DNA of 64,000 nucleotides from Methanobacteriota archaeon (GTDB lineage: Archaea; Halobacteriota; Bog-38; Methanoflorentales; Methanoflorentaceae): positions 1,280,001 through 1,344,000 of the forward strand of contig OY970393.1 in NCBI GenBank assembly GCA_963720465.1. The letters are read 5' to 3'. Below the pieces are notes generated by a model. It did no database searches and was not told where the DNA came from. It saw nothing but the letters and a program-made list of their open reading frames with translations. The translations under genes and the position numbers were made by a program. Each line of letters begins with the position of its first letter. Within the stretch, counting starts at the first letter, position 1. Positions 1-64,000 of the stretch are shown here, one piece after another.

Positions 1-575
1 AATCATAAGCCCCCCTTGACGCCAATGGGGTCGAGAATTCCGTTTATTTTTACCTCCGAAGCCGCAGCGCTCCTGAGAGATCGCCAGCAGCTTCAAGATG
101 ACCGCTCTTAAAAATAAGATCTTGGGCGATTATCTTGTTGGTCTCTTTCACTATCGCTTCGACTTTCTTGGGCGAGCCTTGGTGAACAGCTTTTGATTTA
201 TAGCGTTATTGACCCGAAATATTGTTGCCAAAGATGCTGGGCCCGCTCTCAAGCTCAGTTCAGTGCTTCCGTGTGCCCCCAATTGACTTTAAAGAAAGGC
301 TATGCGCTTTGTGTTTCGACAAGTTCAACGATCTGCTATCGAAGATGCTGGAACCTACCTCCCAGAATTCATGGGCCGATCCGCATTTGCACGATTACAG
401 AAAGTGAGGGAGTGAAACTGTGCCGCTTGCGATGTCCTTCTTCATACCTCTAAATTTCTGACGTGTCCATCGACGGTTGGGAGCCAAATGTAATCATCGC
501 AATGCCGGTTGCGATTTTCAAGTGCTTAAGGACACCGAGTGCGGATTTACCCAGAAATCACCTTCGCGATTTTGC

Positions 576-1412
576 CTACCTTTTGTGCAAATCCACGTAT
601 ATCATATCTTCCGCAAGTTTCCAGAGCCGCTCCTGAACTGACTGATCGTATGTTAGTGCTGATGAACGAATTGGTTTCTGATCTTCGAAATATTGGCCTG
701 ATACCCCATTAACTTCAGGATTTAATGCGAGATACAATGAGGTTCGTGCCCCGTCCTCTACAGATATTCCGGGGTAACCGGGGAATGCCATTTTGAGTAG
801 TTTTGTATTGGTAACGCCGGGGTGAAGGCAGTTCGCGGTCAGCCCGGTCCCTTTTATCTTGCGCGCCAGGGTGTAGGTAAACGTGATATCAGCGAACTTC
901 GAGAGGGCATAAGAGTTCCACGCTTCATAGTGCCTCTCCCCTTGGAGGTTGTCCCAGTCAATAGAGCGGACATCCTCATGGGCACTGGAAGCAACTGTGA
1001 CAATGCGGGAGGGTGCGCTTTTCAAAAGCAAGGGCAGAAGCAGACTGGTGAGAAGAAAAGGGGCGAGATAATTTACGGCAAAGGTCATCTCCACCCCGTA
1101 TGGCGTCAGCCGTCGTGTCTTCTCAAAGACGCCGGCATTGTTGATCAGCACGTCAAGCCGGGAATGGCGTGAGATGATATCCGCTGCCATTTTTTTTATC
1201 TGGTCCGGGTCTGATAGATCCGCGATAAGGAGATCCGGTTTCTCCTTGCCTGTCTTCTCTTTCAGTTCGTTCTGTACTTTCTGCCCCTTCTTTGAATTCC
1301 TGCTGTGAATGGTCACTTCAGCACCGCGGGAAAGGAGTTCAGCGGCTGTCGCCTTCCCGATACCGTCCGTAGAGCCAGTGACGAAAACAATTGGGCGTGC
1401 GATAGGGGGCAT
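576..1412 (-). CDS. Short-chain dehydrogenase/reductase (retinol dehydrogenase-like)
   Basis: TGSTDGIG nucleotide-binding motif, NNAG, YALSK catalytic YxxxK, LHPG; likely start ATG 1412 (MPPIARP). Confidence 0.9.
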   Translation of the reverse strand: MPPIARPIVFVTGSTDGIGKATAAELLSRGAEVTIHSRNSKKGQKVQNELKEKTGKEKPDLLIADLSDPDQIKKMAADIISRHSRLDVLINNAGVFEKTRRLTPYGVEMTFAVNYLAPFLLTSLLLPLLLKSAPSRIVTVASSAHEDVRSIDWDNLQGERHYEAWNSYALSKFADITFTYTLARKIKGTGLTANCLHPGVTNTKLLKMAFPGYPGISVEDGARTSLYLALNPEVNGVSGQYFEDQKPIRSSALTYDQSVQERLWKLAEDMIYVDLHKR

Positions 1413-1631
1413 ATTTCTGGAGGGGGGGATGAAACTTTCGGATATCGACGATTCGGCACATGCAGGTATTCTTTCACACAAATATTACTTCCTTGTACTA
1501 ATGTTGAACGCCTTCCTCAAAGCAGATCGTGATCCCCTATAAAGAACTAGCTGGTTTTTTAACGTAGAACAATTAACTTTCAAAGAGGTTTTCGCTTCTC
1601 TCAGGAAGCACAACATTAGGAGTTGCACTAG

Positions 1632-2252
1632 GATAAAGTCATCGCTATCAACAGAAGCGCGCGCAAGGACGGCAACACTGCCATCCTAATTCGACACATG
1701 CTCGAGGAACTCGAAAACGAAGGCATTGAGACCGAACTGGTTCAGCTTGCCGGCAAAACGATCCGCGGCTGCACAGCGTGCATGAAATGCTTTGAAAACA
1801 GAGACCGGCGGTGCGTCTTCGACGACGATATAGTCAACGAATACATCGAGAAGATGGCCGCGGCTGACGGGATCATACTGGGTTCTCCAGTCTATTTCTC
1901 CGATGTGACGGCGGAGATGAAGGCGCTCGTCGATCGGGCAGGGTTCGTGTCCTTCGCAAACGACGGGCTCTTCACGCGCATGGGGGGGTCTGCCGTAGTC
2001 GCGCAGTGGCGGACGGGCGCAACTCACTCACTCGATACGCTGTATCACTTCCTGTTCAGCTAGGACATTATCATTCCTGGTCGTCCGACGGTCGGTGTCG
2101 GGAGAGAGGTCGGCGATGTGGACACTGACGACGAAGGTATCGCCGCAGCAAAGAATGAGGGCAGAAACATGGCGTGGGTTCTCGAAGCCGTAACAGCGAT
2201 GAGTCGCACTCTCTCGCTCAAGGGTTCGCTAAGATGCTTTCGTCGAAGATAG
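1632..2252 (+). pseudogene. Iron-sulfur flavoprotein / flavodoxin-family FMN reductase, disrupted
   Basis: KVIAINRSARKDGNTAIL, CTACMKC-x7-C, ILGSPVYF; start codon damaged (GATAAA instead of ATGAAA at 1632); in-frame TAG 2061-2063, homology continues (DIIIPG..GREVGDVDTDDEGI..GRNMAWVL). Confidence 0.85.
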
Positions 2253-2398
2253 AAAGCTAGATGCGGTCAGAAAATGCCTCTAAAAACGCTAAATCCTGCG
2301 TCTGATATAGACGGAGGAAAAAAGAAGCGCTGCCTCAATAAGGATGCGACGCTAAAGAGGATCACGTCGTTGCTTTTAGCAGTTTTAGCAGTAAGTGT

Positions 2399-2959
2399 CT
2401 AAAAGATATCTGCCGTGATAGCTTGCGTCGACCCATGCAGTTTTACGTCGTTTTCGCGTAGATCACCCGCCAAGGTGCCATGTATCGACTCTTTCTGCCC
2501 GCCTTTTGCGTGTGCGCCAAGTTCGTTGGCAATTGGCCCAAGCGCCTTTGCCTTTGAGACGACGTTATGCATCGTTTCGGTGAACTTGATTCCCTCTGAT
2601 GCGGAAATCTGATCCCAGTAGAGCCGTTCGGGATTGATGCCGATTGCTTGTAAATAGGCTTTGAGATAGGTCACGCGCATATCGCACGTGTAGTTCCCTT
2701 TCAGGTAATGGCAGTCCCCGAAGTGACAGCCGAGCACCATGACCATATCGGCGCCGGAAAGGAACGCTTTGACAATGAACAGCGGGTTTATTCGTCCCGT
2801 GCACATCACGCGAATAACGCGCGCGTTCGGCGGGTACTGCATGCGCGCGGTGCCCGCCCCATCCGCGCCCGCGTAGGAGCACCAGTTGCAGCAGAAGGTC
2901 AAGATACTAGGTTCCCATTGCCTCTCGTCCATTTCCGTAGCGTCTTCAGCTTGGCTCAT
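2399..2959 (-). CDS. mvhD: MvhD/FlpD [2Fe-2S] Hdr-coupling subunit
   Basis: [37 protein letters not shown]; about 45 aa C-terminal extension. Confidence 0.95.
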
Positions 2960-4125
2960 GCTTTCACCTCGGCAATTTTGGACAGAGGTATCGCGTCAGT
3001 CACCGACTGTCCCGGCACATAGCCGAGCGTCCCTTGAACCGATGACTGCACCATATGGGTGATGGTAGCAAGCGGGATTCCCACCGCGCACACGTCTTGG
3101 CACTGACCACAGTTCACGCACGACGGACTCACGTGCATCAATCGCGTAAGGTGGAACATCGGGTCAGGCGGCACCGTGTCTTTCGGCACCACGAACTCTT
3201 GGTTCGTAAAGCACTCAACACACGAGCATATCGGGCACACATCGATACAGTCGCGACAGCCATTGCACTTATCAAACTGGGCAAAGAGTGTCTCAAACTT
3301 GTGTTCTCCGTCAAATTGGGCAAATTGCGTCGCCATGGCTTTGCGTGCCATCTTCACCATGATGCCGTCCAGCTTCTCGCGTAGGGCTATACCTTGCGGC
3401 GGTGCGTCTTTAAGCGTGATCGCGCCCGCTGCAATCGCTGTATCGAGGAGCTTTTGCCCCTTTTCCGTGCGCACTTCGACAAACGTGGCTTTTCCTGCGT
3501 CGTCACCGATGACGCCCCAGTTGCCGCACGCCAGATCGGCCATGCGCGGGATGTTATATTCGCACCGTTGGCAGTTCGTGCGACGGCCGTAGCCCTCGGC
3601 TTCCAAGTCATCGATGGAGAGCTCTTTGCGTTGGCCGTCCTTGGTTACGATGATAAGCTTTCCCTTATCGATCTCCTCTTTTACCACGTCCTCGGGATCA
3701 ATCTCGAAGAACTGTCGAATCATCTCACGCGCCCGCTCGGGTAACATCGTCCCGCCGCAGTTCACGCCGATCATATAGACGTTGTCGAGATCGATCTGAT
3801 TACGTTTGCTCAACTCGATAATGGCACGCGCGTCGCACGGCTTACACGTCACCGCAATGCGCAAATCACGCGCACCATTGAAATCATTCTTTATCAATTT
3901 CGCGCTCAGCGTTGGGGCGCAGTGCAAAGAGCCAGCAGCTTCCGTTATCTGCTCTTTGGTAGTCGCAAAATAAGGAGCACCATCATAGATGCTTTCTCCT
4001 CTTTTGATGACCAGGGCTCCGTCGACTAACTTCTGCTCCACCGCGGCTATGAGCACAGCGGTAATCACGCCGCCGCATTCTCCCTGTTCTTGTACTAGCT
4101 TATCTGTCGCTCTTCCGTAATACAT
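2956..4125 (-). CDS. fdhB: F420-dependent formate dehydrogenase beta subunit-like (FrhB/FdhB family)
   Basis: [42 protein letters not shown] plus two C-terminal CxxCxxCxxxC motifs. Confidence 0.9.
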
Positions 4126-4148
4126 ATGAGTCGCCTAATTTAATCAGA

Positions 4149-4190
4149 AATTATATATAATAATATTTATATAATTAGATGCTTTAAAGC
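4149..4190 (-). promoter_or_regulatory. fdhB promoter with AT-rich inverted repeat (candidate operator)
   Basis: AATTATATA(4149-57)-N10-TATATAATT(4168-76); GCTTTAAAGC TATA-like palindrome 4181-4190. Confidence 0.45.
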
Positions 4191-4279
4191 TTTTCGATGC
4201 CAACGTATCGCACTATGAGCTTTTTACAAAAATTTAAAACGCGTAATAGTCAGAAGCGTTGGGAAGCGCTATGTTTTTT

Positions 4280-5272
4280 TCAAACCTTTTTCTCAACAGG
4301 CAGCACGGATTTGGACCCTACATTACTATGTGCGCGAGGCCATTGACTCTCGAAGAGCTGTGTGCTCAGGTATCGCTCGCCAGTATCGGGAAGTATTACC
4401 ACTATTAGCTTGCCGTTGTGTTCAGGTCTTGCGGCAACCTTCAAAGCAGCCCATGTCGCAGCGCCACTCGATATTCCCACCACCAATCCTTCCTCTTTGG
4501 CTAGTCTGCGAGATGTAGCGAACGCATCTTCATTAGTTACCGGTATGACCTCATCAATCAGATCTAGCCGCAGAATATCCGGAATAAAGCCTGCACCGAT
4601 TCCTTGTATCTTGTGAGGTCCCGGCTTTCCGCCCTCCAGAACAGGGGACGCGGCAGGCTCGACGGCAATAGCTTTAAAGCCGCTCTTGCGGGACTTTATC
4701 ATATCAGCAATGCCCGTGATCGTTCCGCCCGTGCCCACACCTGCCACTACTATGTCGACCTTGCCGTCCGTATCGCGCCATATTTCCTCGGCAGTAGTCT
4801 TCTTGTGAATCTCTGGATTGGAAGGATTCCTAAACTGTTGGAGCATGTAATAGCCGCTCGGGTTCTTGGCCAGCATATCTTCTGCAGTTGCGATTGCCCC
4901 TTTCATTCCCAAAGGGCCTGGAGTTAGCACCAAGTCCGCTCCGAGCGCTTTGAGAAGCTTGCGCCGTTCGATCGACATCGTCTCAGGCATAACCAGAACA
5001 AGCTTGTAGCACTTAGCAGCGCAGACGAAGGCCAGAGCTATGCCGGTATTTCCACTCGTCGGCTCGAGGATGATGGTGTCATCTTTAATACGCCCCGCTT
5101 TTTCAGCAGCCCCGATCATGGCCACTCCTATTCGGTCTTTAAGGCTTCCTAGGGGGTTGAAGTACTCAACCTTGGCAACGACGGTTGCATCCAGGCCCTT
5201 TGTAACTCTATTCAATCTGACTAGAGGCGTGTTGCCAATGGTCTCAGTGAGATCTTCGCAGATCTTTGCCAT
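4280..5272 (-). CDS. cysK: Cysteine synthase A
   Basis: IGNTPLV, KDR PLP-lysine region, [32 protein letters not shown]. Confidence 0.95.
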
Positions 5273-5480
5273 AAATTACCCTTTTTTGTGAATATGCAAG
5301 GAAGGATCGAGCAGGCTTTGCTTCTTGCTTGTATTCTCTCACCATTTGTTAAAAAGATAAACGTCCGTATGATCTTTCGGGAACGGAATGTGTCCCGACT
5401 AATCGAGCACTTCTTCAAAAATCTTTCGGCAGCCAGCTCACCCAAAATCGCTTTAAACGCACAATAGATTATGCAACAGC

Positions 5481-6158
5481 GTGAACGAATCCGGGAAAGG
5501 AAGTCCTGCGAAACTCTTCTGGGTCGTCATACTCCTGATTGTTCTTTACGCAGCACTTGACATCCTGGCCCAGAGCCTGCCGCCCTATTACAGCCCTGTA
5601 CGCCAGCCCGAAAGCGACTTTGCGGTCGGCACGTTCGGCTTTATTATGACCCTCAACTTCTTGAACCGAGGCGTACTTTCACTCGTGTTCATTTTCGCGT
5701 TTCTCGAAACGTTAGACCGTGCCGGGGTTTCAAGGTCGCATTTTCTGACCGGCATATATTTGCTCGCCGTGTGGGCAATTGGAGCGATATTGCTCGCACT
5801 ATTTCGGACCGACGTTCCGGCCACGCCTGTTTCGTGGCACGGTGCAATTCATCTTGTCGTTGCAGTGGTCGCATTCATTGGCGGTGCATTCGGAACCGTT
5901 GCCATTTCTCGAAACATAAGGCACTATCACGCGCTCGAAGGCTTGAACCACGTGGCGTTACCCACGGCTGTCTTTGTGATGATTTGTTTTGTAGCTCAGG
6001 TCGTTGTGCTTTTTGCACCTGCATTAAACGCACAAATCGGCGGGCTCATTGAACGGATATTTCTCGGTTCCGTCCTTCTCTGGATCGGGCTTGTTTCAGC
6101 ATATTGGGCGACGCACGTGCCAGTGCTAGATCTAGAGCCAGATCGACGAATAACGTGA
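5481..6158 (+). CDS. DUF998-like integral membrane protein
   Basis: Several hydrophobic segments; YSPVRQPESD, F.TD, HGAIH, GLIER pattern. Confidence 0.7.
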   Translation: MNESGKGSPAKLFWVVILLIVLYAALDILAQSLPPYYSPVRQPESDFAVGTFGFIMTLNFLNRGVLSLVFIFAFLETLDRAGVSRSHFLTGIYLLAVWAIGAILLALFRTDVPATPVSWHGAIHLVVAVVAFIGGAFGTVAISRNIRHYHALEGLNHVALPTAVFVMICFVAQVVVLFAPALNAQIGGLIERIFLGSVLLWIGLVSAYWATHVPVLDLEPDRRIT

Positions 6159-6252
6159 AGTGCTCACATTTTTCTGGCAGTAACAAGATACTCGCCCAGT
6201 CATTCGCGGACAATCGCAGCGGTTACGGCTGCAGCCTTAAGGTCTTTCATTT

Positions 6253-6543
6253 ATGTCAGCTATCAACGTTGATACCAACTTCTCTGCTGACGTCGCTTTG
6301 CCGAAAAGCGAGTTGCTGGAGATCCATCGAAGCAAAATCGGGCTGTATCGCTCGAAAGCAGGATACAACTATCCTACGATTCGGCTGCCTCACAAACTCC
6401 ACAAGCTCGCAGGGTTGCCAGTTAGAACCTACCAGGCTGTTCACGAAGGGGCGCTAGCCTTTCTGTCGTCATCTCGTCCACACAAGATGTCTCAAAAAGT
6501 TCCGAATCCCCCGTCTTCACACGGCGTTAATTTAGACGATTAA
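6253..6543 (+). CDS. Small hypothetical protein (YPTIRLP motif), possibly 3'-truncated
   Basis: 96-aa ATG ORF; beta-rich basic segment reminiscent of AbrB-like DNA-binding proteins. Confidence 0.45.
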   Translation: MSAINVDTNFSADVALPKSELLEIHRSKIGLYRSKAGYNYPTIRLPHKLHKLAGLPVRTYQAVHEGALAFLSSSRPHKMSQKVPNPPSSHGVNLDD

Positions 6544-7040
6544 AACTCTCTGGAACTCCCTGCTGACTGAGGGTCATTAGGGATGTTATTTCTAATAGCG
6601 ATCTATCCCGTGCCTTTCAGTATTCTGAAGCATTTCGGACATCCATGATAATTTGATTCTAATTAGTAACTATCTTATCATACGCCTTTTTCTGACGAAA
6701 AATGAATCGGCTTGACAGCGTAATGCGGCCGCTCTTTTGCGGCGTGATCGCTCGAAAAACAAGGGAGTTATCAGAACTACCTTAACGTGTGCGTCGCACC
6801 TTTTCACATTGAGATAAAAACCGTCTAAACGGTCGGCATCTTCCCTTCTTTTTTTCATAATCCTAGCTGATAACACGATGATATTGAATAATCGTAACAC
6901 TTTAGCCGCTTTCGCCCACTGACCGCGACCTGGAAAATCACGGAGAAGATCTCGTTTCGTTTAAGCCCATTTAACCTGCCTTTTACCGGCAGTTTTTCAA
7001 AGATTGCGCACCTTGCGCAATTCCGACAAAAACAGAAGCG

Positions 7041-7853
7041 CTAAGTTATTTCCCCGTTTATTGAAATCGTGTAATCTTTTATTATTATGTTCTTTTGGGC
7101 TTTTTCAAGGGCCTTTTGGACCATCATCTCAATACCTGAGCAGCACGGAACTTCCATATGCACGATGGAAATCGATTTTATTTCGTGTTTCTTGAAGATT
7201 TCAGATAATTTATCCAGGTATTCCTCTATTGTCCTATCTAGTTTGGGGCAGAGAATTATCAAAACCTTACTCTTTAAGAATCGCTGATGGAAATTAGCGT
7301 AGGCAAATGGGGCGCAATCGGCCGCCAACAAAAGATCAGCGCTTTTCAGGTAAGGTGCGTTGGGGTTTAAAAGCTGTAACTCTATGGGCCAGTTTCAGAG
7401 TTCTGAAGTTGATATCACCTTTTCATGAGGCTGGTTGTCAGATTTACGTAAATCCAGCGTCATTGAACCGGGACAACCGCAGGCCATTGGTTCTTCTTCA
7501 TAATCCGGAATTTCAATGTTGTTTTCCTTTAGAAAATCAAGGGCTTCATTTAAAAGATCCTCTTGGCCATGCCCTTTAAGATGTCTCAGGTGGGCTTTTA
7601 TGACATTAGGTCCTGCTTTTGCGATATTGCCCATAACCGTGTGTTCATCATAGGGTTCGGCTTCTCTTGTTTCAATCTCTATAGCGCCCTCCGGGCAATC
7701 TCCAATGCAAGCCCCTAAACCATCACAGAATAAATCACTGACAACTCTGGCCTTCCCATCAATTAATTGTAAGGCACGTTCAGGACATCCAGTAACGCAA
7801 CTGCCACAACCAGTGCATTTCTCTTCATTAATTCGGATGATATCTCTTTTCAT
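7041..7853 (-). pseudogene. 4Fe-4S dicluster iron-sulfur protein split by an in-frame TGA
   Basis: CTGCGSCVTGC, CDGLGACIGDC, GCPGS, then SEL*NWPIELQL..ADLLLAADC..CPKLD..MEVPCC all in one frame; TGA at 7395-7397. Confidence 0.9.
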
Positions 7854-7875
7854 GATTATTCGCCCATATCCGGTT

Positions 7876-8092
7876 GATTTCCCTGCCGTCCTTTTTGGGA
7901 AGGCTCAAATCGAGGATAATGAGATCGGGACACGATGCGTCTTTATGTCTTGTCGCTGGTACAGGAAGTCCTTTGCCGCTTCGCGTCGGTCACAACATTG
8001 AATGTGTTGGTGACTTAGTAGTCTTTAAACGCCTCCCGCGTCATGCTCATGTCGACCGGATTATCTTTTGCGAGAAGAATTTCAAGCCGTTG
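7876..8092 (-). pseudogene. Response-regulator receiver domain relic
   Basis: EILLAKDNPVD..TREAFKDY*VTNTFNVVTD / EAAKDFLYQR / PDLIILDLSLPKKDGREI with a stop (8015-17) and frameshifts. Confidence 0.8.
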
Positions 8093-8177
8093 ATATTAAG
8101 TGAATTAGTCTTAGTCAGCATCTCTGCTTAGGCTACGCCATCGGCTTAGCTGCAAGGAAGGTCAGTGAATAACCGCG

Positions 8178-8573
8178 CTATTTCCACTCCCACACTTTTG
8201 TGGTTCCTGTGCCCTCTGCCTGATCATGGTCGCTTTCAAAGACCCCCACGACCGCATTCAAGCGTTTAAACGTTGCTGACCCTGTCTGAAAGAGTGCGAT
8301 TCCACGCTCGCTAAGCACCGGACCCGTGACACCGACAACGTATATAGTTTTGACAGTCACAAAGTCCCCGGCTGGCGTCATGATCAGGCCGCCGCCCTCC
8401 CCGCGGAGAGTTGAGCCTCCACCCGGCGTCGCCGTCCGCGTGGTAGTGAGGGTACATTCAATGCCCAAAAGGGTGCCTTTTCCTTGTACGGACAGCTCAA
8501 TGGTGCCGTTTTCATCGAGGACGTGCGTACCGATCGTTTTTTCCTGCGTTTCGAAAATAAGGTCACCTAACAT
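8178..8573 (-). CDS. Hypothetical beta-strand-rich protein
   Basis: 131-aa ORF, GAGGT RBS upstream; MLGDLIFE..LNAVVGVFE..KVWEWK resembles an uncharacterised family. Confidence 0.7.
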   Translation of the reverse strand: MLGDLIFETQEKTIGTHVLDENGTIELSVQGKGTLLGIECTLTTTRTATPGGGSTLRGEGGGLIMTPAGDFVTVKTIYVVGVTGPVLSERGIALFQTGSATFKRLNAVVGVFESDHDQAEGTGTTKVWEWK

Positions 8574-9054
8574 TTTGATTACCTCGTGAATTTATTCGCG
8601 TTACTGACTCAAGTTTGTGCAACAAAACCCTATACTCTAGGAAGAATCAGACCCTGCCTGTCCAACTATAGAGCGCCACTAAGTGACGAAAGTGGCGATG
8701 GTACGACTCCCCGTTTGTTTTGTCTGAGCCAGGGAAAGGCATTTTTCGATCGCAAATTCATTTCGTTCAAATGTAAGCTAGATCAGAGCCGTAATTTTTT
8801 GAACTGCTCACGCAGTCGACTGCGTAACGCCTTTCGCTTAGGCTCCGCGAGCTCTCTAATCCATTCTGTTCCAGGCTTGGCGCAGAAGAGTTCTGACTAA
8901 CGCAATAACGCTACGTGTCGGCACGCAAAACGCAGCTGTCTGCAAGATGTTCGAGCAAGAGCGCCCCAAGGTTCGAGTCCGTCACGGTTAAGCTGTGAGC
9001 ATGACTTCCCGCCACGAGAAGTGGTACGCACGAATCGAAAGGAGCTCGCGTGGA

Positions 9055-11562
9055 TTATTCGCTGTGCACTCCTGTCGGCTGTTTATATTGCGCAGGCTGC
9101 CTGCTCCTCCTGTCTAACACCTTGTAAAACTGGACCTTTACGAAATCTGTGAATACTAAATCTGCCAAGAGTGAATATCCCCAGACAGCTAACGCACTAG
9201 CCCATCCGATCGGTGCAACAAAGATCCCGTACACCACAATAAGCGTCGCTACAAATTGCGTGCCGAGCACGGCGGCGATCAAGATGTTAGCAGGACGAAA
9301 AGACCAAAAATGATCGCGCGTGCGGGCAACGAAGATCATGAAATGGCCCGCGATGGATAGTTTCAAGTACATTATTGACTGGACGACTGCTGGGCTCAAG
9401 GCGAAGAAGCGTTCGACGATAACCAAGAGGCCAAAGGTGGCCGTGACACCAAGAACCCCTAAGAGCGTTGCCACGCTTAATATGGTTCGCATATCCCACG
9501 CTTCGGCTGTTTGTGAATAGCGTGCGCGATCGTATGCGATGCTCAGTATTGCGCCATCATTGAGCAGGGCCAGTAACACAATCATAATCGCCGTTACGGG
9601 GTAGAAGTTGAACACGATGATTGACAGCGTAATAAAAGTCAGTACGCGGAAGGTCTCTCCGATCCGATAGATGGAATAACTGGTCATCCGCTGGAAAATC
9701 CTGCGACTCTCTTTGATGGAATCAATGATAACTGACAATCCAGGACTAGTAAAAACGATGGCAGCGGCTGACTTCGCCGCGTCGGTCGCCCCCGCAACCG
9801 CAATGCCAGCATCTGCCTTCTTTAAGGCGGGGGCATCGTTGACCCCATCCCCGGTCATGCCAACTATATGCCCTCTCGCTTGAAGCAGTTCAACGATCCG
9901 GTACTTATGTTCAGGAAAAACTTGAGCAAATCCGTCCGCGTTTTCGATCACTTCCTCTGCTTCTGTGTCGGTTTTGTCAGCGAACGATGTGGCGTCAATA
10001 ATGTTTGTTCCTAGATGGACTTCGGACGCGATTTGTTTGGCAATCGCAGTGTGATCTCCAGTTACCATTTTGACGTCGACGCCCATAGACTGAGCCGTTT
10101 GAATGGTTTCTGCCGAATCTTCCCAAGGGGGGTCATACAGTGCAATGAGTCCGACATATTGCCAGTTGCCCTGCTGATCCGTCTTGGCAACTCCAAGGGC
10201 CCGAAAGCCCTTCGTAGCAAAAGAGTCCACCACTGTGTTTACCGAAGCTGCTTCCTCTCCCTTTGAGGAGGTCAACGCGAGGATCGCTTGCGGTGCACCT
10301 TTAGCTACCTTAAAATCGGAGCCATCAGCTGCTTCCACTCGTGCCTCGGTTCTTTTTGTCACAGGATCAAATGAAGTAAAAGCCGCCGTTTTGAACGGCG
10401 CCGCTCGGGCGTCAATTAAATGCATATCTTCAGCTCTTGCAATGATGGCATTGTCGATGGGGTCCTCATCCTCCTTCCGAGAGGCGAGAGTGCCAAAGAG
10501 CACCACCTCCTCGTCGGTAAAGCGCCCAAGCGGACGCACATCAGCGAGTGTAAGGTCATTTTTCGTTATCGTACCGGTCTTATCCGAACATAAAACATCC
10601 ATCCCGGCCATCTCTTCAATGGCAACGAGTTTGCTCACGATTGCATCTTTTTTCGCTAGCGCGATGGCGCCGACGGCCATGGTAACTGAAAGCACTGCCG
10701 GAAGGGCAACCGGTATGGCCGCGACCGTAAGCACCAGCGCAAATTGCAAGATCTCTAAAAGACTTTCTTGCCGAATCAGGGCAATGACCACGATGAGGGC
10801 TGCGAGCGCGATGGCAATCGCTATCAAATAATCGCCAATTCTGATGACGGCTTTCTGAAAATGGCTCTCAGTTTTAGCCTCTTCAACCAATCGGGCAGTC
10901 GTTCCAAAATATGTCGCCATTCCCGTGGCAACAACAAGGGCGTCCATCTCTCCTTGTTGAACAACCGACCCTGAGTACGCCACGTCTGAAGCGTGCTTTT
11001 CCACGGGAAGCGACTCTCCTGTCAATCCAGATTCGTCGAGGAGGAGGTAATCGCCTTTCGTGAGTTTGACATCCGCTGGTACGACGTCTCCTAAACGCAC
11101 GCGGATTATATCGCCCGGTACCAGTTCTCGGGCGGCAACCGTAATCCATGAGCCGTCGCGCAGCACTCGCGCGCTCACCGCAAGCTTCCGCTTCAGCAGC
11201 TCAATAGCGTTTGCAGCCTTGTTCTCTTGCCAAAACCCGACGATCGCGTTGAGGAGGAGGAGCGCCAAAATGATGAAGAAGTCGTCGTAGTGCTGGATGA
11301 TCGCTGAAAGGATTATAGCAACCTCTATCATCCACGGGATAGGGCCCCAAAAATAGGTCAAAAACTTCGCAAGCGGATTAGCCCGCTTTTCGGTGATCTC
11401 GTTCGGACCGTGCGAATCTAATCGCCGGGATGCGTCGGCTGCCGACAGGCCGTTGTCGCGTGACGAGAGCCGCTGCAACAGCTCAGCTATGCTGGCCTCT
11501 TGCGCGAGGTCTGCAGATATTACGCCCTCTGAACTGTCGTCGGACAGAACATCCCTAGTCAT
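9055..11562 (-). CDS. P3A-type plasma-membrane proton-efflux P-type ATPase
   Basis: WGPIPWMIE, LTGES, IPVALP, CSDKTGT, FDPVTKRT, KGAP, TGD, FAQVFPEHK, GDGVNDAPALKKAD, LLNDG. Confidence 0.95.
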   Translation of the reverse strand: MTRDVLSDDSSEGVISADLAQEASIAELLQRLSSRDNGLSAADASRRLDSHGPNEITEKRANPLAKFLTYFWGPIPWMIEVAIILSAIIQHYDDFFIILALLLLNAIVGFWQENKAANAIELLKRKLAVSARVLRDGSWITVAARELVPGDIIRVRLGDVVPADVKLTKGDYLLLDESGLTGESLPVEKHASDVAYSGSVVQQGEMDALVVATGMATYFGTTARLVEEAKTESHFQKAVIRIGDYLIAIAIALAALIVVIALIRQESLLEILQFALVLTVAAIPVALPAVLSVTMAVGAIALAKKDAIVSKLVAIEEMAGMDVLCSDKTGTITKNDLTLADVRPLGRFTDEEVVLFGTLASRKEDEDPIDNAIIARAEDMHLIDARAAPFKTAAFTSFDPVTKRTEARVEAADGSDFKVAKGAPQAILALTSSKGEEAASVNTVVDSFATKGFRALGVAKTDQQGNWQYVGLIALYDPPWEDSAETIQTAQSMGVDVKMVTGDHTAIAKQIASEVHLGTNIIDATSFADKTDTEAEEVIENADGFAQVFPEHKYRIVELLQARGHIVGMTGDGVNDAPALKKADAGIAVAGATDAAKSAAAIVFTSPGLSVIIDSIKESRRIFQRMTSYSIYRIGETFRVLTFITLSIIVFNFYPVTAIMIVLLALLNDGAILSIAYDRARYSQTAEAWDMRTILSVATLLGVLGVTATFGLLVIVERFFALSPAVVQSIMYLKLSIAGHFMIFVARTRDHFWSFRPANILIAAVLGTQFVATLIVVYGIFVAPIGWASALAVWGYSLLADLVFTDFVKVQFYKVLDRRSRQPAQYKQPTGVHSE

Positions 11563-11791
11563 TCGGCTGCTTGCTTCGACGCCGTTTTGTATACTATGGG
11601 GGCTCCACCTCCTTGTTAATATTATTCTACGAAATGAGGCTTAAAACGGGGGTTTTTTCATGAATTGCAAGCTGAAGCGTTAAATATTTGTCAGGAAGCC
11701 ATGTATGGGCCGCACAAAGTGTGCGACCCAATAGGCACGGCTTATGTCGCCCGATAAATCGAAAGCGCAGAGTGCTAAGGGCAACGCCCGA

Positions 11792-12965
11792 ATGCGGATT
11801 TGTTTTGTCTCTCCTTATCCGCCCAAATTTGGTGGCGTTGCGACCTATTCGCACGAACTCATCGAAGGCATCAAGAAGCGCGGGCACACGGTTTACGTTG
11901 TTTGCAACCCGGATCTCGATACGGGAGGGCATGGTGGGCAGGAGAATGTTTTTTCCGGCGATGGATACGCAGAAAGCGGGCTGGCCTCAGGACGTTCTTG
12001 ACGTCATCAACAAGCTGAACCCAGATGCTGTACATATCCAACACGAATACGGTCTTTACGATATCGACGGCAGACTTAGCACTGATCTGCTTGACCTTCT
12101 CGTGCGGTTGAACCTCCTCAGAATCCCCACCGTCGTGACATATCATTCAGTGTACAGCACCCTCGGCGACAAGGAGCATGTCTTCATGAACCTGAGTTTG
12201 CAGCTAATTGATGCCGGGATCGTGCACGAAGAGCTCCAAAAGATCTTTCTGCCGGCGAATTTGGGCTGGGTGCCCCAGAACGTCACCGTCATACCGCACG
12301 GAGCGGAAGTGCTAGAAGCAGGCGGCGTGCCTGACGTCGTCGAGTCGAAAAAAGAGTACGGTCTTCAGGGTAAGGACGTCGTCATGTGTTTGGGCTGGTG
12401 GGAAGAATACAAGCGCTTCGAAGATGTTGTCGAGATATGGCCGCAAGTCGTCCGCAACGTGCCTGACGCCGCTCTGGTGATCGCAGGGGATGCGCGGCCA
12501 GGGTCCCGGGGTGGAGTGCGCTACAAACCTACGTTGTTGAAGGCTGTGGATGACAGCCCTGCGAAGGATAGCATCATCGTCATCCAAGGTTCTTTCCATC
12601 CAAAGGAGTATCTAACGATTGAAAATGCTGCAGATATTGTTGTGTTACCTTACGAGCAAAGCAGTCAGTCAGGGGTGTTGGCTCACGCATTTTCGCTGGG
12701 CAAGCCTGCTGTCGTCACAGACGTTGGGGGCTTGCGGGCGGAAGTTGAGGCGAGCGGCGGAGGGGTCGTCGTTCCGCGGGGAGACTTGGAGCAGCTCAAG
12801 GAGTACATCGTGCTGCTGCTCTCCAACAGGCAGATTAGGGAACGGTACGCGCAACGGGCGTTGGCGTACGTAGAAAAACGAATTGGTTGGAAGTATGTGG
12901 CAGGGATGCACCAATCGCTTTATCTCTCGATAATCAAGAACAAGTCACGCGCAATTCGAGTGTAG
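11792..12965 (+). pseudogene. GT4 family glycosyltransferase, frameshifted in a T6 tract
   Basis: MRICFVSPYPPKFGGVATYS in one frame; HIQHEYG, IPHG, LPY..SQSGVL, TDVGG in the next; one extra T at 11949-11954. Confidence 0.85.
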
Positions 12966-13122
12966 TGCAGGCGAAGCAACCCGTCGCCTTGGAACTATGC
13001 GATTCAACTTTTTTCCAGCACGAACGCTCCAAAAAAGGGTTTTTCCGACGTAAGGTCTGCTTTTGTGCGAGGAAGGTTTATCGAAGCTTAGTGTTAGGTT
13101 CGCATAGCAGGAAGGTGAGTAC

Positions 13123-14226
13123 ATGGCAGTTAAAGTCGTGGTAAATGGGTACGGAAACATCGGCAAGCGCGTCGCTGACGCAGTGGCAAAACAGGACGAC
13201 ATGAAACTCGTTGGCGTGTCGAAAACCCGCCCGAATTTTGAGGCATTCGTCGCGGCACAGAAGGGATACCCCTTGTACGTTGCTGAGGAAACGAGCATCG
13301 ATGCTTTTAACGCGGCAGGCTTGGAGGTAGCGGGCACGACAGCGGACATGCTCCGCGAAGCAGACGTAGTTGTCGATGCGACTCCCGAAGGAACGGGTGC
13401 GAAGAATCTCGAAAACCTTTATAAAAAGGCGGGCATTAAGGCCATTTTTGAGGGCGGCGAGAAGCACGCCGCGATAGGTGCTTCGTTCAATGCGTACTGC
13501 AACTACGAGACTGCGATTGGCAAGGACTACGTGCGGGTGGTATCCTGCAATACCACTGGGCTCTGCCGCACGCTCTATGCGGTGGACAAGCTAGCAGGCA
13601 TCAAAAAAGCAAGAGTGGTGCTTGTGCGAAGAGCGGCAGACCCCGTACAGGTCAAGAAGGGGCCGATCAATGCCATCATTCCAAACCCGCCAACGGTCCC
13701 GTCACATCACGGCCCTGACGTTAATACCGTGATGCCGCAGTGGGATATCACGACGATGGCGGTTTTGGTGCCGACCACGCTGATGCACCAACATAACGTC
13801 ATGATCGAAGTCGAGCGTCCGGTAACCAAGGAGGAGCTGCTGACGGAGTTCTACGGCTTGCGCCGCATCATGCTCGTGCGCGCGAGCGATGGCTTAGGAT
13901 CAACGGCTGAAATCATCGAGCTTGCGAGAGATATGGGGCGTCCGCGCTACGACTTATGGGAGATAGCGATCTGGGAGGAGAGCGTCAACGTTGTCGGCAA
14001 CGAAGTCTTCTATATGCAAGGTATTCATCAAGAGGCCGACATCGTCTTAGAGAACGTTGATTGTATTCGGGCAGTAGCAGGACTCGAGAAGGATCCGTGG
14101 AAATCGATCCGCAAGACCGATGAAGCCGTGGGGGTGACGGGCTCACTTCGCCCTCCTCAGTGTCTTGCTGACAAGCCTGAAGTCTTGAGAGAGATACACT
14201 ACAAAGCGTGGGGTGTCGAGAAATAA
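13123..14226 (+). CDS. gap: Archaeal type II glyceraldehyde-3-phosphate dehydrogenase
   Basis: [45 protein letters not shown]. Confidence 0.95.
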
Positions 14227-14253
14227 GCCTTGCGCCATCCTGAGGTGTGCGTT

Positions 14254-14859
14254 ATGGAAAAACCTGCGGACAATAGGTACCCGATTCACGACCTCTTCAA
14301 GCGACGCTGGAGTCCTCGTGCTTTCGCAGAGCGACTGGTTGAGCACGAGAAGCTGAGGAGCCTTTTCGAAGCGGCGCGCTGGGCCCCTTCCGCGTTAAAT
14401 GCACAGCCGTGGAGCTTCATAGTGGCGACCAAGGAAGATATGAGCGGATACGACCGCGTGTTCAATTGCATGCCCGCCGCGAACCAACGCTGGGCGCATC
14501 TCGCGCCCGTCCTAGTGCTCACCGTGACGAATTTGTATAATCCAAACACAAGAAAGCCTAATCGATTCGCGCGCTATGATATCGGCTTGGCAGTCGAGAA
14601 CCTGGTGCTGCAGGCTACTGCATTGGGGCTTTTCTGCCATCAGACTGGCGGAGTGAACGTTGAGAAAGCAAGAACCGAGTTCAACATCCCCGATGGATAT
14701 GAACCTGTTGACATTATTGCTATAGGATATTTGGGAGGCGTTGACAGGCTTCCCGACGACCTTCGTGAACCGGAGCTTGGACAGCGAATGCGTAAGCCCA
14801 TAACGGATTTCGTGTTCTCCGACCGTTGGGGCAAGGTATCTCAACTGGTGATTGAATAG
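14254..14859 (+). CDS. Nitroreductase family protein
   Basis: RRWSPRAF, ARWAPSALNAQPW, LQATALGL, RKP. Confidence 0.92.
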   Translation: MEKPADNRYPIHDLFKRRWSPRAFAERLVEHEKLRSLFEAARWAPSALNAQPWSFIVATKEDMSGYDRVFNCMPAANQRWAHLAPVLVLTVTNLYNPNTRKPNRFARYDIGLAVENLVLQATALGLFCHQTGGVNVEKARTEFNIPDGYEPVDIIAIGYLGGVDRLPDDLREPELGQRMRKPITDFVFSDRWGKVSQLVIE

Positions 14860-15003
14860 CGTGAATTAGTTGCTGTTGCTCACAGCTTGCGTTGCGCCCG
14901 TCGCCGAATGATATTCCCCACTGCAGCAAAACTGCTACCAGCGTACTCGAAGCGCGGTGCAATTATTTATAAAAGTGATGTATAGGCCATAGAGAGGTAT
15001 TAA

Positions 15004-15138
15004 ATGGCGCAGTGGGAGTGCACGGTGTGCGGCTGGATCTATGATGAAGATGTTGAAGGGATTCCGTTTGAAGAGCAGCCTGATGATTACACGTGCCCAG
15101 CGTGCGGGGTGCCTAAATCCTTCTTTGAGAAGCTTTGA
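15004..15138 (+). CDS. Rubredoxin (44 aa, below ORF-track cutoff)
   Basis: MAQWECTVCGWIYDEDVEGIPFEEQPDDYTCPACGVPKSFFEKL; GAGGT RBS and TTTATAAA box upstream. Confidence 0.95.
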   Translation: MAQWECTVCGWIYDEDVEGIPFEEQPDDYTCPACGVPKSFFEKL

Positions 15139-15270
15139 CTTTCGATACGCCTTTCGATGTGAAGTCTGAAAAAATCGCGGATGCCAGTCGGTCCCATTTT
15201 TTGCCGATGTTTTACCACTGCTGCTTCCAGCTGTTGCTGACAGCGATCAACTCGACCTGGAGACGAGCCG

Positions 15271-16647
15271 ATGTTGTCTGAACATTACGATTTCATAATT
15301 CTAGGCGGTGGAACAGCGGGATTTGCGGCGGCGCACACTGCAGATCGGCAGCGCGCACGCACGTTGATGGTAAATGACGATGCCGTGGGCTTTGCCGGCA
15401 CATGCGTCAACGTTGCGTGCATTCCAACTAAGCATTTGCTCTACGCCGCTGAACTCGTTTACAGAATTCGCGAGCACCGCTATCCGGGATTAAACTCATC
15501 CGTTTCGATTGACTTTCGAAAACTGATCGAAGCTAAAAACCGGCTCGTGGAGACGCTTCGAGATAAAGACCGGGCACTGCTAAGAACTATGTCTCACGTC
15601 TCATATGCGGTCGGCACGGGGAAATTCGTCTCGAAAACCGAGCTGCAAGTGAACGGCGAGACGTATACGTCAGACCGATTCCTCATTGCCACAGGGTCAT
15701 CACCTTCTATTCCCAATGTCACAGGATTGAGCGACCTTGATTACCTCACGAACGTCGAGGCGTTGAACTTGCGCAAGTTGCCTACGTCACTGATTATCAT
15801 CGGCGGCGGGTCGGCGGGAGCAGAGTTTGCACAGATGTTTTGCCGTTTTGGAACTCGTGTCTGCGTGCTGCAACGTGCTGATAGGATTGTTCCCAGAGAG
15901 GAGCCAGAGCTCTCTGCACTCTTGGCAAGGTGCTTGTCGAACGATGGAGTCGAAATCTACCAGAGCGTGCAGGTCACAGGGGCAGAGGCTAAAGGACGCG
16001 AGAAGAAGATTACGGCTATTGTTGAGGGAGCTAAACGTGTCTTTAGCGCGGAACAAGTGCTTGTTACGACAGGGCGACATCCAAACACCGGAGGGTTAGG
16101 GTTGGAAAACCTCGGCGTTACGCTCGGGAGCGGCGGGGAAATCGTCACGGACGGCCGAATGCGCGCAACCGATAACGTATGGGCAGCCGGAGACGTCACA
16201 GGCGAGCCGATGCTGGAATCCATTGCCGCTAAACAGGGTTGGGTCGCTGCGACAAACGCGCTCGCGTTGGTCCGGACCAGCGCGAAGATGGACTACGGAG
16301 TTGTCCCGCACGCTATCTTCACAGATCCGCAACTAGCTAGCGTAGGCATCACTGAACAAGAGGCACTCGAATCAGGTATTCGTGCCAAGAGCGCTGTCGT
16401 GCCGCTCGGTCGCATAGCCAAAGCGCAGGTGATCAACGATTCGCGAGGAGCGATTAAAATCGTCGCCGAGGAGGGCTCACAAAGAATCCTTGGAGTGCAC
16501 CTGCTCGCACCTCAGGCGGCAGATCTGCTCCATGAGGGAGTCATGATCGTCAAGAATGGCATGACCGCTGAGGATGTGATTGACACCCTCCACGTTTTTC
16601 CCACGCTGTCCGACGCGTTCAAAATGGCCGCCCGCGACCTCGAGTAG
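15271..16647 (+). CDS. Class I pyridine nucleotide-disulfide oxidoreductase, MerA-like, without the C-terminal Cys-Cys
   Basis: GGGTAG, GTCVNVACIPTK, IATGS, WAAGD, FTDPQ, HVFPTLS. Confidence 0.85.
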   Translation: MLSEHYDFIILGGGTAGFAAAHTADRQRARTLMVNDDAVGFAGTCVNVACIPTKHLLYAAELVYRIREHRYPGLNSSVSIDFRKLIEAKNRLVETLRDKDRALLRTMSHVSYAVGTGKFVSKTELQVNGETYTSDRFLIATGSSPSIPNVTGLSDLDYLTNVEALNLRKLPTSLIIIGGGSAGAEFAQMFCRFGTRVCVLQRADRIVPREEPELSALLARCLSNDGVEIYQSVQVTGAEAKGREKKITAIVEGAKRVFSAEQVLVTTGRHPNTGGLGLENLGVTLGSGGEIVTDGRMRATDNVWAAGDVTGEPMLESIAAKQGWVAATNALALVRTSAKMDYGVVPHAIFTDPQLASVGITEQEALESGIRAKSAVVPLGRIAKAQVINDSRGAIKIVAEEGSQRILGVHLLAPQAADLLHEGVMIVKNGMTAEDVIDTLHVFPTLSDAFKMAARDLE

Positions 16648-16841
16648 GGCTGAACAAAACGTAATATCTGTCTGATTCAGCCGCATCGCATTCGGTTTCT
16701 TTCTGCATTGAAAGGATGATTTAGTGATCGAAAAGCCTCTGAGAGGCTGGTGCTCTTCGCCCTCAACTAAACCAATGAGGCATGATGCTAAATGTTCAGC
16801 TGCGTAGTCCAACTGCTTCTCGGTGGGGATGCAATGAACAG

Positions 16842-17288
16842 TCACTCGGCGTGAAGCTGCCGCTCTCGCGCAGTGTCGAAAGCCGTGCTCATCTCGTCAA
16901 TCTCGGCCAGTGAGAAATAGGTGGGCATATGGGGTATCAAAAGGGTCTCCTCCTTATTCCAATGGACTACGATGATCTCTCTGAATGGTCGGAGCCGGTG
17001 GCGCCACAATTTGAAGCCCCATCCTGACAGCTCCAAATCATCGAGAAGGATGATCATCGCCCTGTGTTCTTCAGTTAGGTCGAGCGCCATGTCCTTCAGC
17101 TCTTTTCTAGTCAGCATCGCCGGGAAGAGTACTTCTTCTTCAGCGACGTGGTGGGCGTAGAGTATCCGTCTAAAATGCGGAAGCAACTGCTTCCTCAGCT
17201 CCACCTCTTTTTCGCTGGTGTTTTCCATTCTCAGAAGGACACGCCTGAATTCGTCATGATCCGCTTTTATAGCCTCACCGATTTTCAT
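16842..17288 (-). CDS. Hemerythrin (HHE) domain protein
   Basis: DH, HHVAEEEVLFP, EEH, HWNKEE. Confidence 0.85.
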   Translation of the reverse strand: MKIGEAIKADHDEFRRVLLRMENTSEKEVELRKQLLPHFRRILYAHHVAEEEVLFPAMLTRKELKDMALDLTEEHRAMIILLDDLELSGWGFKLWRHRLRPFREIIVVHWNKEETLLIPHMPTYFSLAEIDEMSTAFDTARERQLHAE

Positions 17289-17378
17289 TTCAAATCACCT
17301 CAAAACACGCTACCTCAAAATGTGCAACGCACAAGGCTTTTCCAGCTTACCGAAAAGAGTGAAAGCGTCGCTCATTTA

Positions 17379-17750
17379 TTAAAATTTTAGCCCTGATTCG
17401 GTCGGAATGAGTTCTTGTAACACCTCTTTGAGCACTGTAACGTTGTTATATTTCTCCTCGCGCGATGCGTAAACAAGGGTGATGTCCCTTCCGGCGGCGT
17501 CAGCTAAAAGCTTCTCGAGCAATTGTGTTTTAGCTTTGAGTTCAGCCCTGTAGCGCCTTTCAAATACAGGCCATTTTTCGGGATCGTGTCCAAACCATTT
17601 GCGCAGCTCGGTGGTTGGAGCGATATCTCTTAACCATTCGTCGACATGGACCTCTTCCTTGCTGATCCCTCGTGGCCATAGTCGATCAGCGAGAATTCTA
17701 AATCCATCGCTCGGTTCTGCCTGCTCGTATACTCTTTTGAGCTTAATCAT
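17379..17750 (-). CDS. DUF488 / YeaO family protein
   Basis: IKLKRVY, DRLWPRG, IAPTTELRKWFGHDPEKW. Confidence 0.92.
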   Translation of the reverse strand: MIKLKRVYEQAEPSDGFRILADRLWPRGISKEEVHVDEWLRDIAPTTELRKWFGHDPEKWPVFERRYRAELKAKTQLLEKLLADAAGRDITLVYASREEKYNNVTVLKEVLQELIPTESGLKF

Positions 17751-17970
17751 CGTCCTGATTGTACAATGTGCCTGATGCTGGCCGTTTTTGCGTCACGTAC
17801 AACATGCCCAAATTGAGTCGCGCGTCATCGTGTCCTCGTGTCGCAGGATCTGGTTACGCGGGTTTTTTATGACGCACCGCAGCGATAAATGTATTGTTTA
17901 CAATTGCGGTTCTACAAACACTCTCAACAACATACGTGCGCGTGCTGTTGCTAGATGAAGCCTGCTCTGA

Positions 17971-18438
17971 CTAGTGTAAAAATAGCAATACCAGTGTTAA
18001 AACGGCTAAGATGATAAGTGCCAGTATGCCCCACTTTTGCCACGGATAGAGTTTATCTGAGCTTGTCGCCAACGCGGCGGTGCTCGCGGCTACGCCGTCA
18101 ATACCTTTTTGCTGTTGCTCTTGAACCTCTGAGAGATGATGCAACTCATCGAAAATCCCCTTTTGAACGGCGTCGCGCTCTTCTTGCTCCCTGCGCCTTG
18201 CCTCTTGTTCCCTGAGCTGTGCCTCCCTTGACTCCTCAAACATTTTATCCAGCGCTCTCGCCTCTGACATCAACACTTCGTTCGGGTCAGGGAATCTGGG
18301 CAAGGAAATCCCTTGCGCGATTGCTTCTACAATATCATGCTGTTCTTTTTTCTTTTTGCGTTCTGACGTGTTTAGACCCAATAATGTGTCGTCTTGAGAG
18401 GTATAATTATCTTTGTTGTTCACTAATACCAACCCCAA
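17971..18438 (-). CDS. Hypothetical coiled-coil protein with C-terminal transmembrane helix
   Basis: E/Q/R-rich helix, then WGILALIILAVLTLVLLFL; start uncertain. Confidence 0.6.
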   Translation of the reverse strand: MGLVLVNNKDNYTSQDDTLLGLNTSERKKKKEQHDIVEAIAQGISLPRFPDPNEVLMSEARALDKMFEESREAQLREQEARRREQEERDAVQKGIFDELHHLSEVQEQQQKGIDGVAASTAALATSSDKLYPWQKWGILALIILAVLTLVLLFLH

Positions 18439-18477
18439 TTTAACAACCCACTTTTAACAACTCTGTTTTAACAACCC
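18439..18477. repeat. Three direct repeats TTTAACAACYC at 14-bp period
   Basis: Copies start at 18439, 18453, 18467. Confidence 0.8.
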
Positions 18478-18782
18478 TAGATTTGACAGAACCGTTTATC
18501 TGCATATTGATGAATCAGGAGACCTTGTCGTCCGCTTTAGCTGTGGGCGCAACCAAAGCTTCACATTTTAGATGGCGTCGTCTACATCAGGCGGAGGTAA
18601 AAAAGCGTTCTAGCCTCAAGAGTTCTGCGACTATAAATGCGATAGAAGTAAAAAGTGAAGGAAGCGCGAAACGTGGGCAACGCTTACACATTAAACACTT
18701 TCTTCGTGAAGCCCGCCCTTTAGGTATTCTTTCCTCGTGAATGCTTTTTAATCCTCATTGTTTTAGTTAAATAGGCGACCCT

Positions 18783-19318
18783 ATGGCCGACGAAGAAAAA
18801 CGCAATGAGAAACGACTAGTGCGGAGATACTGGAGACATATGTTACGAGAAAGGCCGAGATATGTCAGCTGGTGGTGGGCTCCGCCAGAGTCGATTGAAG
18901 AGATGCGCTGCATGATCGACGTGTTCCGCGATAACATGGATGACACCCTTGAACGTATTTTCCCCTCGGCTCCGTCGTTCCCTGAGCTTAAACAACCGCG
19001 GTCGACATCCTCGACCTAGGCGACGCTTTTCAAGTCGTTGCTGATATGCCTGGCGTGCATAAAGAAGATATTACAATCGATCTCACAGCGGAGCGAGTCG
19101 AGATTAACGCTGAGTCTAGCAAGGAAACCGAACCAAAAGAGGAAGAGTATACTTACCGCGAGCGCGGCTATGCGTCATACCGACGTGCGCTTGACCTGCC
19201 TACCGACGTGCAACCGGACAAGGCAGAAGCGTCCTTTAAGAACGGCGTGCTTGAGCTTAATTTGCCAAAGAAGGAGCCTACTGAAATAGAAAAGAAAACG
19301 CGAGTGACGATCAAGTAG
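18783..19318 (+). pseudogene. Hsp20/alpha-crystallin small heat shock protein, 1-nt deletion
   Basis: Restoring one base near 18998 gives ..KQPAVDILDLGDAFQVVADMPGVHKEDI..YRER..ASFKNGVLELNLPK. Confidence 0.88.
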
Positions 19319-19392
19319 CTTAATTTCCATATTTGCAAGCGGATAGACTGGCTGAGATGAGACCGCATGAAAAAGATGTCATAAAGTCGAAT

Positions 19393-19884
19393 CTATCCTT
19401 TACCAGTATGCTTTTCTTTCTCAGAGTGATTAATAACCTCTATTAGTTTATTAATAAAACCGATTTGTCCTTTTATGATTTTTCTCTTAGCTAGCTCAAT
19501 GTCGAACCAACCAGCTTTGTCGGCCTCTGGAATCTCCTGTATTTTCCCGGAGTTTTTTGGCCACTCATAAGTAATCGTATTACTCACAAAATTCGTTATA
19601 TCGAGATCTTTTTCGAGAGCCCATACGTGTACTATCTTTACGCTGGATTGATGTAACTCTCCCAAATCAATAAACTCGCCATCAACTTCAACTCCTGTTT
19701 CTTCTTTAAATTCTCTTTTTGCCGTGTCCAGGGGATTTTCATTCTCTTCGGGCAGCCCTTTAGGTATCGACCACACGCCATCGTCCTTATTTGCCCAAAA
19801 TGGCCCACCCGGGTGAACAAGCATCACCTTAAGTTTCTCATTCCTGAACCTGAATAAAAGAATGCCGGCGCTAAACGTAGTCAT
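19393..19884 (-). CDS. NUDIX hydrolase (COG4119-like)
   Basis: SAGILL, HPGGPFW, WSIPKG, AKREFKEETG, EWP..SG..PEAD; visibly AT-rich versus neighbours. Confidence 0.92.
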   Translation of the reverse strand: MTTFSAGILLFRFRNEKLKVMLVHPGGPFWANKDDGVWSIPKGLPEENENPLDTAKREFKEETGVEVDGEFIDLGELHQSSVKIVHVWALEKDLDITNFVSNTITYEWPKNSGKIQEIPEADKAGWFDIELAKRKIIKGQIGFINKLIEVINHSEKEKHTGKG

Positions 19885-20179
19885 TTTCTATTTCCCCCAA
19901 GCTCTCTTGCGCTTTGCTAGAGTTAATACCTTAGCACATTTTAATCAAATAGCTTAAGAATCAAAGCTTGCCGGTGCCCAACACTGCATGTAAATATCAT
20001 ATACCGGCTCAGGCCTCGGACTCTTGTAAAATCGCCAATCCACCCCGTTCACACCGTGGGACACCGTTGGTTAATATGTAATTCTTGTTTGATTGATCCG
20101 ACTGTAGTATATGCTGCTCGCAAAATTTCCTTAGATCTCCATTTACGATGCGAGCGCCGCATGTCGGCACTGAAGATTC

Positions 20180-20467
20180 TATACGCGTCTCCCATCCTTG
20201 GTGAAGTTCTCGTTCAAGCTCACTGCATGCTGATCTGGGTGGGATAAAATATCTGGATAAGCGGCGTCAATTGTCGGCCGGAGCTCTCGATGTCTGGGAT
20301 TATGACCATAACGTCCTCTCCCCAAGCTCTTCCCGCGTGTAGCCAAAGAACCTCGCGCCATAATCGTAGATGAATGTGATTATGCCTGCTGGATCGACGG
20401 TGCAGATGATGCTACTTGCAGTCTCCACAAGAGTGCGATATTTCTGCTCGTCTTCTTCAGCTTGGCG
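20180..20467 (-). pseudogene. PAS sensor domain relic
   Basis: EQKYRTLVETASSIICTVDPAGIITFI..GARFFGYTREEL / DVMVIIPDIESSGRQL / ILSHPDQHAVSLNENFTKDGRRV across three frames. Confidence 0.8.
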
Positions 20468-20594
20468 GCTGCCCAGAATGCGAGAGTCAACCGCAGGGCC
20501 TTTGCGGACACATATTTCTAGCCAAAGTAAAGCAACAAACTAGACTCCAGAAACCGCACAAAGCGCGGCATACTTTCTTGCTACCACGTACATC

Positions 20595-20768
20595 ATGAGC
20601 GAAAATGAAATGACGAAAAGACAGGAACGCACAAGCCTTAACGTCAGCGTGGAGATACGCGATATGCTAGTCGAGTTGCTCTACGAGCTGCAAGCAGCGA
20701 AAAAAAGGCAATGCACGCAGGATGACGTTATTCGGTTTTTAGTGGAATTTTATCTCGAGCGAGCGTAG
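20595..20768 (+). CDS. Small ribbon-helix-helix DNA-binding protein (57 aa)
   Basis: MSENEMTKRQERTSLNVSVEIRDMLVELLYELQAAKKRQCTQDDVIRFLVEFYLERA: strand-helix-helix pattern. Confidence 0.7.
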   Translation: MSENEMTKRQERTSLNVSVEIRDMLVELLYELQAAKKRQCTQDDVIRFLVEFYLERA

Positions 20769-21176
20769 TTGAAAGCAATTAACACCATCGCAGTGGAAGC
20801 TATGCTTACGCCACAACCATCAGAGAAAACTGTCGCGAGCTGGGTGCAGGGGTTCTATTCCCAAGAAGCGCGTAATTCATGATCGCTTTTTTCTGACACC
20901 TCACTGTAGTTTGACTTTCGCACGTACTTGACCCGCGATCAACCGTTTAAAACGCAGTTGTCTTGTAGCTTCTACTGTTTCTGTCGTATAACATAGGTAA
21001 GTGGGGGCTGTGGCTTTTGACCTCTCGTACTTGGTAAGATTTAACCCAAAGCCTAGCTCCTGCGGTAACTCTTATGTCGCACTGTCAAAACTCAAGCTTG
21101 CAACACCACGACGGCTTCTCCTTACGGGCAGTGGTGTCGCAAACTGCCGCGGTCCGTTCATGGCCGCGGCTCAAGC

Positions 21177-21551
21177 TTGACCCTTGAACTAAAACTAAGC
21201 GAAATGATAACTCAAGAAGAGTTAGAGGTTAAGCCTGCCGATGAAGCGTTTTTAGCGTCCGATCCGCTCTATCGCGAGTACAAGGAAGCGCAGATGCGTG
21301 TTCCGAAGTACAAGCAGCTTGGCGTGAAGCTGTACGTCTTGCTGCGCGACGAACAGCTGGAGTTCCTCGCCAAGCTGACACGAGACATCATGAAGAACAG
21401 GACGTCTGAATATAAGACCGAGCGAATTACAAAGAATACAATCTTGAGAGCGCTTATCGACAACTTGAAAGAGCTTGAGTTGGACGTCCGAAACATCCCG
21501 GATGAAGCTGAGCTTGCCAAGCGGATCTCTGAGGCGATAAGAGCCAAATAG
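21177..21551 (+). CDS. Hypothetical protein resembling RHH-type ParA-partner proteins
   Basis: KLYVLLRDEQLEFL..ERITKNTILRALID; start uncertain (TTG 21177 or a later ATG). Confidence 0.55.
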   Translation: MTLELKLSEMITQEELEVKPADEAFLASDPLYREYKEAQMRVPKYKQLGVKLYVLLRDEQLEFLAKLTRDIMKNRTSEYKTERITKNTILRALIDNLKELELDVRNIPDEAELAKRISEAIRAK

Positions 21552-21943
21552 GTCTGGCCTACAGACACAAGAAAGGTACAATCGTGTGGCTAAAAACGAA
21601 AATTGGGAAACACGTTAACGTAAAGAGTACGCAAGAGAGTGCCGAGTGGGACGGGGCCCTCGTCGAGGTTGGCTCCGCTGGTTTGACCATAATGATATTA
21701 AGACCGGCTTGACGTTCATCCCCCTGCATAGCATTTTTGCCGTGCACGTTTTGGAGACGTGAAACGTTTCGCAGGCTGAAGCTTGTAATTTTTAGGCGTT
21801 TTGGCGCTAGTCACGAGACAGCATACAATAAGGACTCCGCTTCGCCAACCGGTTGAGCTGATGATGCATGCCAGTAGTATGGCGCAACAGGTCATCGTGG
21901 CCTTGAGTAGGCGAGCTATGAACGCGGGAAAGGACGGGTGGCG

Positions 21944-23239
21944 CTAAGTGAACGTAAACGAACCTATTGCCTTGTGCACTTGTGACAGGTACGTGTCAAA
22001 GTCTTTCGGCATCGCCTCGTAAGTAACCACGTATCCTTTTCCGTTCTTGATAACAAGAATCTGCATCGCCTTGATTTGGGTATCGACGAGCTGAACGGGA
22101 ATGGTCGCTTGCCAGATCACGTTGCAGGCGCGCTGATCGGCGAATGTAATGCTCTCACTTGAGATAAGTGCGAAATCTCTGAGATTCGTCAGATTCTCGA
22201 GGTTAGCGTTGATGAAATCGTCAAACGTCGCGTCTGATGCTAGGTCGGCCGCCTCGACACTGACGGCGCCCACGTTGGCGTGAGCCGCATATATGTAGAG
22301 TTTCACGGACACGGATGGATCGGTCGTATCGATCATCCATTCTCCGGGATAGCTAATGCTGAATCCCGCATCGCTTGAGAACGTCATCTGGTGTTCGCCC
22401 GCCTGCCTCGCCGGTAGAGCCTCGCCTCCCAGCAGAGTGAGCATCCGCAACAGTGCGTAGTTGGTCAGGGGTCCGGTATAGTGCAGTATATAGCGCACTC
22501 TGGAAAAAAACAAATTTTGGAGCAATTCATCGGTCTGTAGGTCTGCCACGGTGAAGGGGCCGTATGTCCTAAGGACGTTATTAATCGCCCCGAGCAATCT
22601 CAGAATGCAGTAGTATGTGCACACTGCGAGCGTATCCGAAGAAAGGTAATCACGATCGAGTTGCCTGCAGATGGCCTCAATATCGTTCAGGTCACGGGCC
22701 GACAAAAAGCAGTCTCTCAGGAAGTATTCCTCGCCGTGAATTCTTAGCCCTATTTCTTGCCATTCGAGGAGGTCTCCAAGGCTATTTCCTCTGGCTTTGA
22801 GTTCTTCTGCCACGTCTGCCATCTCAGGTCGTTCAATCACGTCTCGTATCATCTTTCCCAGCGTTGAATGGTCAAAGATGACGGCAAAGAAGAAGCTGGC
22901 GCCCCCGTAATCACGGAACCCTAATTCTGATTCTTCATCGGAAATGATTCCCGTGTATATGTCCTGCATTCTTGCTGAGGGTATCGTCACGCCCCCGGAA
23001 TATGGCGCGCTCCCCGGTTTTGAGGGCAAGAAACGACGCAGGAGCGTTTGTATCTGTGGCCGATCTAATGCGATCGCCCTAAGGATGTGCGAACGCACGT
23101 AGATATGTGCAAAATCAAAGAGCTCTTCTATCCTGTTCTCTTTTTTCCATTTATCAACGAAATACGAGCTTTCAGGTCCGAGCAGTGGGATCTGAGGCAC
23201 AATCGTTATGTCCCGCGGCCCTTGCATTTTCTGGGTCAT
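21944..23239 (-). CDS. Hypothetical protein with C-terminal PsbP/Mog1p-like domain
   Basis: Last ~150 aa: GFSISYPGEW..KNGKGYVVTY..FDTY..IGSFTF; N-terminal ~280 aa unrecognised. Confidence 0.7.
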   Translation of the reverse strand: MTQKMQGPRDITIVPQIPLLGPESSYFVDKWKKENRIEELFDFAHIYVRSHILRAIALDRPQIQTLLRRFLPSKPGSAPYSGGVTIPSARMQDIYTGIISDEESELGFRDYGGASFFFAVIFDHSTLGKMIRDVIERPEMADVAEELKARGNSLGDLLEWQEIGLRIHGEEYFLRDCFLSARDLNDIEAICRQLDRDYLSSDTLAVCTYYCILRLLGAINNVLRTYGPFTVADLQTDELLQNLFFSRVRYILHYTGPLTNYALLRMLTLLGGEALPARQAGEHQMTFSSDAGFSISYPGEWMIDTTDPSVSVKLYIYAAHANVGAVSVEAADLASDATFDDFINANLENLTNLRDFALISSESITFADQRACNVIWQATIPVQLVDTQIKAMQILVIKNGKGYVVTYEAMPKDFDTYLSQVHKAIGSFTFT

Positions 23240-23406
23240 CGTCGGCCTTTACCATCCTTTTTGTCCAAGCATCCAGCATTGCCCGATGGTTCGCTCGTGC
23301 AATCTTAATGGACTGGTCGGGGCTCATCGATTCGTGCCCGAGGACTGCCAATGTCTCCGGCTATCAACAGCGGCAGATTACGTTCGCTTTAGCGAGGCAA
23401 GCCATC

Positions 23407-24078
23407 TCAATATCCGAGCGACTCGTCGATGAGTATGAGGGTCACTCGGCCCTCGGTCGCCTCATTTGCAAGAATCACCCATTTTCCGAGCTGACTTGGC
23501 GTTCCGTACGCTTTTTTCGCACGGACATTTTCTAGGGGATACGCGTACTCGCGGACTCGGCGCAGTGCGTGGCCAAGTGCTGGGACAATTTTGTTCGTGC
23601 CGCTGACGAGTATCAGGTGACCTGCTGCAAATGCCCACGCCCCTACGCGACTTCCTGACTCGTCGCACGCGACAATTTCGCCTGACTGCACGATGGCGTT
23701 CACGCCGGAGACGAAGTAATCAGCAGTAACCGATTTTCTTCGTATCTCATGCCTCTTTTGTTCGTCGTTCTCTGCGATGATCGCGCGATGGAGATCGTTC
23801 CATCGTGATCTGTCGCTGTTAACGTATTCATCGTAGCCGATCTCGAGCAGCGTAGTGGAGGCGCCACTCATGACCTCGGCTCCAGGTGGAATCAGGTCTT
23901 TGAGCGTTTCGAGCGCAATCTCGCCACTGTGTGCTCGAATTACTGCCATGCCACGCCGTTGGATATTTTCGACGACCTGCGCCACTATACTGGCCGACGG
24001 CTGCTGATTCCACTTGTCAGAGTCAACTTGAGCCTCGGCGAAAAGGTTTGGCGCGCTGTATTGAGTAAGCCTTCTCAT
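23407..24078 (-). CDS. LUD-domain (lactate utilisation/DUF1121-like) protein
   Basis: GASTTL.EIG, DYFVSGVNAI..GE, SGSRV, GTNKIVP, LIDESLGY. Confidence 0.85.
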   Translation of the reverse strand: MRRLTQYSAPNLFAEAQVDSDKWNQQPSASIVAQVVENIQRRGMAVIRAHSGEIALETLKDLIPPGAEVMSGASTTLLEIGYDEYVNSDRSRWNDLHRAIIAENDEQKRHEIRRKSVTADYFVSGVNAIVQSGEIVACDESGSRVGAWAFAAGHLILVSGTNKIVPALGHALRRVREYAYPLENVRAKKAYGTPSQLGKWVILANEATEGRVTLILIDESLGY

Positions 24079-24222
24079 TCTTTCACCCCATAAACGCTGC
24101 GGATCTTTTTCTTTAGGTCTTCTTTAAAAAAGGACTTTCTCGGGCAAAGATTACCTACTTTTTGTCGTAAGCAGTCCTTGCTCGAGCGAGGCAGACAGCA
24201 GATAGGGCGCTGTAAGCAGAGC

Positions 24223-24438
24223 TTACATCTTTTCTATCCACGTTTTCATCATCTTAAGGGTCTCGAGTTTGTGCTCCAAGAGCTTGATCTTAAGCTCTTT
24301 CTTCAGGATGCGCTCATCAAGCGTTCGTGTGGCGAGCATCTTCTTCGCATTGTCGTCGAGCTTCTCCCACATCATCATCCCTCTTCCTTTTCCCATGCCG
24401 TGTCCCATTCCTGGCCCACTTTCAGGATCTTCCCACAT
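24223..24438 (-). CDS. Small Met/Gly-rich coiled-coil hypothetical protein
   Basis: 71 aa, AGGAG RBS upstream, amphipathic helix. Confidence 0.7.
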   Translation of the reverse strand: MWEDPESGPGMGHGMGKGRGMMMWEKLDDNAKKMLATRTLDERILKKELKIKLLEHKLETLKMMKTWIEKM

Positions 24439-24689
24439 TGTATTTCAACTCCTTATCGACGCGCTTGAGAGCGCGCCAAAAAAGCATTCTGATTGATGTA
24501 AATACGCATTTCCCATTTTTTTGTCGGGAGACCCCGCCATTTTTGCATTTTTTCACGGCTTAAATGGAGGCTGCAGGTTTAAGGATCGTTATAAGGTGGC
24601 GTAAGCGCCAATCTTCCAATTCGCCGTTTACACGTAGGCCGATTTCTCGAGGCGCAGGCGCAAATGCTTTTCTCTAGCTGCAGCGAATT

Positions 24690-24881
24690 TCAGCGTGTTC
24701 GACGTAATAGGCGCCGCAGCCAGAGCAGAAATTTTCTCTCTCGTTTAGCGGGGGCGACCTCGAGTCTTTTGCCGCAGTTCTGACAGAACTTCGTCTCTTC
24801 AGCATACGCGACGCCACATGCTGGACAGATGTTCTTATCTAGATCCAACGCAATTTCGGCGTCGCGCAAGCTATCGTCCAA
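24690..24881 (-). CDS. Small zinc-ribbon protein
   Basis: CPACG..KFCQNCG; GGAGGTGAGG RBS. Confidence 0.7.
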   Translation of the reverse strand: MDDSLRDAEIALDLDKNICPACGVAYAEETKFCQNCGKRLEVAPAKRERKFLLWLRRLLRRTR

Positions 24882-26205
24882 CGCACCTCACCTCCACAAA
24901 CATTAGCACCATCGCTGACTTGTCCATTGCACGAAAGCAGGCTTGGGTAGTCATCCGACATCAGCGCGAATTTTGTCCGTAAACTGGTATAAGTGCCGAC
25001 AAAAAGTCTTTGTCGCTTTATCGCGTGACCTTCTTATCAGCATCTCTGTATCGAGGGTATCGTTAGATGGTTCCGCAGCCACGGCTTCAAACAAATGTGT
25101 GCTGACCACAAAGTATCAGCGACGAGATCGGACCGTTCGCATAATCTCTCGTCAACTTTGCACCAGTGTTTTCGAAGCCATTGCAGGTTTTACAACGCTT
25201 TGGGCGTTATTTTTTAAAAGAGCGCCCCGCTCTGAGCTCCCTACTTTTATATTGAAAGAAAATACTGATAAACGCGCATAAGGCAGCTGTAGGAGAGATG
25301 TAGGTTCTGTTGACGTGACACCTCACGCGCTTGACCTCATACTCATAGCAGCGCCTTATGCCTCGACCGAGCGGATCTTCGCGTGTTTCATTCGCCCGGC
25401 ACGCATTTTTGCGCCAGTCGTCACCAAATGCCAGAAACATTTATGCTCTTTAACGGGTCTTTGTTGCAACTCCACGTATTTCATCTCTGAGGCAGTGGTG
25501 GAGCAGACTGCTTGGGTCGTTGAGAGTCAGCCCAGGCTTCACGTTTTTTAGCCGCATGAGATCGTCAACATAGGATTCCTGACAAAGCAGTGTGCGGTGT
25601 GTGTGTTTGATTCCTTTAACGAGAGGGGCCAGGTGATGATCCCACAGTCTTCTTCAAGCCTCCCGGCGACGTCTAACGTCTCTAAGAATCCGCGACTAAT
25701 CGGTGAGATCTCGACGAAGTAGAGGTTTTGGTATCGTTGGTGCTAATTCGCAGCGTCCGAAACCCCTGCCTGTCAGCTGTGCGTATGGTCCCGCTCGTGG
25801 CAGTGTCGATGAATATCTGGTTCGACGCCCTAGGGGGCGAAAAGCTGCTGTCGTTGCATGTATAACAAGACGCATCTAAGGCTATTAACCGCCCCGCGTA
25901 TACTTCTAAAAAAGTAACACGATCTTATTTGAACCAAACATCGACCAATGCCCGGAGCGGTTTCACAGCCTTAGAAATACTAACCCGAGGCAAGCCGTAG
26001 TATAACTAAAGCCCTATTTGAAACTTTATTACAAATTTAGTACGTTACGGCGGTTTTTTCGCAGAGGTAAGCTCCGTAGCGATGGCAAAGCAGTAGAGGA
26101 AGGATGCTTATTGGGTTCAGATCGTTTGGGATATAACCGTTAACGTATCAAGGGAGAGCAAAGGGGCTGTCGTACTAGCCTAAACCACTTGATGAGGGGA
26201 TTTTC

Positions 26206-26426
26206 GTGACGGTTCCGATTACTTCAGAAAACGTGGTGAGATGTCTCTGCTGCACAACGTGCCCAACGTTCCAGCTTACCCTTGCAGTGGGTGGCTTCAT
26301 TGTGCAACTGGCAAGAGCAAGAAGCCTCCTGAAATGCTGGGATGCGGCTGCCGTAAGTGCCCAGTCTAAGTACAGTACGCGTTGACTGGAGGCTACTACT
26401 GCATTCACGGCACCGCCGAGTCGTGA
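26206..26426 (+). pseudogene. DUF2769-like cysteine-rich protein, disrupted
   Basis: VTVPITSENVVRCLCCTTCPTF / WLHCATGKS..GCGCRKCPV*VQYALTGGYYCIHG; frameshift near 26275 and TAA 26367-69; GAGGGG RBS. Confidence 0.75.
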
Positions 26427-26539
26427 CCCAAAGTCGGCCCCTGTTAATCAATTGGTCACGACTCACAGATGGGAAAAAAAGGGCCCATTAAAGTCCTGCG
26501 CGGTCCGTCTCTAGTCAAGACCGGACTGGATAAACGCTC

Positions 26540-29500
26540 TCATCCACACTTGTTAGGCAAAGTAACGGTGAATGTCGTCCCTTTTCCCTCGCTACTTTCA
26601 AACGTGACCGTCCCGCTGTGGGCGTCAACAACGCGTTTCACCACTGCTAACCCCAAGCCAGTACCCTTCGCCTTGCCAGTGGACAAGGGCATGAACAGTT
26701 TACCCTTCATCTCTTCAGGAATTCCCACGCCAGTATCGTGAACACTAATCGCAACAGAGTCGTCGAAGCGAGAGGCGCTGATGGTCAGCGTTCCGCCCTC
26801 GGGCATCGCCTGTATCGCGTTCAGAACAAGGTTGGCGAAGACGCGGTGCATCAGGTGTGGGTCAGCCATCACCGCAAGATCGCTCACGTCGGAAATGATC
26901 GTCACGTGGTCGGTGTGCGGGAGTGACGCGAGGACGTCGTTGATAACAGTGCTGACTCCCACGACTTCGCGTTGAAGAGCAATAGGCCGGGCGAAATCCT
27001 GCAAATCCGCGACGATCTTGTCCATATAGAAGACTTGCTCGCTGATACGATTGAAGAGTCCCTCCTCCTGCTTCCAGTCGGCAGCACTTCGCTTTTCCGG
27101 GGGGACTCGCTCGAACCGCAGCTTCTGCAGGTCGACGATGTACTGGAGTCCTTGCAGCGGGTTGCGGAGGTCGTGCCCGATTATCGCGGCGGTCTCTCCA
27201 ATGCCTGCTAAACGTTCGGCATCCTTAAGTTGAGCGGTGCGCTCCGCCACGATAGCTTCGAGATGACCTGAGTGGCGTTGCAGCTCTTCTTCTGCGCGTT
27301 TCCGGTCGGTGATATCCCGTGCCGCAGCAAACACCCCCTGAATCTCGCCGGCTTCGTTTTGGTACACAGTTGCGTTGTACAGCACGTCGGTCACCCGGCC
27401 AGACGAGTGACGAATGGCTAGCGGGTAATCTCTTACGAGGCCATAGGTAAAGACCTGTTTGTAACCCGCTCTCGCCTTTTCAGGTTCAGTGAAATAGTTA
27501 CTGAAGTCACTGCCGATCAGCTCGTCGCGTGAGCAGCCAGTCACGTCCTCGGTCGCTTTGTTGACGTCGGTGATCATTCCTTCTGCGCTGATGGTGACAA
27601 GGGGGTCAAGGCTCGCCTCGATGAGGTTCCGTGCATAGCGTGAGGAGTCGCGCAATTGTGCCTCTTTCTCCCGCTGCTCTGTGACATCGTTATTGATCTC
27701 AAGCGTAGCGACGGGCGCACCGTCAGGAGCATGCTGAAGCGTCATATGGCTCTCAACGATCACGGTTTTGCCCGCCCTCGTGACGTGGGTAAGCTCTCCT
27801 TCCCATCGTCCTCGTTTGGTGAGTGCGGATCTAATCCGTTTGATAGGCTCAGGGAAAGTCGTGCCGAGCAAAGAATGAATCGCTTTGCCGATCGCCTCAT
27901 CGCGTTTCCACCCGTAGAGTTGTTCGGCACCGTGGTTCCAGTACGTGATCTGGCCGTCAACGTCCCACATCACGATCGCATCCCGGGCGCCGTCCAGCAT
28001 GGTGGCACGCTGCTCGGCGCGCGATTTTGCTGTAACCTTTGCTACTGCTGTCCCCAACTCTCGCCCGATTGCAGCAAACAGCTCGCGTTCTTCAGGCGAA
28101 AACCACCTACGTTCGGTGGCATACAAGGCAAGCCTACCGATCATCGCGCCTTCTGAAACGAGTGGGATGCCGACCACCGCGCCTCTTTGACCGAAACGGT
28201 AGCATGCCAAATCAGATGGCGCCTCATCGAGCACTACTAGCTCGTGCGTCCGGTACACAGCGCTTGTATGAAGATCGGCGGCAACGTGCGGGCTATCAAC
28301 AGCATCGACAACCTCTGGAGGAGTATTGTATGCGTAACGCACGTCGAGATGTCCTGTGTCAGTCTGAATAGCAACCCAGCCGCTCTCGAACCCTAACAGC
28401 TGAATAGCGGTAATGACGGAGCTCTCATAGAGTGTAGGGAGATCTTGAGCGTCGTTGATGACGTGGATGATCTCGTTAAGGACGGCGGAGTAGGTTGCTC
28501 GAGCTTTCGCCGTTTCTTCCGCCTGCATCCTAGCAATCACCGTGCCTGCTTGTTGCCCGAGCGCGACTAAGAGTTCCTTTTCGGCGGCTGAGAAGTGATG
28601 CGGCGATGTGCCCAACACAACGTAATGACCGATGACAGCCTCTTTAGAGGTTAGCGGGATATGGGCCGCGGCGGCGCTAGCATGGTAGGGGGGCGAAGAG
28701 CCGGTTGGACTGGCATCGACAAACTCAGCTTCGCCTTGATAAATACGAGCGACGTGCGCGCTGCCGCAGGGGATCGTCTGCAGGATCTCGGGTGATGCTG
28801 GAGATGCATAGTGAAGTTCAGCTGCGTCTCCCTCCGTGTCGAGCAGATAGACGGCACCTCCATCAAACCCAAGCAGCGCCACGGCGTTATCGAGCATCGA
28901 ACCAAGGGCAGACCGGAGGTCGTGAGACTCGTTCCCTGCTTTGATGACGCGGTTAATAATCTCCTGCTGGCGAGCGTAACCTTCAGCCTCTTCTTCTGCT
29001 TTGAGACGTCTGCGCACTTCCGTGCTGAGCCTCTTATTGATACTCCGCAGCTCCTGGTTCGTTGACGTTAGTTCAGTCGTTCGCTCTTGCACCCTCCGTT
29101 CGAGCGTTTCGTTGGCGACGCTGAGCTCTTCGATGGCCCCGTAGAGCTCCTCGTTGAGCGACTGCACCTCGGCACGCGACTGCCATAGCGCGTCCTCTGC
29201 TTCCCTTCGACCGGTGACGTCCGAGCCGAAGACGTTCACGCCCTCCTCAGGTACCGGCACAACGCGCAGTTGGAACACACCGGATGCGGCTACGACATCA
29301 TCGGTGAGCGTTTGTCCGCGCGTGTAAGCCCCATTCACGCGGGTCATCCAGTGAATAGGAACGACATCACTGCGGAGATCGAGCGCTTCAAGGAGTCGTT
29401 TGGCTGCTTCGTTTGCATAGAGGAGCTGTCCAGTAGAGGCGATACGGAGCACCGGATCAGGATTGTCTTGAGGGAATCGAGCGATGCTCTCTCGCTCTTC

Positions 29501-30301
29501 CTCCACGTGCTTTCGGTCAGTAATATCGACGATCTGCGCAAGATACCCCTCAACCCGACCTTCCGCAGTGAATAGCGGGGCCGTGTGGACGTCGGCGTAG
29601 CGTACATTGGAGTGAGTTGTCGGGAAATACTTGCTCTCTTGGATGGCAGAAAAGTCGTACGACAGTTTGTATCGTACGGGGCGGCCTGCCTGCAGTTCCG
29701 CTTTGTCGCGGTCTGAAACGCGCGGACTAGTGAAAATCGTTAAGTGCTCGAGGTCAGCTACACTGTTGATGCCGAGGAATGCGTGAGCTGCTTTATTTGC
29801 CTCAATGGGACGCCCATCGGCATCGTAGCGCACCTGCGCGACTGGTGAGTCATTGAAAAGGGTTCTAAATTGCCCTTCGCTAGCTTTACGCGCTGCTTCT
29901 GCTCGCTTCTGCTTTATAGTATGTCGTATCATGCGGGGTAGTCCCGCATATGACTCACTGTTCTCCAGTCCGTCCTTTGTGAGAGAATGCTGCGCCCCCT
30001 CGCGGACCGCAGTTCGCCCGAGCTCTTCGCCGTCCGATATCGTCAACACGATGATGGGTAGGTGTGGCGCGTGCTCACGGATAACGCGGAAGGTGTCAAG
30101 CCCGTGACTCTCGGGCAGGCCGAGGTCGAGCAGAATGACGTCAAAGTCGCCTTGAGCTAGAGTTTCAAGCCCTTGAGCGAGCGTCGCCGCGGTAACGTGA
30201 AAGCGCTCGCGTGTCGCATCACGGGACAGTTCTTGAATCAGCCGCGTGTCGGTGGGGCTATCCTCTATAAGAAGGACGTTAGTCCATTTTTCGTTCGCCA
30301 T
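26540..30301 (-). CDS. Hybrid multi-sensor histidine kinase (REC-PAS-PAS-coil-GAF-GAF-PAS-PAS-HisKA-HATPase)
   Basis: VLLIED, ILLDLGLP; several DITDRK PAS ends; HDLRNPL; NAIQAM, DTGVG, GTGLGL. Confidence 0.95.
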   Translation of the reverse strand: MANEKWTNVLLIEDSPTDTRLIQELSRDATRERFHVTAATLAQGLETLAQGDFDVILLDLGLPESHGLDTFRVIREHAPHLPIIVLTISDGEELGRTAVREGAQHSLTKDGLENSESYAGLPRMIRHTIKQKRAEAARKASEGQFRTLFNDSPVAQVRYDADGRPIEANKAAHAFLGINSVADLEHLTIFTSPRVSDRDKAELQAGRPVRYKLSYDFSAIQESKYFPTTHSNVRYADVHTAPLFTAEGRVEGYLAQIVDITDRKHVEEERESIARFPQDNPDPVLRIASTGQLLYANEAAKRLLEALDLRSDVVPIHWMTRVNGAYTRGQTLTDDVVAASGVFQLRVVPVPEEGVNVFGSDVTGRREAEDALWQSRAEVQSLNEELYGAIEELSVANETLERRVQERTTELTSTNQELRSINKRLSTEVRRRLKAEEEAEGYARQQEIINRVIKAGNESHDLRSALGSMLDNAVALLGFDGGAVYLLDTEGDAAELHYASPASPEILQTIPCGSAHVARIYQGEAEFVDASPTGSSPPYHASAAAAHIPLTSKEAVIGHYVVLGTSPHHFSAAEKELLVALGQQAGTVIARMQAEETAKARATYSAVLNEIIHVINDAQDLPTLYESSVITAIQLLGFESGWVAIQTDTGHLDVRYAYNTPPEVVDAVDSPHVAADLHTSAVYRTHELVVLDEAPSDLACYRFGQRGAVVGIPLVSEGAMIGRLALYATERRWFSPEERELFAAIGRELGTAVAKVTAKSRAEQRATMLDGARDAIVMWDVDGQITYWNHGAEQLYGWKRDEAIGKAIHSLLGTTFPEPIKRIRSALTKRGRWEGELTHVTRAGKTVIVESHMTLQHAPDGAPVATLEINNDVTEQREKEAQLRDSSRYARNLIEASLDPLVTISAEGMITDVNKATEDVTGCSRDELIGSDFSNYFTEPEKARAGYKQVFTYGLVRDYPLAIRHSSGRVTDVLYNATVYQNEAGEIQGVFAAARDITDRKRAEEELQRHSGHLEAIVAERTAQLKDAERLAGIGETAAIIGHDLRNPLQGLQYIVDLQKLRFERVPPEKRSAADWKQEEGLFNRISEQVFYMDKIVADLQDFARPIALQREVVGVSTVINDVLASLPHTDHVTIISDVSDLAVMADPHLMHRVFANLVLNAIQAMPEGGTLTISASRFDDSVAISVHDTGVGIPEEMKGKLFMPLSTGKAKGTGLGLAVVKRVVDAHSGTVTFESSEGKGTTFTVTLPNKCG

Positions 30302-30856
30302 CGTGGCACCAACGGAAGCGTACTAAGTGGTTCTTCCTGTCCTGCCCGCGCTTCGTACGCAAAGAATAGAGCGCACCAAACGCACGCTCGCCGCCTGATT
30401 TTTCTTCTGTTAATTCGAGGGGCTATATATAAGCGTGCCCCGCTGAAACGTGATTATAGGCAGCGCCTATGTTCTAGTCGGGCACAAGTGCGGGAACAAC
30501 AGCCTTTACAGTCGCACCTAACAGAACGTTATGGCCGGCTGCTTCCTTGCGCCGGTCGGTTCAGGGCTTTTATGCAATCGCCAGTAATGCCAGCGTACCT
30601 GCGGCAGGCGCCTCAAAACTGCCTTTCAGCAACTGCGCGCCGCAGCGCGCCCAGTCAAATAAACACCGAGTTTCAACGATTTTGCGCGGCGTGTCTGCCG
30701 AGTCGTGCGGCATGAACACCAAGATTGCTGGGTCAAAGCAGCGAGGCGATTGCGTGGGGAATGCCCAGCTAGTACGCTAAAGCGGCTAAACGTGTTCGCT
30801 GACGAATTCTGCCGCGCCAGGGTGCAGTGCCCTGCACCACCACACGGAAAATTTGC

Positions 30857-31150
30857 TTACGACTGAGACAAGAGTTTCAGCTTTTCAACGCACGCTGCAA
30901 GGGCAACCTCTGCAGCGGCGCACCGCACTTCCCATAGGTGAACATCGGCTTCTGCCCGCCGAACCGCGGCCCAGTCGTAACAGCCCTGGATGTGCGTTAT
31001 CTCGCACAGCGCATTCTCCAACGCCACCTCCTCACGTAATCCGGCGGCGTCTCTTTCGTAGCGCGACTTTGCCAACACCTGCCGCTCTGCCTCACACGAC
31101 ATAATGGGAAGGTCTACGGTAAGAGCGGCAATGCACGCGCCCGTACACAC
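30857..31150 (-). CDS. Possible small helical hypothetical protein
   Basis: Protein-like composition from MSCEAERQ; no family recognised. Confidence 0.3.
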   Translation of the reverse strand: MCTGACIAALTVDLPIMSCEAERQVLAKSRYERDAAGLREEVALENALCEITHIQGCYDWAAVRRAEADVHLWEVRCAAAEVALAACVEKLKLLSQS

Positions 31151-31717
31151 CCACCAGCAGGGCCCCTCTACCCAATAACTAAAATATTATGAACGTTCGT
31201 AATAAAGGTTGTGTTACACGGTTCTGTCACGGCGTGCTGCCGTTTACGTCGACTCCTTTCACCCAACAGCCATTTCTATAGGGGATACGCCGACTCTGAG
31301 TTGACTCGCTTCAAGTCCACGTACGATTCCTTAGCCGCATGCGGTTAACAAATTGCCGGTTTGTCGACTAATTTCTTCACGCCGGAGCTCTCCGACAAAT
31401 CCCGTTCAAAATGACAACCGTTATTGTCGATAAGATGCCTTTTCGGCAATGCTCAAAACGGATCGCAAACGAAGCCTCAATATATTTAAATTAATATAAA
31501 AATAAAAATATAATTCTAAAAATCGCTTCTTTTTAAAAAATGCGACTCCCAGAACGGCTTAAGCTGAGCCGAAAATAACTGAGCTTCTGCCCGTGAAGAT
31601 TATCAAGTGGCGCACTTTTGGTGTAGTTTTGGCGCACTTTGCCTAGCGCGCTCCCGCATTTTTGATCGCAACGAGAGCAAGACCGTCGCTTACGAGGCTT
31701 TATACGCAAAAAAGGCG

Positions 31718-31945
31718 TCAGCTACCCGCGCTCACCTGTCCGTTTACGTCAAACACGCTATCGAGCGAGATGCTCGCTGGCGTGATCGTTACGGTGTTCG
31801 TCACTCGTGTGGTGCTGGCCGTAAGCGATGCGCGAACGGTGGAGGGCTGCGTGCTGCGGGCGAGCGTAGTGAGCGGTGATGCTAACCGGAGGAGGAGCGC
31901 GATGACGACAGCCGCGTACGCCCTGTTGCGCAGCGAATGGAGCAC
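31718..31945 (-). CDS. Possible truncated secreted/surface protein
   Basis: Signal-peptide-like N-terminus then Ser/Thr-rich strands. Confidence 0.3.
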   Translation of the reverse strand: MLHSLRNRAYAAVVIALLLRLASPLTTLARSTQPSTVRASLTASTTRVTNTVTITPASISLDSVFDVNGQVSAGS

Positions 31946-32050
31946 GATTCACACCTTTTCTTGGGTCAAAGCTCCGCTTGAGCCTGCCGTGGTTGCAATA
32001 CGTTCGAGGGACGTTATTAATGATGCGATTTAGGTCGCGCACGCGAGGTG

Positions 32051-32749
32051 TCAGCTGAGTATCCGCTTGGCCGCTTCTTCGTACGCCGTTATCAAATCGC
32101 CGCGCTCGTAACGGAAAACGTCCTTATCAACCGATTCGCCCGAATCCTTCAGCCACAGGCGACAGGTATCGCAGCTTATCTCATCGGCAACGAGGATCTT
32201 CCCGTCCCGTCCCTTCCCAAACTCCAGCTTAAAGTCCGGAAGCAGCAGCCCTCGCCGATTCAGATGCTCCCGTAAGATCGTGTTCACGCGTAGCGTCAGC
32301 TCACGAATGGTCGCCAGCTCCTTCTCGGTTGCGAGGCGTAACGCGCGTATGAGGTCGTCGTTGAGCATCGGATCGCCATAAGCGTCAGACTTGAAGTCGA
32401 TAACGAGCACCGGAGGGATGAACTTCTGCCCTTCCTTGACGGGATACCGCCGCACGATTGATCCCGCAGCGATGTTTCGAGCGATGATTTCGAGCGGTAT
32501 GATGTCCACCGCTTTTACGAGCATCCGCGTATCGTCCACCATACCTTTGTAGTGCGTCGCGATCCCTCGCTGCTCCAGAAGCTGAAAGAGCCGTGCGGAA
32601 ATTCGCGCGTTGAAGTAGCCTTTCTGCGGCACTGTCCGCTTCCGTTTCCCGTTGAAGGCCGTGATGTCATCGCGAAACTCGATGATGTACTCCTCGGCGT
32701 TCTCGGTGCGGTACACGGTTTTTGCTTTACCAATGTGAACGACATCCAT
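32051..32749 (-). CDS. purC: SAICAR synthase
   Basis: GKAK.VY, FRDDITAF, IPLE, DFKLEFG, ADEISCDTCRLW, DKDVFR; ATG 32749. Confidence 0.96.
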   Translation of the reverse strand: MDVVHIGKAKTVYRTENAEEYIIEFRDDITAFNGKRKRTVPQKGYFNARISARLFQLLEQRGIATHYKGMVDDTRMLVKAVDIIPLEIIARNIAAGSIVRRYPVKEGQKFIPPVLVIDFKSDAYGDPMLNDDLIRALRLATEKELATIRELTLRVNTILREHLNRRGLLLPDFKLEFGKGRDGKILVADEISCDTCRLWLKDSGESVDKDVFRYERGDLITAYEEAAKRILS

Positions 32750-32753
32750 CGCG

Positions 32754-33839
32754 TCACCCGGCCATTGTCTCGCCTGTCTTTTTTCGTCGGAACCCGCGCT
32801 CGTCAGCCAGCTTCCCGATGAGCGGAGCGAGCGCCTCGCTGTACCATCCGGCACGCACGTACTGGGGGTAGATCGGCAACCTCTCGGTCAGTGCAATGCC
32901 GAGGTTCGCCACATCCGGCCAAGCGTGCTCTGGATTAATGTAGTCGACCGTCACGGTCGAAATCCCGCCGAGGTCGGACGCCCCCGCGCCGAGAAGCGGG
33001 GCCACCTCAGTGAGGTTGGGTGGCACTTGAACTGCGACATCATCGGGGAGGAGATGACGCGCCAGCGCGACTGTGCGGAGGAGCACCTCGCGACTCGGGC
33101 TGGGAACGTCTGCCATCCGCGTGCCCGGCTTCGGCACGAACGGCTGGATGATGACCTCTTGAAGGTGCCGGTATTTGTGCTGCAGCTCCGTGAGGAGTTC
33201 GAGCGAGCGGACGCGATCGCCCCAGTCTTCTCCTATGCCGATGAGGAGACCTGTGGTAAACGGAATGTGGAGCTTACCCGCATCCTCAATAGTCCAGAGC
33301 CGGAGCTCGGGCTCTTTGCCAGCACAGCCCTGGTGCGCGTCCACAGAGGCCGTCGTCTCGAGCATGAGTCCCAGGCTCGCATTCACAGGTTTCAGCCGCT
33401 CGAGCTCGTCAAAGGTGAGAATGCCCGGATTGCTGTGCGGGAGCAGTCCGGCGCGAATTGCCATGGTGCAGAGGTCATAGAGATAATCAAGAAAGCTGTC
33501 GTAGCCGAGCCTCCGGAGCTTCTCGATAAAGCCGGCGACCTCATACGGACGTTCGCCAAAGGTGAGCAGAGCCTCGGTGCAATCCGCATCCTTAGCCTGC
33601 TGCAGTAGGGTCTCCACCTCTGCTGGAGCCATCAGCCGTGCCTCAGCGTCGCCGATGTCCCGCCGGAACCCACAATAGCCACACGCGTTGCGACAGATGT
33701 TGGTGATAGGAACGAAGACATTGCGCGAGAACGTGACGCGTGCCGGAAGGGCAAACGAGAGCGTCTCTAAAGGCCCACCAACGATGTCTGCGATGCTCAT
33801 GTGCTCAAGCGACATAAAAAGCGAGGCCGTTTTTACCAC
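32754..33839 (-). CDS. cofG: FO synthase subunit 1 (radical SAM)
   Basis: VTFSRNVF, CRNACGYC, LLPHSNPG, GLMLET, PFTTGLLIGIGE, QEVIIQ, QVPPNL; true start probably ~33800. Confidence 0.95.
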   Translation of the reverse strand: MVKTASLFMSLEHMSIADIVGGPLETLSFALPARVTFSRNVFVPITNICRNACGYCGFRRDIGDAEARLMAPAEVETLLQQAKDADCTEALLTFGERPYEVAGFIEKLRRLGYDSFLDYLYDLCTMAIRAGLLPHSNPGILTFDELERLKPVNASLGLMLETTASVDAHQGCAGKEPELRLWTIEDAGKLHIPFTTGLLIGIGEDWGDRVRSLELLTELQHKYRHLQEVIIQPFVPKPGTRMADVPSPSREVLLRTVALARHLLPDDVAVQVPPNLTEVAPLLGAGASDLGGISTVTVDYINPEHAWPDVANLGIALTERLPIYPQYVRAGWYSEALAPLIGKLADERGFRRKKTGETMAG

Positions 33840-33894
33840 TACATGGCCGCGGTAATATATAAATAACGGGGACGCTTACGCCACCGGTGAAGCG

Positions 33895-34518
33895 ATGATG
33901 ACAACGGCAAAAGCGGTGGTGCCGTTTAAGACGCGCGGAGCGAAGACCCGTCTCGCGCCATTTCTGTCCCCCAAAGAACGCATGGCCTTCTCAAAGGCGA
34001 TGCTGCACGACGTGCTCCGCGGCTTGAAAGGCATCGACGTGACGATTCTGGCGACTGAGGACTTTGATCCTGAGTGCGACTGGGCGCACGTGGAGCTCAA
34101 CCGCCGCGACCTGAACACCGCCATAAACGCTTACATCGGGCACGTGCGAGAGCCGACTCTCATCGTGATGTCAGACATCCCGCTTATCCAAGAGTGGCAC
34201 GTGCGCGAGATGTACTCGGAGGGCGTGACGCTCGTCCCGGGGCGCGGCGGTGGCACCAACGCGATCTTCATGCGCGACCCCTCCCGCTTCAAGGTCGATT
34301 TTTACGAAGTGAGCTTCCTAAAGCACGTGGCAATCGCCAAAGAGCGCGGGCTTCCTTTAAAGGTTCTCGACTCGTTCTTTATGAGTACCGATATCGACAA
34401 ACCTGATGATTTGGCCGAGGTGCTCATCCACTGCCCCGGTGACTCGTGCGCGTACCTGCGCTCAATCGGTGTGCGGCTGAGCTACAGCAAGAGCCGCATT
34501 GGCGTAGAGCGAGGCTAG
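33895..34518 (+). CDS. cofC: 2-phospho-L-lactate guanylyltransferase
   Basis: VVPFK..KTRL, MSDIP, PGRGGGTN, SFLKH, DID.PDDL. Confidence 0.93.
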   Translation: MMTTAKAVVPFKTRGAKTRLAPFLSPKERMAFSKAMLHDVLRGLKGIDVTILATEDFDPECDWAHVELNRRDLNTAINAYIGHVREPTLIVMSDIPLIQEWHVREMYSEGVTLVPGRGGGTNAIFMRDPSRFKVDFYEVSFLKHVAIAKERGLPLKVLDSFFMSTDIDKPDDLAEVLIHCPGDSCAYLRSIGVRLSYSKSRIGVERG

Positions 34519-34559
34519 CGGCGCCGAGACAAGGCTCTGCAGCCGAAAAAAGCGCACGG

Positions 34560-35474
34560 CTAGAAAGCGGGCGTCAGCCACTGCGAGTAGCGCGGCTCGT
34601 TGCCGCGCGCCGCATTAAAGTACGCCTCCTTTAGCTCGTGCGTTATCGCGCCGACCGCGCCGTCGCCGATGACGATGCCGTCGACGCTCGTTATGGGGGC
34701 CACCTCTCCAGCAGTCCCGGTGAAGAAGAGCTCATCTGTGGAGTAGAGCTCAGATCGGCTTATCGTTCGCTCCACTACCTTGTAGCCACGATCCGCGCAG
34801 AGCGTTATGATTGCATCGCGGGTAATCCCCTCGAGGATGTCATCTGAAACCGGAGGCGTCAGAACGGTACCGTTGCGCACGAGAAAAACGTTCTCACCGC
34901 TCCCTTCGGAGACGAAGCCGTCTTTAGTTAGAAGTATGGCTTCATCGTATCCGTTTTGGACCGCTTCGACCTTTGCTAGCACGCTGTTTACATATGCTCC
35001 GGCGAACTTGCCCGTCGGAGGAAGCGAATTGTCTGAAAGGCGGGCCCACGAGCTTACACAGACCTTGAGGCCCGCGTCGATGTCGTCGAAGTACTTGCCC
35101 ATCGGTTCAACGTAGATGGCATAATCGTTTGACCTGCCGTACAGGTACAGGCCGACCGTGCCGGCCCCCCAATAGACAATCGGTCGTATATAGACGTCCT
35201 CTTGGAGCGCGTTTTGGCGCACCACGTCAACGATGGCATCAGCGAATTCCTGCTTAGTGAGGGGAATACTGAGCCTGAGCACGCGCATGTTGCGGTAGAG
35301 CCGCTCCACGTGCTCCGTCAGTCGAACGATGAAGCTTTGCCGTTTCTCATCATTGTGATAGCCCCGTATTCCCTCGAATACGGCGGTGCCATAATGGAGG
35401 GCGTGCGTGCTTATGTGGACGGTGGCTTCGCTCCACGCCACGTACGCCCCGTTCATCAGAACTTTGCGACTCAT
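34560..35474 (-). CDS. ilvE: Branched-chain amino acid aminotransferase
   Basis: HALHYG..FEGIR, YIRP, SEGSGEN, ILEGITR, TGTAGE. Confidence 0.95.
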   Translation of the reverse strand: MSRKVLMNGAYVAWSEATVHISTHALHYGTAVFEGIRGYHNDEKRQSFIVRLTEHVERLYRNMRVLRLSIPLTKQEFADAIVDVVRQNALQEDVYIRPIVYWGAGTVGLYLYGRSNDYAIYVEPMGKYFDDIDAGLKVCVSSWARLSDNSLPPTGKFAGAYVNSVLAKVEAVQNGYDEAILLTKDGFVSEGSGENVFLVRNGTVLTPPVSDDILEGITRDAIITLCADRGYKVVERTISRSELYSTDELFFTGTAGEVAPITSVDGIVIGDGAVGAITHELKEAYFNAARGNEPRYSQWLTPAF

Positions 35475-35609
35475 TCAAGACTCCTTTTGCAAACGATCGC
35501 CGGCATTTGGCTTGGTGCTTCTCCAATGCGCAACTACCCATTTAAACCTTTTTTTCCCGTGCGCGCCTATCAGATCAGTTATATACCTGCCACGCAACTA
35601 GTAGTGCAC

Positions 35610-35683
35610 GGGCCTGTAGTATAGTCTGGATAGCACAGCGGCCTCCGGAGCCTCAAACCCGGGTTCAAATCCCGGCAGGCCCG
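35610..35683 (+). tRNA. tRNA-Arg (CCG)
   Basis: Acceptor GGGCCTG/CAGGCCC, T arm CCGGG-TTCAAAT-CCCGG, anticodon loop CT-CCG-GA; TTATATA box ~30 nt upstream; no encoded CCA. Confidence 0.92.
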
Positions 35684-35764
35684 CTCTTACTCGCGGCGCC
35701 AGCGATTTTGGCCATCCGCGGCTGGACAGCGCCCGAATTTTTCGTCCGAGCTCGTCGCGCGAAG

Positions 35765-36472
35765 CTACACGCGCTTAGTCGAACCGTTGCTCTGTCTCAT
35801 GCTTTCGAGGACACGACGCCTCGCTTCAAGCTTCAGCACGTTAAACGGGACGTTGCAGAAGGGAAACAGTCGGATCTCCGTTATGTCGCGCGTTTTACGG
35901 TCGACGATGAACGGGAACTCCACGCAGACTGCGGGTCTATCGGCATAGACCCGGCATCGGCCGTCCTCTCCGAGAAACGCGCACGGCTGAGCTTTTTTTA
36001 GCGCGTGCGTATAACGGCGGTCGTGATCATCGGCGTACGATACGCAGTGCTGCGCGACAAACTCGTCGAGCGACAGTTCAAGGTGCACGCGCAAGCGCTC
36101 CACATCATCAGACGTCAGCCTGATGATGTCAAAGTAGCAACAGCCCGGCAACGAACAGTCAGCGCACAAGTGTCGCGACGAATGATCGTTCGCACGAAGA
36201 TCGCAGAGCAGTCGTTCGGGTGACAACGAAAAGTGCCATCCCCATTCACGTTCGCTGATGATCTCATCAACCACGCCGAGTATACATTCGCTAGCGGGTC
36301 CCTCTGGCACGTTAAGCCCCTCTATCACCTTTGCCGTGAGCGTGCGCCGCAGATCGTCCTTTCGTCCGGGCTCAAAAAGACTGCCGTACGACTCATTCGC
36401 TGCAGCGCCGCGAGACGCACGGTATTTGGCCAGATGACCTCTGTCACCCACTCGTTGCCGAATCTTCACCAC
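35765..36472 (-). CDS. YkgJ-family cysteine-cluster (Zn/Fe-chelating) protein
   Basis: CADC..GCC, PCAFL...GRCRVY..RP.VC..FPF, C. Confidence 0.85.
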   Translation of the reverse strand: MVKIRQRVGDRGHLAKYRASRGAAANESYGSLFEPGRKDDLRRTLTAKVIEGLNVPEGPASECILGVVDEIISEREWGWHFSLSPERLLCDLRANDHSSRHLCADCSLPGCCYFDIIRLTSDDVERLRVHLELSLDEFVAQHCVSYADDHDRRYTHALKKAQPCAFLGEDGRCRVYADRPAVCVEFPFIVDRKTRDITEIRLFPFCNVPFNVLKLEARRRVLESMRQSNGSTKRV

Positions 36473-36639
36473 GTACTCATCGCTCCGCGATATCTGTGGT
36501 CACGGTCTTTCACAGCACCCATATAGAGCTTCCCACGCAGTCGGGTCAGCAGGGAGAGATGAATGCGTGCCTCGCGCAGAGTCCCCCCAACGAAGGCTAG
36601 CTGAAGCCCCTTTTTCGTAAGAAACCTATTAATGCTAGG

Positions 36640-37716
36640 ATGCGCTCTTGTAGAATGATGTCAGATAAGTTAGACGGCATGCGGAACTTGCTTGAGCGCC
36701 TGTCAAATGCCCACGGCGTTTCCGGGCACGAAGGGAGCTCCCGCGACATACTCACGCACGAACTCACGCCCTACGTCGATGAGATCAAGATTGACGCGTT
36801 CGGCAATCTGATCGCCACAAAATCAGGAGAAGGACCTTCCGTAATGCTTTCTGCGCACACGGATGAGGTAGGCCTTTCCGCCAAGTACATTGACGAAAAT
36901 GGGTTCATCTACTTCATCGGTATCGGCGGTTGGTTCGACCAAACGCTGTTAAACCAGCGCGTGCGACTCCACGGAACAAAAGGCGATATTCCGGGAGTGA
37001 TCGGTTCGAAGCCTCCACATATTCTCGAGGAGGACGAAAAGAAAAAACCAATCCCGATAAAGGACATGTTTATCGACATCGGTGCCACGAGCGCCGAGGA
37101 CGTCGAAGGCCTTGGCGTGAGAATCGGCACGCCTATTACAATCGATCGCCAGTTTACTCCGCTTTCGAACAACTTCGTTACGGGAAAGGCGCTCGACGAT
37201 CGGGCCGGATGCGCGATGATGATCGAGGCCATGAAACGAACCAAGGCGACGACCGCCGTGTTCGCGGTCGGTTCGACGCAAGAGGAGGTCGGCTTGAAGG
37301 GTGCCAAAACGGCATCATTTGGGCTGAATCCCGACGTTGCCATCGCCACAGAGACCAACATAGCGGGGGACCACCCAGGCATCGAAAAGAAGATGGCGCA
37401 CTTGGAGCTCGGCAAGGGCCCCTCTGTCACCGTCGTCGACGGGGGTGGGCGTGGCCTCATCACCCCCGACTCGGTGCTTCGCTGGATCGAAGGGACGGCT
37501 GAGAAGGCGCGGATCGCGTACCAGCGCGACGTCAGCTCAGGCGGCACCACAGACGCAACGGCGATCAACCTCACGCGGGCGGGGGTCCCCGCCGGCGTCG
37601 TCAGCGTCGTCACGCGATACCTCCATACCCCCGTCGAGGTGCTCAACCTGGAAGATCTCGACGACGCCGCCGAACTGGTCGCCCGCATGCTCGAGACCGT
37701 TGCGGACTACTTTTGA
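36640..37716 (+). CDS. M42 family (TET/FrvX) aminopeptidase
   Basis: GVSGHE, AHTDEVG, GKALDDR, QEEVGL.GA, GGTTDA, RYLHTP; start may be ~36655-36679. Confidence 0.95.
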   Translation: MRSCRMMSDKLDGMRNLLERLSNAHGVSGHEGSSRDILTHELTPYVDEIKIDAFGNLIATKSGEGPSVMLSAHTDEVGLSAKYIDENGFIYFIGIGGWFDQTLLNQRVRLHGTKGDIPGVIGSKPPHILEEDEKKKPIPIKDMFIDIGATSAEDVEGLGVRIGTPITIDRQFTPLSNNFVTGKALDDRAGCAMMIEAMKRTKATTAVFAVGSTQEEVGLKGAKTASFGLNPDVAIATETNIAGDHPGIEKKMAHLELGKGPSVTVVDGGGRGLITPDSVLRWIEGTAEKARIAYQRDVSSGGTTDATAINLTRAGVPAGVVSVVTRYLHTPVEVLNLEDLDDAAELVARMLETVADYF

Positions 37717-37761
37717 CGCTCCAAAGCGTTCAACGGGGCCGAAACTCGCGCGCGTGAGAGC

Positions 37762-37770
37762 TTTTATATA
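37762..37770 (+). promoter_or_regulatory. TATA box of the cimA-ilvB-ilvN operon
   Basis: TTTTATATA with purine-rich BRE-like GAGAG upstream; implies a transcription start just before GTG 37798. Confidence 0.65.
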
Positions 37771-37797
37771 GTTACGCCTTCCATTGAGAGCAAGGAA

Positions 37798-37827
37798 GTG
37801 ACTACCGTGAGGGATCGCTTTATTTAA
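37798..37827 (+). other. Leader [12 protein letters not shown] overlapping the cimA 5' end (candidate first segment of a +1 frameshifted gene)
   Basis: GTG ACT ACC GTG AGG GAT CGC TTT ATT TAA; cimA frame is +1 relative to it. Confidence 0.5.
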
Positions 37828-39295
37828 CGACATTAAGTTTTTCGACACGACGCTGCGCGATGGAGAGCAAACCCCTGGTGTGTCGCTCACTGCCGAGAAG
37901 AAACTGTGGATTGCTAAGGCCCTAGACAAACTCGGCGTGGACGTTATCGAAGCGGGATCCGCGGTCACGTCGGAAGGCGAGCGAACCGCCATCAAAGCGG
38001 TCGCCCATGAAGGATTGCGCCCCGAGATATGCAGCTTCTCGCGCGCCCTTCGGGGGGATATCGACTACTGCCTCGAATGCGACGTCGACTCGGTGCACCT
38101 CGTCGTGCCCGTGTCGGATTTGCACATCGAAAAAAAACTGCGGAAGGATCGCGACGCCGTGCTGCGCATGGCCGTGGATACGACGGAATACGCCACTGAG
38201 CACGGACTCATAGTGGAACTCAGTGCCGAAGACGCGTCACGAGCGGACGGCGATTTTCTGCGCGAGTTCTACCGTCAAGGCGTCGCCGCAGGCGCTAAGC
38301 GGCTCTGCTACTGCGACACTGTTGGTGTGCTCATCCCCGATCGCACAGCCGCACAGTTTGCTGGCCTCGCGGCGATAGCACCACTAAGCATCCATTGCCA
38401 CGACGATTTTGGCCTCGCAACGGCGAATTCCATCGCGGCCCTAGGTGCCGGCGCGACGCAGGTGCACGTGACGGTGAACGGTCTAGGTGAGCGTGCAGGA
38501 AACGCGTCGCTCGAAGAGCTCGTGATGACGCTCGAGTCATTGTATGGCTATACGACGCGCATCAAGACGACCGAGCTCTACCCCATTTCGAGGCTCGTGA
38601 GCAGGCTTACGGGCGTGCCCGTTGCCCAGAACAAACCCATTGTCGGAGAGAACGCATTTACGCACGAGTCAGGCATCCACACCCACGGGCTGCTGGCAGA
38701 TACACGGACGTACGAGCCGATCACCCCCGAGATGGTAGGACGAGAGCGGCGGATTGTGCTCGGAAAACACGCAGGCAGCGCGTCGGTGCACCTCGCGCTG
38801 AAGGAGCTCGGTCTCGACGCGGACGATGAGCAACTGAGCGATATACTGAAACGAATCAAGGAGCTGGGCGACAAGGGAAAACGCGTTACCGACGCTGACC
38901 TACAAGCCATTGCCGATGCGGTGCTCGAGATCAATCGCGAAGCGCGCATAAAGCTGCAAGAGCTGACGGTCGTGTCGGGAAACATCGTTACCCCGACGTC
39001 GTCAATCAAGCTCTCGGTCGACGATCAAGAGGTCGTCGAAGCGGGAATCGGTCTCGGGCCGGTTGACGCCGCGATAAACGCGTTAAGAAAGGCGATAGGA
39101 AAGCTTGCGGACATAACGCTCGAGGAGTACCACGTTGATGCCATCACCGGCGGCACCGACGCACTGGTCGAGGTGTGGGTGAAGCTCAGCCGAGACGGTC
39201 ACGTCATCACAGCGCGCGGCGCGCGCGCCGACATCATCATAGCGTCAGTTGAAGCGGTCATTGAAGGCGTAAACAGGTTACTAACGTTAAAATGA
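37814..39295 (+). CDS. cimA: (R)-citramalate synthase (IPMS family); no canonical in-frame start
   Basis: [46 protein letters not shown], LeuA-type regulatory domain [13 protein letters not shown]; upstream of ilvBN. Confidence 0.85.
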
Positions 39296-39308
39296 TAGGT
39301 GAGATGCA

Positions 39309-40982
39309 ATGAACCTGAGCGGTGCCAAGGCACTTATGAAAAGTCTCGAATGCGAACACGTGGATACGATTTTCGGCATCCCTGGAGGCGTCGTCATACC
39401 CATCTACGACGAACTCTTTAATCAAGATGCCATTACGCACTACCTCGTGCGCCACGAACAAGCAGCCGCCCACGCGGCGGATGGCTACGCACGAGCAACC
39501 GGGAAAGTAGGTGTGTGCATGGCTACCTCCGGTCCCGGAGCCACGAACCTCGTCACGGGAATCGCGACCGCCTACATGGATAGCGTGCCCCTCGTCGCGC
39601 TCACGGGTCAGGTGACCACTGATCTCATCGGCAACGACGCCTTTCAAGAGGCCAATATTACGGGCATCACACTCCCGATCACGAAGCACAGCTACTTGGT
39701 TCACGAAGCGAGCGAGATTCCACAGACGATAAAAGAGGCATTTCATATCGCATCCACCGGTCGACCAGGCCCCGTCTTGGTCGATATCCCAAAAGACGTG
39801 CAGACGATGACTGCCCGGTTTGAGTATCCGAAAAAGGTGCACCTGCCCGGGTATCAGCCGACCTACGAAGGACACCCCGGTCAGATCAAGCGCGCGGCGA
39901 AGGCTATTACCGAGGCTCACCGCCCCGTAATCTACGTCGGGGGCGGCGCCAAGATCAGCGGGGCTTCCGAAGAAGTCCGTGCGCTCGCCGAAACTATCGT
40001 GGCGCCTGTGACGATGACGCTTATGGGCATGGGAACATTGCCCGCTGAACATCCACTGTCGCTGGGGATGCTCGGCATGCACGGAACAAAGTACGCGAAC
40101 TACGCCGTTACCGAATCAGACCTGATCATCGCGATCGGTGCGCGCTTCGACGATCGCGTAACGGGCAAAATCGCGAGCTTTGCCCCCAACGCGAAAATCA
40201 TTCACATCGACATCGATCCAGCCGAGATCGGCAAGAACGTCAGAGTCGACATACCGATCGTCGGCGACGTGAAGCGGGTGCTCCAAAAACTGATCCCGCT
40301 TCTCAAGGATACGCGCACAAAAGAGTGGATGGAAAAGGTGCAAACGTGGAAGCGCGAGTACCCGCTTGAATTCGGCGAGACAGGCTTAAAGCCACAGTAC
40401 ATCGTACGAGAGATAAGCAGACTGTGCCCAGATGCGGTCGTGTGCACCGAAGTCGGGCAACATCAGATGTGGGCTGCGCAATACTTTAGCCACCGCCACC
40501 CGCAAAACTTCATCTCTTCCGGAGGCTTGGGAACGATGGGGTACGGGTTCCCCGCGTCCATCGGAGCGAAGATCGGTCGGCCCGACGAGACTGTCTTTGA
40601 CCTTGCCGGTGACGGGAGCTTCACCATGAACTGCCAAGAGCTTGCCACAGCAGTCGCCTACGACGTCCAGGTCAAGGTTGCGATCTTCAATAACGGCTAC
40701 CTGGGTATGGTAAGGCAATGGCAAGAGCTATTCTACGACCGTCGGTACTCCCAGACGAAGCTCTCCGAGATCAACTTCGTGAAGCTCGCCGACGCGTTCG
40801 GCGCTCACGGAATACGCGTGGACTCGCCGAGCGAAGTAGCGCCCGCCATCGAAGAGGCGCTTGCGGTGCCAAAGCCTGTAATCATCGACTTCAGAATCGA
40901 ACCAGAGGAGTGCGTATTCCCCATGGTTCCAGCAGGAGCGGCGCTTAACGAAATAATCGATGCAAAGAACGGGAGGGTGTAG
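39309..40982 (+). CDS. ilvB: Acetolactate synthase large subunit
   Basis: [41 protein letters not shown]. Confidence 0.97.
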
Positions 40983-40985
40983 CGG

Positions 40986-41486
40986 ATGAAACACACCGTA
41001 TCTGTCCTCGTTCAAAATAAGCCCGGCGTGCTCGCGCGAACCGCCGGTCTTTTCAGCAGGCGAGGCTACAACATCGAGAGCCTGACCGTCGGCGTTACCG
41101 AAAACGAAGCCGTTTCGCGTATGACGATCGTTGTGGCCGGCGACGATACCGTGGTCGAACAAGTCACCAAGCAGCTCAACAAGCTCATCGAGGTCATCAA
41201 GGTAAGCGATCTCACCAAAGAGTCGTACGTGGACCGAGAGCTGGTGCTCATAAAAGTCACTGCCGACAGCTCAAATCGTGCAGAGATTATGCAGATCGTC
41301 AACATCTTCCGGGCGCGAATCGTCGACGTGGCGCCCAAGAGCCTCATCATCGAGGTAACTGGTGATGAGGGAAAACTGGAGGCGCTTATTGGTATGCTCA
41401 AACAATTCGGCATCAAGGAGATCGTAAGGACGGGCACGCTAGCTCTAGGGCGAGGACCTAAGGTGATACAAAGCGGCAAAGGCTAG
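40986..41486 (+). CDS. ilvN: Acetolactate synthase small (regulatory) subunit
   Basis: [38 protein letters not shown]. Confidence 0.97.
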
Positions 41487-41692
41487 AGCGGGCGCTGTGA
41501 CTGGCGCTGTGACTAAAAGATGCCGAGCAACGGAAACCGCTAAAGCGCAGCGCGACATCACCTCCGGTAGAGGGTGAGGGATGCGCTGCCGGGATCGGTC
41601 TCAACGCGGACGACACACGATCGTGACGCCACAAGCTTTTTTATGCAGCTCATAAACTAAGAGACGATTGATGGAAAATGGAGGGGTGATAT

Positions 41693-42679
41693 ATGGTTCA
41701 AATGTTTTATAATGAAGACGCTGACCTGAAACATCTAAGCGACAAGAAAATCGCAATCATCGGTTACGGCAGCCAGGGACACGCCCAAGCACAAAACCTC
41801 AAGGACTCGGGACTAGATGTTCTCATCGGTCTGCGCAAGGGGGGATCGTGGGATCAGGCGCTAAAAGACGGTTTTGAAGTGCTCAGCGTCGCAGAGGCGG
41901 CAAATCGCGGAGACATCGTGCAACTGCTCCTGCCCGACGAACGCCAGGCGGCTGTGTATAAGGCTGAAATTGAACCGCAGCTCCAAGAGGGGAACGTGCT
42001 ATCATTTTCCCACGGCTTCAACATTCACTACAACCAGATCGTTCCCCCGGCATATGTGGACGTATTTATGGTTGCGCCTAAAGGTCCAGGTCACCTCGTA
42101 CGGCGCATCTACACCCAAGGTGAGGGCGTCCCAGCACTGCTGGCCGTGTACCAAGACTACACGGGTAACGCGTTCCAGACGGCGCTCGCGTATGCCAAGG
42201 GCATCGGCGCCACGCGAGCCGGCGTGCTAGAGACGTCGTTTAAAGAGGAAACGGAGACCGACCTCTTCGGGGAACAAGCCGTTCTCTGCGGCGGAACCAC
42301 TGCACTCATCAAAGCCGGCTTTGAAACGCTCGTCGAAGCAGGCTACAAGCCTGAAATCGCGTATTTCGAGTGTCTGCACGAATTGAAGCTCATCGTCGAC
42401 CTTATCCACGAAGGCGGGCTCTCGTGGATGCGCCATTCAATCAGTGACACAGCAGAATACGGCGATCTCACTAGAGGTGAGCGCATTATCACCAATGCGA
42501 CACGCGAAGCCATGAAGGGGCTGCTCAAGGACATTCAAACGGGAGAGTTCGCACGCGAATGGATACTTGAGAATCAAGCCCACCGCCCCGTGTATAACGC
42601 GCTCACCCAACGAGAGCGGGAGCACCCCATAGAAACGGTAGGCGCAAAGCTTCGCGCGATGATGACGTGGCTCAAGTGA
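41693..42679 (+). CDS. ilvC: Ketol-acid reductoisomerase
   Basis: [40 protein letters not shown]. Confidence 0.97.
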
Positions 42680-42912
42680 CGGCGTGCTTCACTGGCCCCG
42701 GTTCTCAGTGCACTGCGTCACTGTGCCCCACAATGATCAACGAGCACTGAGGCGGAGTTTCACGAATCCGCCGCCGCTTAATTTCTCTATTTGACAGTCT
42801 GCAGCTGACGGGCTGTTCGTTGCTTGGCCTCGCGACTAGCTGGCGTATGCGTGCGCAAACTCTTATACTCTCGCGGAGAATTAGGAGGCTAGAAGGCTAC
42901 GGTGGCCGCCAT

Positions 42913-43479
42913 ATGATCCAACCCAAGCGCATCTGCGGTATCGGAGCGATTGCGTTTCTGATTTTGCTGCCCATGGCGCTTGCAACTCACGTTCTACCGA
43001 GTCCTGGCGCTTCGCTCGCGCAGGTGAATGCGACGCACGATCAAGGCCTGTCCCAAGCGTGGTTTCTTGGACGGAACACTGGCGAAGCACACAGCTCGGT
43101 GATGGTATGCGCGCTCGCGATAGATCCTACAATTGCTCAAAGCAACATACCTAATGTTTTAGTCCCCTCGACGATTCCGTCTGCCGAACCGTCACTTCCT
43201 ACAGTTAGCCCCACGCCTCAAACGCCCACGGTCTCAACGAACAGCACTAACGGCACGGCAGCGACCAGCGCCGGGAATGGTGGTGGCCTCACCAAGGTTA
43301 TCAGCAGTATTTCGCCCTACCTCATCATCGCACTTATTCCGCTTCTTTTTATCATCGGAGCCTTATTTTATTTCTTTTTCATGGGCGATCAAGATCGCGG
43401 AATTCCAAGCGACGAAAAAGAGGCAGACGTTCAATTCACCGATGCACGCGAAGATACGGGGTGGAGAGAGCTCAAGTAA
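42913..43479 (+). CDS. Hypothetical membrane-anchored surface protein
   Basis: N-terminal hydrophobic signal, P/S/T-rich linker, C-terminal TM helix and acidic tail. Confidence 0.65.
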   Translation: MIQPKRICGIGAIAFLILLPMALATHVLPSPGASLAQVNATHDQGLSQAWFLGRNTGEAHSSVMVCALAIDPTIAQSNIPNVLVPSTIPSAEPSLPTVSPTPQTPTVSTNSTNGTAATSAGNGGGLTKVISSISPYLIIALIPLLFIIGALFYFFFMGDQDRGIPSDEKEADVQFTDAREDTGWRELK

Positions 43480-43748
43480 GCCTACGTTTGATACGTTCAC
43501 GGTTGCCCAGACAGGTAGAGCTGCAGCGTTCATAATGCTACCGAGAGTCCGCTGCTGCATACCAAGAGGAGGCAATCGACCGCCCTTTCGGACGCCACAA
43601 GAAGCTGCGTAGACGCTAATCAACGCTTATTTCTCCTTCTAAACAGGCAATTGATAAAACGTTATATATTGTGCGAGTCATCAGAGGGGTGTGGAATGAA
43701 GCTTGCACGACGCGCACAAAAACAGCGCTGGACGTGGGAGTGAACGCG

Positions 43749-44012
43749 ATGCCGGACAAACAGGATATCATAACGAAGAGCGTCGATATTCTCGCCCGTA
43801 TCGTTGGGGATGATTCGGTGCCGAGAAATATCCGCCGCGCTGCAGATGAGGCCAAAACGAGGCTGCTCGATCGAGCGGAGGCCGAAGCTGTCCGCGCAGC
43901 GTACGCGATTTCGATACTCGATGACATAAGCAATGATCCGAACATGCCCCTCCACACGCGAACACTTATTTGGAACGTAGCAAGTCAGCTTGAGAAGGTT
44001 TCGATGGAGTAA
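43749..44012 (+). CDS. UPF0147 family protein
   Basis: [38 protein letters not shown]. Confidence 0.92.
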
Positions 44013-44325
44013 GGGATAGCTCAATGACCCAAAGTTGAGGGGTGCGCCGCGTTGAACTCATTCTCGAATAGTCACTTTTTTAGGTAGATCCGCAATCCTA
44101 GTCTGTGCGATCGTTAGAGCGCCTCACGGAACAACGTTCATGAAACACGGGTCGTCGCATTTGCTCGTCGCAAATAATAAAACGACTTGTAAGCATTTTT
44201 TCTGATTCAGAGCGCGATATGAGATGCGAAGCTATGCGGTGCCCACGTCGAAGAGGAATAATAATATAACATAACGTACGAGTAATTTTGGGCTTCTCGG
44301 AGCGTAAGTAACGTACGGTGACCTC

Positions 44326-44637
44326 ATGGACGTTGACGAACAGGCCAAGAAGATAAAGGACTGGGCCAAAAAGCATGCAGAGAGACGAGGAATGCAACTC
44401 AATCCTGACGAAGAGCGAGTTGATGAGGTCACAAAGGGTCTCGCTGCCAGGCAGGAGAAGTTCGGAAAGCGTTACTGCCCGTGTCGTATTATTACGGGAG
44501 ACACCGAGGAGGATCGAAAGATAATCTGTCCCTGCATTTACCACGAAGAAGAACTCAAAGAACACGGCATGTGTCATTGCAAGCTTTTTAGTACAAAAGA
44601 AACAGTAGAGGGAGTCAGCGGTGAAGTCAAAGGTTAG
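44326..44637 (+). CDS. Ferredoxin:thioredoxin reductase catalytic-subunit-like protein
   Basis: YCPCR, ICPC, CHCKLF. Confidence 0.92.
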   Translation: MDVDEQAKKIKDWAKKHAERRGMQLNPDEERVDEVTKGLAARQEKFGKRYCPCRIITGDTEEDRKIICPCIYHEEELKEHGMCHCKLFSTKETVEGVSGEVKG

Positions 44638-45061
44638 AATACGATATATCGCACTTATTGCTGCGCTTTGCTTGCTCAGCGTCACAATGAGCGGGTGCCT
44701 CAATATCAATCAGTCGGGCTACGAGTTTAAAAGCGGAATAACACCTCCTGTAGTGGTTAGCAACTTGATGCAGAACCGAACGGTCATCCTGTTCATCACG
44801 CAGAACAACTGCCCTGATTGTGAGCAGACACGACCGCTGATAGCGGGTCTTCAGTCGCAATACAATGGCACGAATGTGACGTTTGTAAACTTCAACGTCG
44901 ACGACAACAGCACGTCACAGAACGTCGCCAAAGCGTATGGCGTGACCGCGACCCCGACAACCGTTGTGTTACGCAAGGACGGGTCCGCCGCGATCTTCGT
45001 GGGTGTGTTCGACCCGAGCACGGTGAAGAGCGCCATTGACGACGCACGCAGCACGTACTAA
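44621..45061 (+). CDS. Thioredoxin-fold lipoprotein
   Basis: Signal with MSGC lipobox, CPDC, YGV..TPT. Confidence 0.88.
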   Translation: MKSKVRIRYIALIAALCLLSVTMSGCLNINQSGYEFKSGITPPVVVSNLMQNRTVILFITQNNCPDCEQTRPLIAGLQSQYNGTNVTFVNFNVDDNSTSQNVAKAYGVTATPTTVVLRKDGSAAIFVGVFDPSTVKSAIDDARSTY

Positions 45062-45073
45062 GGACGCGCGCAC

Positions 45074-45736
45074 ATGGAAGTAAACCCACTGATCGCATTC
45101 GGAGCAGGGCTGATCAGCATTTTTTCTCCCTGCGTGTTACCCTTGCTACCGGCCATCGTCGCCTCATCAACGGATCGCGGCAGATACCGACCGCTCGCCA
45201 TTATCCTGGGCCTAAGCATATCCTTTATTAGCATGGGACTCGTCGCATCAGCTTTTGGAGCCGTATTCACAGAGTACAGCAACTATATCTTCACTGCAGC
45301 AATATTCTTCATCATCGCAATGGGGTTCTGGATGCTCTTCGATCTCCATATACCCTACAGTGCGCCGCGGCTAGGCCTCATCGATCGGGTCTCAAAGAAA
45401 ACGTATGACATTCCGACCGAGGGCATCGCGAGCGGGCTGCTGTTGGGACTCGCACTCGGCATTGTCTGGCTCCCGTGCACGGGGCCGGTGCTCGGCACAA
45501 TCCTCACGTGGGTCGCCGCGAAGGGCGACGTCATTACCGGCGGCCTGCTGCTCGGCGTTTACTCGCTCGGCTTCGCCGTTCCCATGCTGGGGATCGCGTA
45601 CTCGACAAAGATGTCGTCGTCACTCGTCGGCAAATCGTCCAAGACTATCTGGATTAAGCGCTTCGCGGGCTTGGTGCTCATCGTGGTAGGCGTCTATCTA
45701 GTCTGGCCGTACCTCGCAACGCTTACTCAGTTTTGA
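45074..45736 (+). CDS. ccdA: CcdA/DsbD transmembrane electron transporter
   Basis: FSPCVLPLLP and WLPCTGPVL, multiple TM helices. Confidence 0.92.
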   Translation: MEVNPLIAFGAGLISIFSPCVLPLLPAIVASSTDRGRYRPLAIILGLSISFISMGLVASAFGAVFTEYSNYIFTAAIFFIIAMGFWMLFDLHIPYSAPRLGLIDRVSKKTYDIPTEGIASGLLLGLALGIVWLPCTGPVLGTILTWVAAKGDVITGGLLLGVYSLGFAVPMLGIAYSTKMSSSLVGKSSKTIWIKRFAGLVLIVVGVYLVWPYLATLTQF

Positions 45737-46320
45737 AGCGTTTTTTGTGAACGAGGCCACCGTAGCATGCATCACATTGTGCAAGAAAAGAGATAGCGCG
45801 GTCTACGTTTGCGATTAAGATAGATGCACCGATAGTCGCCAAAAAAAGCGAGAACTTGTCAATTTGTGATCGTACGTCGATGAGCGTATTGACGGAAAAA
45901 AGCAGCCTGCGCGGGGCCTAACCCAAGATCTTCTGCGGCAGAGACAGGACGCCGCACTTCTGCATTGATACGGCCTGCGCGTGCTGCCCCCGAAATTCAA
46001 TGGCTGGTCTTTGATTCCAGAAGGCTGCCGCGTGTTAATAGATACCTTCGCGCCGGAAAGCGATGTCCTCGCGCGTGGCGTGACCGCAGCCGATTCGTTA
46101 ATCTGCGACGTGGACGAGGTTCTCGCTTCTGGTCCTGGGACGACTGTGGGGGAGAGCTGCAATGTCCGGGGACGAGATGATGAGATCTCGGCACGGAGTG
46201 GCCGTCCTGGTGCGTAAGATAAAAAGGCTATAGGTTCAACTAGTAGGATACATTGCAGAATATCCATGGGGTGAAAAGGTTGCTCCGTATCGAAAACGCC
46301 GGACAGAAAGGGGGGGAATT

Positions 46321-47493
46321 ATGAACACCCCTACCGTTGCACAGAAAACAAAGGGTATCGTGATCGCCGTTGTAAAGGAACAGGCCCTGCATGAGCAGCG
46401 CGTTGCGACTGTGCCCGAGGTGGTCCGAAAACTCACGAAGTCGGGGTACGAGGTCCGGGTCGAGCATGATGCGGGAGCGGGAGCTTTCTACCCGGACGAC
46501 CTCTATGTTGCCGCCGGTGCGAAGATCGCGCCCGGTCGGGCCGAACTGCTAGACGGTGCAGCAATCGTGTTGTGCGTACAGCCCCCCGCCATAGCCGATG
46601 TTGAGATGCTCGCAGCGAGCACGATCGTCATCGGGTTCATGAATGCGGCAAACAACCTTTCAACCGTTGCACGGATGCGTGACCGCGAGGTCACCGCCTT
46701 TGCCCTCGAGCTTGTCCCGCGGATCACCCGCGCCCAGAGCATGGACGCACTCAGTTCTCAGGCAACGGCCGCCGGCTACGCAGCAGCGATTCTCGGCGCA
46801 TACAACTGCCCTAAGTTCCTCCCGATGCTGACAACGGCTGCGGGCACGATCCGGCCAGCAACAGTGCTCATCCTTGGGGCAGGCGTTGCGGGCCTCACAG
46901 CGATTGCCACAGCCAAGCGCCTTGGCGCCATGGTCGAGGCATACGATGTCCGGCGTGCCGCGGGCGAACAGGTCCGGAGCCTCGGCGCGAAATTCCTCGA
47001 GCTTGAAATCAATGCGGAAAGCGAGGGCGGCTATGCCCGCGAGCTCACGCCGGAAGAGAAGGTAAAGGAACAGCAGATGGTCTCCGCCGCGGTGGCGAGG
47101 GCTGACATCGTTATCACGACTGCCAGCATCCCCAGCCGGAAGGCGCCGGTCCTGATAACGAAAGAGACCGTCGCAACGATGCATCCGGGCGCCGTCATCG
47201 TCGACCTTGCTGCTGAATCGGGCGGCAACTGCGAGCTGACACAATGTGGAAAGACGGTAAAGGAGCACGGTGTCACTATTGTGGGCCCGCAGAACCTCCC
47301 GGCCCGGGTCGCGTTTCACGCAAGCCAGATGTACGCAAGGAACCTCCAGTCGTTCCTCTCGCTCCTTGTTAATGATGCCGGGGCGCTCACCCGTGAGTTC
47401 ACTGACGAGATCCTGGCAGCAAGCCTCCTTGTGAGCGCAGGCGAAGTGCGGCATCAACCAACGCTTGACCTCATCAGCGGAGGGGGGCTGTGA
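46321..47493 (+). CDS. pntA: NAD(P) transhydrogenase alpha subunit part 1 (domain I)
   Basis: E.RVA..P, RITRAQSMDALSSQ, GAGVAGL, GGYA, VDLAAESGGNC. Confidence 0.95.
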   Translation: MNTPTVAQKTKGIVIAVVKEQALHEQRVATVPEVVRKLTKSGYEVRVEHDAGAGAFYPDDLYVAAGAKIAPGRAELLDGAAIVLCVQPPAIADVEMLAASTIVIGFMNAANNLSTVARMRDREVTAFALELVPRITRAQSMDALSSQATAAGYAAAILGAYNCPKFLPMLTTAAGTIRPATVLILGAGVAGLTAIATAKRLGAMVEAYDVRRAAGEQVRSLGAKFLELEINAESEGGYARELTPEEKVKEQQMVSAAVARADIVITTASIPSRKAPVLITKETVATMHPGAVIVDLAAESGGNCELTQCGKTVKEHGVTIVGPQNLPARVAFHASQMYARNLQSFLSLLVNDAGALTREFTDEILAASLLVSAGEVRHQPTLDLISGGGL

Positions 47494-47801
47494 CCGAGAT
47501 CACTGCGTTCTGGATCGCTATCTACATCGCAATGCTGGCAGCGTTCACCGGCTACGTTACCATCAGCCGTGTCCCCGCCATCCTACACACACCTCTGATG
47601 AGCGGCTCGAACTTCATCCACGGGATCGTGCTCGTTGGGGCGATGGTAGCGCTCGGCCTTGCCAATACGCCTGCAGAGCAGGTGATCGGGTTCATGGCAG
47701 TTGTTCTCGGGGCAGCGAACGTGACTGGCGGTTATGTCGTCACGGAACGGATCCTCCAGATGTTCGACCGTAGCAGAAAGAAGCCGGGCAAGGGGGCGTG
47801 A
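47490..47801 (+). CDS. NAD(P) transhydrogenase alpha subunit part 2 (membrane)
   Basis: VPAILHTPLMSGSN, NVTGGY.VT.R.L.MF. Confidence 0.93.
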   Translation: MTEITAFWIAIYIAMLAAFTGYVTISRVPAILHTPLMSGSNFIHGIVLVGAMVALGLANTPAEQVIGFMAVVLGAANVTGGYVVTERILQMFDRSRKKPGKGA

Positions 47802-47802
47802 C

Positions 47803-49185
47803 GTGGCTGACTTCTCCTTTGCCATCGAACCGGTATACATTGCGACGATCTTCTTCTTCATCGTCGGGTTGCAGCGGATGAGCCACCCGCTCACGGCTCG
47901 GAGCGGGATCGTCTGGGCCGGCGGCGCGATGCTGATCGCAACGCTCGTTACGTTCTTTACCCCGAATCTCACCAACATCGACCTGATCGCGATCGCGATC
48001 GTGATCGGTGGCGGCTTCGGCTATATAGGGGCCAAGCGCGTTGCGATGACCAACATGCCCCAGATGGTTGCACTCTTCAACGGGATGGGGGGCGGCGCGG
48101 CAGCCGGGATCTCGGCAGTCGCCCTCCTTGGCCCGCCCACTCCCACCAGCTCGCTTGCGGTCGTTGGCGGCCTGATCGGGGCTGTCTCGTTTTCAGGCAG
48201 CCTCATCGCGTTCCTGAAACTGCAGGGCTGGATGCCATCGCGGCCGGTTACCTTCACGGGCCAGCAGGTCGTCAATATGGCAGTCCTTGTCCTCGCCATC
48301 GTTTCCGGTGTGTTCGTCATCTTGCAGCCCTCATCGATGCCGCTTTCCGTAAACGCGTCCCTTCCGCTCTTCTTTATTCTCGCTCTCGGCTTCGGGCTCC
48401 TCATGACGCTCCCGATTGGCGGGGCCGACATGCCCGTAGTGATCTCGATGTACAACGCCTTCACCGGCCTGGCCGTTGCGCTTGACGGCTTCTCCTTTGT
48501 CACCCCCAACTATGCGATGATCATCGCGGGCGTTATTGTCGGCGCTGCGGGTTCGCTGCTCACGCTCAAGATGGCTAAGGCAATGAACCGCTCACTCACA
48601 AACGTCTTCTTCGGAGCCTTCGGCGCAACGGAGGAGCAGGCGGCACAGGTATCGGGCAGCGTGAAAGCGATCGAGGCCGACGACGTTGCAGTCCTGCTCG
48701 CCTACGCGGACCGGGTTATCATCGTCCCCGGCTACGGCATGGCAGTCGCCCAAGCCCAGCAGAAAGTGAAGGAGCTGACCGACCTGCTCGAGCGTAGGGG
48801 CGTACGGGTGAAGTTCGCGATCCACCCGGTTGCCGGGCGCATGCCCGGGCATATGAACGTCCTGCTTGCCGAGGCAGGGGTTGCCTACGACCACCTGTTC
48901 GACCGCGACGAGGTGAACCCTGAGTTCCCCAGCACTGACGTCGTCCTTGTCATCGGAGCCAACGATGTCGTGAACCCGGCGGCGCACCGGGAGGGCAGCC
49001 CGCTCTTCGGCATGCCAATCCTTGATGTCGAACAGGCAAAGAATGTGATCGTCCTAAAGCGCGGACAGGGAAAGGGCTTTGCGGGGATCGAGAACGACCT
49101 GTTCTACCGGGACAACACGCGGATGCTCTACGGCGACGCGCAGGAGACGGTCGGCATGCTTGTGCAGGCCCTCAAGAAACTTTGA
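47803..49185 (+). CDS. pntB: NAD(P) transhydrogenase beta subunit
   Basis: MPQMVA, IGGADMPVVIS, KAMNRS, PGYGMAVAQAQ, HPVAGRMPGHMN, GANDVVN; start GTG 47803. Confidence 0.96.
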   Translation: MADFSFAIEPVYIATIFFFIVGLQRMSHPLTARSGIVWAGGAMLIATLVTFFTPNLTNIDLIAIAIVIGGGFGYIGAKRVAMTNMPQMVALFNGMGGGAAAGISAVALLGPPTPTSSLAVVGGLIGAVSFSGSLIAFLKLQGWMPSRPVTFTGQQVVNMAVLVLAIVSGVFVILQPSSMPLSVNASLPLFFILALGFGLLMTLPIGGADMPVVISMYNAFTGLAVALDGFSFVTPNYAMIIAGVIVGAAGSLLTLKMAKAMNRSLTNVFFGAFGATEEQAAQVSGSVKAIEADDVAVLLAYADRVIIVPGYGMAVAQAQQKVKELTDLLERRGVRVKFAIHPVAGRMPGHMNVLLAEAGVAYDHLFDRDEVNPEFPSTDVVLVIGANDVVNPAAHREGSPLFGMPILDVEQAKNVIVLKRGQGKGFAGIENDLFYRDNTRMLYGDAQETVGMLVQALKKL

Positions 49186-49199
49186 ATCCCACGGGGATC

Positions 49200-49488
49200 T
49201 GCGAGACCGATCATACGGCCCCGTCGAGGTCAACGGGAGCAAGTTGTACTCGACGCAGCGTTTATCGATGTGATCCTTCAAAACCCCCCAACATTCTTCC
49301 TCCTCTAACGTGCGGCAACCATCGGGGAACAGATGTAATACCCTTATTGATGATGACTGTCTCACGTGATTGCAACACGTCGTTGCCAGCGAAGATATTG
49401 CTACAAAGCGGCAACCGTAATTAGCGCGATGGGTGCCGGAAAGCGCGCTGCGCGCGCGATAGAGATATTCCTAAAGCAGGATCCGTGA
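49200..49488 (+). pseudogene. 3' relic of an NfnB/SudA/GltD-like flavoprotein gene
   Basis: PVEVNGS.. / ..TLIDDDCLT*LQHVVASEDIAT / AATVISAMGAGKRAARAIEIFL (49408-49488). Confidence 0.8.
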
Positions 49489-49626
49489 GGGTTATAACAG
49501 CCCAAAAAAAGACTGAAGGCAGTGCTTTCGAGATAAAGCGCCTGAACTGACTTACCTTGCAGAAAATATTTAATTAATCAACGGGATACTATCAACCATA
49601 AGTACATACGGAGTGTTTTTTTAAAA

Positions 49627-51561
49627 GTGTCACAAGCGGAAGAAGTTAGCACCGACACGGAAGCACCAGCAGTTGAGCACAAAGCGTCAGCTTTGCTTGG
49701 CGGCATGGACATAACTGTCACCGACGAGATCGCTGTCCCTCCAATGCTTGTCGACCAGGTGATTGGACAGGAACAAGCCGTTGAGGTGATCAAAAAGGCG
49801 GCCAAGCAGCGCAGGCACGTCATGCTGATCGGCTCTCCAGGCACGGGGAAGTCAATGCTCGCCCGGGCCATGGCAGAACTCCTCCCCAAAGAAGAGCTGC
49901 AGGACATCCTCGTATATCACAACCCGGAGGATGGCAACAGCCCTAAAGTGCGCGTCGTGCCGGCAGGGAAAGGGCGGCAAATCGTCGACTCGCACAAACG
50001 GGAAGCACAAAAGAAGATCCAGTTCAGGAATATGCTTTCGATGGTGATTGTTTTCGCAATCGTCGGTTATTCTTTTGCGATCAACCAACCGATAATGGGT
50101 ATCATCGCCGCTGCTATGCTTTTCATCGCGCTGCGCTACATTACGCCCCGTGAAGACGTGTTGATACCGAAGCTCCTCGTTATGAACGGTGGCAAAGAGA
50201 TCGCCCCCTATATCGACGGAACCGGAGCGCACGCGGGGGCGCTTTTGGGCGACGTGCGACACGATCCGTTTCAATCAGGAGGACTTGAGACGCCGGCGCA
50301 CGACCGGGTCGAGGCAGGAGCTATTCACAAGGCGAACAAAGGCGTTCTTTTCATCGACGAAATCAATACGCTCAGAATTGAATCGCAACAACAGCTCCTT
50401 ACGGCGCTACAAGAGGGGGAGTTTCCCATCACCGGCCAATCCGAGCGCTCGAGTGGCGCCATGGTAAAAACGACCCCGGTGCCGTGCAATTTCGTGATGA
50501 TCGCTGCCGGAAATCTCGACGCCGTGAAGGGCATGCACCCCGCTCTACGCTCGCGTATCCGCGGCTATGGCTACGAAGTGTACATGCGCGATTCTATGAC
50601 GGATACGCCAGAAAATCGTCGAAAAATAGTCCGGTTCGTGGCTCAAGAGGTGAAAAAGGACGAGAAGATTCCCCACTTCACTGCCGATGCTGTCGAAGAA
50701 ATAATCCGTGAGGCACGCCGACGATCAGGGAGGAAAGGGCATATCACCTTGATGCTGCGAGATCTCGGCGGCTTGATCCGCGTCGCGGGGGACGTCGCTC
50801 GGTCCGAAGCGTCTGAATACACGACCGCGAAACACGTTATCGCAGCCAAGAAGATGGCGCGGTCGGTCGAACAGCAGCTTACAGATCAATATCTCGAGCG
50901 CCGGCGCGACTATCAGATGTTTCGAAATACCGGCGCCGAGGTGGGCCGCGTAAACGGCCTCGCGGTGATGGGTGATGATTCGGGCGTCGTGCTGCCCATC
51001 GTGGCGGAAATCACCCCTGCGCAGTCAAAGGAGGAGGGCCGCGTAATCGCGACCGGCCTGCTTAAAGAGATCGCCCTTGAGGCAGTGCAAAACGTCTCGG
51101 CGCTCATCAAGAAGTTTTCAGGCGAAGACATCACCAACAAAGACGTGCACATCCAGTTCATCGGTACCTATGAGGGCGTCGAAGGGGACTCGGCCTCAAT
51201 TTCAATCGCCACCGCCGTGATCTCCGCGCTTGAAAACGTTCCGGTTGACCAATCCGTTGCGATGACCGGATCCCTTTCGGTCCGGGGAGAGGTTCTGCCC
51301 GTTGGAGGGGTCACGCCCAAGGTGGAAGCAGCTGCTAAGGCGGGCATCACGCGCATACTCATTCCGAAAGACAACGAAGGCGACGTCATGCTCGAGAAGC
51401 ACTACAAAGACACGGTGCAAATAATCCCCGTTAGCTCTATCGGCGAGGTTCTCGAAAACAGCCTGCTCGGCCGAAAGCGCGACGGCTTGCTCGAGCACCT
51501 CAAGAAATTTGCCATAAATTCACACGATCTGGCGGGCCTTCCGAGCGCGGTCCCGCAGTAA
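49627..51561 (+). CDS. lonB: Archaeal membrane-bound Lon protease
   Basis: GSPGTGKS, TM insert, GDVRHDP, FIDE, GVEGDSAS, MTGSLS..PVGGVT.K. Confidence 0.96.
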   Translation: MSQAEEVSTDTEAPAVEHKASALLGGMDITVTDEIAVPPMLVDQVIGQEQAVEVIKKAAKQRRHVMLIGSPGTGKSMLARAMAELLPKEELQDILVYHNPEDGNSPKVRVVPAGKGRQIVDSHKREAQKKIQFRNMLSMVIVFAIVGYSFAINQPIMGIIAAAMLFIALRYITPREDVLIPKLLVMNGGKEIAPYIDGTGAHAGALLGDVRHDPFQSGGLETPAHDRVEAGAIHKANKGVLFIDEINTLRIESQQQLLTALQEGEFPITGQSERSSGAMVKTTPVPCNFVMIAAGNLDAVKGMHPALRSRIRGYGYEVYMRDSMTDTPENRRKIVRFVAQEVKKDEKIPHFTADAVEEIIREARRRSGRKGHITLMLRDLGGLIRVAGDVARSEASEYTTAKHVIAAKKMARSVEQQLTDQYLERRRDYQMFRNTGAEVGRVNGLAVMGDDSGVVLPIVAEITPAQSKEEGRVIATGLLKEIALEAVQNVSALIKKFSGEDITNKDVHIQFIGTYEGVEGDSASISIATAVISALENVPVDQSVAMTGSLSVRGEVLPVGGVTPKVEAAAKAGITRILIPKDNEGDVMLEKHYKDTVQIIPVSSIGEVLENSLLGRKRDGLLEHLKKFAINSHDLAGLPSAVPQ

Positions 51562-51562
51562 C

Positions 51563-51569
51563 TTTTTTT
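51563..51569 (+). terminator. Oligo-T archaeal terminator candidate
   Basis: T7 immediately after the lonB stop. Confidence 0.4.
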
Positions 51570-51609
51570 GCGCCCCATTTCACACCGACGGTGACTGAGA
51601 CCATATAGC

Positions 51610-52584
51610 ATGCGCGAAGAAAGATCGCCACAGTATCTCAGGGCGCGAACGATAGAGACAAACGCCGATCTAAGCGCTCCCACTGAGGAGCTGTGGCGCA
51701 TTCACGACTATTTTGCCACAGGCGAGCAAAAGGAAACCGCCGTCACAACCGCATCCCTCCTCGATCTGAAGATCGAAATAGCGCAGCGTATTTGTGGTGA
51801 CTGCCACTTCTGCGAACGCCGGTGCCACACCAACAGAGCAGAGAGACTTGGATTTTGCGGCGTCCAGCGATCGAAATATTCATCTGAATTCCTTCATTAT
51901 GGTGAGGAACGTGAGCTTGTGCCATCGCACACGATTTTTTTCACGGGCTGCACGTTTAAGTGCGCCTTCTGCCAAAACTGGGATATCGCCCGACATCCTG
52001 AGGCAGGTGCGATCGCTGATGCAGATGCGCTTGCACGGCGAATCTACGCACGATCAATCGCTGGAGCGCGCAACGTGAACTGGGTTGGGGGAGATCCCAC
52101 CCCGCATATCGGTACTATTCTGAAAACCATGCGTGCTCTCACCGACCTCGAACAAGAAACGGAGGTCGATGCACGATTCTTGAACGTGCCGATGGTCTTT
52201 AACTCCAACACCTACTACTCCACAGAAGCCGCCAAGCTTCTTGATGGCGTGATCGACGTCTATTTGAGCGATTTCAAATACGGCAACGACCGCTGCGCGA
52301 AACGGTACTCACACGTTGATAACTACGCAGAAACCGTTACGCGAAACCTGCTCGCATCGCAAGACAGGCTTATAATACGCCATCTCGTAATGCCTGGACA
52401 CGTTCAGTGCTGCACAGAGCCGATCGTCGCGTGGGTCCGCGAAGCCATGTGCGACGTCAAGTTCAACTTGATGTTCCAGTACACACCACATAACGTCACC
52501 GATTACCCTGAAATCAATCGCTTCGTCAGCGATGCAGAGCGGCGCGAAGCGACGAACATCGCAAAGGGCTTAAATCTCATCTGA
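51610..52584 (+). CDS. Radical SAM protein (PflX-like)
   Basis: CHFCERRC, HYGEE, CTFKCAFCQN.DI, VGGDPT, DFKYGN, RHLVMPGH. Confidence 0.9.
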   Translation: MREERSPQYLRARTIETNADLSAPTEELWRIHDYFATGEQKETAVTTASLLDLKIEIAQRICGDCHFCERRCHTNRAERLGFCGVQRSKYSSEFLHYGEERELVPSHTIFFTGCTFKCAFCQNWDIARHPEAGAIADADALARRIYARSIAGARNVNWVGGDPTPHIGTILKTMRALTDLEQETEVDARFLNVPMVFNSNTYYSTEAAKLLDGVIDVYLSDFKYGNDRCAKRYSHVDNYAETVTRNLLASQDRLIIRHLVMPGHVQCCTEPIVAWVREAMCDVKFNLMFQYTPHNVTDYPEINRFVSDAERREATNIAKGLNLI

Positions 52585-52598
52585 CGTAATCTTTGACC

Positions 52599-53363
52599 AT
52601 GGGGATCATAACCCTCATTTCTGACTTTGGGACGTTCTATCCCGCCGTAATGAAAGCCGTCATCCTCGGCATAGCCCCGCACGCCACTATCGTCGACGTA
52701 ACTCACGACATTTCGCCCCAGAACGTGCGCGAGGCGGCGTTCATCCTCCGAGAGACGGTCAAGTACTTCCCTCGAGGCACAACGCACATCGCCGTCGTCG
52801 ATCCGACGGTGGGAACGAACAGACGCGCCTTAGTCATCGAAGCTGGAGGGCGCTACCTCGTTGGCCCCGATAACGGGCTTCTGATTCCTGCGGCGCGCTC
52901 TCTAGGCGATTTTGAAGCGATGTGCATCCAAGTGGCGGCCAAGTCAAGCACGTTTCACGGGAGGGACGTCTTCGCCCCGGTGGGAGCACATATCTCTATT
53001 GGGCGGCTGCGAAACCTTGAGCCCGCGCCCGCGCAAGTGGACCTTGAACTGCAAGACCCGCAGGTGTCTGAGCACACCGTTAGCGGCACCGTCGTCTACG
53101 TCGACCGGTTTGGGAACTGCGTGACGAATATCAGCGGGATCCTTATGATACGACGATCAGGCTATGGCAGCACGCACCTTCTCAACGATTCCGTCGCGGT
53201 ACAGTTTGTGAGAACGTACGACGAAGTAGCTCACGGACACCCCTTGTTGACCGTTGGAAGCTTCGATTTGGTGGAGGTGTCCATCAACCAAGGCGATGCT
53301 GCCACAGAGCTTGATCTTAATTCAGGTGACACGCTTAAGCTCGATCGAGTGAGACGAACGTGA
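52599..53363 (+). CDS. SAM hydroxide adenosyltransferase / chlorinase-like (DUF62)
   Basis: ITLISDFG, VVDPTVGT.R, GPDNG, TFHGRDVF, DRFGN. Confidence 0.92.
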   Translation: MGIITLISDFGTFYPAVMKAVILGIAPHATIVDVTHDISPQNVREAAFILRETVKYFPRGTTHIAVVDPTVGTNRRALVIEAGGRYLVGPDNGLLIPAARSLGDFEAMCIQVAAKSSTFHGRDVFAPVGAHISIGRLRNLEPAPAQVDLELQDPQVSEHTVSGTVVYVDRFGNCVTNISGILMIRRSGYGSTHLLNDSVAVQFVRTYDEVAHGHPLLTVGSFDLVEVSINQGDAATELDLNSGDTLKLDRVRRT

Positions 53364-53398
53364 TCCTTGCAAGAAGCAAGGCGCTCTTTCCACGACCG

Positions 53399-53872
53399 TC
53401 ATAACGAGTCCTCTACGCTTCGCGAGCTTTCAAGCAGAAGCAGTTTTCGTTTGATGTCAACGCCCCAAGAAAAGCCCCCAGGGCCGGATGCGGCTACGAC
53501 TCGATGGCAAGGCACAAATAGCGGAACCGGGTTGTGGTGCAGTGCATTGCCTACCGCTCGCGCGGCTTTCGGCTTCCCTAATCGCGCTGCCAATCCTGAG
53601 TAAGTTGCCGTACTCCCCCTTGGTATCCCTCGCACCGATTGCAGTACGGCCCGTTCGAATGCCGAGCGGTTTCCAAGGTTGACCTGGAAGGTGCCAAGGT
53701 CAACGTTCTCTCCTCTCAGGTAGCTTTCAAGTGCCCTTGCAGCTGCTACTGTAGTGCGTGCGTTAAATGAACCCGCTGCCTCGAGCGCAACTTGACAAAC
53801 GACGTCGTCGCTTAGGGCGACGGACACAAATCTACCCAGGTATTCAGAGTAGAAGCACGCGGTTTCAGTCAC
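53399..53872 (-). CDS. ogt: Methylated-DNA-protein-cysteine methyltransferase
   Basis: IPRG...TY, AARAVG, NP...VPCHRVV; probable GTG start 53872. Confidence 0.92.
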   Translation of the reverse strand: MTETACFYSEYLGRFVSVALSDDVVCQVALEAAGSFNARTTVAAARALESYLRGENVDLGTFQVNLGNRSAFERAVLQSVRGIPRGSTATYSGLAARLGKPKAARAVGNALHHNPVPLFVPCHRVVAASGPGGFSWGVDIKRKLLLLESSRSVEDSL

Positions 53873-53877
53873 GGCTG

Positions 53878-54561
53878 TTAGAGGAGGTACCAATCGTAAT
53901 CATACAAAGCCTTTACAAGCGTCCCCAATTGGACGTCTTCGCGAGGATCGACCGCGAGTGAGCGCAACGCATCCTTCAAATCAGCCAAGTATTGCGCGTT
54001 GCTTAAGCTCCCGTACTCAAACCTCCTACCCCGAACCCTACAACGTTCGAGCGTCTCCTCCCGAGGTAGAATGGTGACGCCAAGGTCGGTCATTTCACAA
54101 GCCTGTTGCATGGCTTTCCTAAAATCACCTGTACAATAAGCAACACGGTGGCGGTAGTTTCTGCGCGTCTTTTTTAGATATCGGCAGAGTCGCGCACTTT
54201 CGAGTTCGATAAACTTCTTCTTGACTGATATGACGTCGCAGTCGCCGAGTACGAAATCGTAGTCAGCAAATGGGTACTCGTTATCAAGCTCTCTCGGAGT
54301 GACGCCGCACGTGCCAAATGCGACGATGTGCACTTCTTCTGGCTCCAAAACGCTGAAAATGACTTTGTCGTAATTTTGATGACTTGGACTCGTGTGATAA
54401 GGCTTCACCTTGGCACACGGCACGAAAATCAATACGTCACGCACAGGCGCGACGTACTCACGCAGGACGTACTCATTTGCCCTCACCATGTCAGGATGGA
54501 CAAAGACCTTCTCTCCAACCAGCGACAAGTTTGAGCGTTCTGATTCAGGGATTATCATCAT
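53878..54561 (-). CDS. DUF5591-domain protein (archaeosine synthase ArcS-related)
   Basis: FVPCAKVKPY..SPSH, GV.PREL..YPF..YD. Confidence 0.75.
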   Translation of the reverse strand: MMIIPESERSNLSLVGEKVFVHPDMVRANEYVLREYVAPVRDVLIFVPCAKVKPYHTSPSHQNYDKVIFSVLEPEEVHIVAFGTCGVTPRELDNEYPFADYDFVLGDCDVISVKKKFIELESARLCRYLKKTRRNYRHRVAYCTGDFRKAMQQACEMTDLGVTILPREETLERCRVRGRRFEYGSLSNAQYLADLKDALRSLAVDPREDVQLGTLVKALYDYDWYLL

Positions 54562-54587
54562 CAGCGCGGTGGCCAGCACTCAACAGC

Positions 54588-55169
54588 CTACAAAAGGCTC
54601 AGGCTTTTGAGTTCCTTAACAATTCGATCAACCGCATTAGCCGCGTCTTCGGGCTTTCGACCGCCAGTGACTACCAGTTTGCCGGAACCAAACAAAAGAA
54701 CCACGACTTTAGGATCTGATAAACGGTACACGAGGCCCGGAAACTGTTCAGGCTCGTACTCTATATTCTCTAGCCCAAGCCCTATAGCAATCGCGTTCAA
54801 ATTCAACACTGAGTGAAGATCTGCTGACGCAACGATGTTCTGGACTTTGATCTCTGGCGTTCCCTTCACTTCGATTCCAATATTGCGAAGACTTTGGAAT
54901 ACGTTTTCAAGGCCCTTATAAACGTCATCGATGCTTTTTGCGCCCGTACAGACAATTTTTCCCGATCGGAAAATTAACGCGGCGGTCTTCGGGTCCTTGG
55001 TCCGGTAGACGAGGCCCGGAAACTGTTCGGGGTCATAATCTGCGCCCTCTAACGCAAGCGTGATTTGCTTGAGGTTTATCTCTATTCCGATGCCGGTTGA
55101 GGCTACCACATTTTCGATCTTAATAGTGTCTCGCGGTTCGATATTACTAGTGTCTCGTGGTTCGACCAT
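54588..55169 (-). CDS. tbp: TATA-binding protein
   Basis: Two TBP repeats: [33 protein letters not shown]; [22 protein letters not shown]. Confidence 0.98.
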
Positions 55170-55505
55170 ACGCTTTCGCCCCCGTTCTTTGTTGCTTTAT
55201 AAAGGCTTTTTATATATAACGTTAAGGGGCTGTCGTTGATGTTCTGAAAGCAATCCGCCTGAAAATCTGGGGCGCTTCGCAATTACGCGAGCACAGCAAT
55301 TTTATCTACCCGGTGGCCATAGCATATATCCTCGCATGGCACCTACGCACCGTGCTCATCACAAATTTGTCGGACGGTGATTGACGGCGACTTAGACATT
55401 CGCAGCCCGCGAGTGGACCATGAACCAGCGATTGCGGCCCAATCAGAGTGGTGGGCCAGCGGCAAGTCGGCCTTTGGGAGCTTGCAGATATGACCTGAGC
55501 ACGAC

Positions 55506-56486
55506 ATGAAACTTGCATTTGAGCTATCTGGAGAGAGCAAAAGCATTCCACGAGCAGAGGTGCTCGCACTTTTCAACGGTGCCCTAGTACGAGAGCTTGA
55601 GCGCGTTCTCGTGATTGATGTCGATGCCTATGACCAGGCTCTCGGTGACCGCTTAGCGATGACGCACGCGATACTCGAGGTTAAGGACGTGTGTTCACAA
55701 GAGCTCGGATCCATCTACCGAGCAGCCGGAAGCATTGAGCTACCTCGGGTCAGCGTCGCGGTGCGGGCTAAGCGCATTGGACACGGCGTGAAAAGCACAG
55801 AGGTCGAGGCTACGATCGGAAAGGCGCTTGCTGAGCGCGGATACAAAATCGACCTTACCCATCCGCAGCTTCAAGTGAGAGCTCTGCTCAGCCAAGGCGT
55901 TTGCATAATCGGGGCAACATTAGCGTTGATCGATCGCTCTCGCTTCGAATCGAGGCGCCCGCGTGTGCGGCCCTATTTCTATCCCGGCGTGCTCCTGCCG
56001 CGGTTCGCCCGAGCCGCTGTAAACCTCACAGGTGTCAAAGCTGAAGGGCTATTGTTAGACCCTTTCTGCGGCACAGGAGGAATACTGCTGGAAGCTGGTC
56101 TCCTCGGGGCAACAATCATGGGGTCAGATGTCGACGGCAGGATGGTTTTTGGAACGAAGATGAACCTCGACTACTATGACGTTCTGAGTGATCTGCTGGT
56201 CCAAGATGCTCGACGATTGGGTCTAAGGGACGAATGTGTGGACGCTGTCGCAACCGATCTACCATATGGCCGTTCCGTAAGTGTCCGAGCCCATTCGCTT
56301 AATCAACTGAAGGCCGCGGCCTTAAGCGAAATTTTTCGCGTGCTAAAACGTAACGCGCGGGCCGTTTTGATATCCCATAGCCCGTTTGAGCACGAGGTCA
56401 CGGATGCTGGTTTCGCGATCGAAGGACGCCACACGCAATACGTGCATAAAAGTCTAACAAGAGAAATCGTCATAGCGCGTAAATGA
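55506..56486 (+). CDS. trm11: tRNA (guanine-10-N2) methyltransferase, THUMP + Rossmann
   Basis: FELSGE, RP..RPYF.PG, DPFCGTGG, TDLPYGR, YVHKSLTR. Confidence 0.88.
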   Translation: MKLAFELSGESKSIPRAEVLALFNGALVRELERVLVIDVDAYDQALGDRLAMTHAILEVKDVCSQELGSIYRAAGSIELPRVSVAVRAKRIGHGVKSTEVEATIGKALAERGYKIDLTHPQLQVRALLSQGVCIIGATLALIDRSRFESRRPRVRPYFYPGVLLPRFARAAVNLTGVKAEGLLLDPFCGTGGILLEAGLLGATIMGSDVDGRMVFGTKMNLDYYDVLSDLLVQDARRLGLRDECVDAVATDLPYGRSVSVRAHSLNQLKAAALSEIFRVLKRNARAVLISHSPFEHEVTDAGFAIEGRHTQYVHKSLTREIVIARK

Positions 56487-56672
56487 TGGCTAAGCGCCTT
56501 GCCAGCGCAGAGCCCCAGTCCGGTTCGTTACTGGCGGCGGAGCGGCCACATCAAGCGTCTGGGGCTAAAAAAAATCCTGCAACAATTTTCGGCAGGAACA
56601 CGAGCTCATCTGCACGTTCCAAAGAACCACCGAGCGAACAGAGTGCAATCTCGAGCAAGCGTAGATTTGGAG

Positions 56673-56957
56673 CTACACGCGATGCATATAGCGGAAAATA
56701 TCTTCGTGCTGGGCGGTGATTCTCACACCTTGGGAGGCACCAACAGCGTCAAGTCCTCTTTTTAGGTCTTCGAAGTTCGCCGGGCCGATGTTGACGATCA
56801 TAATCATCGTAAACAGCTCGGACACGATAGTCTGGCTGATATCCTCGATGTTGGCATTGACGCTCGCGAGCAGATTGGTGACGGCCGCTACGATGCCGGG
56901 ATGATCAGAGCCGGTCACCGTTACGATGATCCGCGCGTTGCGCGATGGGGGTGCCAC
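56673..56957 (-). CDS. ACT domain protein (UPF0237)
   Basis: [20 protein letters not shown]...FTM.M, QHEDIF.YMHR. Confidence 0.9.
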
Positions 56958-56969
56958 GCTTCGACCTCC

Positions 56970-58964
56970 TTATCTAATTCTGGTGCCCGAAGGCATCCTT
57001 CTTGCCGGTCGAATGAGCACGGACTGACCGTCGTTCTCAGCGACGAGCAGCATGCCGCGAGATTCAATGCCCATCAACTTCACTGGCTGCAGATTGACAA
57101 GCACGACGACATCAGTGCCAATCAAGTCCTCAGGCGCGTAGTCTTTAGCGATTCCCGCCACAATCTGCCGGGTCTCTTCGCCCACTTGTGCTGTAATTTT
57201 CAAGAGCTTATCGGATTCTTGGACTGGTTCGGCTTCGACTATGCGGGCGATCCTCAGATCCATTTTCTTGAAGTCGTCAAGCTTGATGACCGCCTCCCCC
57301 GTACTCGGCTCCTTGGCGGGAGCTTTATGATCCGCCCTGGCGATTCTTTCGTTTAGTATAGCCTCCATTGCACCGATCTTCTTCTCATCGATCTTGGCGA
57401 ATGGCAGCGCCGGCTTGGGAAGACGCAACGGTTCAACTTCCACCGTGGCGTCGTAAAAATACGTCGTAGTCAGGCCAAGCTGCGCTTGAACGCTACGCAT
57501 CGTCGATGGCATGACCGGCTCCAACAACACGGACAAGGCTTTCACAAGCTGTATGCAGTTCTTGAGTTCGCGTGCGCACGCCGTCCTGTCGGATTTCACT
57601 AGATTCCAGAGCTCTTTTGACTGGAAATACGCGTTGCCGAAGTCTGAGAGCGACATCGCCGCGTCGACGACCTTCTTAAACTCATACTCCTTCAGTGCAC
57701 TCACCATCTTCTCGCGCGTGTCGGCTACGCGCTCCATTATCTCAGCGTCGACGGGACCTTCAGGTACGCGCCCGAAGTTTTTGTACGCGAAGTGTAGGGT
57801 GCGATAGATGAAGTTACCTAGCGACCCAACGAGTTCACGGTTGACCTTCTCACCAAAGACTTGCCACGAGAAATTCAGCTCCTTCGTGTGTGATGTATAG
57901 CTGGCGAGGTAAAAGCGAAGTAAATCGGGATGAAACCCGTGGTCAAGGTAATCTTCATCTACCCAAACCACAAACCCGCGACTTTTTGAGAACGTCTTGC
58001 CGTCGACCTTGACCATTCCCGACGCGACGATAGCCGCCGGCAAGGTGTAGCTCGCTCCTTTTAGCAGCGCCGGCCAGAAGATGGCGTGCTGGTAGATGAT
58101 GTCGGTGCCGATGAAGTGAATTATGTTCGAATCGCTCTTCCAGTAGTCTTCCCAGGCGCTTGTCGCTTCCTCGGTAAATGAGATATACCCTATCGGCGCG
58201 TCAACCCACACGTAGACCACCAGATCCGTTCCGGGAAATGTAACGCCCCACCCCAGGTTTCGCGTAATACACCAGTCTTTCAGTTCGTTGCTGACCCATT
58301 CGCGCGCATAGTTGCGGGCGTTGGCCGTCCCTCCGAGCGATTCGAGGTACGCTAACAAGAAGTCCTTGAACGCGGAGAGCCTGAAGAAGTAGTGCTGCTC
58401 TTCCCGATACTCCGCACTGGCCCCACACGTTTTACACGTCGGATCGACAATTTCCCCCGGTTCGAGATGGCGCCCACACCCTTGATCACACTCGTCCCCG
58501 CGCGCCGGCATGCCGCAAAAAAAGCACGCTCCCTCGACGTAACGATCCGGTAGAAAACGATCGCATTCGGGACAGTAAGCCAATCGTATGACCAGCGGGT
58601 ATATGCAGCCGTTTGCTTGGAGCGATTTGACGATTTCCTGCGTTCTGAAGTGATTTGTGGGAGCATCGGTATTCCCATAATGGCTAAAGTCAACTGACAG
58701 AGCCTTAAACGTGTCCTCCCAGTAGCGGTGATAATACGCGGCAAGCTTGGCTGGCGTCGTTCCTTGCTGTTCAGCGTTAATCACGATGGGAGTTCCGTGT
58801 GTGTCCGAACCGCACACAAAGAGCGGGTCCTGTTGGAGCTTCTTAAGGCACCGAACATAAATGTCCGCCGGGATGTACGTCCTGAGGTGACCGATATGGC
58901 ACGGCCCGTTCGCGTAAGGCAGGCCGCATGTGATTAGAAGCGGTTTGTTCGAAAGCGATGTCAT
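56970..58964 (-). CDS. metG: Methionyl-tRNA synthetase with C-terminal tRNA-binding domain
   Basis: PYANG..HIGH, zinc knuckles, YVWVDA, FSKSRG, C-terminal SDKL..IVAGI..SRGM. Confidence 0.97.
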   Translation of the reverse strand: MTSLSNKPLLITCGLPYANGPCHIGHLRTYIPADIYVRCLKKLQQDPLFVCGSDTHGTPIVINAEQQGTTPAKLAAYYHRYWEDTFKALSVDFSHYGNTDAPTNHFRTQEIVKSLQANGCIYPLVIRLAYCPECDRFLPDRYVEGACFFCGMPARGDECDQGCGRHLEPGEIVDPTCKTCGASAEYREEQHYFFRLSAFKDFLLAYLESLGGTANARNYAREWVSNELKDWCITRNLGWGVTFPGTDLVVYVWVDAPIGYISFTEEATSAWEDYWKSDSNIIHFIGTDIIYQHAIFWPALLKGASYTLPAAIVASGMVKVDGKTFSKSRGFVVWVDEDYLDHGFHPDLLRFYLASYTSHTKELNFSWQVFGEKVNRELVGSLGNFIYRTLHFAYKNFGRVPEGPVDAEIMERVADTREKMVSALKEYEFKKVVDAAMSLSDFGNAYFQSKELWNLVKSDRTACARELKNCIQLVKALSVLLEPVMPSTMRSVQAQLGLTTTYFYDATVEVEPLRLPKPALPFAKIDEKKIGAMEAILNERIARADHKAPAKEPSTGEAVIKLDDFKKMDLRIARIVEAEPVQESDKLLKITAQVGEETRQIVAGIAKDYAPEDLIGTDVVVLVNLQPVKLMGIESRGMLLVAENDGQSVLIRPARRMPSGTRIR

Positions 58965-59330
58965 TTTGAAGTCCTCGTAGCGCGAGATCGCATTTCGGCA
59001 TCCATAGCTTACGCCGGACTCACCTTAAAACGCCTCCGGAGTGTACCACGTCGGAGCTGCGTTTCGTGACGCCAAGCCGATTCTGCGAAACGGGCTTCAC
59101 AATGCATTGTGATAGTGGCTACCTATTTTAACTCTTCGAGAGCTGCACTCTTTTCTGTCAGTCTCAGAACCTCACAGTTTGGACGTGGGGCTCCCCGCGA
59201 CCAAGCACACGTGTATCGTTCGAACCGAGGCACCTCAAGGCAAGTCACGGTTAAAAAGGCTTAAATCTTGACAACCCGTGATCATTGTGCAAAGGATTCG
59301 TGTGAATTGACGACGGAAAGGAGGCCTTTT

Positions 59331-59807
59331 ATGAGTGAAGAAGAGTCTTGTCAAACGTGTGGCGCCCCGCTACCACTTAATGCGCAGTTCTGTGTTCAAT
59401 GTGGAACCCGTGTAAATAAGAACGCCCCAGCAGCTGGTGCAAGTGCGGGGTCACCGATGCCAGCCTCACCCATTACCATAGACGGGGTTCTGGTCGTAAG
59501 TTCAAATTGGATCCCAGGATACACGATCATAGAAACACGAGGATTCATCTACGGCCTTACGGTGCGGAGCAGGGGACTTGGAAGAAATATTACAGCAGGA
59601 TTGCGGTCTCTCGCAGGAGGAGAGATTCGCGAGTACGTCGAGATGATGCAGCACGCTAGAGATGAGGCACTATACCGCCTGGTGGAGCACGCGAAAGCAG
59701 TCGGTGCCAATGCCATAATAAGCGCCTATTTTGATTCGTCGGAAATTTCTGACTATATGCAGGAGATCTTGGCATACGGAACGGCTGTGGTGATTGGGAA
59801 TAAATAA
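59331..59807 (+). CDS. Zinc ribbon + YbjQ (UPF0145) family protein
   Basis: CQTCG..FCVQCG, then GGEI.EY..ARDEA..GANA..AYGTAV. Confidence 0.88.
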   Translation: MSEEESCQTCGAPLPLNAQFCVQCGTRVNKNAPAAGASAGSPMPASPITIDGVLVVSSNWIPGYTIIETRGFIYGLTVRSRGLGRNITAGLRSLAGGEIREYVEMMQHARDEALYRLVEHAKAVGANAIISAYFDSSEISDYMQEILAYGTAVVIGNK

Positions 59808-60064
59808 TCGGTCAAAGTCGCCGCGTCGAGGACTTAGAATACAGCATGCCGCGCGCTGATGCCCTTAGGGTCTTGGCAAAGGCTGCGATTTGACTGTAAT
59901 CGCTGGATGAGATCGGGCCAAATTCTGCTCAAATAATCAATCACAAAGCCCGTTGCAACTGCCTCGCTGACTGCCACAATCATGTTTAGTATCAAGATCT
60001 GGATCAGGTGGTGAGTAGTGCGATGCCCTATAACTCAGTTCCTTGTCTGCCTGAAACCAGCTGA

Positions 60065-60300
60065 AGATGCGAAAAACGACGTTGGCGAACAGCTCAAGTC
60101 GGCCTTTTTTCATTCTGAGGACGTAGAACACGAGCGCGATCTCGCTCAAGTTCTCGATCGTGTTCGCTCCGACTAAGCCCCCCCCTCCGTGACCGACGGC
60201 TAAGCTCAAAAGATAGATGAGGGTAACAAGCAATCCGATGCGCAGTCCGGCCAAGATGCCTATGAGCGGTGTGAGGTTCGTGTAAACGCCGGCGGAAGAT
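60065..60300 (-). pseudogene. CbiM/NikM-like ECF permease fragment
   Basis: NLTPLIGILAG..LVTLI..LAVGHGGGGLVGANTI.NLSE; no intact 5' or 3' end. Confidence 0.6.
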
Positions 60301-60427
60301 GAATGTGCTCCATTTTAGAGCTCGGCATATCTAACGAATTGCCGTTTGGTTATTACATGAGGCTTTCTGCCTTCGAAGATGCGCTGGGGCTCGGAGCACG
60401 TTATGAAGAAGAGTCGGTGATCATGGC

Positions 60428-62458
60428 TCAGTCAGTCTTTGTCAGATGGCAGGCTGTCGTGCTTTCTAAACCCATCGGTTCTACTTTCAAGGTCCTGAAT
60501 CGATGATAGGGCCACTCGTAGATGATGACCGGATTAGCGAGTACCTTTGCGTCTCTCCCAAAAAGCGATATCCGTGTGTAGGTACAGGTCTCATCCAAAG
60601 GATTATCGCCTACCGCCTCGTCAAAAAGGCGTTCCACGCGCCCTCGACATTGGGAAAGATTCCTCTTGTACCACTCCTTTGCAAGATGGAGCTGGTCAGC
60701 GGTTTTTTCGGATGTTGTGCCCCTCATTACAGTGTCCGCTGAGTGGAGGGCCAGTGTGTATTCAGCGCCGTATAATCCCGTAAGATTCCTGAGCGAACGC
60801 TTTGTAGCCGCCTCATCGTTTCCGGAAGATGGTGCGTTTGGCGTTTTATTTCCTGCAAAGACGGCGATAATAGCCACCGAAAAATCTTGTAGGCGGTTCA
60901 GATCTGTCAACAGTGAGCTTGCATCAAAAGTCGCTCTTGTTCGAACAGAATCTGTGAGTCTCCCGGCATTGGTCGATGTACACGGCAAACGATCGAGGAT
61001 TATCAGCATCGACCTATCCTCATTCGCGTTAACTTGATTTTGGGCCGTGTGTAGGGCACTTCTCACGCCTGCGATTGTCGTTCCGGCTTTTGCTTCGACA
61101 ACCGTCAGATAACGGGCTACCCCTCTGCTTAATCGTTCTCCTGCTTCAATTACCCGCTCCAATGTCGTTTCGTCTGCCTCAGAATCAAAGGCATTCTCGC
61201 GATACCGTGAAAGCTCTGTTCCTTCAATCCCGCTGTGCCGTGCAAGTGCGCGCTCTGCAAAGTGTTCTTTGCTTATGCCATAGCTTACGTATAGCGTAGG
61301 AAACCGACCTTGCGCAGCAAAGTCAGCACACCACGCGATGAAGTCCGTTGCCTCGGTATCGCACGATGCAGTCACCGCGTATAACTTGCCGGGCTTCCAG
61401 CCCCCACCAAAAGCGCTGTTTAGCCACTCTGAGGGGGTAGGTATGACATCAGCTCTCTTTGCAAAAAGATTCGTAACGAAGAGATCGAGATCTTCCTCAA
61501 AGGTACGCGTTTTATCGCTCGCTTCAAACAACAACGTGTTCGATTGAGCCCTAAGGGTTCTCAAGACGATTTCAAGCGGAAGAGTGCTCGAAGCGAGAGC
61601 CGTTTCGGCCATTTGAACGAGTTCTTGCCCTCTGAGCCGCGCCCCACGTGCGTTTGTGACCTTCAGGTACTTTATAAATGTGTCACGCTGGCACGATGCA
61701 CGGTTCCGTAGCCGCTGCACATATCGCGCTATCTCATTCATGTACGGGCGCATCTCAGGGTTTCGAGAGAGGAGGTTCAAGATCGCGCTGCATCGTATCT
61801 GTCGGTCGTGATAGGCGAGATAGTGACACGCGTGCCACAGTACGCGATTAAAAGGCAAACGAATTCCCCCAGTGGATGCGTACTCATCCGCGAATCCCTC
61901 CGAGCGGAGCCCTAGCCTCAGCCCTTGGGTGATACTGTTCGGATCGTTAAGCAGATACGTCATGATCTCTTCTTCCATTGAAGCTTCGTCCTCGCCACGT
62001 TCGTAGTTCGGTTCTCTGATTGGTCTCACTTGATAGTACTCGCAGGTCCAGCCCGTGCACGCCGGCCGCTCCCGCAGTCTCTTGCTCGACCAGATATCCT
62101 CGCAGTTCCAGCAGTACGCCCGGGGATTCTCTCGAGCCCGTGAAAGGCTTTCCACAAACTTCTGGGCGTCGCTTACCTGCCTTGTGCTCCCGAAGAAGAC
62201 CGAATTCCGCATCATCGTCTGCGCCATTTTTCTCCCTTGCACGTTGCTGAGCCCTTTTGTCACAATATATCGCACGAGAATGAAGTGCGCCGTGTCGCAC
62301 TCTATACCAGAAGGCACGCCGTGACGCAACAGCTCGACGATACACGGCGGATGTCGAATTCTTTTGCGAAAGGACTTCGGAAACTGGAGTTCCACATTTT
62401 GACTAGACACGATCGCAGCCTCACTTGCTAAACCGGGCATCGAACACGTATAGCTCAA
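60428..62458 (-). CDS. PriL-like Cys domain fused to a DnaB-like helicase with degenerate Walker A
   Basis: PPCI..YCWNC..C....C; DnaB-N-like EEEIMTYLL.DP..EGF..NRVLW; IPTP..WLN..FGGGWKPGKLY..ASCDTEAT..LYVSY, IILD. Confidence 0.6.
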   Translation of the reverse strand: MSYTCSMPGLASEAAIVSSQNVELQFPKSFRKRIRHPPCIVELLRHGVPSGIECDTAHFILVRYIVTKGLSNVQGRKMAQTMMRNSVFFGSTRQVSDAQKFVESLSRARENPRAYCWNCEDIWSSKRLRERPACTGWTCEYYQVRPIREPNYERGEDEASMEEEIMTYLLNDPNSITQGLRLGLRSEGFADEYASTGGIRLPFNRVLWHACHYLAYHDRQIRCSAILNLLSRNPEMRPYMNEIARYVQRLRNRASCQRDTFIKYLKVTNARGARLRGQELVQMAETALASSTLPLEIVLRTLRAQSNTLLFEASDKTRTFEEDLDLFVTNLFAKRADVIPTPSEWLNSAFGGGWKPGKLYAVTASCDTEATDFIAWCADFAAQGRFPTLYVSYGISKEHFAERALARHSGIEGTELSRYRENAFDSEADETTLERVIEAGERLSRGVARYLTVVEAKAGTTIAGVRSALHTAQNQVNANEDRSMLIILDRLPCTSTNAGRLTDSVRTRATFDASSLLTDLNRLQDFSVAIIAVFAGNKTPNAPSSGNDEAATKRSLRNLTGLYGAEYTLALHSADTVMRGTTSEKTADQLHLAKEWYKRNLSQCRGRVERLFDEAVGDNPLDETCTYTRISLFGRDAKVLANPVIIYEWPYHRFRTLKVEPMGLESTTACHLTKTD

Positions 62459-63123
62459 CTTCAGTCAAGGGCGAATCGCCGTGGCGATGGATACGCCACT
62501 GGTTCTTGATTATTGCGAAGTAGCCCGTATAAGTTACCTGTGCGTTAGGCGAAAGTGTATCGCTAGTGCCCGGCACGATCACAGAAGAGAGCGCGTACGG
62601 CCGGCGGAAACTTCCTTGCGTCACACGCTTCCGGCATATATTATCCGATTCTCTACGCTCCGAGATCCAAGGCGTGTTAGGCGCCCTAACCGACCTGACA
62701 GCTTATGATGCCCTGATACCGACACCGATTGACAAGGCGCGCGTGACGTCTCATCACCTCGCCGATGCCCAATTTCGCACGCACTCGAAGTGTTCGCCGC
62801 GGCGATCAAAGGCATTCTAGCGTCTACCAGCGAAGTACGACTTGATGAATTCACGCAAATCCCTATTGATCATATTTCGTTGATTACAATGATGATACTA
62901 TGTTGATTACAAAAATCACACAATAACTACTGACTTCTTGAGCGACGCGGCCGTCTCTTTGCTTTGCGCTACTCAGGGGGGATATCGGCCCTCAGTTGCC
63001 TGTTTTTTTGAACCGCCTCTATCATGCTTCCCTAAGCGAACAGCATATCGCGGACGAACTCACTCAAACGGCGAGCGATGAAACTGTTTAAATACGCCGA
63101 AACACCTAACACTACGTGGTCTA

Positions 63124-63919
63124 ATGCGCGAAGCCGACACCAGTCCAGTCCCGTACGGACGATACGAAAAAGACGAATCATTTTTCGGTCTGTCAGATCT
63201 AGCGAGCCTAGCCGCAATCATCTATCTCTTCTTCTTTCTCCTGGTGCTCGTGACATACAGCGCAAATCCTTCCGAGCCGGCCGGGTTCTACAAACTTTCC
63301 GTCCTCTTTCAGATCGTGTCGTTCTTCGGCATCTTCTTTGTTCCGGCCCTGCTGATCTACTTCGGCCTCGGTCTCACAAGGAGCCTTGCGCACACGGTAG
63401 TCGTCACTCGGGTACCCAATCCTTGCGCTTGGAGCAGCAACAACCCTTAACATACCAAATGCGCCACTTTTCGCAGCGCTGAGCGGACTTGTGCTCTTTG
63501 CGTACTATTTTCTGGTGGGACTCAACCGTTCGGCGATCGAGCAACGACGACCGACTCCACGTGCCCAGCGCGCCGTGCGTCAGAGTCCAGTTGTTCCACC
63601 CCCACCGCGGCCGCCTGCTCAACAAAGGCCGTCAGATCAGCGTCCAGTTGTTCCACCCCCGCCGCGGCCGCCTGCTCAACAAAGGCCGTCAGATCAGCGT
63701 GCTTCCCCTCAAATGCGGCAGATGTCAGAATACGCGCCACCGAGCCGTCCTTCGGATTTCAGACGAGAGGTCCGGCCACAATACGGATCCTCAGATAACT
63801 TTCGCTCTCGACTCGACCGATTTCTCGATCGGTACGACTACGTAGACGGCGAAGCCGTGCGAAAGGGTTCGCGACGCAGCATGAGGCACGAAAAGGATCG
63901 ACGGCGCGGCGGCCGATAG
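63124..63919 (+). pseudogene. Membrane protein with Pro/Arg-rich tail, frameshift near 63403
   Basis: Hydrophobic helices continue in the next frame: SLGYPILALGAATTLNIPNAPLFAALSGLVLFAYYFLVG. Confidence 0.6.
63585..63700 (+). repeat. Tandem duplication, 2 x 57 bp
   Basis: Units start 63585 and 63642 with one mismatch; encodes PVVPPPPRPPAQQRPSDQR twice. Confidence 0.95.
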
Positions 63920-64000
63920 GCGCTATTTTCGCGATTCTCAGCTATCGGGCTAGGAGGCAATCGCCGACATGATGACGCGATGGATGATCTCCATGACAGG

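Follow-up and report, generated by a model that had tools for sequence, protein, structure and literature searches.

A candidate one-codon isoleucine sensor, possibly coupled to a +1 ribosomal frameshift, at the 5' end of an archaeal cimA gene

The cimA locus and its leader

The window considered in the current analysis is a stretch of 64,000 nucleotides from an archaeal genome of the Methanoflorentaceae (contig OY970393.1, positions 1,280,001 to 1,344,000 of the forward strand), and all positions are counted from its first letter. It encodes a citramalate synthase-like protein (cimA) preceded by a short leader reading frame and followed by three genes of the ilv group. The features referred to in the text are listed below.

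37762..37770, + strand: TATA-like box TTTTATATA, 28 nt ahead of 37798
37794..37801, + strand: Shine-Dalgarno-like element GGAAGTGA, 5 nt 5' of GTG 37807 and including the first GTG (37798-37800)
37807..37827, + strand: leader mini-ORF of six codons, GTG AGG GAT CGC TTT ATT TAA (MRDRFI*), its frame offset from that of cimA by one base in the 5' direction
37808-37810, + strand: TGA in the cimA frame, which shuts the frame upstream and in most lineages is made up of the leader start codon plus an A
37809..37816, + strand: internal Shine-Dalgarno-like element GAGGGATC, within the leader, ending 2 nt ahead of the TTT codon
37814..37816, + strand: in-frame ATC of cimA, a possible near-cognate start, at which NCBI records of relatives begin as M-A-L-F
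37819..37825, + strand: proposed shift site TTT ATT T, with the P-site codon TTT at 37819-21 and the sensor Ile codon ATT at 37822-24
37825..37827, + strand: leader stop TAA, immediately 3' of the sensor codon
37823..39295, + strand: cimA-like frame, beginning at the codon that would be decoded first after a shift, with its stop at 39293-95
39309-40982, + strand: ilvB, downstream of cimA (TIGR00118, 869 bits, above cut-off)
40986-41486, + strand: ilvN, downstream of cimA (TIGR00119, 232 bits, above cut-off)
41693-42679, + strand: ilvC, downstream of cimA (TIGR00465, 480 bits, above cut-off)

The open cimA frame from 37811 corresponds to 494 residues, with the catalytic motif DTTLRDGEQ, invariant in an alignment of nine sequences, at residues 12-20. 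The protein scores 643.7 bits with the NCBIfam model NF002085 (cut-off 517) and 540.3 bits with TIGR02090 (cut-off 484.75), and its relatives carry the Pfam domains PF00682 and PF08502. By sequence it belongs to the LeuA/CimA/homocitrate synthase family, with an HMGL-like TIM barrel and a LeuA dimerisation domain. Close relatives are named (R)- or D-citramalate synthase in NCBI and JGI, and 2-isopropylmalate synthase in some NCBI records. The searches against NCBIfam and PDB return identical top families for CimA and for its 48%-identical paralogue and do not discriminate between CimA and LeuA. A table row in PMC8305020 gives MJ1392 as CimA and MJ1195 as LeuA. The neighbours of the leuA paralogue (DUF1614, TatD and NYN) are uninformative as to CimA or LeuA identity. 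The remaining two paralogues encoded in the genome begin with a plain ATG and are without a leader.

The spacing of the genes suggests that leader, cimA and ilvBNC are presumably carried on one transcript, of which TTTTATATA is the presumed archaeal promoter; a T/A box is found at an equal distance in the same-genus and sister-genus loci.

The frame of cimA (37811-39295) has no ATG, GTG or TTG ahead of the catalytic motif. After the TGA it reads GGG ATC GCT TTA TTT AAC GAC ATT AAG TTT TTC GAC ACG ACG CTG CGC GAT GGA GAG CAA, and its earliest canonical start is GTG 37880 (ORF 37880..39295), which lies 3' of the motif. This layout had been described in a first-pass annotation of the window, all of whose statements about the sequence hold.

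A frame without a start could be the product of an assembly or sequencing error, such as one extra base in a run of T, or could belong to a decaying pseudogene. The genome is a single contig with a marker completeness of 91%, and a homopolymer error would look like this, but the same letters are found in independent material. No inserted or deleted letters are reported for 37601-38200 in two DNA runs from two different studies, and likewise no indel in two metatranscriptome contig sets, all four runs being in the form of contigs; the frame-restoring indel against which the first-pass annotation had asked to check is thus missing from all of them. Across 12 same-genus loci the segment 37794-37830 has no variable column, and the third codon positions vary from 37831 on; TTA makes up 6% of the Leu codons of the genome, yet this segment is invariant in all 12. 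The 494-codon frame is intact, its orthologues are 92-98% identical, and the same two-frame relation recurs in dozens of independent assemblies from other families and a second phylum. An error or a pseudogene is on these grounds ruled out for practical purposes.

The leader frame can be read in a longer form from GTG 37798 (GTG ACT ACC GTG AGG GAT CGC TTT ATT TAA, 37798-37827), giving VTTVRDRFI*, or MTTVRDRFI* with a Met start. Its only Ile codon (37822-24) is the final sense codon. GGAAGTGA is complementary to the 3' end of the genome's own 16S rRNA, ...GGAUCACCUCCU, and GGTGAT-type matches are found 3-4 nt 5' of the leader ATG in other lineages; the element may serve initiation of the leader at GTG 37807. 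A genome of a sister genus (G018) has GCG at the position of the first GTG (37798) and ATG at that of the second (37807), and for this reason the second GTG is more likely the conserved start and MRDRFI the peptide. With GGAAGTGA lying 5 nt ahead of GTG 37807, the mRNA need not be leaderless. The earlier proposal of a near-leaderless ORF starting at GTG 37798 therefore stands as regards the ORF, its terminal Ile codon and the TATA-like box at 28 nt, and its start is probably to be moved to GTG 37807 with the Shine-Dalgarno-like match upstream.

Conservation of the sensor codon in cimA and leuA

The motif [RCYLWH][FI]I is found in the frame that would require a +1 shift in 65 of 99 cimA orthologues, and in only 4 and 3 of them in the other two frames. 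The consensus of the leader in these 65 loci is M-x-[DENY]-[RCY]-[FI]-I. Lineages with a cimA leader include Methanosarcinales, Methanomicrobiales, Methanocellales-like families, Bathyarchaeia and one record of Nitrososphaeria. The first-pass annotation had asked whether orthologues possess ordinary in-frame starts; 39 of the 65 motif-bearing loci have no canonical in-frame start, as against 3 of the 34 without the motif. With a wider search window the start-less loci amount to 39 of 70 leader-bearing and 3 of 29 other loci (Fisher p=3e-5, with kin that are not independent).

The leader stop follows the Ile codon by 0-3 codons in most lineages; in some Methanosarcinaceae the distance reaches about 14 codons. 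The leader ending in TTT-ATH-stop that had been predicted for Halobacteriota is thus recovered as regards its Ile codon, and a stop directly after Ile is not universal. In Methanosarcinaceae CGA varies with TGA directly after the sensor, a change that makes a stop in the leader frame and is synonymous in the cimA frame; immediately 3' of the sensor codon, selection is judged to act on the cimA frame.

A leader of the same kind has been identified ahead of the leuA paralogue, with Leu in the place of Ile. Of 87 leuA loci, 55 have the Leu motif and 3 the Ile motif; the same count for cimA gives 66 of 99 loci with the Ile motif and 9 of 99, a background level, with the Leu motif. Inspection of 12 genomes by eye agreed: their cimA leaders have Ile and their leuA leaders Leu, with a Val preceding the Leu in one of them (G028). 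The leuA leaders use several synonymous Leu codons (CTT, TTA, CTA and CTC). This exchange of Ile for Leu with synonymous Leu codons means that the amino-acid meaning of the leader frame is kept, which argues that the leader frame is translated. Each of the two leaders carries the codon of the end product of its own pathway, as would an amino-acid-sensing leader peptide.

Of the 56 leuA loci with a leader, 23 have a start-less enzyme frame, as against none of the 31 others; in one family (f3) the leuA frame also lacks any in-frame ATT or ATC (ATY) in three of four genomes. Between the leuA sensor and its ATG no selected frame could be recognised by eye within the genus, the substitutions pointing both ways.

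A search of the genome for further leaders with the pattern AGGGATYNYYTT gave 14 matches, as against 6 in the reversed control, and the leader context is seen only at cimA and leuA. A match encoding R-D-R-F-H-H at G000:C1:452918 (- strand) has no enzyme-like frame downstream and was judged to be due to chance. Three of the AGGGATYNYYTT matches belong to a repeated hairpin element.

TTTATTT is the commonest context of the sensor codon (27 loci). The cimA leaders have TTT or ATT ahead of ATT/ATC, with TTC in only three single table rows, and in the cimA and leuA leaders taken together the sensor is preceded by TTT, CTT or ATT; TTC (3 rows), CTG, CTA and TTA (4 rows) occur as scattered single rows. 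ATT makes up 29% of the Ile codons in the long open frames of the genome. The contexts in leuA are TTT TTA C (21 loci), CTT CTT C/T (12 loci) and TTT CTT C (3 loci), all of which would allow the P-site tRNA to re-pair in the +1 frame, either cognately or with a G-U pair.

The internal element GAGGGATC forms a predicted duplex of -11.5 kcal/mol with the 3' end of the 16S rRNA, a strength reached by 0.3% of 20,000 random genomic 12-mers, and the corresponding element of the leuA leader one of -11.8 kcal/mol. Across other lineages the values range from -4.4 to -10.6 kcal/mol, the weakest being that of Methanoregula; the element is weak in several lineages and is therefore not universal. It may act as a stimulator of a +1 shift.

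Possible routes into the enzyme frame

Taken together, the 5' end of cimA may be a one-codon sensor of aminoacyl-tRNA that is coupled to a programmed +1 ribosomal frameshift, a reading for which we see about an even chance. In this proposal ribosomes would start at GTG 37807 by means of GGAAGTGA and make M-R-D-R-F, at which point tRNA-Phe would occupy TTT 37819-21 and the A site would hold the Ile codon ATT. With plentiful Ile-tRNA the ATT would be read, TAA would follow, the hexapeptide would be released and that ribosome would make no enzyme. With scarce Ile-tRNA the ribosome would wait at ATT, and GAGGGATC, paired to the 3' end of the 16S rRNA at a distance of 2-3 nt from the P-site codon on its 5' side, would strain the waiting complex. 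The tRNA-Phe could then slip by +1 from TTT to TTA (37820-22) with its first two base pairs intact, and the A site would next read TTT 37823-25. The slip would yield a complete citramalate synthase, the enzyme that opens the route from pyruvate to isoleucine. Less isoleucine would therefore mean more enzyme, perhaps on top of a low basal level made from the near-cognate ATC 37814; the leuA paralogue would have the same device, built around a Leu codon.

That the leader is translated, that ribosomes pause and slip on it, that enzyme output is regulated in this direction and that the Shine-Dalgarno-like element has a part in it are all inferred from sequence. The first-pass annotation had proposed that an isoleucine-sensing, out-of-frame leader gates cimA: the conserved Ile codon and the change to Leu in leuA strongly support the sensing leader, and the frameshift itself is the step that we infer; the slip proposed there, with tRNA-Phe on TTT and an empty A site at ATT, is also the model preferred here. 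The overlapping frames, with the downstream frame in +1 and start-less in the numbers of leader-bearing cimA and leuA loci given above (39/65 and 23/56), have the arrangement of a prfB-type site. A ribosome paused at codon 6 would cover both GTG 37807 and ATC 37814, and among simple models only a shift would raise the enzyme level on starvation.

Certain features count against the shift. The slipped P-site codon of the Ile sensor, TTA, has a wobble mismatch for tRNA-Phe, and re-pairing after a slip at the ATT ATT of Methanosarcinaceae would be poor. The variable codon of the leader gives A, V, I, F or T in the enzyme frame, which is conservative, and R, C, Y or L in the leader frame. In many lineages G-I-x-L-F is translated from an in-frame start further 5', so that reading of the enzyme frame may begin ahead of the proposed shift site. 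A scan with ARAGORN found 37 tRNAs in the genome, among them no tRNA-Ile(GAU) and no tRNA-Leu(UAA), which probably reflects a limit of detection.

The translation of G-I-x-L-F in those lineages also counts in favour of the main rival explanation, in which CimA would start at the near-cognate ATC 37814 (ATT elsewhere), with the mini-ORF as a separate element that competes with this weak start or feeds ribosomes to it, no frameshift being involved. We consider this explanation less likely than the shift, though it is to be taken seriously. All 40 start-less loci with a cimA leader have an ATT or ATC in the enzyme frame, three codons ahead of the sensor, as would fit a weak start codon; among the 69 leader-bearing loci it is absent only from 13 that have a canonical in-frame start, 16 have both and none has neither. 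Start-less Bathyarchaeia keep AT[CT] while the G of GATC varies (TAT, AAT), which is covered less well by a Shine-Dalgarno-like function. Near-cognate codons also take the place of the ATG of sister clades (Methanothrix), namely ATA in Methanoperedens and ACG in another family (f20), which suggests that non-canonical starts are in use. Two loci of the Methanosarcina type (L044 and L045) are without a canonical start in either frame, and some non-canonical start must therefore be used there. Among the best 120 database relatives, 15 begin with M[ATVI]L[FL], that is, with ATY read as the start.

Such a start would, however, leave unexplained why the leader codon is Ile in cimA and Leu in leuA. 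ATC 37814 lies 12 nt from GGAAGTGA and 1 nt from GAGGGATC, as compared with 5 nt for GTG 37807. A ribosome paused at the sensor would presumably cover the ATC, so that starvation would lower the enzyme level, which is the wrong direction. The start-less leuA frames of family f3 described above have no ATY to start from, and GGGATY persists even in leuA leaders followed by a canonical ATG, so that its conservation needs no role as a start codon. Of the two alternative starts named in the first-pass annotation, ATC 37814 thus gains support from the covariation in 40 of 40 loci, and ATT 37832 is rejected as a conserved start, relatives having ATC, GTC or ATA in its place. A start at ATT 37832, or at the Leu or Phe just ahead of the D of the motif, would moreover cut the first strand. 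The first-pass annotation had also mentioned Methanosarcina entries of CimA that begin within the motif, and entries of that kind do exist: 29 of the best 120 start past the motif, one of them with LRDGEQ, and 4 of the 120 start three residues or fewer ahead of it.

The leader could also be a true Ile sensor that acts on the RNA, the paused ribosome blocking decay from the 5' end or altering termination at the T5 run 37838-42, with an enzyme start that is weak or unknown. It would explain the specificity of the sensor codon equally well. Archaeal RNA polymerase stops at oligo-T; the T5 run is situated 14 nt past the sensor codon, and T runs recur there in many leader-bearing lineages. The same run, however, also encodes the conserved Phe-Phe or Phe-Leu of the first strand, and action on the RNA would account neither for the absence of in-frame starts nor for the slippery NTT-type codon ahead of the sensor. 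Folding of 37794-37900 gave z=+0.38, with 123 of 200 shuffled sequences folding as well, no terminator-like site was found in the leader, and no Rfam family matched there, two matches elsewhere being at chance level (E=3 and E=8.8). A hairpin attenuator of the bacterial type, with terminator and antiterminator, is not supported by these findings, and an RNA-level action in general is regarded as improbable.

Relation to known systems and implications

The proposed frameshift resembles that of bacterial prfB, in which an NTT-type P-site codon, an internal Shine-Dalgarno-like element and a slow A-site codon act together and output rises when release factor 2 is scarce. Common to both would be the short upstream frame, an A-site codon that is slow to be decoded, an NTT codon that re-pairs in +1 and the internal element; the product of the shift would again be the full-length protein, made in larger amount as the sensed factor falls, and the CTT CTT T/C sites of leuA would permit the same kind of tRNA-Leu slip. 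Unlike prfB, cimA and leuA would sense aminoacyl-tRNA (Ile or Leu) by a sense codon in place of a release factor, the regulated gene codes for a biosynthetic enzyme and not a decoding factor, the host is an archaeon, the shift in cimA would take place five codons from the start, and the Ile version would re-pair with a wobble mismatch.

The short leader ORF with codons of the end product, and the change of regulatory codon between paralogous pathways, are shared with leader attenuation in bacterial ilv and leu operons. The archaeal leaders differ from these in having one or two sensor codons in place of runs and no alternative hairpins or terminator that could be found; the cimA leader overlaps the start of the enzyme out of frame, and recoding is proposed in place of transcription termination. 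The essential gene infC, coding for IF3, is expressed from a conserved near-cognate AUU/AUC start and resembles only the near-cognate start considered above. IF3 itself discriminates at that start, and infC has no overlapping amino-acid-specific leader.

Shifts at hungry codons (Gallant) and at the Ty1 site CUU_AGG_C, described in PMC5009743, likewise are +1 shifts driven by a slow A-site codon and limiting aminoacyl-tRNA. The hungry-codon shifts of E. coli were studied as errors and their natural role is left open in the passages available of that review, whereas the cimA site is conserved and would be a selected regulator. Yeast Ty1 senses a rare tRNA constitutively, and cimA is a cellular biosynthetic gene. 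The same text gives 15% frameshifting at CCC_UGA in the E. coli pheL leader, which, like the shift proposed for cimA, is at the last sense codon of the leader peptide of an amino-acid operon. The paper cited there calls the pheL shift 'apparently incidental' in its title, and no coupling to the downstream enzyme is mentioned in that passage; in cimA the downstream enzyme frame would be entered, and often has no other start.

A 2021 review of archaeal recoding (PMC8211752) states in its abstract that reports from Archaea amount to only one programmed -1 frameshift. A description of the conserved mini-ORF or leader was not found in the literature searched, including the available parts of the two recoding reviews PMC5009743 and PMC8211752. 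The terms citramalate and isopropylmalate have no occurrence in the accessible text of these two or in that of PMC11456600 (M. mazei Ribo-seq, main text), and PMC8305020 has them in one table row and one reference in the part available.

The layout of the device is common to cimA and leuA and to at least two phyla (families of Halobacteriota, Bathyarchaeia and one record of Nitrososphaeria); being present in both paralogues and so widely, it may be as old as the split between cimA and leuA. These observations suggest a possible class of recoding switches in archaea: one sense codon, situated in a leader of 6-16 codons, would read the charge of a single tRNA species and, when that tRNA runs short, divert ribosomes by +1 into the enzyme that opens the pathway of the amino acid concerned, CimA in the case of Ile and LeuA in that of Leu, a generalisation that we hold with slightly less assurance than the reading of cimA itself, a little under an even chance.

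Whatever the mechanism, public gene calls for this family are often wrong, as seen from the 29 entries starting past the catalytic motif and the 15 assuming an ATT/ATC start among the closest 120. Little is known of how archaea use translation to regulate the making of amino acids. If true, the proposal would add a first regulatory +1 frameshift to the cellular genes of archaea, and a first example in nature of amino-acid supply being set directly by the efficiency of frameshifting. Hungry-codon frameshifting, mainly studied as an error, would become a selected regulatory principle, and the device would constitute a compact and portable amino-acid-responsive switch. Methanogens and Bathyarchaeia would then tune the synthesis of isoleucine and leucine by a one-codon sensor that combines the logic of leader peptides with the mechanics of prfB.

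The 5' end of cimA and its leader

The cimA gene of the window encodes a protein that scores 643.7 bits with NF002085 and 540.3 bits with TIGR02090, each exceeding the cut-off. Its frame is closed on the upstream side by TGA 37808-10, and no ATG, GTG or TTG occurs in it ahead of the catalytic D-T-T-L-R-D-G-E-Q, the earliest being GTG 37880. The locus comprises the following features.

37762-70: TTTTATATA, 5' of the leader
37798-37827: leader GTG ACT ACC GTG AGG GAT CGC TTT ATT TAA, in the frame one base upstream of cimA
37811 to stop 39293-95: LeuA/CimA-family frame of 494 residues, from profile matches
Neighbours: aminopeptidase gene upstream; ilvB, ilvN and ilvC downstream, on the same strand

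The first-pass annotation had described this 5' end exactly, and the start-less frame, the overlapping mini-ORF and TTTTATATA have all been found again. It had placed the leader start at GTG 37798. The mini-ORF stands, and from the sequence its start is more probably GTG 37807, because GGAAGTGA (37794-37801) lies 5 nt ahead of that codon and the first GTG is missing in the sister-genus genome G018, which has GCG in its place and the leader ATG AGG GAT TGT TTT ATT TAA. A terminator-like hairpin, CTCGCGCGCGTGAG (37745-37758), followed by a T-rich TATA region, is situated between the end of the aminopeptidase gene (37716) and the cimA promoter.

The window (G000:C1:1280001-1344000) belongs to a genome represented by a single contig of 2.31 Mb. 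As a check for error, positions 37601-38200 were compared with contigs from two DNA runs of different studies and from two metatranscriptomes, assembled contigs that carry no information on transcript ends or levels. The differences are substitutions only, with no inserted or deleted letters across this region and none of any kind listed for 37789-37830; the frame-restoring indel that would have spoken against a frameshift was looked for and not found, and an error is rejected. Alignment of 12 same-genus loci shows no variable column between 37794 and 37830; from 37831 onward variation is seen at third positions of cimA codons.

Leaders specific for isoleucine and leucine

A protein query has identified a cimA orthologue in every one of the 31 genomes searched, which comprise that of the window and 30 relatives; 20 of the loci were read at their 5' ends. 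The leader is identical in all 12 same-genus loci, and genomes of four further families have [AG]TG ... GAT NNN [TA]TT ATT with the frame relation unchanged. Two genomes (G023 and G027) are leaderless and have an ordinary in-frame ATG start. Another 80 named loci came from scanning a single genome of each species, bringing the total to 100, of which 99 have a locatable catalytic motif. The pattern [RCYLWH][FI]I, 12-72 nt upstream, is found in the frame that needs a +1 shift in 65 of the 99, compared with 4 for the enzyme frame and 3 for the third. These 65 loci cover Methanosarcinaceae, Methanoperedens, Methanothrix, Methanoregula, Methanolinea, Methanospirillum and Methanoculleus, and also Bathyarchaeia and one Nitrososphaeria record; within the 99-locus set no Ile-leader motif is seen at cimA in Methanobacteriales, Methanophagales, Archaeoglobi or Hadarchaeales.

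The leader peptides are very short (M-R-D-[RCY]-[FI]-I, M-S-E-C-F-I, M-G-[YND]-[CR]-F-I and similar). Of the conserved TTT-ATH-stop leader that the first-pass annotation proposed to look for, the out-of-frame Ile codon is borne out at the 65 loci; a stop straight after it is not universal, and in most lineages the stop lies 0-3 codons past the motif. Ordinary starts in the orthologues had been named as evidence against the proposal: 39 of the 65 leader-bearing loci have no canonical enzyme-frame start at least 4 codons ahead of the catalytic motif, while the other leader loci do have one, as do the leaderless G023 and G027. Among loci without the leader motif such a start is lacking in 3 of 34: two of these, L041 and L043, are ANME-2-like, and the third, L026, has a variant leader.

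Two loci of one genus, L201 (genome G091) and L013 (G018), differ in this respect. G091 has two extra bases ahead of the leader and a G for A after the leader GTG, so that the TGA is gone and an upstream GTG stands in the enzyme frame (MEVTLPWGIALF...), with the leader VGDRFI and its stop kept; the presence of an in-frame start therefore alternates between close species. The ANME-2-like loci L041, L042, L043 and L046 have no Ile leader, and their enzyme frame reads R-G-I-[RH]-I-T-D-T-T-[DG]-T-I-R-F-L-D-T-T, in which D-T-T occurs twice. A canonical in-frame start is absent from L041 and L043 and found only far upstream in L042 and L046. From their sequences, these 5' ends look like leader and enzyme frames fused through a one-base insertion.

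The leuA-like paralogue of the same genome (G000), 48% identical, served as a control. In the frame needing +1 it has ATG CAC TCG AGG GAT CGT TTT CTT ..., read as M-H-S-R-D-R-F-L.

G000:C1:412790-412860 (L002/L124): sister leader of leuA, MHSRDRFLHQFENEQ and stop, its sensor position occupied by a Leu codon

The stop of this leader overlaps the in-frame ATG of leuA itself. Neither of the two remaining family paralogues of the genome has a leader, and both begin with a plain ATG. In leuA 5' regions gathered across the phylum (loci L103-L200; catalytic motif located in 87 of 88), [RCYLWH][FL]L occurs at 55 of 87 loci in the frame that needs +1, and at 2 and 1 in the other two frames; the Ile version occurs at 3 of 87. 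With a wider search window, cimA has the Ile version in 66 of 99 loci and the Leu version in 9, a number that does not exceed the 12 and 13 of the control frames. CTT, TTA, CTA and CTC all serve as the leuA sensor codon, and therefore the meaning of the leader frame is conserved and not its letters. By pattern the Leu leader is present in 14 of 18 families; the matches in f4 (1/12) and f10 (2/9) look like chance. A canonical in-frame start is lacking in 23 of 56 leader-bearing leuA loci versus 0 of 31 others, although these leader and start counts, as at cimA, include related genomes and are non-independent, so that Fisher values overstate significance. Start-less leuA is found in 9/10 genomes of family f2, 8/10 of f9 and 3/4 of f3.

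There is good support for a conserved leader that overlaps cimA and leuA and is specific for the amino acid; its frame is evidently read up to the codon for the pathway's own product.

The leuA leaders of families f1 and f5 (L124-L129; L144, L155, L158, L159) keep H-Q-F-[DE/N] past the Leu codons, where the overlapping enzyme-frame residues differ between the two families. This tail may matter as peptide or as further codons. Three copies of a ~50-nt element (GGGGTGAA.AGA.CTCC, hairpin CCCTGC...GCAGGG, T-rich tail) at G000:C1:786091-786160 (+), 2097483-2097582 (-) and 910476-910545 (+) were rejected as leaders, having matched the pattern by chance.

Entry into the enzyme frame

The Ile-specific leader proposed by the first-pass annotation is upheld by the 65 of 99 cimA loci and the Leu swap at leuA; the +1 frameshift is the mechanism that fits best, and we give it roughly even chances. 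For a ribosome waiting at the sensor codon, the P-site codon would be TTT, CTT or ATT. In the cimA context TTT ATT N the slipped P-site codon would be TTA, with two pairs kept. The leuA contexts, TTT TTA C (21 loci), CTT CTT C or T (12) and TTT CTT C (3), would permit re-pairing of the P-site tRNA in the +1 frame through cognate or G-U pairs. The enzyme frame is under selection straight past the sensor: CGA and TGA alternate there in Methanosarcinaceae, TGA being a stop in the leader frame yet synonymous in the enzyme frame. The Shine-Dalgarno-like GAGGGATC (37809-16) ends 2 nt ahead of TTT and has a predicted pairing of -11.5 kcal/mol with the 16S 3' end GGAUCACCUCCU, a strength reached by 0.3% of 20,000 random genomic 12-mers; the leuA leader gives -11.8. 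The predicted shift product has 495 residues.

Initiation at a near-cognate ATC or ATT in the enzyme frame (ATC 37814 here) is a serious rival, which we rate as less likely than the shift. Covariation was examined at 104 loci, 69 of them leader-bearing, for ATT/ATC three codons ahead of the sensor. The strongest contrary signal is that this ATY is present in all 40 start-less leader loci and in 16 started ones. It is missing in 13, every one with a canonical in-frame start (mostly GTG in ATGAGTG), and none of the 69 lacks both. NCBI records annotated from ATY point the same way, M[ATVI]L[FL] opening 15 of the 120 best database matches, as do ATA and ACG in place of the Methanothrix in-frame ATG, two Methanosarcina-type loci without a canonical start in either frame, translation of G-I-x-L-F from an upstream in-frame start in many lineages, and a Shine-Dalgarno-like element that is weak in several lineages. 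However, another reading takes the conserved GATY as a piece of that element, and GATY is retained in leuA leaders possessing a downstream ATG. As for the shift, a ribosome paused at the sensor would cover GTG 37807 and ATC 37814 alike, and of the simple models only one with a shift to the enzyme frame would raise enzyme output under shortage of the amino acid. The two routes may coexist, with ATY as the basal and the shift as the inducible one.

At the Methanosarcina-type loci L044 and L045, ATA replaces the leader ATG of the sister species, CTG is the codon ahead of AGG, and leader and cimA alike are without a canonical start. Their 5' untranslated regions look long, with promoter-like T/A boxes 50-100 nt upstream.

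No hairpin attenuator is present at the cimA leader, and no Rfam family matches the region. A T5 run (37838-37842), 14 nt past the sensor codon, encodes Phe-Phe/Phe-Leu just ahead of D-T-T; T runs recur at this place in many loci, with T7 in leuA of G000. Oligo-T is an archaeal termination signal. It is possible that a paused ribosome affects RNA stability or acts on the T5 run, but this reading leaves the missing cimA start unexplained.

ARAGORN identified only 37 tRNA genes in G000 and missed tRNA-Ile(GAU), tRNA-Leu(UAA) and tRNA-Leu(UAG), which are probably intron-bearing or otherwise undetected archaeal tRNAs.

Known recoding systems and database gene calls

The proposed device would resemble prfB in having a slow A-site codon, a slippery P-site codon, an internal Shine-Dalgarno-like element and a full-length shift product. 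The prfB element is placed closely behind the shift codon, like GAGGGATC relative to TTT. Whereas prfB senses release factor, the cimA/leuA device would sense charged tRNA, a mode shared with bacterial ilv/leu leader peptides; unlike these, the cimA leader has no attenuator hairpins. The device belongs to neither family.

Literature searches found no description of a cimA/leuA leader. The portion of a 2016 frameshifting review that covers hungry codons, Ty1, the pheL leader and archaeal magnesium chelatase makes no mention of citramalate or isopropylmalate (PMC5009743). According to the abstract of a 2021 review of archaeal recoding, no more than a single programmed -1 frameshift has been reported in Archaea, and citramalate, isopropylmalate, leucine and isoleucine do not occur in its text (PMC8211752). 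The paper on Ribo-seq of M. mazei makes no mention of cimA or leuA in its main-text passages (PMC11456600).

Among the 120 closest database entries, 29 begin past the catalytic motif, the typical short call being 471 residues from the GTG homologous to 37880. Automatic gene calls for the CimA-like enzyme are often truncated, as among the database relatives P0004-P0035 and others.
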